A stretch of 64,000 nt of DNA, from positions 124,001 through 188,000 of the forward strand of contig CM102288.1 in the NCBI GenBank assembly GCA_046563655.1, read 5' to 3'. The notes below the pieces were generated by a model. That model did not search any database. It saw nothing but the letters and a program-made list of their open reading frames with translations, and was not told the origin of the DNA. Below are positions 1 through 64,000 of this stretch, in pieces. The stretch comes from Yuukianura sp. NJ FZ-2021. Its lineage: Eukaryota. Every line of letters begins with the position of its first letter. The stretch's first letter is position 1. The translations under genes were made by a program, and so were the position numbers.

Positions 1-219
1 AAAGTATCGCCAATTTTAGAATTTCTGAAGTTGTGAAAAGCACTAAATAATTTTTGTGATGAAGAAAGAAAGTGTGATTTTGGATCTGCGTGGATTTGAA
101 CTAGAGTAATCGTTAAGCGCCGAGGCAAAAGGTTAACATTCGTGTCCTACCGCTGGGTTAAAAGTTTTAACACAAAAGTTAAAAGTTTTAACCCAAAAGT
201 TAAAAGTGAGTTTTAAACG

Positions 220-2648
220 TCACTTGTATATATATTGCTTGAGTAGGTCATTCCCTAGGTCAACTACGAGGATTTCTCTTTTGCTCATCACAAGGACGTC
301 ACTCGGTCGCTTCAGTTTGGACGTGAGGGAGTCGATAGTGGACAGAAGTTTGGCGTCCTTGAAGACATGGACGACACTCCGTCCTTTTTCTGTCCGAGTG
401 GCAATCAACAGCCCTTCCCCGTCCACACACACTCCTCCAAATCGTCCTTTCCCGTCCATTTGAATTTCAGTTCCAGCGTCACTGTCCAGCGTCGATTCCA
501 AATTGAAAAGGTAGAGTGACATGTCAGCCACAACTAAACAGCGTCCATCTCCACTCACAGCGATTCCTCCCATCAAAGAGAACTTCCTCCCCACTTGTTT
601 CTTGAGTTGTCCAGTGGAATCCAGGATAAAAACTGCGTGTGCTCCGTTGTCAGCCACATAAATATTTCCTTTCCCATCGACAGCTAGTCCAATTGGTTCT
701 GAGAATGAATCATGTCCAAACTTGGCCACTGTTGTTCCATCTTTCGGTGAAAGGCGTGTCACCATCTTTGACCTCCAGTTCACGATCAGTAGAGTCTCAG
801 ATTGACTGCAGTAAGCAATCCCAGTACAACTCCGACCCTGCAAAGTCATTCCGAAAATAAAATTCAAAATCTAAAACTCAAAAATTCAAAAAAAAAAATT
901 TTTTTTTTCCAATCCTTACCTCCAATGTTTCATTGTTGAGAATTCGTTTGGTTGTGTTATTTTGATCTAAAACGACAACTCGAGCATTTCCAGTGTCAAG
1001 GATGAACGTTTCCAGTTCCGTCTTTGCTCCAGAAACAGGTTGACATAATTCCCCACGTCCAAAGACCTTGATTGGATTGTTGTGCGGAGTAATGTTGAGT
1101 TGGAAGTCTTGTCCAATGGGTCTTCCGAAGATCTCGACATGGACTGTGTGCTGACCAGGTTCAAAAGGCGTAAAGCTAATCACATAAGTCCCGTCTTCAC
1201 GATCCTCCACTCGAATCGCTGGAGTGTGCGCTGATTTCTTAGGAGTAGTGAGCCCCACTCGAACAGGATCACCTCCAGTTTTTCTCTCTTGGTTTTGGTA
1301 GTCGCGTGTTTCCAGCATGAGTTCCACTTCAACTCCAACTGCCAGTGTTGGATCCGCCTCCATGTTGAGCGTACACAGCGGGGGAAATGTCGTTGAAGTT
1401 TGAATGTCGGTGGACACAGCCCCCTCCAGTGACATGAGGTCGCTTTCTGTCTTGCATAACAAGTACGCGTTTTCTCGCGGATGTCGGAGAGATAGAAACG
1501 AGTCCAACTGGGTCGACAGCTCTGAGATACGCTTCGTAATGTGACGAACCTAGATGTAAAAAAAAATTTTTTTTAGTCTTTTGTTCGAAATCATTTTTAA
1601 GTTTTTAGAAAATTAGTAACCGTATTACTTCAACTTGGTATTCGAGTCCATCGCAAGTTTGTCTAACTTTTGCCCTCTCCTTCTCGATCAGCTCTAATTG
1701 TTCCTTCAGTTTCTCTTTTTTGGCTCCAGCCACTTGCTTAATTTTTGCCAAGAACGTTTGTCTTCTTTTTTCCAGGAGCAAATTGGCCTCTTCAAAGGCT
1801 TTGTTCGCAACAGCCTCGGCACCTTCAGCAGCTACTCCCAACTTTCGTATTTCTTCAGACACGCTGTCTGTTGCTTCGTTTAACTGCAAAACACAAACAG
1901 TTAATCATAAAAATGTGCCTACTTTGGAAGTAGTAAAGAAACAGTACTAAAAAGTACTTTTGAGTACCTTTGCAAGACACTCGTTGGCCTTGTACAGAAG
2001 AATCTCCGACATTCGTTTGATAGCAATCGAAAACGGAATAACCGTGTGGTCACCGTTCTGGACACTTCCATTGTGAGGAGAAGGAACGCAAACGGCACAG
2101 AAAACAGAATCACACGTTTCACAAAACAGAAGTTCCTGCAAACAAATACATTATTTATACTTCAAAGTTAAAAACTTAAGTTTTAATTTAAAATGTTTGT
2201 GTTTGATTGCCTGTGTTGGATGATTGGAGCATTTGGGAACGACTTCTCTTCTCTGCGATGCCATTAGATCCAGCAGTTGGTTGACGAGGAAAGAAGGCGG
2301 CAGAGCAGAAACTCCGCCTCTCGGAACATGAATCAATTCTCGACAAATGGGACATCGAAACGTAGAGCTTTCTCTGGGCGTTCCAACACCGGTTAAACTG
2401 ACACCAGCAGATGAGACAGTGGAACTGTAAGACGATAGCGTTGTGACGGGCACTGCTGCTGCTGCAATCTTCGTCAAGCACTGGAGACACACCGTGTGAG
2501 AGCATTGGAGGAGTTTGGGTGTGTGTTCCTGCCCGTCGTAACTGCACAGACAAGTGCCGCAAGTGAGAAAACTCTCGTTGAAGTCTTCGTAGTTGATGGA
2601 CACTGTTTCCACTAGAGTGGAAGTCATCCTCACCAACTCATCACCCAT
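220..2648 (-). CDS. TRIM-NHL protein (RING, B-box, coiled coil, filamin, NHL repeats), TRIM2/3-like, multi-exon
   Basis: RING CGTC...CSHTVCLQC...CPIC; B-box FCETCDSVFCAVC; filamin repeat (RKTGGDPV, DREDGTYVISFTP); NHL repeats (PIGLAVDGKGNIYVADNG). Exons join at GT-AG introns plus one probable GC-AG intron. Confidence 0.9.
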
Positions 2649-4215
2649 CCGGGTCCTAGGATAAAAACAAAATCAATTCAAACAGTTCAAACTACGTAAT
2701 GGAACTTAAGAATTTGGCGCTTGAGAACTCACTGGAACGCTACTCGCTGGAGACCTTCCTCCATGCAAACCCAACAACTGACTGAGCTTTTCTATTTTTG
2801 AGCTAAGTAGTTAGTGATTGGAAAGCCAGAACCCGGAAGGAGAGAGTGACAACAAAAAATGTTTGTTTATTGGGAAGTGTTTGGATCTGTTCCGTGAGAG
2901 AGGCACAAGATTACATTTTCCAAACAAAGTGGCAGCTGCTCCCTCTCTCCCGTAGTATTTTTAGGAAGCATTGGACCAAGTTCTTCTAATAAGGTGGTTT
3001 TGTACCAACTTCCGGTTCTCCCTACTGTTAGTCTTACCAGGAACTTATCTAAAAGGGCACAACCAAACAAAAACAAATAAGAACAAAATCAATTTGGATT
3101 TTAGAAAAGATATTCAGATCAAAACAACAAATCTTCAAAGGAGAAAGTGTTGAAATAAAACATAAACAAAAAAACAAAATCAATACAAAGTAAGGTCAAC
3201 AATCAAGGTCAATAGAAGATGAAAGGCGAGAGGGATAAGGCACAAAGTTAGTTGAACAACTACTACTCGCAACCTTTTTAGTGTGAAGATAAATCGATAA
3301 ATGAGTCATAGCAAAGTAGCCATGCCTCATCATCATCTGGAACACGAAAACACCACCTCTTCCCAAGAGTTTTTGATGTTTTAGGTACTACTTACTTCGA
3401 TTACTGCGCGATGCCTAACTTGTCAGTCACTTTTTGAACGTATTGGAGTCCTTCCATTTAAAGAGGCTATGCATGTCTCCAAACAAAGGTCATGACCCTT
3501 GGGAAGCTTGCTTTGATGAGCAAATGACTCCGAACAAGGAACCAGTCAGCTGCTGGAGGGAACAAAGTTTCGTCACCAAACGATCCGAGTTCTTTTTAAC
3601 TTTTTCCCTTGACTTTGACCACTTTAGAGACGATAAGATGATAAGAAAGAGCGTAAATGCGTCTTGCCCCCTTCCTTGTCAACTACTAATTACACAAACA
3701 CTTTCCTCTTCTTCAGCCAAAGTGTGAAGTGGCTCTCTTCTTTGTTTTCTTTATCAAAAGAATTTGAAGTGAAGTGAGAGTGAAAGTGAACAAATATCAA
3801 CAAAATCAGCTGAGCGAAGCGGCTAATTCAAATTTAAATTTTTGGATATTTCAATGGCATTTTCTAGTTTTGCATTTCGCAATGGCAATTGACAAAATCA
3901 AATTAAAAAAAAAATTTACATTAGAAAAATCATTCGGGCCTTCCTATGGTGGGCGGGGTTTCTTATTTTATTCGTAATTTCGCATTTACAGTTTTGCAAT
4001 ATGAAATCTGAGTTTTGCCATTTGCCATCGCATATGATGCATGTTTTGTCTCCTCATTTCATTCATCAACTTTTGAAAAATCTTGCCTTTTCACTACTGT
4101 AATTGTTGAATTTCAATTTAAATGTACATACTTAATCTTAATTAATTAATGAGAACACTTAAATATTAATTATCTTCGATAGGTTCACTTGAGACTTTTA
4201 GGATTTAACAAAAGA

Positions 4216-5325
4216 ATGGGAAGTGACAGTGAGGATAAATCCACTGTGGTAGATGTAACATCTAGCACAGAAAATACAGGACATCGCGAACCTTTGGAAG
4301 CAGAAAAGAGGATCACGATCAACGATTTACCAAGAGAAACAATCGTAAGGTGTACTCTAAAATGCTTTCCTGAGTTTCGCTAACTCTAACTAATTTGTGT
4401 GCCTTTCATTCGTAGATCAACACAGCAGCCAAATTCCTGTCTAATCCTCGCGTTCAGTTTACTGCACTCGAACAGAAACAAAGTTTTCTAAGGCAAAAGG
4501 GACTGACGGAACAGGAAATCCAAGAAGCTTGTCGGAGGGCAAGCCTAATTACCCCAACTTCAAACAATGAACAACTACAAATGCAACAGGTTAAAAATAA
4601 CAAGTACATAGTATTCCAAATTAGAACAAGAAGACGAATTTCTGAATATTTTGATCTGTTCACAGATTAGTCTTCCTCCAGCGCCTATTCCATACCCGGG
4701 GGCGATGTGTCAAAAATCAGATTTCCCTTTGTGGTTCAAACTGAAGGAGATTGGGAACGTGGTTGCTCTGTTGTCAATTGGTTCCTATGGCCTCTACTCA
4801 CTCTGGAAATCACACATTGCTCCATGGCTCTTCGGAACAACTTCAAAATCAGACCAACAGAATCGGGCTTTACTTTCAGCCATTTCTACTCTGACAACTA
4901 GCGTCGCTGAACTGCGTGTCCTCATTTCCAACTTGGATTCTCGACTTCAAGTTCAGTCTAAACTAAAGGCAGCTGAAGAGAGTGAACGACGACCTCAAAG
5001 AGATTCAGCTTTGGAAGAAGTTCGTTTAGAGTTGAGTTCCATCAAGGCCCTTCTTCTGTCTCGTACTCAGTTCCCCTCTTCTCCTGGCATTCCCTCATGG
5101 CAGCTCGTGGAAAAAGAAGGAACTTCGAGAGAAGATTCGCGTGATCACAGTCCGCATCCGAACGAGGAACAGGGAGTTGGGAACAGGAAGGAAGAGGAAT
5201 GCAGAAGTGGGAGGAAGCAGTCGTCATCCGGTTCTCACGAGTCCATTGCCCTCCACTCGGATGCTTCCTCCTGCGAAGTAGTCATCATCGGTGGGAAGCA
5301 GGATTCAGATCACTCCGACGATTAA
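4216..5325 (+). CDS. PEX14: Peroxisomal membrane protein PEX14 (3 exons)
   Basis: Exon 4416-4589 encodes INTAAKFLSNPRV...KQSFLRQKGLTEQEIQEA (Pex14 N domain), followed by a TM segment, coiled coil, ELSSIKALLLSRTQFP and IPSWQL. Confidence 0.92.
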
Positions 5326-5487
5326 CAAACGTTTAGCACTAATCAACTTCCTAGTTCTAAGAAAAAGAAGAGGAAACTTGAATGGTGTGAAATTCAAAGT
5401 CATTGGGTTCAATTTGTTGAGGATATTGGAAAAATAAATGGTTTTTACTGGAACAAAACAAGATGGAAGTACTGAGGTAATTGTTAA

Positions 5488-7254
5488 TTAAATGTTGTTT
5501 GGACTTTGTTGCCATTTGAAACAGAAGCCACCGGAAGCATCGTTGAAATTCGCTGCTCCAGTAGCTGGTGGCAGTTCCAGTCCATCCGTACGAACTCCCA
5601 GCATGAACGGTTTCAGATTCGCTGTAAGAATGAATTCCAATTAACAATCAATTATAAAAAATTAAATGAAACAATTTTTAATTGATTGTGTTTTAGGTAA
5701 ATGTTACTTCTGATGACACTGTTGGCGTAACCGAAGAAGATGTCACAAAATCTGTCAGAGAAGGACTGCCCTGAAGCGATTCCAGGGCCAGGGTAGTTTC
5801 CTGTCATTGTGAAGGCAGGAGTTGGTACTCCTCCGGGAATCACGACATAGTCAACAGTGTTCGTGGCGCCGCATGTCATCGGACCAGGAATCGTCGTAGT
5901 TTGTGGCCCAAGTGGAGTTGGGCCAGTGAATCTCACATCCCCAACATTACAAGCTGACCACTGAAAAGTAAACCAAGTTTCAATTTAGAAAAAAATTCTT
6001 GTTTTCAAAAAAATTAATTTTGTCAAAATTGTATTTTACTTCAATAGATCGCATTCCTTCTTCCGATCGGATACAAACGGAGTATCCGAGATTTGCCAAA
6101 TGCTGACCTCCCATGAAGTTGAAGCTGGATACTTGCCCTGTCACTCCTTGGAAATACTGCAAGCATCCCGACGGTGCTCGTACTTGAGCTCTACAAGGAA
6201 TCATAAGTAGTTCGATGTTCCACTCTCTGTCTCTGTCAGCACTGGCACTCATGAGCACATTCAGAGTGATTGTATCCGAAGATCCAAAGTCAAAGTACAC
6301 TGAAAACAACAATTTTAGTACTTAGGATTCAATTTTACACTTTTTAGTTTTTAGTTAGGTAGTGTTTACTGTGTTGGCCATCCATGTTTCCGCAGACGGG
6401 AGGAGCGCCTTGGGCGGTGACTGTGAACATGTCGTTTTTGCAAATGCCTGCTTCGACGCCCATAGTTGCAGCGCCGCCTCCTCCGCCTGGAGGTGCTGCT
6501 GGAACGGAGGGGCCATCAAGGTCAAACTTCAAAAAGTTGAGGCGCAGTTGACAAGTGTTGATTTGACGCCGAATTCGGATTTGGCAAATGTCGCTTCCGC
6601 TGGGCGGACGATACTTGTTCGGAAAATCAGGATTTCGGAAGAACGTTTGATTTTGGTTCACAATCGAACCACAACTGCTAAAAACTATATCCAACTTTTA
6701 GTAGTTTTTCAGAAAAGTGTGGGAAAATTTGATTTATTGCAAACGTTTTAGGAATTTTTGAACTTATGAACTTACATTGGCAACAAACTCCCAAGCCAGT
6801 AGCACATGTCCCTGCAGCTAGTCCTCCTAAAGCCTGACACTGCGGTCTAACAATTAATTAATTAGCGTTTAATTATTTAGATTAACTGAAATTTAATTGA
6901 AATTAATTAAATTAATTGAAAACTCAGTTAAGAATTACCTGGTGTAACAGACGCCATTCTCTTCGTTCACTGTTCGGCAAGGTTCGTTTGAAAATCGAAC
7001 CAAAGTGAACAATGGAAAAACTGAAAAGTTCAAAATTAAGCACAACCGGGATTCCCTGTTTTTTAAAAACTCTGAAGTTTCCGCTTACATTTCCCGTGTC
7101 TTTCAGAAACGTTTGCAGAGTGACCTTGATTGAATTTGTGCTGGTGAAATGTGGCGAGTGTTGTAGAATTAAATTCCTCTTGATGACCTTTAGCTTTGCC
7201 CAAAATGACCAAAATGAAGGCAGTTGCAGTCGTGATGACCTTTGACCCACCCAT
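5488..7254 (-). CDS. Secreted CUB-domain protein (arthropod expanded family)
   Basis: Signal-like N-terminus, GLGVCC module, CUB motifs (CQLRLNFLKFDL, APSGCLQYF, VSSFNF, YSVCIRSEEG), ends GFCFKWQQSPNNI*. Confidence 0.8.
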
Positions 7255-8547
7255 GTCCAACGTCCCACCTACTGGTGACAACTACACGACGAGTGACATG
7301 GATTTCATCTCTCCATCCTCATTTATACAAACCTATTTTTGAATGTTCCTCTGATTTATGGTGACAACCATTTGTTCATTTGCAACGGAAAACAATTAAC
7401 CAATCAACATTTACGACCCATTTCCCCTGCAGTCCATGACGAAAGTGACCTCCATAGCTCCAAAGGTCAACGCAACTTTTCCAATGTAAAAACTTACCTG
7501 GTTCACACCCAACTTTAAAAAAAGTTTATCAAAAATGCTTCCTGTGCAAAGTGCAAAAGTATTTTCCAAATTGCAGGAAAGTTGCGTGAATCCCCCTCCA
7601 GTTTTGATGGGAATTTCTGTTTTTGCACTGCGCCTTTCCTCCTTGGATTGATTGACCGAGAAATTTGATTGACCTACAATTCACACGACACGGAAAAGAC
7701 AAGGGAAAAGTGGGAACCATAAAAAGAGGCATAACTAATTAGTCAATTAATTCAAGCCCTAGTAAAAAAAAAGATTTCCGTTAAGAAGAATTTTACATAG
7801 ACTTCTCTCGCCAGATCTCCGAGTACTTGAGCAGCATCACTCAAACGGATGCGGAATTTTGGGAATTGAAACGCCTCAGAAATGTCGGAAGGGAAGAGAA
7901 GATTTTGAGACGGTTTAAGAGTTGCGTTGCTAGCCCATTGCAGGAACTTGTTAAAATCTGCAATGCAAACCGCAATGCACCCTCAGCGTCTCCTGCCCTT
8001 TGACCTCCAACACTTTCCAAATACTTTTGCACGTTTTAAACTGAAGTAAGTTGGATCCTGATGTGGAGGTTTATAAGGCTCCTTGAGCGGAAGTAGTTAA
8101 TTGGAGGAAGGGAGACTGGAAAGGAACTTTCCCACAGGAAAACAACTTAAGACGGGCACTTAGACACTTCCACTCTGATTCATAATCTGATCAAACACAA
8201 AAGTTCACATCCAATCACCAAACAATCCTCAAATCCACAAAAACAACTTCTCACAACCAACACTCACGCCAACTTCAAAACATTTTCAACATTTTAAAAA
8301 CCTCCCAATTCTCCATTTCTTAGCACCAATTCCAAGGACTTTTGTATTCTTCAAAGGAATGATTCTCATATAAATACTTCTGGTTTTTAAATTTTAAAAG
8401 TACAAATAGGAAGTGTCAATGCTAGAAATGGAATGTGACAAGAGCTTTAGCGGAATACTGCAATCTTACAGATTGTGAATGTAGATTAACGAATGAAATC
8501 TAAGTGAAGATCTTGATTTGGATGTCATGATTCTGCTCAGAGTGAGG

Positions 8548-10069
8548 TCAAAGGTTGGTGAACTCTTGTCTGTTGGTGAGAACAGCCTTCATGAAGTCCC
8601 CTGTCAATTTCTCCATAAAGTGTCTTCCGTTGAGAACAAAGGGGGAGAGCCCTTCGAGGAATCCAAGATGTCCGCCGTACTTTGTCGTAATCAGAGTCAG
8701 TTTGGAGTTTGGAGCTTCAGCTTCCGCGTAAGGGAGATCTGGATGGAGATAATGCCTTGATTAACGAGGAAACGAATTAAAGTGAATGATGATTGGAACT
8801 CACATTGACCGTATTGAATTGGATCATCAGTTGCAGACAAAGCAAAGACTGGAACAGGAAGCAAATGAAGTTTCCCAGCAGAGGAGCACTCGGCGTAATA
8901 GTCCAAATCACACTGGAATCCATAGGATTGCGACGTTATCAAACGATCAAAGTCACGAACAGTTTTACACTTTTTCATCTTCTCTTCACAGTACCACGAC
9001 TCAGACCGCAAGATTCCGCCATAACTGAAAAGTACAACAAAAGCATTACTTTTTTAGTCAGATGAAATGTAAATAGAATGATGAATGAGTTACTATTTCA
9101 TTCTGCGTTTCAAATCAGCACAGATGGGGTAGTTGATTAGATATTTGTTCAAGGGTGTTTCGATTCCTCGACTTGCTCCTTCGAGACAAAATGCACAAGA
9201 GATCACTAGACCACCAAGCACAACGTCCTTCGCTGCTTCTCCAGTTTTGATCAAGTAGCGATTTAGCGTGATACCACCAAACGAAGTTCCCACAACCAGG
9301 AATCTGTCTTGAGGAAACTTCTTTTTCAAGTGGGCCAAGATGTCAGCCAAGTCATTAATCGTAGCAGCACTGTAGGACTTTGGAGTCTGTGAACAAAAAA
9401 TTGGGTGGATGAATATGTAGTTCTGTTAGATATGCTCTTACTCTAGAAGCCCATAAAGGTTAAGTTTAAAGTTTAAACTTACTGAAAGTGGAACTCCGCC
9501 AAGTCCCCGGTAGTTTAGAACAAAAACTTCTGCTCCTGCGTCTGTAATGGCCATTACGAGAGATTTGACATAAGACGTTTGAGATGAGCTCGTAAGTCCC
9601 GGTAGGAATAAAACCCGTAAAGTTTCACTGAAAAAAGAACAGTTTGGATTTATAGAGTTGAAGTACTCTGTTTTTAAAGAAGTGTAAAGCACCTGTTAGG
9701 AGAAGACGCCGGAAGGAAGTCGAGTCCTACTTGACCACCATCACGCAGCAGCACAATTTCACGTTGATACGGAAGTTTAAATGTTGGTGGAAAACGTCGA
9801 TTGATGGCAAAGATAGTTTGTAGAATTCCATTCCAGATGAAAGGTGCTGGCCAGTATCGCTGCTGACTTGTGTCCACATGCCTTACAAGGAACTTTCTCA
9901 TCTTCTCATTCCCCGTCCGAATCTTCGGTTTCTAAAATCCAAAAAACAAGGTCAATACAAAGGAACGTGTGACCTTGGACTATGAACTGCTTACCCGAAC
10001 AACATAAATGAGATAAAATGCAGTAACAGAAGCCAAGAATGACGAAAGGTACAATGCCCAGCCACTCAT
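8548..10069 (-). CDS. Alpha/beta hydrolase, ABHD1/2/3-like phospholipase
   Basis: N-terminal TM segment, DGGQVGLD, LPGLT, NYRGLGG, nucleophile motif GTSFGG, ATDDP, GGHLGFLEG. Confidence 0.88.
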
Positions 10070-10871
10070 TGTTGATTGTAGGATTTAAATCCCGACTTAT
10101 CCTCGATAATCGATATCCGTCAGATGAGAAACGTTAGGCCGTGTAACTTACGCGAGAGGGACGTCGCTCAATGGACGAACAGCACACGAAAGTGGACGAA
10201 AGTAATCAGGACATCTCGTTTATGACACTAATAAACCGGTTCTCGCCCTTTAATTAACCGATGACTTTCTATCCTCTCCTTCACGTTTACTCGAACTTAT
10301 TTATTTTGTTTTGATTTTGACTTTTGGAATTTTGAAAATAGTTCCCGCAATTTAATCTCAAGTTCAAGTCTTAGGAGTGTCTAATGCTGGGATAACCATT
10401 CAGCAGCTTCTGTTGTTTTCAGAGGATTAGCCTCTAAGGTGACTTTGAACTTGAGACGAAATGACAAAAACAAAAGTTGTAAAAGCAGCTTGTTCGCTCG
10501 GGATCCGCACTCCGGGTTGAGATTCACATAAATACTTCGGAGGAGTAGAATCCAACTCCACGAAGGGGTAAATCCTACTCCTCTCGCTCTCATATAAAAG
10601 GAAACACAAACCAAAATCACCTCAGTCCACAACTAAAAGAGCGAAAGAAGAGAACCAAACTAAACTGACGTTTACATTTACAGTTTCACTAAAAATCATA
10701 AATTACAAGGAAGGAGGGCAATATAAATGATAAATTCTAAAATTTGAGAATAGTACTTTAGAAAACTGGAAAAAGACATTGTAATTAAATTAATTTGCGG
10801 AACAAATGAACAATTATTCATTTTATTTTGAACACACTTTTTATGAAATGTTTTATAACTTTGGTGGTTGG

Positions 10872-13707
10872 TCAGATATCTCCGTAGTAGTTGGCAATCA
10901 TGGTCTTGACCTCTTGACCTTTCCGCTCAAGGTCAAGGTGAGCTGGCAGTCTTGCAGGTTCCTGCACTTCTGTTGAGTAATTGGTTATGTGTGATTGATT
11001 GCGAATTGATGTGGAACTGTCAAGACCATCTCCTTGACTGCGCACGAGTCGTAAACATCCTGGACACAGAAATTGAAGCCGCAGTTTTTCCAAAAATTCA
11101 CGTTCGCGAATTATTTCTGTTCGTTCTTCCGCTTGACGCTGTTTTTCCAAACCCATTGTCAAATCCAGTCCCTGCATTTTCTCACGGTACTCAACACGCT
11201 CTTTTTCCAATTCGCTCATTTTTCTTGAAAGTTCTAAACTCAACTTCTTGTTTTCAGTCTTCGAAGCTTCGATTTGCTGAAAAAGTTAAAATTTTGCATT
11301 GTAGTAATAGATTTTTTAACTTTGAATTTTTTAAAAACCTTTTTCGTTTCGTCAGCATCCGAAATTTTGATGCGTAAAGTTGTTTCTAAATCTTGGATTT
11401 GTGATCGTTGACGCTCAATTTCACGCCGTTCGGCTTCGATTTGAATTCGCTCATCTTGAAGTCTCCGCTTCTCAACATTAATTTTTGCAATTGACTCCGA
11501 CATGGCACTCCGCTCATCTTTGAGTAACTTCAGTTCCATCTCGTTCGTCGCTGATTGGTTGTTGAAGTTAGCCATTGGCCCAGCATTGGTCAGATTCATG
11601 TGAAGCCAGGTCGAAAGGTCATGGAAACTCTGGAAAATGTGCTTCTGCTCTCCTTCCATCTGACGCTGCGATTTCTAAAAATGTAATTTAGAAAAAAAAG
11701 TTAAAAGAATTTGCATTTCCAAGAAAAACAAATATGTTTTTTCCAAAATTTCATTTTTTTTAGCTTGCCTGGAGGGATTCATGCTTCAACTCAAAATCGC
11801 TGAAAAGACGCTGAATCTCTCTACGCGATTCGCGAATTTGGAGAGAAAGTTTGTCTTTTCTACGATGATCTTCATGTTTCGCTTCCATCGCTTGTGTCAT
11901 GCTGGTCACTGTGCTTTTGATCAGCGTCTCTCGCATCTTCTTCTGCTCTTTCATCACTTTCATCACAACTTCTTCCAGGGCTTTTCCAGTCCTTTCTGTA
12001 ACAACATTTTATATTATTATTTATAAAAATTTAATTAATGAAATGATTTAATTCCACTTCGACTTTTGTTATTCTGGGGCTTGGTTAACCGTTATTTTGC
12101 GTTGAATTTTGCACAAGTTGGCGTTGAACTTCAGCTTGACTTTCCAGTTGATTATAAATGGAATCCAGTCGCTCAAGCATTCGCTGATCGCTGCCTGGTT
12201 GTTTCTTGGGATTTTCCAATCGCTGCGTCAGTGAAGATTCAAGGCTGTTCAAAAATTCCGCCAGTTTGGAATCGACCTTTTGACCTACGAGGTCAACCGT
12301 TGCTTCAGAAATATTTTGAGCGTCAGAATTGTGCTGAAGTTGAACTTGATTCAATTGGTCAGAAAGTTTGCTTAAAAGATGAAAGTATTCTTGGTTCTGC
12401 GATCGGAATTGAACCGGCCTCAGCTCTGCTTCCACCAATTCGGCCTAAGTTCAACAAATTTTTTAAAAAATTAAAACAAAATTTTGAAATTGAAATGGAC
12501 TGAAATTTTGAAACTGATTAAGATTTGCTCTGCTCATGCGTGTACCTTGAGACGTCCAATCCTGTCGTCATAGTCTTTCTGGACCATTTTGATTTCCTCT
12601 TTGAGCATTTCCTCTTTCCTTGCAAATGATTGCGTGACACATTGGATTTGGTCTTTATATGCTTGTTCCAGCATGGTCACTTGCCCTTCGTACAACTGCT
12701 TCTGACACTGGAACATCCTCTTGAGCTCTTCTTCGTCAATGACGTGGGAGGGTACTTGAAGGGTCGCCTGTTGCCCTGCAACTGTCCCTGAAGGGGCCTT
12801 CCGCACTGTCACCACTTTCTTGCGAACGCCTGCCCCATCTCCCCCAGCAGTCGCTTCGTCTTGAGGGGGGCCCTTACTGGTCAGTTTGTCCAGAAATGAA
12901 GGAAGGCCGGAGTCGGCAAAATCAGTTGGCGCAGGTTTTTCAACCGGTTTTGGCTTATTCTGCGCAGGTTGTTGTGGCTGAGGCATCTCGGCTGTGATTG
13001 GTTGTTTCAGTTTCAGCTTGTCAAAGAATGTCGGTTCGGCTTTCGGTTCGGTTGGACGAGTATTCATAGCTGGAGTTGTTCCAAGGTCAAAGAAATCCGG
13101 TACCGTCGAAGCCGTTTTCGGATCTTTCCTTTGCGGTATCGGAGTTGTATTGGCTGAAATCTGGGGCGAATCGGAACCAATTCCGAGCCAATCAGAATCG
13201 ACCTTGGACGGAGCAGAAGTTATTGGCTTGGCACTAGAAGGTTTAAGGGCGGGGCCCTTCAGAAACGGCTTTTTGGTGGGCCCTTCGTCCTTGGCTGCCG
13301 AGAAAGGGGCGTTGCCAAGGAGATTAGCATTTGGATTCGTCTTGGGCAGAGCAGTCAGTGGGACATTGGATACTCCGAGACTTGGTTTTTTCAGGGGTGA
13401 CCTTGGAAGGTCAGAGGTCAATGACCTTGGCTTGACCTCTGCTGGGTCGAGGTCATCTCCCTCTTCCTCTGAATTCGAAGGGTGACGTTGTAGTCCTGGA
13501 CGTCGCTTGGAGGTTGCTGCTAACTTTGGTTTCGACTTGTTCACTTCTTGTTTGCCTTTGTCAAGGTCGTCCCAATCCTATGAACAAACATTTTTATAAA
13601 GTAGGTAGTAAGAACTTTAAAATTTTTCTGAATTTTTTGAAACTTATAAATTAGAATACGTTCAAGAGTTTGTCTAAGTCTTCTCCATCTGAACCGTCTT
13701 CTGACAT
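10872..13707 (-). CDS. FBF1-like ciliary transition-fibre coiled-coil protein
   Basis: Acidic start, Pro/Ser-rich disordered half with DWLG motif, long C-terminal coiled coil beginning LEQAYKDQIQCVTQSFARKEEMLKEE; resemblance to FBF1 is from memory. Confidence 0.6.
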
Positions 13708-14075
13708 AATTTATTTCACTGCAGTGTTAATTTTTTCCGCTTTGAAAAAATTCACTTGATATTTTAAAAAAATAGTTGGATGTTTTAACTTTTGATCACC
13801 ACGATGCGGTCAGTCGCCGTCAGCTTTTATTCTGCTTTTCAAAATTTCATATTCTTGTTTTGATTTTTCGTTGCCATGACTATTTTGAGAGTGACGACGC
13901 CGCAAAATATTTTCAGTAGATCTACCAGCAACAACTATGAAGAAGCTATTACAGTAAACTAAAAACGACGCTAAACCACACCAAAATTTCAAATTTAACG
14001 GTAAGCTTACACTAAATGCTTGTTTTTTAATTTGGAATTTTGAAAATATGTAATTTGAAATTTTGAGTAGCCGCG

Positions 14076-15403
14076 ATGAGTGCTTTCCCGGAGGGAGAAG
14101 GAGATGAAGAAACCCGGAATCAGAAAGAATGTCCAGAAATGCCTTGTTTTAACACGGAAGGATGCAAACCAGCATGGCTTTGTTCTCCCCCGAAATCCGA
14201 AACGAAAAAGTACGAAATTCCGGCGGGAGTGACGATTATCCCACTTTCACAACAAGGGAAATATCGAACTGCTGATTCCTCCGGTCCACCGGAATCCAAA
14301 ACTTACGAGATTCCTGCCGGAGTAACGATTTTACCGATCTCCCAAACCGGAAGATGCCGAAATGCCGAATCGGTTCCGACTGGACAAGATTCCAGTTGTC
14401 CAGCTGCCAAACCCCAAGAATGTCCAGGATTCTTCTCACGACTGAGTTCGTTCTTTTGCGGCGAATCACAACCGCCGGAACCCGTTTCTCCAGCGACCGA
14501 ATGTCCACAATCCGATCCTCTTCCGGTACCAACAGAATGTCCAGAAATACCGAGTTGTCCGGACGCATCCGAAGAGATGACATGTGACTGTGGTTGTGGT
14601 GGTGACCCAGAGCCGAATCCTGCGCAGGAGTTTGTAGACAAGAAATGTGGATGCAGCATTTGTCAAGAGCAGAATGGAGCCAAGGAATCGCTTGTCCGCT
14701 TACCGGATCCGGATTGTCGTGAAATTGGAGTCAAAGCTCAAGAATTGCTGGAGACAAGCTGTGGATGTGGGAAATGTCAAAGGTCAAGGCCAAGAGTAGA
14801 CGAAAACGGTAATCCCTTGCCAGTGAGTGGATGTTGTGGAGTGACATGCGGAGAATGTGGCTGTACGAGAGGACAGAACTCGGATTGCGCCATGTGCAAC
14901 TTTGCTGTGCGCATGAAACAGGAAGGGGACTTCCTGGAACAACGTCGCCTGGCTTGCATCGCTCTTGGGATTCGGGAAGATGTCGTTGAGGAAAAGCCAT
15001 GTCAAAGGTCACTGGAGGTTGACGAAGAACCGTTCAAATGGTTCAAAGGACGGTACGATTAGATAAAATTTAGTAAAATTTAAAATTTTACTAAGTAAAA
15101 TTGAGTTTTTAAATTTGATATTTTTAATTATGTTTAAATTTTAGCCCAGTCTATGAAGGAGGAATGAGTCTGAGCCGAGCAAATCGCTACCTATGGGCTA
15201 TGGGTGCTTGTGATGATGGTGGATTTCGAAAAGTAGCGTTCGAAGGTCAAGTTTTAAGAATTGAAGAAGAGGAGGAAGAATGTACTTGCGAAGAGCACTT
15301 GAAAAAGAAACGATACCGTGGAGGAATGACCTTGGAGGAGGCACAGGAGTATCTTTGGATCAAAAACAAATTACCACCAGCTACTACGTCGGAAGAGAAT
15401 TAA
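14076..15403 (+). CDS. Cys-rich orphan protein, about 411 aa, 2 exons (intron 15053-15144)
   Basis: The 328-aa ORF splices in phase 2 (CG|gtacga...tttag|C) into the 15164-15403 frame; internal repeats and CGC motifs. Confidence 0.7.
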
Positions 15404-15840
15404 CAGGCCAAAGTTTGACCCTTGACCTGGAAAGTTTCAATGAAATTAGCCGTTTCCCAAATTAGCATGAGATCAAAGAAACAGTCTCAAAATTTTGAAA
15501 TTTCCAGTTTGACCAATAAAGTCGTACAGCTGGATTTTGAACAAAAAAAAATTAATTAACATTAACATGTTCTAAAATTTCAACTTTTTCAACATCGTAA
15601 TTTTTTTGCAATTTTGGAGAAAGTGGGTGAAAGGACGCTAAAAAAGTTTTATTGTCCTAAGAAATTTTGTGACGTGCTGAGCACGTGAATTTGAATTTGA
15701 ATTTTAGCGCTGAGAAAGTCACGAGAGAAGGGAATCACACATTTCAGAATTTTCAATTCTTCAACACGCCGTATTGACTTTGGCCGGGCAAAATACCTTT
15801 GCAAAGTTAATTAATTTAACGATTTCGTTAATTTGGAACC

Positions 15841-16906
15841 ATGGTAAGTTGTAATTAATTACAATTAAAGTGTACTGTATGCTTCCAAGTATGAATTGAC
15901 AGTAGTCTTAACTTGATTGCTACTTTTTCCAGGGTGTTGACATCAACCACAAATGGGATCGGAAGGTTCGAAGAACTGAGCCTCGTTCGGAAGACGTTTA
16001 CCTCCGTCTTTTGGTGAAACTGTACCGTTTCCTGGCACGAAGGACGAATTCCAAGTTCAATCGGATCATCCTGAAGCGACTCTTTATGTCCAGAATCAAT
16101 CGACCTCCGTTGTCTATTGCTGGACTCAGTCGTTTGATGAAGAAGCCAGGACGAGAGGGCAAGGTGGCCGTCATTGTGGGAACTGTGACTGACGACAAGA
16201 GGATATACGAAATCCCCAAACTCACGGTACTCCTCAACTTGTGATTAATTACGTTAAAGTAATGAATTGTCAATACTTGGTCTGATGAGGACTGTCCCTT
16301 TGGGATGGACTTCGTTGGATCGTCACGGTGTCGAAACTGTTACGATAACAGTCTAATTCACATCCGTAGTATTGAAAAGTAAACTAACTTCGCAGGGTAA
16401 CCTGCTTGAGGTCAAAGGCTTGCATATTCCAGAATCTTCCAATAGCCCCTTAGGCTCTGATTTGGGAGACAGGCCATGCAATGTACAGTTAATTTTAACT
16501 TCTAAAGAAATGTCTTTTTACAAATCTGAATCCAAATACTAAAGCCAATTGTTGTTTTTCAGCTTTGTGCTCTGCGTGTGACAGACAAAGCCCGTGCTCG
16601 GATCCTCAAAGCCGGTGGAGAGATCATCACCTTCGATCAGTTGGCAATGCGGGCGCCATTGGGACAGAAGACAGTCCTGGTTCAAGGTCAGTCTTCTTCA
16701 TTCTTTGAGTCATCAATCATCATGCTTTTTAGTAATTAACTGTTTGAATTTTGAAAACAGGAAAGAGGAATGCTCGTGAGGCTGTGAAGCACTTTGGTCC
16801 AGCTCCTGGTGTCCCACACTCACACACGAAGCCCTACGTACGATCCAAGGGACGGAAATTCGAGAGAGCTCGTGGTCGTCGTGCTTCATGCGGATACAAG
16901 AAGTAA
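15841..16906 (+). CDS. RPL18: 60S ribosomal protein L18 (eL18); exons 15841-15843, 15933-16226, 16563-16686, 16761-16906
   Basis: [39 protein letters not shown]...[25 protein letters not shown]. Confidence 0.98.
16270..16490 (+). ncRNA. SNORA73: U17/snR30 (SNORA73)-type H/ACA snoRNA in RPL18 intron 2
   Basis: Terminal stem TCAATAC/GTATTGA; H box AAAGTA (16376-81); 3' hairpin TTGCAT...ATGCAA with m1-like ATATTCCAG (16424) and GGGAGAA-like GGGAGAC followed by m2-like AGGCCAT (16471); ACA at 16485-87 plus 3 nt; 221 nt long. Confidence 0.85.
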
Positions 16907-17115
16907 ACTAGACAGGAACAACATTCTAAGTAAATTCTTATTATTCAGCTTCCTCGAATTCAAAACATAGAACGTTTTTAATTGAATAAAATACTTTCAA
17001 TTTTGTTTCTGGCTAAAGTTTCGTGTTCTCCTCTTCGTCAGCCTATGTTTGATCAATAACTTTCTTATTTTGAGATTTTTTAGATTTTAGAAAAAGTACA
17101 AGTTTGTCATTTGCA

Positions 17116-17619
17116 ATGGAAGACCAGTCAGAAGTGTCAAGCGATTTCGAGATTTCGAAAACTTCTCGTGGACTGCTTTCCCCAGAAGAAATTGGTGCTT
17201 TAGAGGCCAAGTTGGACTCATACGTGGACGAAGTTCTGCATCTCAAAGATGAAGCTGATTCAGCTCTTGAAGCAAAGGTCACCGGAAGGTCAGCTCCGAA
17301 AACGTCTTCACTCTCAGCTCTTTTGTGCAAGAAAACGTACGAAGGGAGAGAAGATCGGGTGAGGTTAATTCAAGAGGGCGCAGCATTCAAAATCCTTCCT
17401 ACGGTGACCCTTGACCCCATAAAGTTCAACGTGAACAAAGTCCCTGTGACTGAATTGATGGTGAGAGAAGGACTGAGAGTGGAGCGTCCCAGTGACCTTT
17501 TGACCCCTGCTGCTTCCAAGTGCTTTTCATCTCAGAATATGGCCCAGGTTGAACTCCTAGGCACTTTGGCTAGGTCCAACTACAGACAAACTCTGGCCAA
17601 AAAGAGAACCGTAGATTAG
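17116..17619 (+). CDS. Uncharacterised ORF, about 167 aa (may splice further)
   Basis: ATG-initiated, protein-like ORF in coding-like sequence just downstream of RPL18; no recognised domain. Confidence 0.45.
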   Translation: MEDQSEVSSDFEISKTSRGLLSPEEIGALEAKLDSYVDEVLHLKDEADSALEAKVTGRSAPKTSSLSALLCKKTYEGREDRVRLIQEGAAFKILPTVTLDPIKFNVNKVPVTELMVREGLRVERPSDLLTPAASKCFSSQNMAQVELLGTLARSNYRQTLAKKRTVD

Positions 17620-18577
17620 TGATTAGTGAGACAGCATAATGAAGAATCATTCATGAAACTTGTTGAGTGGTTGTCCAGTAAGTCATGGATTGGGCGCTTA
17701 AATTCCAATTGTTTTACGGTTGAAAAGCTAGAAATGGAGGGAAAGAGAGTAAGTGTGGATTCGCATTGTTATTCCCAAACATCTTCCACTTATCTACTTC
17801 CCAAGCACTTCATTTTTCACACCCATCCGAAGCCCTGTCCATGTCAGTCCCTCTTCTGTGTGTTGTCACCCGGACGCATCTTCTAAACTTGTGTTACCGA
17901 AGAGGGAAGTGGAAAGTCGGAAAGACACGAACGCACAAAAACATCCAACTTCATGATCCAGCAAAATAGACCAACGGAACCCTCTCTCTCTTTTGCCCAA
18001 ACTCCTCACACACCTTGTACTCAAACGGCTAAAAAGTAATTAGTAATTCATTATTTATCATTTTTTTAACATTTGTACTTTTGTAATATCAAATAAGCGG
18101 ACGAGTAAGTTGGGGTCATTGAGCTGGCGGTGCCGGTGTGTCTGTCTACTCTTTGACGACCACAGCTCCACTGGCACATCAAGTTACAAGTTGTAACTTT
18201 GTAACTTACAACTGTCGTCACTCAAGTTACACACAGTTCCTTGGACTCCAATGGTCAATGTCCTCAACGTTGTATGTACCGAACAACTGTAATTTATGGT
18301 GTAACTGCTGATTATCAAAAGTTGAGTGAGCTCTTTGACCTCTGCTTGGCTCTACAAAGTGGAAACTACGAATAATTGACGTTGAGACTGAACCAATGTT
18401 TCCTTTTTACATGCCGACTACACCGGGCAACGCACATCTTAGAAGACTGTCAATGAATAATTAGTTGTAGGACACTTGATACTCAACATAAGTTAACTCA
18501 TCACTGCCTTGTCATTGTGATTAATACTTGATGAAGTGTGTGGATTAGCGGAATAAGTTGATCAACTAATTAACAAA

Positions 18578-23141
<4,564 letters not shown>

Positions 23142-24127
23142 TTTCCCAAAGTGGGCGTTGTACTTCCCGGTATTTAGTATTCCTATCTTTACAAAATGGC
23201 TTTCATTTAAAACCGAGTTTCAGTTGAGAAATGCGACCTATCGGAAGGCGGAGGTTTAGCATTGAACTGTATACTAAATAGAGGCTTTCTTTTCTGTCTC
23301 TGCTCTTTTCTTGTGGTAGCCAAAAGTCTTATTTTCCTAAAATATCTTAAAATATTTGGTAACACTGATATCTTTTTAATTTATTTTCAATTTATTTCCT
23401 TTTTCTTTTGTATTTCATGGATATAACTTGCTTGACACTTGAACCCCAATTGAAAGTGAACTGGAGGAAGAGAGGGGTTTGTTCTGTAACATATTTACTA
23501 CAATGGCCTGTCCACCAACTGTTGTCAATTTACTAAGTTAATTAGTTAACTTTGTAAATGAGTAAACATTAGGAGTAATTAAAAGGGCAAATACCAAAAA
23601 AGAAACGTTTTCAGGAATTCCCGAGATTTAAAATTCCAACAACATTTTTTTCTGCAAGCATGCTATATGTTTAGGCATATTTTACTGTATGATACTTCAA
23701 GGTAACAGGAATACTTTTAAATTATTTTTATTTTTAATATTCTTTATATTATTTTAACATATTTTTGAATTAATATTTTTAGGTTTTTGTGGAACTCTGT
23801 TTGTGGGATGCCCATGACTTTGGAGGTGGGTGGTCGGTTGGACTAAAAGTTACTTGTGAAATGTAATTTTGAATTTGGCGGTTTGTGTTTGGCGGAGCGA
23901 GAGTCGATGACTTGGCAATCGGGTGAGCCAATGCACATCTTCCACGCTCATCTCCCCATCCTGTCACGGTGGTTTATGTCAAGTTGAAGGCACTCTCTCA
24001 CTCTTCGCCGGTTGTTCAGCTGACACAGTCACCAGTGACTCCTCTACTGATCGTCACTCTGTCAGTCTCCGTATAGTACTTCATCAACTCACGTCTATCA
24101 TCTTCACTCTCCAACACTCGTCCAGTC

Positions 24128-27100
24128 ATGAGAAGTTTCAAGAGTTTGGCCCTTGTCCTTGGCCTGTCACTCCTCGCAACATATGCCACAGCAGAAGAGG
24201 AAGTTCAGTACGATGAAGGGGTCATTGTCCTCACCAAGGGAACCTACGACAAAGTCATCTCCGAAAACGAATTCGTCCTCGTCGAATTCTGTAAGTGAGA
24301 ACGTTCTTTTGGCAGGAGTAAGGCAGACGTGGCGTGTGCTATTTCTCCATATCCACTCCCATATCCCCTCCAATGGTTTACACTGCGCTGTTGCCTATTC
24401 ATTTTAAGGTTAGGTTAGGTTAGGTTTGGTTACGTTGGGCAACAGCCCACTATAAACCATTGGAGGAAGTTCGGGAGGGGATATGGAGTATTAACACACG
24501 CCACGTCTGCCTTACTCCACCCGTTCTTTTGTCTTAATTTCTAACATCAGTCTTCGTAGTTCATTGTCTTGTGATTCTTTTTTGGTTGACCACATTGACA
24601 TTGGCATTCACCTGTCTCGCACCATCCATCTCCATTTACCATAATGTGTAACTGCATGTTCTTTCAATTAATTTAACCTAAACCATAATCGTAATAAGAA
24701 TTAGCGTTGCTTAACATTTCATTCATTAAGATTGTGGCCGCAGAATGACAGTGGTTGTGGTTCGTTTCCAGATACAGGACAGGGCAGCGTTATCTTTTAA
24801 TTTCTGCTTCAGTCACATTTTCAATTAATTTGATTAAGTATTGCATATAATACAAAGTTGCCACAAATTGATAGACCACGACTTTTTATCTCGCGTTGCA
24901 ACTTTGCAAAGTTCAGAGTTCATCACTTGACGTGGGCAGCATTCGGAGTTAAGGTAGACGTTAGGAGATTTGACACTAGCATTACTTATGAGTTATGATT
25001 CATGATGTTCAGTTGACTTCCCTAAATCCACGTCAGCTATGAATTTTTAGATTCGCCATTGTTTCTCTAGGAAAGTTAATGCCCCAATTTCTCCTAAAAC
25101 CTCCATTGTTTCAACTAACACGAAAGCTTTAATTGCAAGTTTGTGACTGTGCATACTGTAATGTGTGTGATTGACGTCCGGTCTTCAAGGGAGAGCATGA
25201 ACTGATAACAACTTTACATTTTAATACCAAGGTTCATGAACTCTACACTTCTGATTAAAATTCAAAATTTAGTTTACTCTCAAATATGTACATGAGACTG
25301 ACTTTTTATGACTTTGTTTCCTAGATGCTCCGTGGTGTGGACATTGCAAGGCTCTAGCTCCAGAATATGTAAAAGCAGCCAAGAAATTAGAAGATGCTAA
25401 ATCACTCATCAAATTGGCCAAGGTCGATGCCACCATTGAATCTGAACTCGCTTCTCAAAATGACATCAAAGGCTATCCCACACTCAAGTTCTACCGTAAC
25501 GGAAACCCAAGTGACTACACAGGTACGACCTTCTTTTTTTTTTCTAAAGTTGGTGACGTGGCTTTTTAGTCTTGATATTGACATTTCTAATTGACTGATT
25601 ACTGATTCATTGATTGTGATCTCAGGAGGACGAACTGCTGATGAGATTGTGAATTGGTTGGAGAAGAAGACCGGCCCAGTTGCCAAGCACTTGACTTCGG
25701 CTGACGAACTCGCCAAGTTCCACGAGGAAGTTGAAGTAGCCGTTGTCGGGTTCTTTGCCGTAAGTTCCAAGGTCAAAGGTCAATAAGTGATAAATGATGG
25801 ATGTTTACATGTTTGTAACTTTTTAACTCATAGGCAGCTGACTCTGATGCTCACAAGGCCTTCCTCAAGGTCGCTGAAGGTTTGGATGACTATCCATTCG
25901 CAGTTGTCACTGATGAGGCTCTGGCCACTGAGAACAAGATTACTGGAGATGCCGTCGTTGTTTTCAAGAAGGTAAATTCATTTGGTTTGGCCCTAAATTA
26001 GTCTAATAGTTTTTCAAAAGGTTCCCTTAATGAGTTGTGGTTTTTTGAAAATAATTTGTGTTAATGATTCTAGTTCGATGAAGGGCGGAATGATTTGACT
26101 GCCAACTTGAACGAAGAGACAATTTCCGCTTTCATCAAGACGAACGCCCTCCCACTCGTTGTTGACTTCAACCATGAAACAGCCCAGAAGGTCTTTGGCG
26201 GAAGCATCAAGAGCCACGTCCTCATGTTCTTGTCCAAGGAAGCTGGACACTATGACAAATACTTGGAAGTTCAAAAGAAGGTTGCTGCTGAATACAGGAA
26301 CAAGGTAAGCCAAAGGTCAAATCACATTTGGAACTATTCTATTTCAAACTGTTTTTCCAATATGGCCTTATGGATGTTCTGATTTTGTGTCACAATGTCA
26401 TTGGCGTATTGGAAAATTAAAGTTGATACTATATCCTCCTGGCTTGACTCAGTTTTGTAGCATGACAGGGTGGAAAGGTGTCCTACAAACTTAGTTTTTA
26501 TAACTTCCGCAAGGTTTTGAGTTTTTGAATTTTAAATTGATAGCGTACACTTGTGAGCGTGGCAGTAAAAGCTGAAGGTCGTGCGACGTGGAAGTCGTAT
26601 ATTTAATTAGCGTTCACTCTTAAATATAAATTGTGGAAGTTTGAAATCGATATAAATTCATGTATGACATTAAAGTTTAAAGATTGATGTTTTTTTTTTA
26701 ATTTTAGGTTCTGTTCGTCACAATCAACACTGACGATGAAGATCATGGACGAATCTTGGAGTTCTTCGGAATGAAGAAGGAGGAAGTTCCAGCTGCCCGT
26801 GTCATTCGTCTTGCGGATGAGATGGCCAAGTACAAACCAACCACTGACATTTTGGGAGGAGATGGATCCGCCATGAGGGAATTTGTCAACGAATTCCTCG
26901 AAGGGAAACTCAAGGTTGGTTGTCTTGTCTAGTTTTTAGTTTTTGTGATTTAATGTGTTCGTAATTCGATTGTTTGTAATTTAGCAACACCTTTTGAGCC
27001 AAGAGTTGCCAGAAGACTGGGACAAGGAACCCGTCAAGGTCCTCGTCGCCTCCAACTTCGATGAAGTCGTTTTTGATTCCGACAAGACCGTGTTGGTTGA

Positions 27101-28519
27101 ATTCTACGCTCCATGGTGCGGACACTGCAAACAACTGGCTCCAATTTACGACAAAGTAACATTTCATTTCAAAAGTTGTTACCTCAATTCAGATAGTTTT
27201 TACAATTTTCGATTTGTTGTGTTTCCAGTTGGGTGAGAAGTTTGCTGGCGACAGTAGCGTCGTTATTGCCAAGATTGATGCCACCGTCAACGTAAGTTTT
27301 CATTTCTTTTATATGTTTTATTATTTGTTATATTTTATTGTATTTAATCAATATTGGTTTTGTTTACTCAGGAATTGGAGCATACCAAAATCAACAGCTT
27401 TCCAACGATCAAATTGTACAAGAAGGGAGACAACAAGGTAAGGAAATTGAAGTTGATAGAAAGTGACCAGCGATGAAATGTAAAGTTGATTTTTAAGCGA
27501 TGGATTTCTAATTCCATTGTATTGTTTGAACAATGCTACTCAGATTGTAGAGTACAGTGGTGAGCGAACCTTAGAAGGTTTGTCCAGGTTTCTAGAAACT
27601 GATGGAGAGTATGGACAGGCTGCTCCCAATGAGGTATTTAACGTCAACGAACGTAGGAGTGGCGCAAGGGTTAAAACACTTCAAATACGTTGACAAATGA
27701 CCCGTTCTTCTGTAATTTTTAAAAGAACAACAAATCTAGTGAATTTAATGCCAATTTGCATCTGCTAAATGGGGTTTTGCATCCCAACTTTCTTTAACAT
27801 TAGACTTTTTGCGAGCCTGTCGTAGATTTTCTTTAGTAGAGTTCGTGGGTGTTAATTTCGAACTTATTCTTTTGCAAATTCTAACTTTTTAGAATACTTT
27901 TTCTTACTAACCACTTTTTCAATTTTAGTTTGTGCATGATTAACATTTTTGCTTGATTTTTTTTGTGCGCTTGGTATTACAGGAGGGTATTGTGTACAAA
28001 GGAGCTCGAACGCTGGAAGGACTGGAAGAATTTGTTCTGGGCAAAGAAGCAACACCGGAGAAGGATGCTGAGGAGGTAATCTTCAAGGAAGCAAAGAATT
28101 TAGTGTTCTACTATCTTTTGATACACATTTTGTCTTCGTTTAACCTCCATTTAGATGTTTTACGTAGTTCGTTTTTGTTCGCAGCAAAGCTTTCCATATG
28201 ATTTTTAAAAATCTACGAAAAAATCGTTTTCGTTTTTGAGCTTATGCGGTTTCTTGTTGCTTAGCTTGTAAACCCTATTTGGGAACAAGTGGATTTGGTG
28301 CAGTATATTGCGCTTTTGTTTAACAAGTTTTCGTTTTTGTGGATTTGAAGAAATTGTGGTCATGTCATCGGTTTGAAGAGTGTGTAACCTTTGTGTCCCT
28401 TCGACTACTTGTCAATTGCTTCCATTTTCAATTTGGTTTTGGAAATTTAATGAATTTGGTAACTTTAGGCTGAGGAAGAAGATGAAGACGATGACACACC
28501 AAAGAAGGACGAATTGTAA
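24128..28519 (+). CDS. Pdi: Protein disulfide-isomerase (P4HB/PDI) with alternative penultimate exons 27544-27633 and 27983-28075
   Basis: Signal peptide, two [10 protein letters not shown] active sites, C-terminal KDEL*. Confidence 0.97.
24311..24521. mobile_element. MITE, 211 bp, Mutator-like (9-bp TSD), central TTAGG repeats
   Basis: Perfect 24-bp inverted repeat GGAGTAAGGCAGACGTGGCGTGTG near the ends; inner inverted repeat CCTCCAATGGTTTA; TSD CGTTCTTTT at 24302-10 and 24522-30. Confidence 0.85.
26355..26490 (+). ncRNA. H/ACA snoRNA candidate in PDI intron
   Basis: Hairpin TTCCAATAT/GTATTGGAA, H box AAATTA (26414-19), second hairpin GATACT/GGTGTC with upper stem TCCTCCTG/CAGGGTGGA, ACA at 26485-87 plus 3 nt; about 136 nt. 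Confidence 0.7.
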
Positions 28520-29513
28520 TCTGTTCTCAGGAGAAAGCTAAAGAAATACTACAAGAAATTAATTTAATTGTTATTCTGTTAACTTTATTACTAATTAGCA
28601 TAACTGGGAGGAAACAAATTGCCAACTTAAATTTAACATTTCCTAAAAAAATAAATTGTTTCCACTAAATTATTCAGGAGTGGTCATGCCTTCAATTAGG
28701 ATTTCCTCTTTTTCAACTTTTCATTTTTACAAAAAACGTAAAAATTCCATGAATCAGGGCAGGCAAAATTCTAAAATTTTGAAAAGTTTTGGGGTCAAAG
28801 GTGAAAAACTGTGAAAGTACCTAAAAACTTGAAGAATTTTTTTGTTTTTTCTAAAACAAGTGTCTCATGGAGGACCTATTTTTGTAAAATCTTTTCTCAC
28901 TAGAAAAAAAGACACACGTTTGTGATTAATTACAATTTGAAAACGGTTACACTAATTAACACTTACTTAAATTTTTAGTTAATTGCTTTATCCTAGTTGC
29001 TTCCTGTTTAACCTCCGGTTAAGTTTGTATTTCAACTTAAAAAGCTTTTGTTGTGAATGTTTAGGAGAAATTAAGCGTTGTTTTCCCTACTTAAGTTCTT
29101 TAGTTGAAATATTTGTGTTAACATTAACCTGTGTGATTAATTAAGTGCAATTAGTTAATTGTAATTAACACTGGAACAATTTCACACCTCACCCCTTCCG
29201 TCATACTTCAGCATAATTTACACTTCTTTTGTAGAAAATCCAGCCATTTTTCTCTGTTGTTTACTTAAGCATGAGATTAACCAGTCAGAAAACAGAAGCC
29301 ATTTTGTTCAAATTCAAATTTTGTTTTGTTCAAATGGTCCGTTTTTTAAAGTCGTTTTGTTCTAAAACAAGCGTTTCACTGAAAATTTACTTGGTGCTGT
29401 AAAGGACAGACGTACGAACGGACAAAGTGCAGTCTTTGCTCTTAGTAGTGCGGAATCCTTATGGGCTTTAGACAATTAGAGTGGGAATTTAGTTCTTAGG
29501 TTTATAACCCCCG

Positions 29514-29543
29514 TGACCTTTGACCTGGAGAGGTCAAAGGTCA
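29514..29543. repeat. Perfect 13-bp inverted repeat of the TGACCTTTGACCT motif
   Basis: TGACCTTTGACCT-GGAG-AGGTCAAAGGTCA. Confidence 0.85.
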
Positions 29544-30027
29544 TTCTTCTCGTAGTCTGTCTCTTCATGTAACAAAAAAGAATGTCAAGTGTCAATTTGT
29601 TGAAATGTGACAAGGGATTTGATGGTGATTTTTGGATTGTTCGTAAAAATTAGGAACTCGGAATCGAATTATACTTTCTGTTGGTTAAAATTTAGAATGT
29701 TTTTAGAGAGAAAGGAAACAATGAGATTAGGTTGTCGGGCAATTTAATTATAACTATATTTAATTTTAATTGTAAACATATTTATAACTATAATTTGGAT
29801 AAAATTGGGTAATGGTTTTGTGTAAAAATTCGAAATAAAGGAACTAATTGGTAAAAATTGGAAATGGATTTTGAGAGAGAAGTTTTATTTCTGATTGAAC
29901 TGAATGTGCCAGCTGTAAAAGGTGTAATTAAATGTACGTCTAAAAGAGACCTGCTCACCAATTGAATTGCTAACTAATTGAAATTATAAATTAAAGTTAG
30001 GGAATGAAAATCAGTTTCAAATCAGAA

Positions 30028-32614
30028 TTAAGGTTCGGGTTTTGGTTGAGGAGCTGCTACTGGCTTTTCCTTTTTAGGTTTTCCGGGATTTCCAGCATTA
30101 GGTTTTCCGGTGTTGGGTTTTCCAGCGTTTGCTTTTCCTTTGGTCGCTTGTTTTTTGGAACCAGGAGCTGCTGCTTCGGGTTCCTTCCCCTGCTGCCCAC
30201 TGAATTTAATTTTCAGCTTCTTGATCATCTCTGCGTCCAATTTCGCAAACAGAGGAGCCGGCTAAACAAAGTGAAAAGGAAAACCGTTGAAATTACCGCA
30301 GTTCGAACAATTCGGCTAAAAATCAAAGTGTAACAATTGAGCAGTGAAACTAACCTTTCCAATGACATGGCCTTCTGGAACTATTGGTTGGAGCGTAAGA
30401 GTCAAAATTGGATGTTGGACATTGAGTTGCTGCCGAATAGTTTTTGCAACTGTTGGCATAAATGGTTCCAGCAGAGTTGACAATAAAAACACAATTTGAA
30501 CACCCACGCCACAAATCGTGCTGCATCGAACCATACTGTCACAAACAAATCATTTAGAAACGCTGTTGAAGTGCTTTATTCTACTGAAAATGAATTCCAC
30601 TTACTCTTCCGGATTCTTGTTTAGAGTCCATGGCTTGTTAGCCTGGAAATACTGGTTCCCAATTTTGGAAATTGCAAGGATCTGTCGTAGTCCATCTTTC
30701 AACTTACAATGATCCAAAAGCTGAACATATTCCTTGATTTCTCGATTTATTTCTGCTACAACTGCATAGTCCTCTTCAAGTAGTTCCATCTTCGGAACGG
30801 TATTGGAGAAGAACTTCTCAATGAAGGTCAATGATCTAAAAAATCAAACGAGATTCGACATTTCATCTATACGAAATACTTACAACAGCCCCAATTTTTT
30901 TTTCTTGAAAAACTAAGCCCTACCTGTTGACGAAATTGCCCAAGTTATTGAGCAGCTCAGAATTATTTTTGAGCATGAAATCATCCCACGAGAACGCAGA
31001 GTCTTGATTTTCTGGACGAATGAAAAGTAAGTAAAATCTCCAGATATCAGCAGGAATTCCTACAAAATCAAAAAAAAAATCGATGCAATGAACTTTTCAG
31101 TTTTTTTTTAAAATATGATTCCGGCTTACCGCTTTCCGTCGCATCGTTTCCGAAAACTCCAACGCCTCTACTCTTTGAAAACTTGCCGTCTTCATAGTTG
31201 AGGTACTCTGTTGACACGATGTGCTTGACAAGTGTCCAAGGCTGGTGAGTGCCCTTAAGGGACGCTGGGAACAGAATTGCATGGAAAGGGACGTTGTCCT
31301 TGGCCATGAACTGGTAGTACTCAATGTCGCTCTCTGGATTGATCCACCACTGTTCCCATTGTGGCGTGTATGTCGCCGTCATGGAAATGTAGCCAATGGG
31401 AGCATCGAACCAGACGTAGAACACTTTGTCGCTGTACTTTTCAATTGGGACTGGAGTACCCCACTTGAGATCACGCGTGATGCAGCGTTCCTTCAACCCT
31501 TCTCGTATCCAACTCTTCGCGATGACTTTGGCATTTGACGTCCATCCCTCACTAGCTTTTTCCAGCCATTCTTCTAAGCCCTCCTTCTCTTCCAGTTTTG
31601 GCAAATCCAGGAAAAACTAAAACATTACAAAGAAAGACTAAAAAGTGAAAAGAAAACTTGTACCTTTGCGGTTTTACCTGTTCGCTTTCTCGGATAATGA
31701 CGTTACTGGAGTTGCAAACTTTGCAACGTGGATTGAGAAGTTCCGTGGAGTTAGTGAGTCGACCACATTTGTCACACTGGTCACCTCGAGCATCTTCGTA
31801 CTTACATGCTGGACAAGTACCTTCAACAAACCTATCCGAAAGGAATCGTTGACAGGGCTCGCAAAACAACTGCTGCACAGACATTTCCTTTAAGTATTCA
31901 TTCTTATGCAGCTTCGTAAATATCGCTTGGCCGATTCTAAAGAAAGAGAAGAGGAAAATGCCTATCACAAAATGAAAGTGGCAATAAGAATGTCGTTGTT
32001 TTTGTTACTCAGTTTGTTGTTTCGTGGTCGTTCGTCCGAAATGGTCAAATGAAATATTGAACCACTTGTAGATTTCGGCGTGGAGACGATGATACTTGTC
32101 ACAAATTTCTTGCGGCGTTATTTTTTCCTCCAGTGCCTTCGTTTCCGTTGCAGTCCCGTATTCATCTGTTCCACAGATGTAGAGAGTATTTCTTCCTTTC
32201 AGCCGGCAGAATCTAAGTCAGATTTCAAATTATGTGCCGATTATAACGGTAAAATGAGTAATTCCAGGACCAGAATCCGGAATGGAATTCCTCCAAATAT
32301 TTTGGATGTTACCGTGCAAAAACATCCGCTGACAGAACGCATCCGATGATGTTACCCAAGTGAGGCACATTGTTGACGTAGGGCAATGCTGAAGTGATGA
32401 AATAGTTTTTCTCATTTGCTGCTGGCAAACTAATTCAATTAAAGAGAGGTTAATTTAGCCATAACCCGGATGTAAAATAAATTGTGTACAACAGGTCAAC
32501 AGGCACTTACATCTCTGCATTGTCCTGGTTCCTCAGCGAGCCGGTACATAAAGGGCCGCTCCAGCCAGTCTTCGCATCTTCAATTTCCGTGGGGGACACA
32601 CCGTCGTCTGCCAT
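30028..32614 (-). CDS. MARS1: Cytoplasmic-type methionyl-tRNA synthetase, short form
   Basis: [25 protein letters not shown] (HIGH motif), zinc knuckle [21 protein letters not shown] motif, anticodon-binding helices. Confidence 0.95.
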
Positions 32615-33051
32615 TCCTAAGAATGTTAGATAAATAACGAAACACCGCTGCTAAGTACTAATTAGATTAACGTTAACGGAACGAGTTTGATCGAATGAAT
32701 GATGACATAATGATCAGTTCACCGAAAAAGTATGCGTCACATGCGTGCGTGTACCGACCCCCAACATTTTTTTCCTTTGAAAAATTGAAACAAGATTTGG
32801 CGCCATTTGGTTTTAATGAATTCTTCCTTATCACTTGAAACAGCTGGAGTTGTTTAGATTTTGTCATCAAGACTTTCGTTAATTTTACATTAATTTAGAC
32901 TCATCAAATTAATCGTTGGGGTGTATAGTGGAACACGTTGACTTACATTACAGGGAAGGAGCCAAGATACACGAAGGAAGGAAAGACTTTAAAGTCAAGA
33001 TCAAGCCGAACTGTGGAAGGTCAAGGTTGAACTGTTAAATCTGCAAACTAA

Positions 33052-33703
33052 ATGAGTGGGGATGCAGCAGGGCGTTACGCCCTTCTTGGAACTGGGCCTT
33101 CCAGTGCCCGTGGACGAGGACTTGGTGACATGGGGACTGTTGGATGGGGGTCGGATGCTGACACTGACGAAACAGAATCCACTAGAAACTACTCAGTCCC
33201 TCAACTACGGCAACAGCAGTATGCTGCTATCGAGGGTAACAACTTTCCACTACGATCATACTTTCATAAATTGTAATTTTACTTATAATCCTTGAATGTT
33301 TTGCATTTGAATTTCCAGAGCAAGATAGAGGTTTAGAGGCGCTGTCTGAAGTCATATCTCGACAAAAGAAACTGGCCACAGTTATCGGTGATGAAGTAGA
33401 CTACCAGAATGGTATGCACTCATTTATACATCAATTGATTGTAATAAGAACGGCGTTTATATATCGTTCTTTTTAAACAGAGCTCATAGAAGACATAACA
33501 GATCATGTTGACAGGACCAGAGATCGACTCGTGGGTGAAACCGGACGAGTACGAACATTAGATCGGAAAGACAATACGTGTGGTCAGTGATTCGTTAAAT
33601 TTAATTCAACAACTTACTTTATGTACATGGTGGTATAATTTCAGGGTACTGGATGGTGATTCTACTTCTTCTCATTGTAATCGTCATAATCTCGGCCATC
33701 TGA
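33052..33703 (+). CDS. STX8: Syntaxin-8-like Qc-SNARE, short form (4 exons)
   Basis: QLRQQQ...EQDRGLEALSEVISRQKKLATVIGDEVDYQNELIEDI...TCGYWMVILLLLIVIVIISAI*. Confidence 0.85.
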
Positions 33704-33942
33704 GCTTAATCAGTGATGGTCCTCACATTCAGAACCACCGAAACATAAAATCAAACCAACCACGCCAGATTCCTCCACTTTGACGCGTTTTATTTCTAAA
33801 ATCTCTTGGAAATATTCATTTTTGGAACGATAAAATAAACTTAAGACTATTTTGGTGATTAGTTTATCGCAGATCATAATTTCATACTTCTCTGTTCATC
33901 TTCATCAGGTAGTACTTGCGAGGTGAATCATTTTTAAGAGAT

Positions 33943-36379
33943 TTAACTCGTAGTATATCCATCAGACAGCAGTGGTTGCCGATCATCATCGTCATCTAAC
34001 GTTACTCGATGTGGTCTGCCGTAAAACCAAAAATCAAAATATGCTGGCACAATTGGATTTTGTACTATATAACTTACAATTGTTTTTTGATTCCTTCCTC
34101 CAAAGAAGCATCTCGAGGATCTCGATTCCAACTTTGTTCTTCTCCAGAACCAAAGATGAGATAAAACAAGTTATCCGAAATAAGGACGACAGCGCAGATG
34201 ACGAAAATCAGTCTCCAGTTATCCACCGAGCTCTAAAACGTCACATCAAAAAGTCAATTTTAAAACTTCAGTTCTTGAGCAGCAGGTTTCAGTTGAACTG
34301 CTTCTATCTAGAACTGTATTCAAGTATTTTGAACTTACGCCATCCCGAATAATTACTCCAGCCACATAAGGCGCAGCGATTCCCATCAAATTTGCAAAAC
34401 CTTTAAAAAAACGCGCAATGAATCAACAACAATCCAAATTGTTCAAAGTTAAAAGTGAATTCTCAAAGTAACTGACCGTTGGTAACTCCCATCATAACGC
34501 CTGCGTGGTTCGAAGCAATATCGATCTGCAAATTCAGATAAAAGATTTTTCAAATGAATTCTACCCAATTTAAAATGGTTTTTGGAGTTAAGAACTAACG
34601 TGATTGATTTGAAAAGAGGCGTTTCCAGCACCGTTGAGACCAATACTAATTGTGATGAGGACAACGGCAAGGACGCGGTCGCATCCGGAATAGGCCATTC
34701 CAAGAAGAAACACTGCAGAGGCAAAGTGTCCTAAAAACAAAAGAATCGATTAAGACCTAGAAAAATGATCCATTACCTCAAAATTATTAGAGTTTTAGAG
34801 TTTTACCAATTGTCACGAACAGTTTTCTAACTGTGGTTGTCGTTGCAATGTGGTTCTCTCGTAGATAGTCTGCGTAATAACAGCAAACCATTCCGAAAAG
34901 CGTCATAGCAAGATAAGGCACTGCACTGATGAATCCATTCTACAATTTTAAAGCAAAAGTTAAATACTTACAGTAATCAATCATTTTGCCTTGTCCAGCA
35001 TTTAAAGTAAGCTTACGTACCGATTTCATGTCAAAATGAAGTATATTTTTGAGGTATGTAGGTAACCCTGTGAGAAGAGTGTACAGGCCCCTGCGGAAAA
35101 TCATGTAATTTGACATTAATTGAGAACTAGACAGAAGATTTGTCAAAACCTATGGAACTTACCATCCGTGACCTGTCTGAACGACTAGAATTGCAATGAC
35201 TGGCATGGAGGTTAACATTTTCCTCCAAGGAGTAGGTACTTTGTGCTGTTTCAAAATAAACGATAACTTAGTCACTTTTTTCATCACAATGCAACCTTGA
35301 GACTTAAATTTCGGGACTGACCTTTGACATTTGAAGGCCGATGGAATGTTGAATGTAGGACAGTTCCTTGGGTTCGATACGTGGATGTCCTTTGGGCGTA
35401 TCAAACACAAAGAAACACCAAGCGATGAACCAAACGATTCCAGCGATCCCCATCACGTAAAAAACGGACGGCCATCCTCCCATGAAATTGGAACTAATCA
35501 AGTATCCGCACAGCGGTAGCGTTATCACAGTTCCAGCTTGACATCCCAAGTAAATGAAAGCTCCAATTTTACTTCGTTCCAAAGGCGGCACCCATCTTGC
35601 GAGAATTGCGTGCATTGATGGGTTGGTGATTCCCTGAAAAACAAAGATTCAAATGTTTGCAACTGGAGGCATAAAACAGAACAATCAAAATGGACAAAAT
35701 TGAGGTCACCTCTCCTAATCCTTGAATTATTCGACAGACAATAAGGACTCCTTTGCCTGACCTGGCTGCTAGAGGGGTCAGAAGTGAAAAAATAGCTGTA
35801 ACGAGCATTCCAATGCCGAAAGGCCACTTTCCACCGACTCTTTGAGCAAGCATTCCACCAGGCACTTGAAGGACGACGTATCCCCAAAAAAAGGAACCCA
35901 GAATAATCCCTTGGTCTTCTCCGTTCCAATCAAATTCTCCTGGAGAGTCTGTGTGTGAAGGCACATCGTCAATACTGCTCAAACTGTTGCTTTTCAGTAA
36001 GGCTGGACACACATCAGAGACATTGGATGTCGTAGATGAACTGTTAGATCCAGTCATTGCAACAATTGCTATTGACAGGTTCACCCGCATTCCATAGGAT
36101 ACAGCAAATCCCAGGAAACCCAGAATTGCCAATGTGTGTCTCGTACCCCAGCCATCTGAAAGTTTCAAATTGGATTAAAAATACTGGCGTAGAACACAAT
36201 GTTGTAGGTAGAACAGAAAAATGGTTACCAGGTTTCGAGGGAGAAACGTCATGAACAGCAGAGTAATCGACGGAGGTACTGGTTGATGGCTGGCCATCTC
36301 CTCGGCTGACTGAGTTCAGGACGTCGTCATGGGCGTTGATAACTGCATCTTCCGAACTTGACCTTTTCCGCCATACCAT
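33943..36379 (-). CDS. SLC17/sialin-like MFS anion or phosphate cotransporter
   Basis: RVNLSIAIVAM, QGIILGSFFWGY, QVPGG, RIIQGLGEG, WVPPLERS, GWPSVFY, LLTGLPTY. Confidence 0.93.
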
Positions 36380-36544
36380 CTTTAGAGGTCAAGGTCAGCG
36401 TCAAGAATGAGAAGACGAGACCTCAAACAAGCTCTTGTCGCCAGTTTGAAATATTCAATTTTTATGGATGTACAGCTTCTGTAAAATGAAAATCGTAGCT
36501 TTGTAGAAAAACTACTGATTTAATTTTTATTTTAAATTCATAAT

Positions 36545-37244
36545 TATGATTAGGTCGTTTGGATCTCCGCTCTCGCAGACTTTTTTTCTTTTTGTTTAGC
36601 CGTCGGCACTTTTCACACCTTGCGCTCAGCTCTTTCGCAGACATGATCCATTTAGCTTTAACTTACACGAAATTACGTTTAAACCTAATTTAATTAAATT
36701 TTACGTGAATTCGTTACAATGTGTCGTACGTTGGTGTAGCATGGAAAGGTTTTACCTGGGGAATTTAGTACGAATGTAGAGTTACCAATTAAGAGTAGTA
36801 CGCCTTTCTCTAAAATAAGTTTACAAATTTTCGCATTAGAAAGAAAGTAGAATAAGAAATGCACGATGAGTGAGAGAATTCCTTTCAACGTCCATTCACA
36901 AAAGTGGACTAAAGAAAGGTTGTAGTGCAGGTAGCATGATCTTACAAGTTAAAAGTCATAAACAATCTGATTTAATGTTGTAAAAATAAACGAGGAAAGA
37001 ATGTGTACACTCATCGAAGTATTTTTTTTCTTATCCAATTTCTGCGAAAAGGTTCAGCTATTTTTTCAACTACAGTTATTTCACGTAAATTTTACTTAAA
37101 TTACGTTTAAACGTAATTTGGTGTAAGTTAAAGCTAAATGGATCATGTCTGCGAAAGAGCTGAGCGCAAGGTGTGAAAAGTGGCGACGGCTAAACAAAAA
37201 GAAAAAAAGTCTGCGAGAGCGGAGATCCAAACGACCTAATCATA
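36545..37244. mobile_element. Non-autonomous DNA transposon, 700 bp, about 165-bp TIRs, 8-bp TSD
   Basis: TIRs 36545-36709 and 37080-37244 nearly identical (TATGATTAGGTCGTTTGG...); TSD TTCATAAT at 36537-44 and 37245-52. Confidence 0.9.
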
Positions 37245-37542
37245 TTCATAATGTAAAAACAACTGTTGATTTATGCAATTTTTTTTCTACAGCTGATTTC
37301 GTCTTCCGCAGTGGGTGTTTTTATTGTTCTCAAATTTCAAAATTACGCCCCCACCCTTGCAATCGAACGGCGGGAACGAAATTTTGTTTTGAATTCTACA
37401 CGCGACTTTTCAATTTCAAAAAAAAAAAAATTTGCTTTGCTTTTGTTAATTTTTCAGTTTTTAACGAGAAACGAGAAAGTGAAGGTTGTTGACGAATTAA
37501 TTGGATCTGTAATTGATTAGTGGAGTTCTACAGGTACTACAA

Positions 37543-38931
37543 ATGGTAAGTATGGAAGTTGACGAGGCGAACATACGTTCAACCAACGTGGAAAAAGCTC
37601 TAGAGGTGGATTATGATCTCGGCAACTTGATGGTTACAGATCCCAATGAGATTCAAATCAAAACGTTAAAGTAAGTTTACAAACATTTCATTTGTAACTG
37701 GTTCTACTAATTAGTCTGGGGTGACTGATTTAATAGTGTTTGATTTTGGAATTCCAGGCACAATCCTTCGGAATACTTAAAAACCCTAGCTCGTGACAAC
37801 ACACAGCTGCTTTTCAATAAGATTTGGACACTACCGTTTGAGCGTGTGGATGACGTCGTCATTACAAAATTGCCACCTTCCAAGTATGTACTTCCCAGGG
37901 AGAAACCAGTACCTAAAGCCAAACAACCCACAAAATGGGAACAGTATGCCAAGGACAAAGGAATCGTCAAAAGAAAGAAGACTAAACTTGTTTGGGATGA
38001 AATTGTTAACGTATGTTAAGAGAAGAATTTAAAATAGAGAAGTTATGGAAAGCTTTCTAATAATGATGCTTCGATGCTTGGTTCATTTCCAATATAGGCT
38101 TGGGTTCCACGGTTTGGCTACAAGCGAGCTGTAGCAGAACACGAGAAAGATTGGATTCTGGAAGTGCCGCAGAATGCTGACCCGTATGAAGATCAGTTTG
38201 AGAAAAAAACAGAAGCCAAATCAGAACGAGTTGCCAAGAATGAGCTGCAGCGTCTTAAAAACATTGCACGAACCAGGAAAGTTCAGCTACCGTCTACCGG
38301 TTTGGTACCCAAGGAACGTCAATCCAAAACTGAGGTGACCATATTTCACTTCCCACTAAACTTTCAAGTTTCCTCAACGGTTTTTTTTTCTGATTAGCTT
38401 CATCAAGCAATGCATGTGGCGAAGAAAGCGACTGCTTCCGTGGGGAAATTCCAGGAAAAACTTCCGAAGGAGAAACCTTTGAAGAAGACGGGGAAGAAAC
38501 GTCAGTTTGACTCTGTCACTCAAAGTGCTGATACCGAAAAATCCAAGAGCATGGGAGTCCTTGAGTCGATTTTAAATAAAAAGCCGAAGATCAACATTGA
38601 GAAAGCCGTAACGAAGGAATTACGGCGTGATCCAGTCGAGTAAGTTTTTTCTCTTATTCAAATTCCGCAAGTTTACGTTGAATGAGTAATCGAACCTTAT
38701 TTCCCCACAATTAGCACCGGAGATGATGACGGTGGCCATGGAAAAGGAACCAAACGAAGGCGCAACGTTTCTAAGAAACCTGTTCGTGGTGGAGGCGGTA
38801 AAGGCGGAGGTGGTAAATTTGGTGGTGGAGGCGGTAAATTCGGAGGCGGTAAAGGTGGAGCTCCCAAGAAAGGTGCATTTGCTAAAGGACCTTCATCTGC
38901 TCGCTCAAAACCGAAACGCAAGAAGCACTGA
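37543..38931 (+). CDS. RRS1: Ribosome biogenesis regulatory protein RRS1
   Basis: [74 protein letters not shown]. Start could instead be the in-frame ATG at 37552. Confidence 0.95.
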
Positions 38932-39096
38932 TCAGAAATCTTGATTTCCTCTTTCAACTTGACTCCGTAAACTACTTGTAAGCAAAAACCAACGACAATT
39001 CGTATTTTAGAACATTAAAAGTCTTCACTTTCCGTTAAATTTCAGCCCTTTTGAACAGTTTTTTCTTCCAGCACCAACGTATGGTTTTCATTTCCG

Positions 39097-39979
39097 TTAA
39101 TTTTGAAAAACATAACCTAGGAGAATAGTTCCAGTAAAGTGAAAAAGAATGACAAGGGGGACAAGTTGATGCTGCGACTGAGCTGTGTCGATGCCCGGAT
39201 GTTGCGCCTGGAAACACTTCCCTTTACCTTCACTCTGGATGTCCTCCGTGGGGTTACACACTCGACACCTTTTGGCACCGTCAGGCTGTCCCACGCAGAA
39301 CGACGGTCTGGCTGCATCCAGGTTATCGCATGGAATTGAACAGAAACCGAGCCACGGCACGTTCCACTGGCAAATGCTGTCCACTTTGGCTCTGCACTCT
39401 TCCACATTCTCCTCCGCCTGAGTCAGTGGAACCTCCTTCTTCACTCGAACAGAGTCAATCTGAATGAGGTCATCGTTCTGGAAGTCTTTCACGTCAAACA
39501 GTCTCAGCGTAGAGCCTAATCAAGTACAAATTCAATTCATTTCAATTTTTACTTGATTCAAATTGAAACTTACGACAAACACACTTGGAGATGCTGCGGT
39601 GACACTCCAGCATCCGCTTGGGGTTGCAGATCCGTCTGCCCGGCATACTTCCGTTTTCGGCCTCTGCTCTCCACCGTTCCCACAGTTCTGCCACAAGACG
39701 CATGCGAGCGGAGTTTTCAGTGCCGTTGAGGAAAGCCTGCTGCATCTCCTGGAGGAAGTCGACTTCCGCTTGTGGGTCGCATGTGTCGCCCATGTTGAGG
39801 AAGTTCTGCTGCTGCGCAGTGGCGTTGTCCCCAGTGGGGTACTCGGAGAACTTCGCATAGTGGTTCTTGAGTACTTCGTCACAGTCGGTTGGGCCACGGT
39901 ACAATGGATTCTGATCAAGACCTTCAAACCCCATCACACTTTTCACAAAAACAATCACAACCAAAACTGTCAAGGTCAT
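39097..39979 (-). CDS. Secreted or membrane-anchored Cys-rich protein (2 exons)
   Basis: Hydrophobic N-terminus, many Cys (CNPKRMLEC...CVC), hydrophobic C-terminal tail (TM or GPI signal). Confidence 0.65.
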
Positions 39980-40193
39980 CTTTTAGCTTCCCAATTCAAA
40001 TATGAAACTATAAAGTTCATGCTTGTTTTGAAATAAGAAACTTCCTTTACACTGTTTCTGGGGCAAAAAACGTTTTTGTACATTTTTTGTCAAAATATTC
40101 TTTAAAAAAAAATTTTTTTTTGTGATTTTTGGGAGTACAAGGCGCCCCAATTTCTATTTTCTTCGGGAGCTTGACTCAAAATTTAAAACAAAG

Positions 40194-40782
40194 TCATTTT
40201 CTTCTTGCACTGGAACGTTTAGATTTCGTTGTTTGTTTATGTCGCTTCTGGATGTCGGTGGATTCCAGCGTTAGCTGAGGATGATATGGATAGACGACTG
40301 TTCCCTCGCTCGGCAGCACTCCCGATGTCGCCGACCCTCCTTCGTCACTAGTACTGTCGTCGTCTCGGCGTATACAGCATCGTCCGCACCATGTCTTTCT
40401 CCAGCTAAAAACAAATGCTAAACCGAACTCGTTTTCTAGAAAAGTTAAAATTGAAGTTGTAAAAACTTACAAACGAGCACAACGGGATTCCCGAGGCGGA
40501 ACAAATCTTTCGACTGGCTTTCCATCTTCAGTGTCAGCAAACACTCCGCTTTGCATCTTATTTCGCAGTACAGGCGACATTTCACTCATGACATTCGGAT
40601 CAAAGTCGGGATCTGCTTCGGATTCTCGTAACTCTCTTCCTTTAGTTGACACGATGACACTCTCCGCTCTACAAGTATTACAACATCACCAACCCTTAAA
40701 AGCCTCCAAATCAATTTTTTTTTCAAAATTTTGAACAATTTCCAAATTACCTGTTACGGATTTCATTATTATTTACTTTCAT
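40194..40782 (-). CDS. Small orphan protein, 146 aa; exons 40782-40751, 40668-40471, 40404-40194
   Basis: Three exons join in frame through canonical GT-AG introns: MKVNNNEIRNR|AESV...RCARF|WRKTWCGRCC...KRSSARRK*. Confidence 0.6.
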
Positions 40783-41272
40783 TCTCAACGATTACGACCC
40801 ACTTGCATTCTAAAACGGAAATGTCGCCGGAGCACAATCCGAAATCCGATTTTTTTTTCATTTCAAAACTACACATTTTGTTGAACTCAAATTTCAACAG
40901 TTTTCACTTGATCGTCACAGGAACAATGCTAAAACGCTGCAAAAAGAGCTCTAAAATGTACGAAAATAAAATCTATTGAAACTTGATGCGGAACTGAATA
41001 ATTTATTGTTACTGTGTAATTCTACAAAAGTAGATAGAGCTTCCCACTACTACCAGAAGCTCTCCGAAGTATTTAAATAGTAAACCCTGCACTTAACTTT
41101 TCTTGAAAACTGTGAAAATGTAGTACCCTACTGCTTACATTTTGAAAATAATTTCTTACGTGGAATTACCTAAAGTTCATTAACTAACCGGATTAATATC
41201 AAGAGATTCCAGAGGCACGACCTCTCCTTTGTACCAAGCACAGAAGTGGTAGAATTAGAAATATGTCGTGGA

Positions 41273-44200
41273 TCAACGACGTGCTGCACGGTTTTGACGT
41301 TGACTGGCCTGCGTATTGCCTCCACGTCGTCGCTTAGGAGGTGAAGGAGACTCTTCCAGCTCAAAATCCTCCACATCAGTATCGTCATCCGCATTTCCAG
41401 TTTGGTTAGGCCCAACATTATTTCGAAGTGGCGGGAACATTCTAAACAACACAAAAGTTTTTACTCATTTACTCAAAAACATCTCGGTTTCCTTAAAATT
41501 GAGGATGGACTTACTTGAGAACACTGGCAGTTGTCTTATCCTGCAACTCAGTAATGTCCAAAGGAGTAAACAAAAAGAACTGATGAGCTTTGAATCGAGA
41601 TGCATGGGAGATGAGTGCATTTTGACTGGCTTTGCGATTGAAGGGATCCATGAACACATCGAACTCATCCAACATGAAGAAGGGGCATTCCATGATCTGC
41701 CACATGGCCAAGATGTAGCAAATTGTGGCAAAAGAACGCTCTCCGCCTGACAAACCATTCGCATATTCCGTCAAGTAGTGTCTAAAACATAAAAAAATGT
41801 CAAAACCCATTCCTCATCAGATACTCAGGAAATGTGCTGGCAGTATTGCCAACATTCTCTCACTTGATAGTTCTAGTATCCTTGCAGTTCAACACATTCA
41901 TGGTCTTCTCATTGGCTTTTCCATCTGGACAGACAAAGTAGTACAGTTCCTTCTTCTCATGATCAATCAACAGACGACCCTAAAAATTTCAATTTCAAAA
42001 AACTTAAATCCAAACTTTTTTTCAAAAATTCACTTCCATTACACTGAAAAATGTACCTTGTATCCACGAGATGCAATGAGACACTGGAAAGAAGTGACTA
42101 GCACATTTCCAATGATTTGGATCATCGACTCGTAGTAATCCACATTGGCATTTGAGTAAGCTTGCATTAGCTACAAAAACAAAAATTAAGAATTTCACAA
42201 AGACAAAATAATTTTGAAATTATTAAAAAACTTACACGAAAAACTTCGCACCAACATTTGTACTCGGCCTTCAACTCTCCATATCGTTTCTTCGCCTTGG
42301 CAAGTTCAGCCATAATCGTTGCACGATCTCCTACAATTTTCTTGGCTTCTTTTACTCGATGCTCGTAGTCTTGCACTTCTTCACGAATTGAAGCTGGGGA
42401 CCTAAAAAATGAATCCAGTTTCCATGATTTCCAAACTCAATAATTCAAATGCGAAATTCGTTTTTCTTGCAGATCAGAATCTACTACTAATTTCACGGTG
42501 TATAAAACACAAAACACAGTTTTTGTGTTTATCAAAACCAATTTTCACATCATTTCGAGTCACAGAAAGTTACAAAAGTTAAAATCATCATTACCGAGCA
42601 GTTTCAATTCTTTCGCCAGCAGCTTCAGCTTCCTCAGTCTTTTCATCGACAGATTTTTGTAGGCGTTCCAATCTCGGCTTGATGGCGTCGCATCGTCCTT
42701 GAATATCACGCATTTTCTGTTTCACTAGACGCATTTTCTGTAATAAAAAACATTCCGTTTAGTCTTAAATTCTGAGATAAACTAAAGTCACATGCAACTT
42801 AACAAAATATGAATAGAATTCTTACATTTTCAATTTGTTTCAACTTGTCTTGGTAATTATCAATCAAATCCGTCAATGATGTAACTGTGGCTTGTGTAGA
42901 TTGTATATCTGCTTGAACTTCGTCCTTTCTCTCAGACAAAGACGCAAGTTTAGTTTTAATCTCTTCAAGAGCTTCTTCCGCTTCTTCTTTGATCCGAGTG
43001 TGGCGTTCCAGTAAAGCCTTGGCGTCATTCAGCTCTTCAATCTTCAAAAACAAATTCCAAAATGGCATTTTCTAAAACTGCACAAGCAAGCAGACCTAAA
43101 TCAGCTTTAAACTCTTACAAAACTGGAAAGATCCGGTTCTCTCATCTGCGTTTTGGAATGTGCGAGCAACTTCATCTTGATGTCAGTCAATTTCTTCTGA
43201 ACCGCACGCAGTGCTTCATCTTGTCCGTTGAACTCCTGGCGAACAATCGCTTCTTCGCGCTTTTTAGCTTCCAACTCCGGACCAAGTGCTTTCAACGCTT
43301 CTTCGTCTTCAATGATACTTTTCTTCAAATGTCTAAAAATCAAAGAATACATATTTTTAAAAATATAAAAAAACAAACCAATTCAATAGTATTGTACCTT
43401 AGTTGTAATGCTGAACTACACTTCAAGTAACTGTTGCGCTGCCTTTTAGGTTTTGCTTCTATGCGATATCGCGGATCAGGTGTAATTTGGAAAAATTCCA
43501 AAGAAAATCCAAATCTGCAATTCGCTGGAAATCTGTGCAAGAGAAGACAAAATTATAAAATGTCCTAATTTTGCACAACTGTAAAGCTACATTAGCTTAC
43601 CCTGGACTTCCTCTGTCTTTTAGAGTTTCACAAGCATCTTTGTTTGACTCAAAAAGAAGAATGCTCTCGATGAGACACGAGTCAATTAGAGTATTCAACA
43701 CAGCACAGTCTCCGTTCTCCACTTCAATCATGTCGTAAATAGTCGGAGCATTTGGAATCGTTGCCTTCTTTCTCGAAATATCATAGGCCTAAAACATTAT
43801 CCATCATAAAAAACACTTGAAGCAACGCCAACGACGAGCGATGAAAACAAAACGAATTTCAAAAGTTAAGCTTGTTGGAATCAAAACTTACTCTAGTAAA
43901 GGCAGACTTGTTACAGATCACTGCTGGACGACGACCACTTCCGCCGCCAATACTTTCGTTCAAACCTCCAAACATGGAATGTCGCCCACCTTGGAATGTT
44001 TGTTGGATCAGCTGATTCAACAAGCTCTGATCTGCACCATTCTCCACAACGAAATCAAACAACTGATTATTCAAAATCATTTCAATCAGCCGCACCCACT
44101 TTTCATTCTAAAAAAAAAGCATCATTTTCAATATTTCAATTGAGTTTCCCAAAGGTTAGCGTCGTTTTCGTACCTTGACAGTAAAACAGGCACCGAGCGG

Positions 44201-46722
44201 ACCACGCGGCATAACTTTGAACTTGTGCCGATTTGAATTAATTTTGAGCATGAGATCTTCCATTTGTCGTCCGAAATCTGCATAACGGTTCACTTTTGAC
44301 GTTTTACTCTCCAGATTTCGCACTTCATCTTTCATTCGAACTAAAAACGAACAAGATTCGAAATGTTTGGTGTTCTTAATCAAAGTTTGTTCATAAAAGA
44401 TGTAAAACTTACCAATTCTGGTTTTGTACTCCTTCTCTTTGGCTTTTAAGTTATTCAATTCCTCTCGTAGTGATTCTGTGCCACTGCTGAATTGCTGTTT
44501 CTCTGCCTTGAGTGTTTGGTACTCTTGTTCATATTCTTCCTTCTCTTGCTCTAATGCTGCCAACTTCTCTTCGTAGTCTGCCTTCGCCTGCTCCGCTGCC
44601 CGCTCCACACGAGCTTGAACATCCAACATTCTTGCCTCCACCTCAGCCACTGCGGCAGTAGCATTGCTAATGTGAGCCGTTGAAGCACGAATTCTGCCTT
44701 TGTTTTCATTTGCCTGTCGCGTCAACTGGCCCAACTCACGCTGGATGTCTTGCTCCTCCTTCCCAAGATTTCGTAGTTTCGCCTTCGCAGCCTCAACTTC
44801 CTCTCGAGATGTACTAACAAAATAGAAAATTAAGCATTAAATCCAGCACCTTAGACATGAATGTTCGCTTTTTAAGCTTACGCCGAATCCTCTAGTTCCT
44901 TTTTACTCTCCAGCACCGCTTTGAGAATGTCGTCAGTTTTATTTAGCAACTGTTCCTCCTTTTCCAGGTTTGTCTGAGCCTCATTTCGCTTCTCTTCCTC
45001 AACGATGACCAAAGACCATCGGTATTCAATCGTCAGATGCTCAATCTGCTCTTCCAATTTCTCAGCTTCATCCAATTTCAGCTTGAGAGCTTCGTATTTT
45101 TGTACTTCCATTTGTCGATCTTCTACAATCTAAAAATAAATGGCATGTTTAGATAAGCGCTAAAATATGTATGCAGGAAGTCTTTGATTCCTCACCTCCC
45201 GGGTTCTGTCTAAATTCTGTTCAGTATCTTCCATGTTACTCTTCGTTTCTTTCAAGATCCGCTCAAACTGAGCCAGAGAAGAGCCTTCGAAGAAGAACTT
45301 GTACCTGAAACAAGGAAAAACAATGAAAATGACTGTGTATTTGTTGAAAGAAGAAGTTCTTACTTGTCTCCTGGGTCCTTTGTCTTCAAAAAACTACGAG
45401 CCGCTTCTTGATTGAGCACTGCCACAGGATTGTCCACCATGATTCCAAGGTTGAATAAGATAAAGTCCAGCTCCGACCGACGCAAAACTCTGAACTTAGT
45501 GTTCAATCCAGTACAGATTTTGTAAGTCGATGGGCCTCGAACATCCAGAACACGCTGAATGGTGATTTCCTTTCCATACTTGTCGTCACTCAAGACTCCA
45601 TGATTCAAAACAGTCACCTCAATCTTGGCAAACTCCTTACCAGTTTTGACCAGCTCTGATAAAAAAAAAGTTAACAGGAAATGTAATTCGAAATTCGGTT
45701 TTAATAATCTGAAAACATGGGATCAACGCTCACCAGAAATTGATTTTGTACGTGAAGTGGTGTTGGCCCTTGCTCCGAATCCAACGACAATTCCAGACAA
45801 TATTGCACTCTTTCCGGATCCATTTTCACCAGTGATGAAGTTGAGATTAGAGTTCCACTCTTTTTCAAAGTATTCATGACACATGAAATTGTATAGGCGG
45901 ACTCTTTTGATAATCCCAGAGCAAGGTTCAACTTGTTGATTTCCCTGTCACAAAGTTAGACCAAGTTAATCGTATGTAAGTAAGTGACGACCAATGTTTT
46001 TTCATTAAAACTTCAAAAAATTCACTTACGCTCAAACGCTGTTGGTAGTAAAGGAGTGCTTTGTGTGGCCGAGGCCCTCCAGACTGCTTTCGAGTTTTGG
46101 ATTGTTGCGACTGCGGACGTGAGGTTTCATCCGGATTGGACTTTCGTAACTTTTCTTTCAAAAGCAACCGCTGTCGTCGCATCTTCTCTTTCGGTGACAT
46201 CGTTTCCTCAGTATCTCCATGTGATTCTTGAAAATCCTCATTATCACCCGCATCTAAATTTAATCATCGATATTGGATTCTAATACGCAAGTTAGCACAT
46301 ACTTAGACACAACAAAGCAAATGGTTACCTGAATCAGTTGATTCAGAAGAGGCAATTGTTTGCTCAAACCTAACGGAATCCCCTCGCTTCACAGTGCTGT
46401 GATTTCGAGTCCAGTTATCCGAAACTTCTGGCGTTTTTCGTCGTTTCGGAGCTGGTAAAACGTCATCTTCCTCGTCATTTTCCTTCGTAGCAGTTGGAGA
46501 AAGAAGAGGCTGGAGCTGACGCTTTTGAGGTTGCGGAATGACTGGTCGAGTGCTCTGTTTGGCTTTCTGTTCATGTTGCTGCTGTCTGTCTCGACTGTTT
46601 GGCCTTCCTCGCTCAGTTAAGATCCCACTAGTATCCGTATCATTCACCGAATCTTCAAGCCGCTGATTCGACCTGTGAAAGTCAGATACGTCTCTCACGC
46701 GTCGGGACAACCGGAAAGCCAT
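41273..46722 (-). CDS. SMC6: Structural maintenance of chromosomes protein 6, full length
   Basis: NFMCH, Walker A GENGSGKS, hinge PRGPLG, signature LSGGERS, Walker B FFMLDEFDVFMD, FTP. Confidence 0.93.
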
Positions 46723-47587
46723 ACTGAATAGCTGCCTTTCCTTTAGAGAAAACAGAATAAACCAAGATCTTTACAAAGTTCTGTAATTAGAGGCTGGACG
46801 TTAAGTAACACTCTCACCTGTGTAAAGTACACGTTGTGATAGCTGGTGCTAGTTCAGGTGAGGGTCAACTAAAAACAACCAGTGCCAAATCAATCGATTT
46901 ACATAGTAATAAATCAAAATTAAATCATAAATTAAATTAACTTCTCCACAAAGACAATCCAGCACAAAACTCAACGGATACGTGCCAAAAACCTGGAATT
47001 ATTTTGTCATTATATAATACAAAATACAAATGCACTTAGAAACTGCCAAATACTGCAATTCAATTCCAAAAGTCATATTCACTGTGCAAAATGACAACTG
47101 TTTTGTATTTTGCAAATGCCAATGGTTGATTCTACAAATGCAGAATGCAAAATCTTTAGTACAAAACAAAGCAAAATCAATCCCCCGCTGTACCGCTCTG
47201 AATTTAAAAATTCTATTCCCGCCTAATTTTTTCTACACGTTGTCTCACGTTCTAATTGGTGTAGGGTCTAATAGTGGGATAACCTCATCTGCACTTTCTC
47301 ATTATTCCGAGAATTAGTGTCCAACTAGATTTGCAGTTGAGACAAAGTGCGGGAAATTATTTTGAAATAGGAAACAATCAAAAACAAGCGATGCCTTTCG
47401 CATTTCGCTTTCATTCAATCAATCATTCAATCTGACAGGCAAAAGGTAGGGTTAAGTTTTAAATTTAGTTAAATCAATCTGTTTCCTCAATTTATCTTTC
47501 TAATTGAAAAACATTGCTACCTTACCTAAATAACTTGATTCACCAATTCTTAGTCGTAGTACAGTCTTACGTATTTTTAATTTTGAG

Positions 47588-48826
47588 ATGGAGCCCGTTG
47601 TTCAACCTGAAGCAGAAATGCCGGTAGGAAGTCCGTCCAGGTCAATTGAGCATCAGGAACTGTTGGATTACGCGGTATGCGCCAATTCTCTTTGATGTAT
47701 AATTTTTAAACAATCTTTCATGTTGAATTATTTGGCATTACAGAAGGAACGCTATCAAAGTGTCCTGGATAGAACGATCAAGAACTTGAAAGTGGCATTT
47801 GTTCAGGCCGGTACGGATTTACATATCTTGGAACAATTGGGGACTCTTTGGACGGAGGAACTTGACCAAGCCTTAGAAGTCATGGGGCACAAAGGTTACC
47901 TACTACTTTGTCCACACTATTTCCAGTTTTCTTATTCCAGGAATATTGTTTCGTTCTGTTTTAGTAGGTTCAGGCCTGAACGAAAGTGGTAGTCAGCTGT
48001 ACATACCACAGGCGGACGGTAATGATGACGATGATGATGACCACTATTTGGAATTTGTTGCGGCAAGTGACGATCAAGGATTAGACGTCATGGACCAACA
48101 AGGTTGCCTAGTTTCTCTGACTTCTAGTTGTTCAGTCGATTGCAAGTATCTTTTTAATATTTATTAGCTGACATACCGCAAGCCGATGGTAATACTGCGG
48201 ATGACGGTGACGATGACGGAGATTCGGACTATGTGCCACCCAATGACGACTCTTCAGGAGACGAGTCAGATGACCTTCAGACGGTGACGAGTAGCAAATA
48301 CCTGCCTTACACAATGACTCGTTCTCGTCCTAGTATTATCAGGAAGGAAAGTGCTAGTGCTGCTACACACAGCCGAGCGGAGAGAAAGGAATTCGCACTG
48401 GCTGACCAACTTGATGTTGACGTAGATGGATTTGGGAACTATCTCGGCCTTGAAGTAAATCAAGCAAACTTAAGTTTTCCCCTAAGTTTATCCAGTTTTA
48501 GCTAAATGTTGTAAGCAATTAGCAATGTCGGTTCGTTTTTGGTTTTCAGAAACCAATCAACGCCGACGACGATCAGACTGACGAGGAAGACGACGAGGAC
48601 TGGAATACAGACTGCAAAATGTTTTGTGTCATCAAGAAGGTAATGCTAAAACTATTTGTATGTTCTGGACGGAATGTGCTGGCAGCAGTTTGGTCGACAT
48701 TTTTGAATGTTGGTACAGCTCGCAAGGCAGCAACACACTTGGAGGATGGAACTGGTTGATGGAATTTTCCACATCAATGGGATCGACCACTTCTTCAGGA
48801 AGGCGTACTTGGAAGCCCAGTGGTAA
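47588..48826 (+). CDS. Divergent TFIIA large (alpha/beta) subunit homolog (6 exons)
   Basis: Alpha part RYQSVLDRTIKNLKVAFVQAGTDLHILEQLGTLW; acidic linker with two QADG; beta part PINADDD...FCVIKK|LARQQHTWRMELVDGIFHINGIDHFFRKAYLEAQW*. Confidence 0.85.
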
Positions 48827-49249
48827 CTGTGTCTACGGATCTGTTTCTCCATGATACCGCATCACACTCTTCTTATAAATTAATTCAGGCTTCAGATTTT
48901 CTCATTTTAGAATCATTTCCAACTATTTCAATTAATTTCTCTTGTTACTTTCTTCATTTACATTAAAGATTCTTATAAATTCTTGTGTCTCCCTTCCACC
49001 GTCTCCTTTCCACCAAAATTTAATGTCGCTATGCCACCAATCTTGTTGAACTCTGGTGCGTTGCCTAAGAAAAAGCAGTTGTTTTCCACCAAAGCCGAAA
49101 TGCGTCTTTGGATAACCGATTTTTAGGTAAGTTGTTCTCCTTGTCATTTCTCAATCAAAACTGAAAGTTTCTCTACTTTAATTTTGTGTTTTTGATCATA
49201 GGTGGACATTGCTAAAGTAAACTGAGGCTGGAATACTAGAACTCTGAGA

Positions 49250-50955
49250 ATGCCGCCTCCGAAGAAAGCACGTCGCTCGAAGAAGGGAAAAGGGAAGCGT
49301 AAAGGGCGGAAGAAGAAGAAGAAGGGAAAGAAGGGGCCTGGGAAAGCCCCACCGCCACTTCATCTTCTGTCCGAATTGTACCGGAAACTGATCGATGCTG
49401 TCCGAACGCTATACGAAATGCGTGTGGCAGCACGTAAAAAACGAGTTGAAGGATGGTTTCTCACAAAGGAAATGGCGGAACTCAAGAGTGACAATGAGCT
49501 CTACCACGACTACCTCAACGACAACATCGAAGACCTCCAGAATGCCATAGACAAGTTCAAGTGAGAATCACAACTTTCTAACAAAATTTACAATTCTAAG
49601 TGATTGTTTTGAAAACTTTGAATTTTTGTTCTTCTAGGAGATTGATCCAAGAAATTAAAGACGCAATTGCGAAAGCTGTTGCAGCGAGACTTGCGAAGTT
49701 ACAGAAGCAGTTGGACGATTACGAGAGAAGAACTGCTGACTTAGAGAAGGAGCTTGCAGACATTCGTTCACAATTACTCGAATTTGAATCTCTCATGTAA
49801 AAAGTTTGACCTTTGACCTCCTCATGATTCACTTTCAGCACAAATGTCAACTGGGCTAACTTTTGTTTTCATTTTGAAGGGTGGAGTTAGCTCGTCTAAT
49901 GGCCAGAATCCAGGAACTGCTGGCGGAAATTGAAGCTGCCAAATTCGCCGCAGAACTCAAGATTCGTCATCTGACTAACCAGTTCCTGGAGTGAGTTGAC
50001 TAAAAACTTGAAAATGTTTAGTTGAAAGATGAATCATCCAGTTTAAAATGGCACTTAATTTCAGGGAGCGTGGACGACTGCACAATCACTTGGAAATGCA
50101 ATTGTTTGAGCTCATCAAGAACTGCCGCACCTATCTTATGCCAATTCTGTGGAACTTTATGCAAAAACTCATCACGGACAATCGTTGTCTTCGATGGAGA
50201 CTTGGTCGAACGGATGAAAAAAACATTGTACACGACAGTTTCCAACTTTTAAACAAAACTTATGTTTAACGTACTATTTTTTAATTCCTTAGATGCTGGT
50301 CGGCAAGAGAGAAGAAATGATGCGCCGTCGCAAGATCCTGACTCTTGAAAAGCCATACTGGGACATTCAGTGGGCATTTTTTGTATGAACTAATCTCCTA
50401 ATGAGTACTTTCAGTATTATCCAGTTCAAAATGTTAAAAAGTTTTTTGGTTTAGAAATTGGGTGAGATGGACACTGCTCTGAAGAAGAAGAAGCGTCCAG
50501 CATTCCTCCTGGACAACAAGTACTCTGGGTTTGCTGACTTGGCAACTACAGACGCTGGAGAAGCTGCGACGATCGACGCCGTCTCACGCCTCATTCCCTC
50601 CACGCAACTCGGCAAAGACTTTAACGTTTTTCTCATTCAAAGACTCACGGCAGCCAAAGAAGCACAAGAAAGACACGAACGAGAGAAGAAGCGGGAAGAG
50701 AAGCGATTTCTCAAGAAACTCCTGAGTACTGTCCAAGCCATGAAGGATCGAAACCAATCTTTTACTTCAGGTAATTCAATTAATTATAATGTATTAATGT
50801 ATTATATTAATTTAATTAATTGTACAGGAAAAGACATGGGCGTGATTGTAGGAGAAGACGAAGATGACTGGGAAGATATGCATGAGCATCCAGGCTACGG
50901 CTATGGTGAAGACTATGGATTACATTATGGCGAAGACTATTTTGTAGACGAATAA
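49250..50955 (+). CDS. CCDC166/DUF4515-like coiled-coil protein
   Basis: Lys-rich N-terminus; LKSDNELYHDYL...NAI and LMARIQELLAEI...LTNQFLE resemble CCDC166 (from memory). Confidence 0.55.
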
Positions 50956-51082
50956 GACTAACACTAAACTTCACAATTTTACAAATATAAGTGAAGCCAT
51001 CTAAAGGTCAAAGGTCACTTTTCCTAATTTTGAATCAGAAACGATTACCATACTTTTGCATTTTAGCAATGAATTCCTAAGC

Positions 51083-52609
51083 TTATTTTTCAGTTTTTAG
51101 TTCTGAGAGAACTTTTGTAAAGCGATCTTTGAGAGTTTCGATTGAAACTGCTTTCGTTTCTGTTGAAGATGAATTGATCAATTGGTCCAAAACAACTGCA
51201 AGTTGTGGATTGGGCATAGTTTTGATACAGTTCAGTGCTTGTTCAAAAGTTGCAAGTTGATCTTTCCTTTTGAGAAGTGCAGACAACATGTCCAGTTGTA
51301 TGTCTTTCATTGCACGAAGACGCTGTTCCAGTTCCTGGACAGATTCTTCATGTTTTTTCAACTTCGAACGAGTCCACCTTGTTAAAAATAGAAATTAAAA
51401 CTAAAAAGTACAAATTATAATTCTAAACGTGATTAATTTACACTGTGGATGTTGTTTTAGCTAGTCCGGGCGGCAAAATGTCAAAGTTCAACTCTTCTTC
51501 GTCCAAACGAACCGACTTGAAGGCTGGAGACGGTGTTATTTTGAACAAATCCAAAGTATAGGCCACCTTGCAGCCTTTTGGCAAGCTACAAAGGTCAAAG
51601 GTCACACTTTTCATTTCCGCAGTGTTCAAAAATTGAAGGAATTTTGAAATTCCAAATATTAAAATATTTACTTGTTTTTCTCAGCTAGGTTCGGAAAGGC
51701 CTCGTGTTGTGTTTTGAACAGAAGAATGCGATGGATGTTTGTGTTTTCGAGAAGGAATCGTGTGACGATCTTGTCTTTGTCGTTGATTGAAAGCACATCC
51801 AGCACAGTGACCAGGTCAGGCTCCTTGGTGCTACACAGATCCATCTCCAGGGGCTGCAATTTCACGGTTTTTAGCATTTCCAAAACTAAAAAGAAAAAGT
51901 TGACCTGTGTCCTCACCTTGGAATCGAAGTTGATGACCCAGACAGCGGGATGTTGAGCGTAGTCAGCCGGCCAACCACCGATGTCATCAATCAAGTTCTC
52001 TAAAACTGTGCGATCTTCGTGAGAGTGAACCAGGAAGGTATAGATGACTGGTCGCAGAATGTATTCCACGAGGGGTTTCCATTCGCCCTGAAAGGTCAAG
52101 AGGTCAAGGTCAAATTGCGGAGTTAAGATAAGTTTTAGCAGAATTACTTTCACTGAGAAGCAGGATCCGATTGGTCCTTTGGGTGGCCTTGAGAAGGGAG
52201 TTGATGAAATGGAGATCATGAGTGCTTGTAGCTCCCTGGAGTAAACTCCCATCACATCTTCCCTGACCTCATTCATTTGAAGGAGGTCATTCTGGTGCTG
52301 GAGGTCACGGTGGACTTGGTTCCTCAACAAGTTCCAGGCACGGATCCTTCCAGTCAGGGTTTCATACTTGTTGAACAGGAGTTGATACTGGATCTTCTGA
52401 AGCAGAATGTTGCGTTGACCTCTGAGATTGAGAAGATGCCGCACGTCTTTCAAGTCATCTCGTTCCGTTCTACTGCAGAAGTTCTGGACATCCTGGACAA
52501 AGTCCCTGGAATTGTTGTCTTCCTCCTCGGAAGTGAAGCGAAGCAGGTCAAGCACGGTGTCCGTAGTGACCTCTCCTTGACCTTCTCTTTTCTTCGAATC
52601 CTTAGACAT
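51083..52609 (-). CDS. Hinge-only SMC6 paralog, about 417 aa; exons 52609-52148, 52087-51917, 51853-51672, 51585-51442, 51377-51083
   Basis: PPKGPIGSCFSVK|GEWKPLVEYIL...HRILLF...LPKGCKVAYTLDLFKITPSP aligns by eye with the hinge of the neighbouring SMC6; no Walker motifs. The last acceptor is an unusual AAG. Confidence 0.8.
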
Positions 52610-53385
52610 GGCTTCTCCTCTTCCTAAATTCTTTGTAAAAAGTTAAATCCAAATGTTCGTCCGCTGTCGAGATCTTTTGTGAAACGACTGGAACAAAATC
52701 AAAATGCTGTCTTTCCGTCGTATGTATCAAAAAATTAACATTTTGTCAGAAAATTGCAACTTGGAGATGCGCTGTGCAAATATTTTTAAGCAGTTAGTTG
52801 TCTGTCTAGGTAGAACGAAGCCTAGGAAAATTAGCATTTACGGGTTGTATTCATACGCGCAGTTTTAATTTGGATTGGTTTTGTTTATGCACCTAGCTAA
52901 TTAAAATTACAAATTGAAAATTATAAGATTGTACTGTCATTTGCGTGCTGTTTGTTCTGGAAGGCGTTTTCTACTGTTTCTAAAATTTTGTAGTGACAGT
53001 AAAAACACGCGTCGGAATCTAATCAGCTGATGGGAAAAACATTTTTCTTTTTAGTGGATTAAAATAAGTTACATGATTATAAAATAAATTGTTGTTGAAC
53101 CAATGTAAAAGTTAATAATAGTGGAAGCTGGACTCAATATTAGTAAGTACGGCTCATTTTAGTACTTAATCGATCATTGTTCTTTGTGTACCATTGTTCA
53201 AATTAGTTTGTTTACATTTACAGGTAGGGATTTCATAAAGAAATGTGTTTATGCACCCATAAACTTATAATCGTTAATACTACAGCATTCAACTTCTTAT
53301 TTCGAGAGTGATTGACATCGCCAGGAACACAAGTCACTTGAGCAGTAGCTGAGAAGCGAGGATCTCCGTCCAGCAGAACTGAAAG

Positions 53386-54446
53386 ATGAAGTTAGTAAAT
53401 GAGGCTGACATGATGGAATTTGCATCAGGTCGCAAACCCGACATCGAAGGGCGTCTGCAACACAGAACTCCCTCCAATTCAGGTTCATCAGTCATCAATT
53501 TACAAGTTACCAACGAATTAACACAACTTTCAAAAACTTGTAACTTGTTTTTGTTTCTGTGCTTTCAGGATTTCGAGAACGATTCTTCAAGTTGGTTGGG
53601 AACTTACTCTTTTACTACAGAATCTCCGACTGGGGTCAGGTCGAGCCACAGGTACTTTTCAACACATCTTCATCACTACATTCACATTTGTTCTGTACTA
53701 ATTTGAATATCCAGTTTCACTTGTTTGAATAACAGCCAATCGGAGTGATCGTCCTGGAAAACTACTGTGTCCGTCCAGACTCTGGCCTCTTGTTCCCATT
53801 TGCCTTTGAACTTACTTTTAAAGATGACCCCGACAAAAGACACATCTTCACTACCAGAACAGAGCACGACATGAACAACTGGATCCACACTCTCCAGTCA
53901 TCCAGGTCAGACCATACTCATTTCCTATTTGAATCTACATTTATGCACACGTATGTAAATTGACGTTTTACTGTTGTTTAGCTACCAGTATTGGAAGCAG
54001 CAGTACGACAACCTCTCTTCTCAACTCAGTGCCACATCACAAAAAGTAACACACCTTCCAGTTTACTAATTAAACAGTTAATTTACTTACTGCCTCTACT
54101 AAAGTTAAGTTTTGCTTTAATTCCAGAAACAGGGCGTTTCTCTCCTGACGACTCCAAATCGGGTGAACCCCTTCCAGTCCCTCCTACTTCCAGAATTCGC
54201 CCCACCGCCACCACTCCCACCTCGTCGCTCCAGCCCCACCGTACCACCATCTCCAGTCCATCGACCTCAACCCATAGCACCACCGCCAATCTCATCCGAA
54301 GATTTGATCAGTTTATGAAAACAATCTTTCATTTTTACAAACCGATAATGAAATATGCTCTTCCTCTCCCGCACAACGAAACGAATACCGAGAATAAAAC
54401 AGCGATGACCGATAATCGTTCCACTTCTGCCTTCCAAGCCATTTGA
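53386..54446 (+). CDS. PLEKHJ1: PH-domain protein PLEKHJ1-like
   Basis: RERFFKLVGNLLFYYR, PIGVIVLE, FELTFKDDPDKRHIF, NNWIHTLQSSSYQYW. Confidence 0.8.
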
Positions 54447-55186
54447 CACGCGCAATGCAGAAGCATTTCCGCACGCACATTCCAATGTTTGTGTCCCACT
54501 TTGTAAGTGGTCCCAAAATACTACTACTAGTCTTCTTCTAGTACTTTTAGTACTCAATTGGTTCAAATTGTATGAGGCCTTGACAGATGAGTAATGGATG
54601 TTTTGGCAAATTGGAACGCTTGACAGGTTCCAGACACGAATGCCAAACAGTGCGAAGTTGTGACGACCATCGTTTGGGAAAAAGTAGGAGTAGTTTGAAC
54701 TTTTAATCACAAAACAAGGTCTTTTTAATTGAATCAATTCAAAATGTTTTTGGGAGGCAGTTGGAAGAACGTTAAATCATGATTAAGTCTAATCCAATTG
54801 TTAAACTGTTTATATCAAACACACTTCCTTCAACTTGTGTCAAGATGACTGACTGACACTTGGACATATGAGTGTGTGACACACTTTTTCTAAAATTGAA
54901 CAAAACACTACTTGGTAGGGGGTGTGCAAAAAAGTTATGCGAAATGTAGATTTGGCAAACAGAATGATGCTGAAGATCAATTTTAACTTGTGAGCAGCGT
55001 CCGTGTCTGTTCCTATTGTTTTTAAACTATTTGTGCGTAAAGTGGTCAACGACAAACAAAATTAAGAAGAGATTTTAGTTTTGCGAAATCATTCGCTTTT
55101 TAGTTTTCAAATATTGCCAATTCGGAACATTTTTTGTAGAGAAAATGTTAATTTGAAGAATCAAGTTTTAAAATTTGAAACAAAAT

Positions 55187-55518
55187 ATGGGTTCTGTTGG
55201 ACTGTTTGCAAAAATCGTTTTAGCAATTTTTCTAACTTTCGGCAAAGTTTCGCAGGAGGTTTTGTCGTACGGGAAAACGCATATGGCTATGTCGTAAGTT
55301 GTAACTCCTAAAATATTTCAATATTCATATAAAATATTTTAAAATAATTACTTTCTTTCTACAATCTTTTACAAATTCCACATTTTTACAAAACTTCCTT
55401 TAACAAAGTTTTGAATTTTTGAAATTTTGAAATTTTTCCAGAGGGTACAAACCGTTGAAGGACATGCTGGACGCTCTTTTCACTGGCTACGAAAAACGAA
55501 TTCGTCCATTTCACAAAG
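55187..55518 (+). CDS. First two exons (55187-55293, 55442-55518) of a Cys-loop ligand-gated ion channel subunit; remainder not seen in the window
   Basis: A signal-peptide exon splices in frame to GYKPLKDMLDALFTGYEKRIRPFHK, which matches the L-x-x-GYD-x-R-x-RP N-terminal helix motif; strong donor AG|GTAAGG. Confidence 0.7.
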
Positions 55519-55715
55519 GTAAGGTCACTGAGCCTCAATTTTTTTTTCAAATCACGCTAATTTTCAAAATTTCGCAAACAGAGCATTATAAAAAGACGCC
55601 ATTAGTCCAATTTGGCTTTATTTCAAAATTTACCGGGTAGTTTTGTACTTAAAATTGTCCGAGCAGCGTTAAATCTTCCAGGGATCGGAATCGCGCATGC
55701 GTAGTTGGCCTAACA

Positions 55716-57057
55716 CTACCTTCGATCTCCTTTGCTAAACAGTTTGAGTTGATGTTTAATCTTCTTGCGATTGCCAAAAGTGAAGCTGGAATTGGATCCG
55801 TATGAGGTTGATGAACTTCCCGAGGAATTGGAGCCTTTGCGCTTATTTTTGTTGTCCTTCTTGTCCTTTGTTGGGGTTGTTTGTGTCGTGGCACTTCCGG
55901 AACTGTGCGAACTCTCGTCGTCATCTCCGTATGGGAACCCTGCTCTTCGGAAATCTTCCGGTGAAAGGTCAATGTACAAAGACAGCATCGAAATCTTGTT
56001 ACCCAAGGTCAGTTCATCTTTCAGCGTCTTTGGCTCTCTGTGGCACCAAGCGATCACCATCATCAGAGTTATCATCAACAGAAAAGTCATTACTGCAATG
56101 ACCTACAAAACCAAAAATTGTAACCTTTGACCCCATTTTTTTCATTTTGAACTTACACAAGTGATGAGCTTAATGTATTGAAAGTCACAAATTTTTCGGG
56201 CAGCTAGTCGGCTCTGAAGGGCCGCACTTTGACCTTGCACAATTGCTCGAATTTGACACGAGTGAAGCGTTTCGGAAACAGTATCGGGATTTTGGAGTCC
56301 CGTTAGCTCAATGGCTTCTCGTCGAATCAAATTGGCCATTTGAATGTAATTTTCGTTACTTTGGCGCCACGATCGAATGTAAAAGGAAGTTCCAACCACA
56401 AGCAGAACCGCTGCCACCACATAAGTAATCAGGCACTGCCAAAGGTCAAAGGTCAACTTTTTCAGAAAAAGTTGAAAATTTTCAACTTTTTGGTTGAAAT
56501 TTTGAGTGTCTTACCCACTTGTCCTCATGGAACCATCTACTTTTGACACAGAGGTGAATGAAAAGTTGGACACTTAGCCCAAGTGCCAAAATGGAAACGA
56601 CGACAATGAACAGTACTTGCATGGAAGTCTCTCTGTACGACAACTGACTGTACTCCGGGTGACTTAAAACTGTGACCGGAAGGTCAGACGACTTGATGGC
56701 CTTCATGAACATGTCATCTGCTAAATTCCGCCTGACCTGACCTGGATTCTGCATCAAGATGAGGTCATCTTTGATCACGAGTGCTTGCGACACGTTACGC
56801 AGTTCAGAACTCAAGTGCTTGTTCCAGTCGTAGTCACGCAGAAAGGCAGAGAGGCTTAGAGTAAACAGCGGAATCAGGCTGAGCTAAAAAAACGAAAAGG
56901 TCAAAGGTCACATTGTTTTAAATCCCCTCTTTTCTCAATTTTTCTGAAAACTTACAATTACGATTGCTTGCAAAACGAGAGATGTAACAAAGTAGGCCTT
57001 TTTTCGTACACGTTCTTCTTTAACCACAATTGACATAAGGCTCTTGGAGGACTCCAT
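55716..57057 (-). CDS. Uncharacterised protein with about 4 TM segments
   Basis: Four exons with canonical splice sites, four hydrophobic segments, Ser/Lys-rich tail. Confidence 0.6.
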
Positions 57058-57478
57058 TTTACTTTTGAAAAAAAAAATTTGCGAAATTCAAAAATTGCAA
57101 ATTATTTTTCTGCTCTCAGGCTCAATTTGTTAATATTAACTTCGAAAAGTAGTTGAAAGTAACACTGGAAAAAAATTTTTTCAATCAAACGGCACTTAAA
57201 AACAACAGTGTTTGTTTCTAATGGTTGTGAATTTCGCGTCCTGTGAATTGATTTGCCACAAATTAATTAACTAATTAGTTAAAATTAATGCAATTTAACT
57301 AGGAATTAAAATTTTGAGTTATTTTTTTATTTTTATATCAAAGGTACACGGGATTGTTGATGTTGTGGAGAAGTTTTTGGTTTTTTTGGCGAGTGCATAG
57401 AATTTGATTGTTTAAATTTAGAATTAGAATGCTTAATTATTGATTAGTAATTAACAATAGCGAGTTGACTTTGTTTGA

Positions 57479-60400
57479 CTACAAATACTCCACGATATCA
57501 CATTTAATAAGAATGTTTGGGCATGAAAGCATCATGTTTGATTTCTTGGAAGGAGCGGAAGTTGAGGAGGGCGGGGCAAGTGGAGTTGTTTTTTCAGTGA
57601 GTAGTTTTTGGAAAATGGGGAGCAGAGTTACGTCCAAGTTAATTTCAGAGAAGAGCGTAGTTGTGTCCAGTTTCCTGGGAACAGACACAGATCGATTGTG
57701 CTTGGACAGGAGATGTGCTGGTTGTGGAATGTTTTCACTCGAAGCGTAGTAGAAGGGTTTGGACCCGGGAGGGGGTGGTGGGGCAGGGTGGGACGTCAAA
57801 TTGGTGGAGGATTGGCTCACATCAATAGCTGTGTCTGCTTGATCTGTAAAAGATCAAGTACTCGTCAAAATTGACCCATATAGGTTAAAATGTCTCAAAA
57901 AATTGACCCATATGGGCTAATCCGTCAAAACTCTAGTTTGAACAACTTACCTTCTCCCTGGAAGAAGATTTCTTCCCCGAATTCTGTCAGTTTCAAATTG
58001 GTTGACCCGAGCCGTCCACCGCCGATTCCGCTCGTGGGACTTTTGAGTTTCCGAACACTCGTTTTGGAAGGTCTCCGCTCCAGAATATTGTTTTGGATGT
58101 GGCTGGAGTTTTCTTTTTGCAAAATGTTCCAGATTTCTCCAGAAGTTTGAAGAGAGGGGCGATGGATGACCTCTTGACTTCCGGTTTCACTCGGGACTCC
58201 CCGCTGACTCGGAGTGGTCGACGGAATGCTGCCGCCTCTCTGCCGCAGTTGAGTGTACAGTTCCACGAGGGAGTCTGAGTGAGGCGGTTTCTCTGGCAGC
58301 AGAGACTTCTCCTCAACTGTGATTGGCTCTAAGTCTTGCTTGAGGTCACCCACGAACAGAATGGATTTGGCAGAGTTCGTGACCCCAGTCGTGGTTGTGA
58401 GTGGGGTCCACTGAGGCTGTTGACCTGACGACACGATCGGCAGACTCGGCAGGGTCAACGCTGCTATCCCCGGGTACTTTGGCACCGATTTTTTCCTAAA
58501 AAATTAAAACATTACCCCATATAGGCTAATTCCGAAGTTAGCCCGTTTGGGTTAATTGTAAAGTTAGCCCATTACCTGGGTGTCATCGTGGACTCATCCT
58601 CCATGTATTCATCTTCTCCCTCCGCCCCATCCGAGTTGAGTGAGTAGAGGGAGCTCACATCAGTGTCTTCTTTCTTAAGTAAATCTGACTTCGGAATCAT
58701 AAGATGCATCGCATCTTCCAGGATTTCCACAGCTTCATCTCCCAGGATCCTGGCCAATGCCTGTTCAAATTGTGCCAGGTCAAGGTCAAAGGTCAAAGGT
58801 CAATTACATTTACAGTTTACCTGAATTTCCGTGTCAATTTCTCTAATTTGTTTTCTGTACTTGGAGTTGATGCCTTTGGCGGACTTGAGTTCATGTTCAT
58901 ACAAACTGGATTGTGACGGGCGACGACCACCAGTGCTACTGCTGAACGTCGGTTTGATTGTCGTGCGCAGACGCTTCTCTATCGTTCCCTTTGGATTCCG
59001 CTTTAGTTCTATCACCTCAAAAATTCAAAGTTCAAAAAATTACATCTTCTCAGAATTTTGGAAAATGTTGGTCCAGAATTTGAATGTTTGTGTTTTGGTT
59101 GGGAATTGGTTACTTTTGGTAGAAAGACTAAGCAGAGAGTGGCCGTTGTGCAGAAGATGATAAATATTGAGATGATGACAAAAGAGACGTCTTGTTTGTC
59201 AGACAGAACGTGCGACAGAGGAGCACCGATGATGCACATCATCACTGAATTGTACACGCTCATTCCGATGTACTTCGAGTCATTCAAAGCTGGAATTGAT
59301 ACATGACGAGTTTCCCAAGCCAGGAAACATCCAAACATCTTTTTCAAAAAAAAATCAAAAAGATATAAAGTTTTTTGGAATTTGGAAAGATCAAAGGTCA
59401 AAGTGTCACCATGAGTAGTCCCTTGTAGGCGTAGATGCAACCCACAAAGATAGTCATGTAGTTGCTCTTGCAGTACTCAATTTGCGGCACAATTTCCACG
59501 TCGTCATTTACAGGGTCAAGCTACAAAAAAGGTCAAAGGTCAAATAATTGGTTCGGTTCCATTTAAAAGTTTTTGAAACTAGTTGCTGAACTTATTTTTA
59601 ATAAGTCGTAGTTTAATATTAGCCAGGCTGCAACTAACCGATAATATGACCTTACATGTTTCGCCATATTTTTGATTTCACGGTAAAACGGGTCCAGCAA
59701 TTGCCAAGTAATCATGATTGCGAAATCGATTACTAGAAGAATCCCAACGACAATGAACAGTTGCATGTCTTTGATGACCTGTAAAGGTCAAAGGTCAAAA
59801 TTTAGGGATTGACCTGAATTGTAATTATGGCAAGATTTGTTGACCTTTTTGTTGAGTTTGACATTTGTAAAGATGGAGTGAACCCTCCATGTTTTGCTGA
59901 ACATTGACCCAAAGGCTAATGTGAACCCAGCCATAAGTACCCATGCCCTTCCAGTGCACAAGTACGGAAAAGCTTCCACGGATGTCAAATCGGAATCCAA
60001 ACCCAGCAGAATAACAGACGCATAAGTAAAAATGCACCCAATGATGATTAGGTTGTTCAAGTAGGGCGAACTCATCTTGATGTACCTGTAAAAAGAATAT
60101 GGGTTAATCAACAGGTCAATAAAAAAGGTTTACGGGTCAATACCTTTGGTTTCGAAATTTGATGTTCACAATTAGAAAAAATCCGGCGCCGATTATCCCG
60201 ACGGTCGCAACAAAAGCGAAACCAATGAACAGGGTCAAGTTAATCCGTGTATGTTCATGAATCTAAATTGGAATATAATTATAACCATTTAATTATAAAA
60301 ATTGACCCATGAGAGGTCAAAAGGTCAAATGTTGACCTGAATAGTGCGATCTTTTGGCGGTGTTTTGCTTTCCCATGTGATTCTGTTGGGATACTTTGTG

Positions 60401-62128
60401 AGATTCATCGTTCCAGCGACACTGTCGTATTGCCCAACTTCCACCTCAACGTTAACTGTGTTGAACGTCTGAAATTGTTTGATGAGCACTGACCCCTTAC
60501 GACCATTGTCCTGAAATTGCACAGGACCCTACCACAAGGCAAAATTTTAAAACGTCATCTTCCAATTTTCAAAATTTCAAAAATTTTCAAAATTCTAGTA
60601 AATTTGAATATCTTACTGTTACTCCCATGAAACTCGTGGCTGCCAAGCTCTCCAGAATTGCATTTTCCCAGGATTCATCGTGATAGCGAAATGTGCTTAG
60701 CAAGTATTTTTTGTTTTTGGCATTCCCGCCTTTGTAAAAATTAGATGCGTTGTGAAGGGCTAAAGCCAACGCCCAAATTCCATCGTAAGCGTAACCGTGG
60801 AACCTTGACTTTTGCTCCATCGACACAACCTCGTAAATGTAGTTGTAGTCAGAAGGTTTCTGAAAAGTAAAATTTCATCAAAAATTTTCAAAATTCATTT
60901 TTCCATTTCATTTTTTTTTTCAAATATTACCCGCCCACTGATGGTAACTTCATCAGAAGTACTTAAGGGCAAGACATCCATGAGCAGAGCTCCGCGAAGG
61001 GCTACTTCAATATTTTGCAAACTGCAGTTCGTATCTTTCACAGTCCACCACTTCAAACAAATTTTACGTAAATTCAGGGAAATTTTACAAACTCAAAATT
61101 TTAAAATTTTAAATATTTTTTGCTAAAAAACTTACTGCCGGATCATACGCTGCCACGATGAGCCACTGGTATCGTTTTCCATACATTTTGTTATGGTAAG
61201 CCTAAGAAAAGCTCAAGGTCAACAAAAATCTTTGAACTTTGACCCCAAAACAAAGTTTTTAGTAAAAACTAACCTGGCAAAATATTTTTCTGGCCCAAGT
61301 TTCATTAAAATTTCCAAGGATGATGCGAACTCCAGCATCTTTGAGCTTGTTCATTTGCGCTGTCACTTCGTCTGCAAAACTGAGGACTTCCACTACTTCA
61401 AAATCTTTGTTAACTTTGGATTCCAGGGATTTGATAAGTTCATTGTGAGCAAGTGAGTACAGCGGCATGTTTTGATACAAAGTTCCCACACGCTTCCAAT
61501 TGAACAGTCGCATCAGTTCGATTCGTGGATCGTTAAACTCGTTTTCACTCGGAACGATTCGGAAAAGATTCGGAAAGTTGTTTTTCCGGTACATGGGATG
61601 GGTGTCGCCATACGACAACTGAACGACATTCCAGCGTTTGCTGGCTTTGGCTATTGGATCCGTCACTGTCGTACAGACGTCGCCAAAGAGAAGGATTTTG
61701 AGTGGCGGTCGATGGATCATGTCGAAAAAAGCTTTCATTCCATATCCAGTGTCACACTGCATACAAATTTAAAAAGTTCAAAAAACTAGACTTGAATTTA
61801 AATTTACATTGACCCATTGACCCGTCATCAAATCAGGGTCAACGGGTCAATCTGTTTTTGACCCAGATCTTACCCGGGTATCGTTCCAGAGGATGTCCAG
61901 TTCATATTCTGGCAAAATGCTTGAATTTTTGTTGATGTCGTAGAGAGCCTGTTTCACTGCCGGTAGAACCCCTTTTCCCACTCTCCACCGACTCGCATTT
62001 TCCGACAACGGAAAAAACCCGGCAATATTCAGTTTCGGTTTTTGCTTTCCTCCAGTCAAGGTCAATGCTCCCAGGAGCATCGTTAGCACAGCTACTGAAA
62101 AGACGGTTCCACTCCTCCAGCACCCCAT
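57479..62128 (-). CDS. GABA-B-R2: Metabotropic GABA-B receptor subunit 2
   Basis: Venus-flytrap domain ([30 protein letters not shown]), 7TM ([46 protein letters not shown]), ends CDIVEYL*. Confidence 0.93.
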
Positions 62129-62829
62129 TGCTACCCACCAACACCCCGCCCTAAAGGCAAAGGTCAAAGGTCACTGACCTCTACACTCTGCACAAGAGCA
62201 GTTCCGAACAGTGTGAAGAACTGGATCAAACTGGATACTTTGGAGGTGGAAAGTGAAAGTGTTTTTGAAAATCAATAGAGCATGGGGCCTGGAAGGAGGC
62301 GCGGTTTTGGAACTCTGGAAGGAAGCTGCTCCTGGATTTCCAACTTCCATATCTTCACTTTCCGAAAAGTTTCACTTTCAGTACGCAGGTTGAAATGATA
62401 TTGATTCAGTGTATTGTTGTTCCAGTAACTTGGTTTAAGCTTCACCCCCCCCCCCCCTTCCCTTGAAAGGGGCGGGGCTTAAACCAATTAAGGAAGACAA
62501 AGGAAGCTCCTAGCGGCAACGGAACTTTCACCTTTCAAACTTTCACTTTTGCTTTTCCACTTTTCCAAGCCGAAACTGGACAAAGTTAGAAAAGCTTCTT
62601 AAGAAAAATTTCGGAAAAGCCTAATTTTATCCCCCAAAATTCCATTACTTTTTACCAATTTTACCTTGCTAACCTTACAACACTTTTTACCAGGATTGGC
62701 AAAAATGTCTGTTAGAAAAAAAATCCTGAAATTTTTTTTTGAAGCACGGACGTTCAAGGAGAAAGTTTTTTGGTTGATTTTATTCAAGTCTTTGGGAAAA
62801 TAATTTCAAGAGTAAAAACATAAAAGTTC

Positions 62830-63894
62830 TCAGCGCATAGAGACTTGAGACTGCGTTTTTTGAAGTTCCTTTTGTTGAGTTATTGAATGCTTAGACTTGT
62901 CTTTGATGCTGGCCCTTGAAGGGGTGGGGGTCAAGGGGTCCTTGACCTCTAGGGGCTGACTAAGGTCAGCCTTGGGGTCAGTCCAGTTGAGGGGCACTTC
63001 CACTCTGTTCATTTTGCCTGAGGAAGTCCACCAATGTCGTTTGGTTATGGGGGAATCGGCGATGGGGCGAGCATAGTAAGGGAGGGGGTCAAGGGACGAC
63101 AGAGGGGGGTACTTCCCACCCCCAACAATCTCCATCTCCTTGTACAGCATCTCTGCTGAATCCTCTTCTTCTACGAAGAAAGCAACCACGAAAGCCATGA
63201 ACAAGTGAAGGAAAGTGTTGAAGATGCCCAGTATCTAAAAAGAAGTTAAGGGGTCATTGACCTCTGGGTCACACTAAAGTTGACCTTAAATCAGGGTCAA
63301 TGACTTACAATGACGAATATTTTGGTCCAGGACTCTTGACATGCGTAGGGCCTTCCCGTGAAGAGTTGGATGAAGCCTGATTCCAACTGTGGGAATTTGC
63401 AGGGGTGCCAAGGGACCCTGTCTGAAGGGACCCCTTCATACAGGATTTCAAAATGGCGGTTGTACTGCTCGTTGTTGTGGGCGAAGGACGTCGTGTAGCA
63501 AGCAGTTCCCACCAGAATAACAATGCAACCGAAGAGGTGAAAGTACATGTTCTAGAAGTGAAAAACTAAAAAGGTCAAAGGTCAAGGTCAAAGGTCATTG
63601 AGTTCTTACGATGTTCTTCCGGTAGTAGAGGTATGAGAGGAGGAAGCAGAGGTAGCAGTGAATGAGTGCCACTATGAACATGAATCCCCAAATGGCCAAC
63701 GCTGCTACTTGCGTGTCGTACTCTCGTTCCAGTGCTCGTTCAATGATAATTTGTTCTTCAAAGTTCAACCATTTGGACAACTTGTACTTTTTGTGTAAAA
63801 GCGCCAAGCGATCAGCGCTGTACACGTTTTTATTCCAGCGATAGTCGGCATTTGCACATAAAATTCCGAACAAGAGACAGACGATTTCGATTAT
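62830..63894 (-). CDS. Uncharacterised multi-pass membrane protein, 5' end outside the window
   Basis: Three spliced exons with hydrophobic segments and canonical splice sites. Confidence 0.6.
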
Positions 63895-64000
63895 CTAAAA
63901 AAACAGCAAAAAAAAGTTTTTGAATTTGTCCTAAAATATTTTGAAATTTTCAAATTTGGAACAAAATGAAAGTTTGTTCAAACATATTTGAACAAGGAAC

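Follow-up and report, generated by a model that had tools for sequence, protein, structure and literature searches.

The window, as we call the whole 64,000-nt stretch of DNA that was analysed, carries next to a full-length SMC6 gene a second SMC6-related gene, whose product consists of a hinge between two short coiled-coil flanks and shows no recognizable ATPase heads. Judged from its sequence and from that of its relatives, this paralog is very probably a real, selected and SMC6-derived headless gene. The best explanation, to which we assign a probability of roughly 0.5, is that it represents a conserved arthropod headless 'mini-SMC6' which would act by pairing with the SMC5 hinge, and would thereby modulate SMC5/6.

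Gene model and origin of the paralog

The paralog is encoded on the minus strand (52609..51083) by five exons totalling 417 codons, and its 417-aa spliced product contains no internal stop. The coordinates 51083..52609 and the spliced ORF of ∼417 aa given in an earlier note on this DNA proved exact, and the frame is intact. The features of the paralog and of the neighbouring SMC6 gene are as follows.

52609-52607, minus strand: start codon (ATG) of the paralog
52609-52148, minus strand: exon 1, 154 codons, N-terminal coiled-coil flank to hinge entry, ending at PKGPIG..CFSVK
52147-52088, minus strand: intron 1, 60 nt, phase 0, GT..AG, with a degenerate TGACCT-repeat ahead of the acceptor
52087-51917, minus strand: exon 2, 57 codons, hinge subdomain I, aligning to SMC6 exon 44107-43892
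51916-51854, minus strand: intron 2, 63 nt, phase 0, GT..AG, in frame and open
51853-51672, minus strand: exon 3, 182 nt, hinge linker and subdomain II
51671-51586, minus strand: intron 3, 86 nt, phase 2, GT..AG, ending with TGACCTTTGACCT, an intron-end motif typical of the genome
51585-51442, minus strand: exon 4, 144 nt, final hinge beta-strands and exit to the C-terminal coil
51441-51378, minus strand: intron 4, 64 nt, phase 2, GT..AAG, weak acceptor, the sole in-frame join
51377-51083, minus strand: exon 5, 97 codons plus stop, C-terminal coiled-coil flank
51085-51083, minus strand: stop codon (TAA) of the paralog
46722 (start codon)..∼41499, minus strand: full-length SMC6 gene, with N-head, hinge and C-head all present
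44340-44174, 44107-43892, 43788-43601 and 43532-43398, minus strand: SMC6 hinge exons (parental segment), hand-spliced for blastp against the paralog

All four introns of the paralog begin with GT; three acceptors are AG after a pyrimidine, and the fourth is the weak AAG. Because introns 1 and 2 are open and in frame, a raw ORF of 324 codons covers three of the exons. A 31-nt variant of intron 2 was dropped, being too short and breaking the frame. An in-frame stop lies 11 codons 5′ of the ATG. The product is laid out as an N-terminal helix of ∼140 residues, a hinge of ∼160 residues and a C-terminal helix of ∼117 residues; the long arms of a canonical SMC, several hundred residues on each side of the hinge, are not present. 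Flanking helices were predicted both in a model of P0005, a relative described below, and in a low-confidence model of the window read-through translation, and exon 5 could be aligned with the arm that leaves the hinge in frog SMC6. The window as a whole has short introns and DNA of animal type, and besides the full-length SMC6 it encodes, among others, RRS1 (∼38 kb) and a GPCR of class C (59-62 kb, with ANF_receptor and 7tm_3 matches). Its short introns, together with the habitat of the related contigs, would tentatively suggest a cladoceran.

The neighbouring SMC6 gene is complete. Frog SMC6 (P0010) matched it over the N-head (45917-45363), the hinge (44311-43982) and the C-head (41753-41499); Pfam SMC_N matched the window at 41511-41813, that is, in the SMC6 C-head (41813-41499), and a Walker A exon is readable near 45917-45770. 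The start codon of SMC6 (46722) and the stop of the paralog (51083) are 4,361 bp apart, in agreement with the full-length SMC6 that had been placed 4.4 kb away. The two are separated by another gene, which is encoded on the opposite strand and ends at 50955.

When the spliced paralog was compared with the spliced middle part of SMC6 by blastp, 73 of 280 residues were identical (26%; 92.4 bits, E 9e-25 in a pairwise search space), and a tblastn search of the whole window with the paralog matched SMC6 at E 9e-9. The four pairs of hinge motifs noticed earlier (e.g. PAVWV vs PAVIC and HRILLF vs ESILLF) were all found in the translations. The exon structures agree as well. Introns interrupt the paralog after aa 154 (phase 0), 211 (phase 0), 271 (phase 2) and 319 (phase 2), and SMC6 after aa 189 (phase 0), 261 (phase 0), 323 (phase 2) and 368 (phase 2) of the compared segment. 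Introns 1 and 3 of the paralog occupy the identical alignment column, in the same phase, as SMC6 introns 44173-44108 and 43600-43533 respectively. Intron 2 falls 1-2 residues off SMC6 intron 43891-43789 in a poorly aligned, ambiguous stretch, while intron 4 shares the phase of SMC6 intron 43397-43333 and matches it given that the exon lengths differ by 3 codons. One extra SMC6 intron in the incoming coil (44412-44341, phase 1) is missing from the paralog, leaving four of the five segment introns in common. The earlier note had counted three common introns with phases 0, 0 and 2; these were borne out, but there are four, with phases 0, 0, 2 and 2. The common positions and phases indicate a segmental duplication at the DNA level, and introns at SMC6 sites in the same phases rule out that the paralog arose as a retrocopy. 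The comparison thus supports an origin of the paralog as an old genomic partial duplicate of the SMC6 coil-hinge-coil exons.

Hinge identity and relatives

Searches by sequence, profile and predicted structure all led to SMC6. In a phmmer search of the PDB, the window translation had a single match, the S. pombe Smc6 hinge (5mg8_B, E 2e-5). The family profile, run against all PDB chains at E ≤ 0.01, recovered six distinct sequences, each of them SMC6, and no DMS3 or SMCHD1 chain. An AlphaFold2 model of P0005 reached a mean pLDDT of 66, with ∼75-95 in the hinge, long N- and C-terminal helices and a disordered insert specific to P0005. With this model, Foldseek returned 41 PDB matches at E ≤ 0.001, led by Smc6 hinges (5mg8_B and 8i4x_B, E 1.7e-9) and followed by Smc5 and then by cohesin, condensin and prokaryotic SMC hinges; neither DMS3 nor SMCHD1 was among the matches listed. 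The Foldseek check proposed earlier for an SMC6 hinge therefore came out in favour of SMC6 for a family member, P0005, on which the fold result rests, as the model of the window read-through translation (312 aa, including 41 intron-encoded residues and lacking exon 4) was too poor for searching (mean pLDDT 49.7). Pfam SMC_hinge (PF06470), at E ≤ 1, matched neither the paralog nor P0003, P0004, P0005 or the L002 exons; since the bona fide frog SMC6 P0010 also went unmatched, the silence of Pfam on the paralog is uninformative. As a lead only, an SMC-hinge cluster of the Protein Atlas gave scores of 0.85 with the window translation and 0.94 with the hinge of P0005. Taken by sequence and predicted fold, the domain carried by the paralog is an SMC6-type hinge.

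When 1.84 billion cluster representatives were searched exhaustively with phmmer, nine proteins were recovered at E ≤ 0.001. Two of these, P0006 (1689 aa) and P0007 (1507 aa), are internally repetitive, with 14 matched stretches each, and were judged spurious and dropped. Six of the remaining seven (P0001, P0002, P0003, P0005, P0008 and, marginally, P0009) scored higher to the paralog than to the window SMC6, and P0004 scored higher to the window SMC6. P0001-P0003 are equivalents of exon 1 (37-43% identity) that are followed by an intron right after the same hinge-entry motif. Aligned with exon 1 of the window (n = 4), they share 29 invariant columns, including Y123 and PKGPIG, and homology among the four begins just after the first Met of each. 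P0005 is a 403-aa intron-free coil-hinge-coil protein that fills a 1,313-bp contig and ends ∼145 residues after the hinge; we infer that it is a transcript-derived sequence. A word-index search with the read-through translation against proteins of 171-546 aa gave no match; with the family alignment, the near matches were P0005 and P0009, and the longer ones P0010 (annotated SMC6 of Spea bombifrons) and P0011.

Intact orthologs, which had been suggested as a test of the gene, were found by scanning metagenome contigs with a pattern from the exon-1 alignment: 171 stretches matched, and two were confirmed, one partial (L001) and one full length (L002). L001 (1,039 bp) spans exon 1, intron 1, at the position seen in the paralog, and exon 2. 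L002 (9,556 bp) carries a complete ortholog of 437 aa, in which all introns are GT-AG and the four intron positions and phases are those of the paralog. Its exons are as follows.

1563-2126, L002: exon 1 of the ortholog
2242-2427, L002: exon 2
2503-2684, L002: exon 3
2769-2915, L002: exon 4
2992-3226, L002: exon 5

Over its full length, the L002 ortholog is identical to the window paralog at 157 of 363 positions (43%, 283 bits), with values by exon of 57.6% for exon 2 (66 aligned residues), 52.5% for exon 3 (59 aa) and 58.6% for exon 4 (29 aa). Exon 3 measures 182 nt in both, and a 14-residue motif around ILLF is fully conserved. An intron at the place of paralog intron 2 is also present in both L001 and L002, and at the conserved intron 4 position L002 has a normal TAG acceptor. 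Exon 5 is collinear in the same single blastp alignment, with the stop at an equivalent place. The ortholog is flanked by a convergent DOCK gene and by a cuticle-protein-like ORF (Chitin_bind_4, 23.9 bits, slightly short of the cut-off at 25), neighbours by which L002 looks arthropod. Translated L002 ORFs matched nothing in the window apart from the paralog and, weakly, the SMC6 hinge, so that no synteny extends beyond the gene. In a tree of seven hinge sequences, with few SMC6 and no SMC5 outgroup, the window-L002 pair was the one grouping supported (93/95); P0005, P0004 and SMC6 were left unplaced, and the membership of P0005 in the headless clade hence rests on its architecture and blast scores.

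Mode of action and alternative explanations

We propose that the two flanking helices of the paralog would pack against each other as a short antiparallel arm, the arrangement common to all SMC proteins, and that its hinge, which retains the SMC6 'hub' (an aromatic anchor and a PKGP turn), may pair with the hinge of SMC5, the usual partner of SMC6. In S. pombe Smc6 the hub residues F528, G551, P552 and R706 are described as anchoring the incoming coil to the hinge and as affecting ssDNA binding (PMC5290277). On the phmmer alignment to 5mg8_B, counting along from the residues named in that paper (M532, L536, I539 and P549), F528 corresponds to Y123 of the paralog and G551-P552 to G145-P146, and all three are invariant in four of four exon-1 family sequences; the position of R706 is apparently K or R in the family, in an alignment that is tentative there. 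Engineered headless fragments of moss SMC6 are described as binding an SMC5 hinge fragment while losing NSE5/NSE6 binding (PMC13087482), which makes pairing with the SMC5 hinge the simplest reading of the paralog as well. We put the odds of SMC5-hinge pairing as the mode of action at a little short of even.

A heterodimer of the paralog and SMC5 would be unable to bind ATP, the kleisin Nse4 or the loader Nse5/6. The paralog could then titrate SMC5 away from SMC6 and so act as an endogenous brake on SMC5/6. Alternatively, it could make up a hinge module without ATPase, perhaps one that binds ssDNA, with a task of its own. For the former there is precedent in SMCL-1, a truncated SMC paralog that is described as a negative regulator (PMC5373644). 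Counting against SMC5 pairing, identity to the neighbouring SMC6 is down to 26%, so partner specificity may have drifted, and a strand glycine of the window SMC6 and P0005 is alanine in the paralog and L002; we read this position, with uncertainty, as perhaps lying in the final, glycine-containing strands of the South interface of Smc6. The weak AAG acceptor of the last intron and the lack of L002 synteny beyond the gene also weigh against the main reading. Extended further, and here we are decidedly tentative, the proposal would be that arthropods, at least planktonic crustacean-like lineages, carry an ancient headless SMC6 whose SMC5 heterodimer is an ATPase-free half-complex, acting as an endogenous antagonist or alternative form of SMC5/6 that tunes recombination, repair or extrachromosomal-DNA restriction, e.g. 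in the germ line or in modified meiosis; if so, it would be the first SMC regulator of the hinge-only type in animals.

The strongest competitor, although we consider it rather doubtful, is an autonomous hinge scaffold, in which the paralog would not pair with SMC5 but form a hinge homodimer in the manner of DMS3 and SMCHD1, and serve, through its hinge ring and short coiled-coil arms, as a platform for non-SMC partners, i.e. as a repurposed chromatin or DNA-binding factor. Its layout is nearly that described for DMS3 (420 aa, vs 417 aa here; PMC6718625), its divergence from SMC6 is deep, and exon 1 has conserved motifs of its own that are absent from SMC6 (the 29 invariant columns), which could mark new partner surfaces. 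However, the SMC5 and SMC6 hinges are described as specialized heterodimer partners with asymmetric interfaces (PMC5290277), the hub residues are kept in the paralog, and the family profile matched SMC6 alone in the PDB. A homodimer prediction with two copies of P0005 residues 66-262 scored 0.00 in a run without controls, and is given no weight either way.

That the paralog is a fragment of a larger gene, with head exons beyond the examined DNA or with splicing to a neighbour gene, appears very improbable. A possible acceptor (TTTAG) 14 nt 5′ of the ATG would leave room for an upstream exon, and the window extends for no more than 11.4 kb upstream of the paralog. Patterns for Walker A (G..G.GK[ST]) and the signature motif ([LF]SGG) matched none of the paralog, P0005 and the L002 ortholog but both matched the frog SMC6 control, in keeping with the absence of these motifs noted earlier; the Walker B pattern, likewise without a match in the three, is uninformative because it misses the frog control too. 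Pfam SMC_N did not match the paralog. Against a larger gene, the earlier claim of missing heads also stood when head exons were sought across the DNA at hand: with the SMC6 minus-strand ORF pieces and the whole frog SMC6 as queries, no head-like exon was found elsewhere in the 64 kb, where the SMC6-derived queries matched, outside the SMC6 gene, the paralog hinge alone, and none was found on the 9.5-kb L002 contig, on which the ortholog is hemmed in by the cuticle-protein-like ORF and the convergent DOCK gene. Moreover, the stop codons of the window and L002 genes lie at equivalent places, P0005 likewise ends ∼145 aa past its hinge, in all four exon-1 sequences the homologous region starts close behind the first Met, and the opposite-strand gene separates the paralog from SMC6.

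Selection was gauged by the Nei-Gojobori method on 396 codon pairs of the window paralog and the L002 ortholog. Synonymous sites are saturated (pS 0.72, dS ∼2.4 or more), and omega values are therefore rough, upper-bound-like estimates. The dN was 0.60 overall, 0.34 in the hinge and 0.82-0.85 in the flanking coils, with amino acid identities of 57.5% in the hinge and 29-31% in the coils; codon positions 1, 2 and 3 were identical at 52%, 64% and 40% respectively. A dN/dS near 1, named earlier as a sign against a functional gene, was not what we observed, the hinge dN of 0.34 standing against a saturated dS. Collectively, a constrained hinge with faster flanks, intact frames and splice sites conserved across distant lineages point to a working protein rather than a decaying relic, and the idea of an old DNA-level partial duplicate kept by selection has held up on intron match, intact orthologs and hinge dN alike. 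It is thus very unlikely that the gene is a still-open SMC6 partial duplicate without function. In favour of that reading, the genome of Daphnia pulex is reported to contain nine scattered, short and mostly untranscribed fragments of SMC1 (PMC2680839), and the last acceptor of the paralog is weak. However, a copy that has diverged from its parent to 26% identity is old, and under neutrality its frame of 417 codons would have been lost; intact orthologs keep its splice sites at 43% identity, and the hinge is far better conserved than the coils and third codon positions.

Comparison with known systems

To our knowledge, SMC5/6 is the least understood of the eukaryotic SMC complexes. Its hinge has specialized interfaces and binds ssDNA, and the role of this domain is debated. 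A natural SMC6 hinge with its proximal arm would offer a separation-of-function tool for the role of the hinge without the motor. In a full-text literature search, which did not cover the identifier tables of D. pulex SMC6A and SMC6B, we found no description of a hinge-only SMC6 derivative; these two genes lie 165 kb apart according to a D. pulex meiosis-gene inventory (PMC2680839). The portion available of an SMC-evolution survey (bioRxiv 10.1101/2024.01.07.573240) likewise makes no mention of such a derivative. The supposition that no animal equivalent had been described accordingly stands as far as this literature goes, the nearest animal precedents being SMCL-1 and SMCHD1. What is new here, on the sequence evidence, is a natural SMC6-derived headless hinge gene in animals; the architecture as such is already known from plants.

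Compared with SMC6 itself, the paralog has in common the hinge sequence and fold, the hub residues, four intron positions with their phases, and hinge-proximal coils collinear with the SMC6 arms. It differs in lacking the N- and C-terminal ATPase heads, in arms of ∼100-140 residues instead of several hundred, and in the low identity of 26%. A protein without heads would have no ATP-driven cycle and no kleisin or Nse5/6 site. The engineered moss SMC6 fragments share its coil-hinge-coil layout; those, as described, are laboratory constructs (PMC13087482), whereas the paralog is a natural gene.

Among truncated SMC paralogs, SMCL-1 of Caenorhabditis provides the regulatory precedent: it is described as a lineage-restricted SMC-4 derivative that binds canonical SMC subunits and negatively regulates condensin (PMC5373644). 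It is nevertheless a mirror image of the present gene, as it keeps a degenerate head, has neither hinge nor coils, and acts on condensin rather than SMC5/6, again by its description in that paper. The headless paralog would be a candidate endogenous regulator of SMC5/6, in parallel to the heads-only SMCL-1 for condensin.

Mammalian SMCHD1 relies on an SMC hinge to dimerize and to associate with chromatin; it measures ∼2000 aa and includes a GHKL ATPase. DMS3 belongs to the SMCHD1-type hinge lineage. Both SMCHD1 and the paralog are non-canonical animal proteins with an SMC hinge, but SMCHD1 is neither SMC6-derived nor headless. The closest architectural match is DMS3 of the Arabidopsis DDR complex, described as a 420-aa protein without an ABC head that has a central hinge, two helices of ∼50 residues and a hinge homodimer (PMC6718625). 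By that description, the two have in common the missing heads, a central SMC hinge, short antiparallel coiled-coil flanks and a near-equal size; DMS3, however, is a homodimeric plant protein, whereas the present family is from animals and SMC6-derived. Judging from the derivation of its hinge, the headless architecture seen here is of an origin independent of DMS3, and would be a second, independent invention of this type of protein, in animals.

A repeated 13-mer and intron 3′ ends

The 13-mer AGGTCAAAGGTCA (on the opposite strand, TGACCTTTGACCT) occurs in 24 copies with at most one mismatch across the whole window, whereas 0.18 copies are expected from shuffled sequence. Examples of these copies are as follows.

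Example copies of the 13-mer
51592-51604
51005-51017
56443-56455
56898-56910
59530-59542
59785-59797
62161-62173
63572-63597

In half of the 16 copies inspected, the transcribed strand reads TGACCT..., and no more than 14 nt further on comes a pyrimidine run that ends in AG. Because of this arrangement, the 13-mer looks like a genome-typical motif of intron 3′ ends (branch-point or polypyrimidine), either instead of or in addition to a DR1 nuclear-receptor site. The 13-mer is also present in intron 1 of the ortholog of the headless, hinge-only SMC6 paralog on metagenome contig L001 (1,039 bp); a search of the second ortholog-bearing contig, L002 (9,556 bp), returned no copy.

The paralog 3′ flank and neighbouring genes

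Judged from its sequence, the 3′ flank of the paralog may contain a short 3′-UTR intron or an alternative last exon. In the interval 51000-51082 (minus strand), the intron-end motif occurs again, with TTAG after it, 66-80 nt past the stop codon, and GT dinucleotides are found ∼50 nt upstream of this copy. A convergent plus-strand gene terminates at 50955, just 127 nt from the paralog. This multi-exon gene, which separates the paralog from SMC6, contains stretches that are highly acidic and rich in lysine. It matched no Pfam family at E ≤ 0.01, except for a weak Apis_Csd-like low-complexity match. Two ordinary animal genes on either side of the region help to place the window.

Genes in the window
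47696-50955, plus strand, multi-exon gene between SMC6 and the paralog
59012-62170, minus strand, class C GPCR (ANF_receptor, 7.8e-19; 7tm_3, 6e-18)
37744-38397, plus strand, homologue of the ribosome biogenesis protein RRS1 (5.6e-16)

Comparison with other hinge and SMC6 sequences

P0004, a library protein recovered in the phmmer search with the paralog, is a 219 aa read-through hinge fragment. It comes from a 2416-bp ENA contig and shares the first intron position. Its bit score to the SMC6 of the window (66.6) exceeds that to the paralog (52.8), and it is probably the SMC6 hinge of a different arthropod, or else one more hinge paralog.

On L002, the ortholog is flanked by genes other than those next to the paralog in the window; therefore, the SMC6-adjacent position is not conserved on this contig.

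Neighbours of the ortholog on L002
95-544, plus strand, upstream, cuticle-protein-like ORF (Chitin_bind_4, 23.9 bits, slightly below the cut-off)
5839-9496, minus strand, downstream and on the other strand from the ortholog, DOCK-family gene (DHR-2 lobes A and B, TPR_DOCK)

The first two exons of the full-length SMC6 (46722-45950, minus strand) encode ∼230 low-complexity, charged residues ahead of the Walker A exon. Compared with frog SMC6, in which the match begins at residue 49, this N-terminal extension is unusually long.
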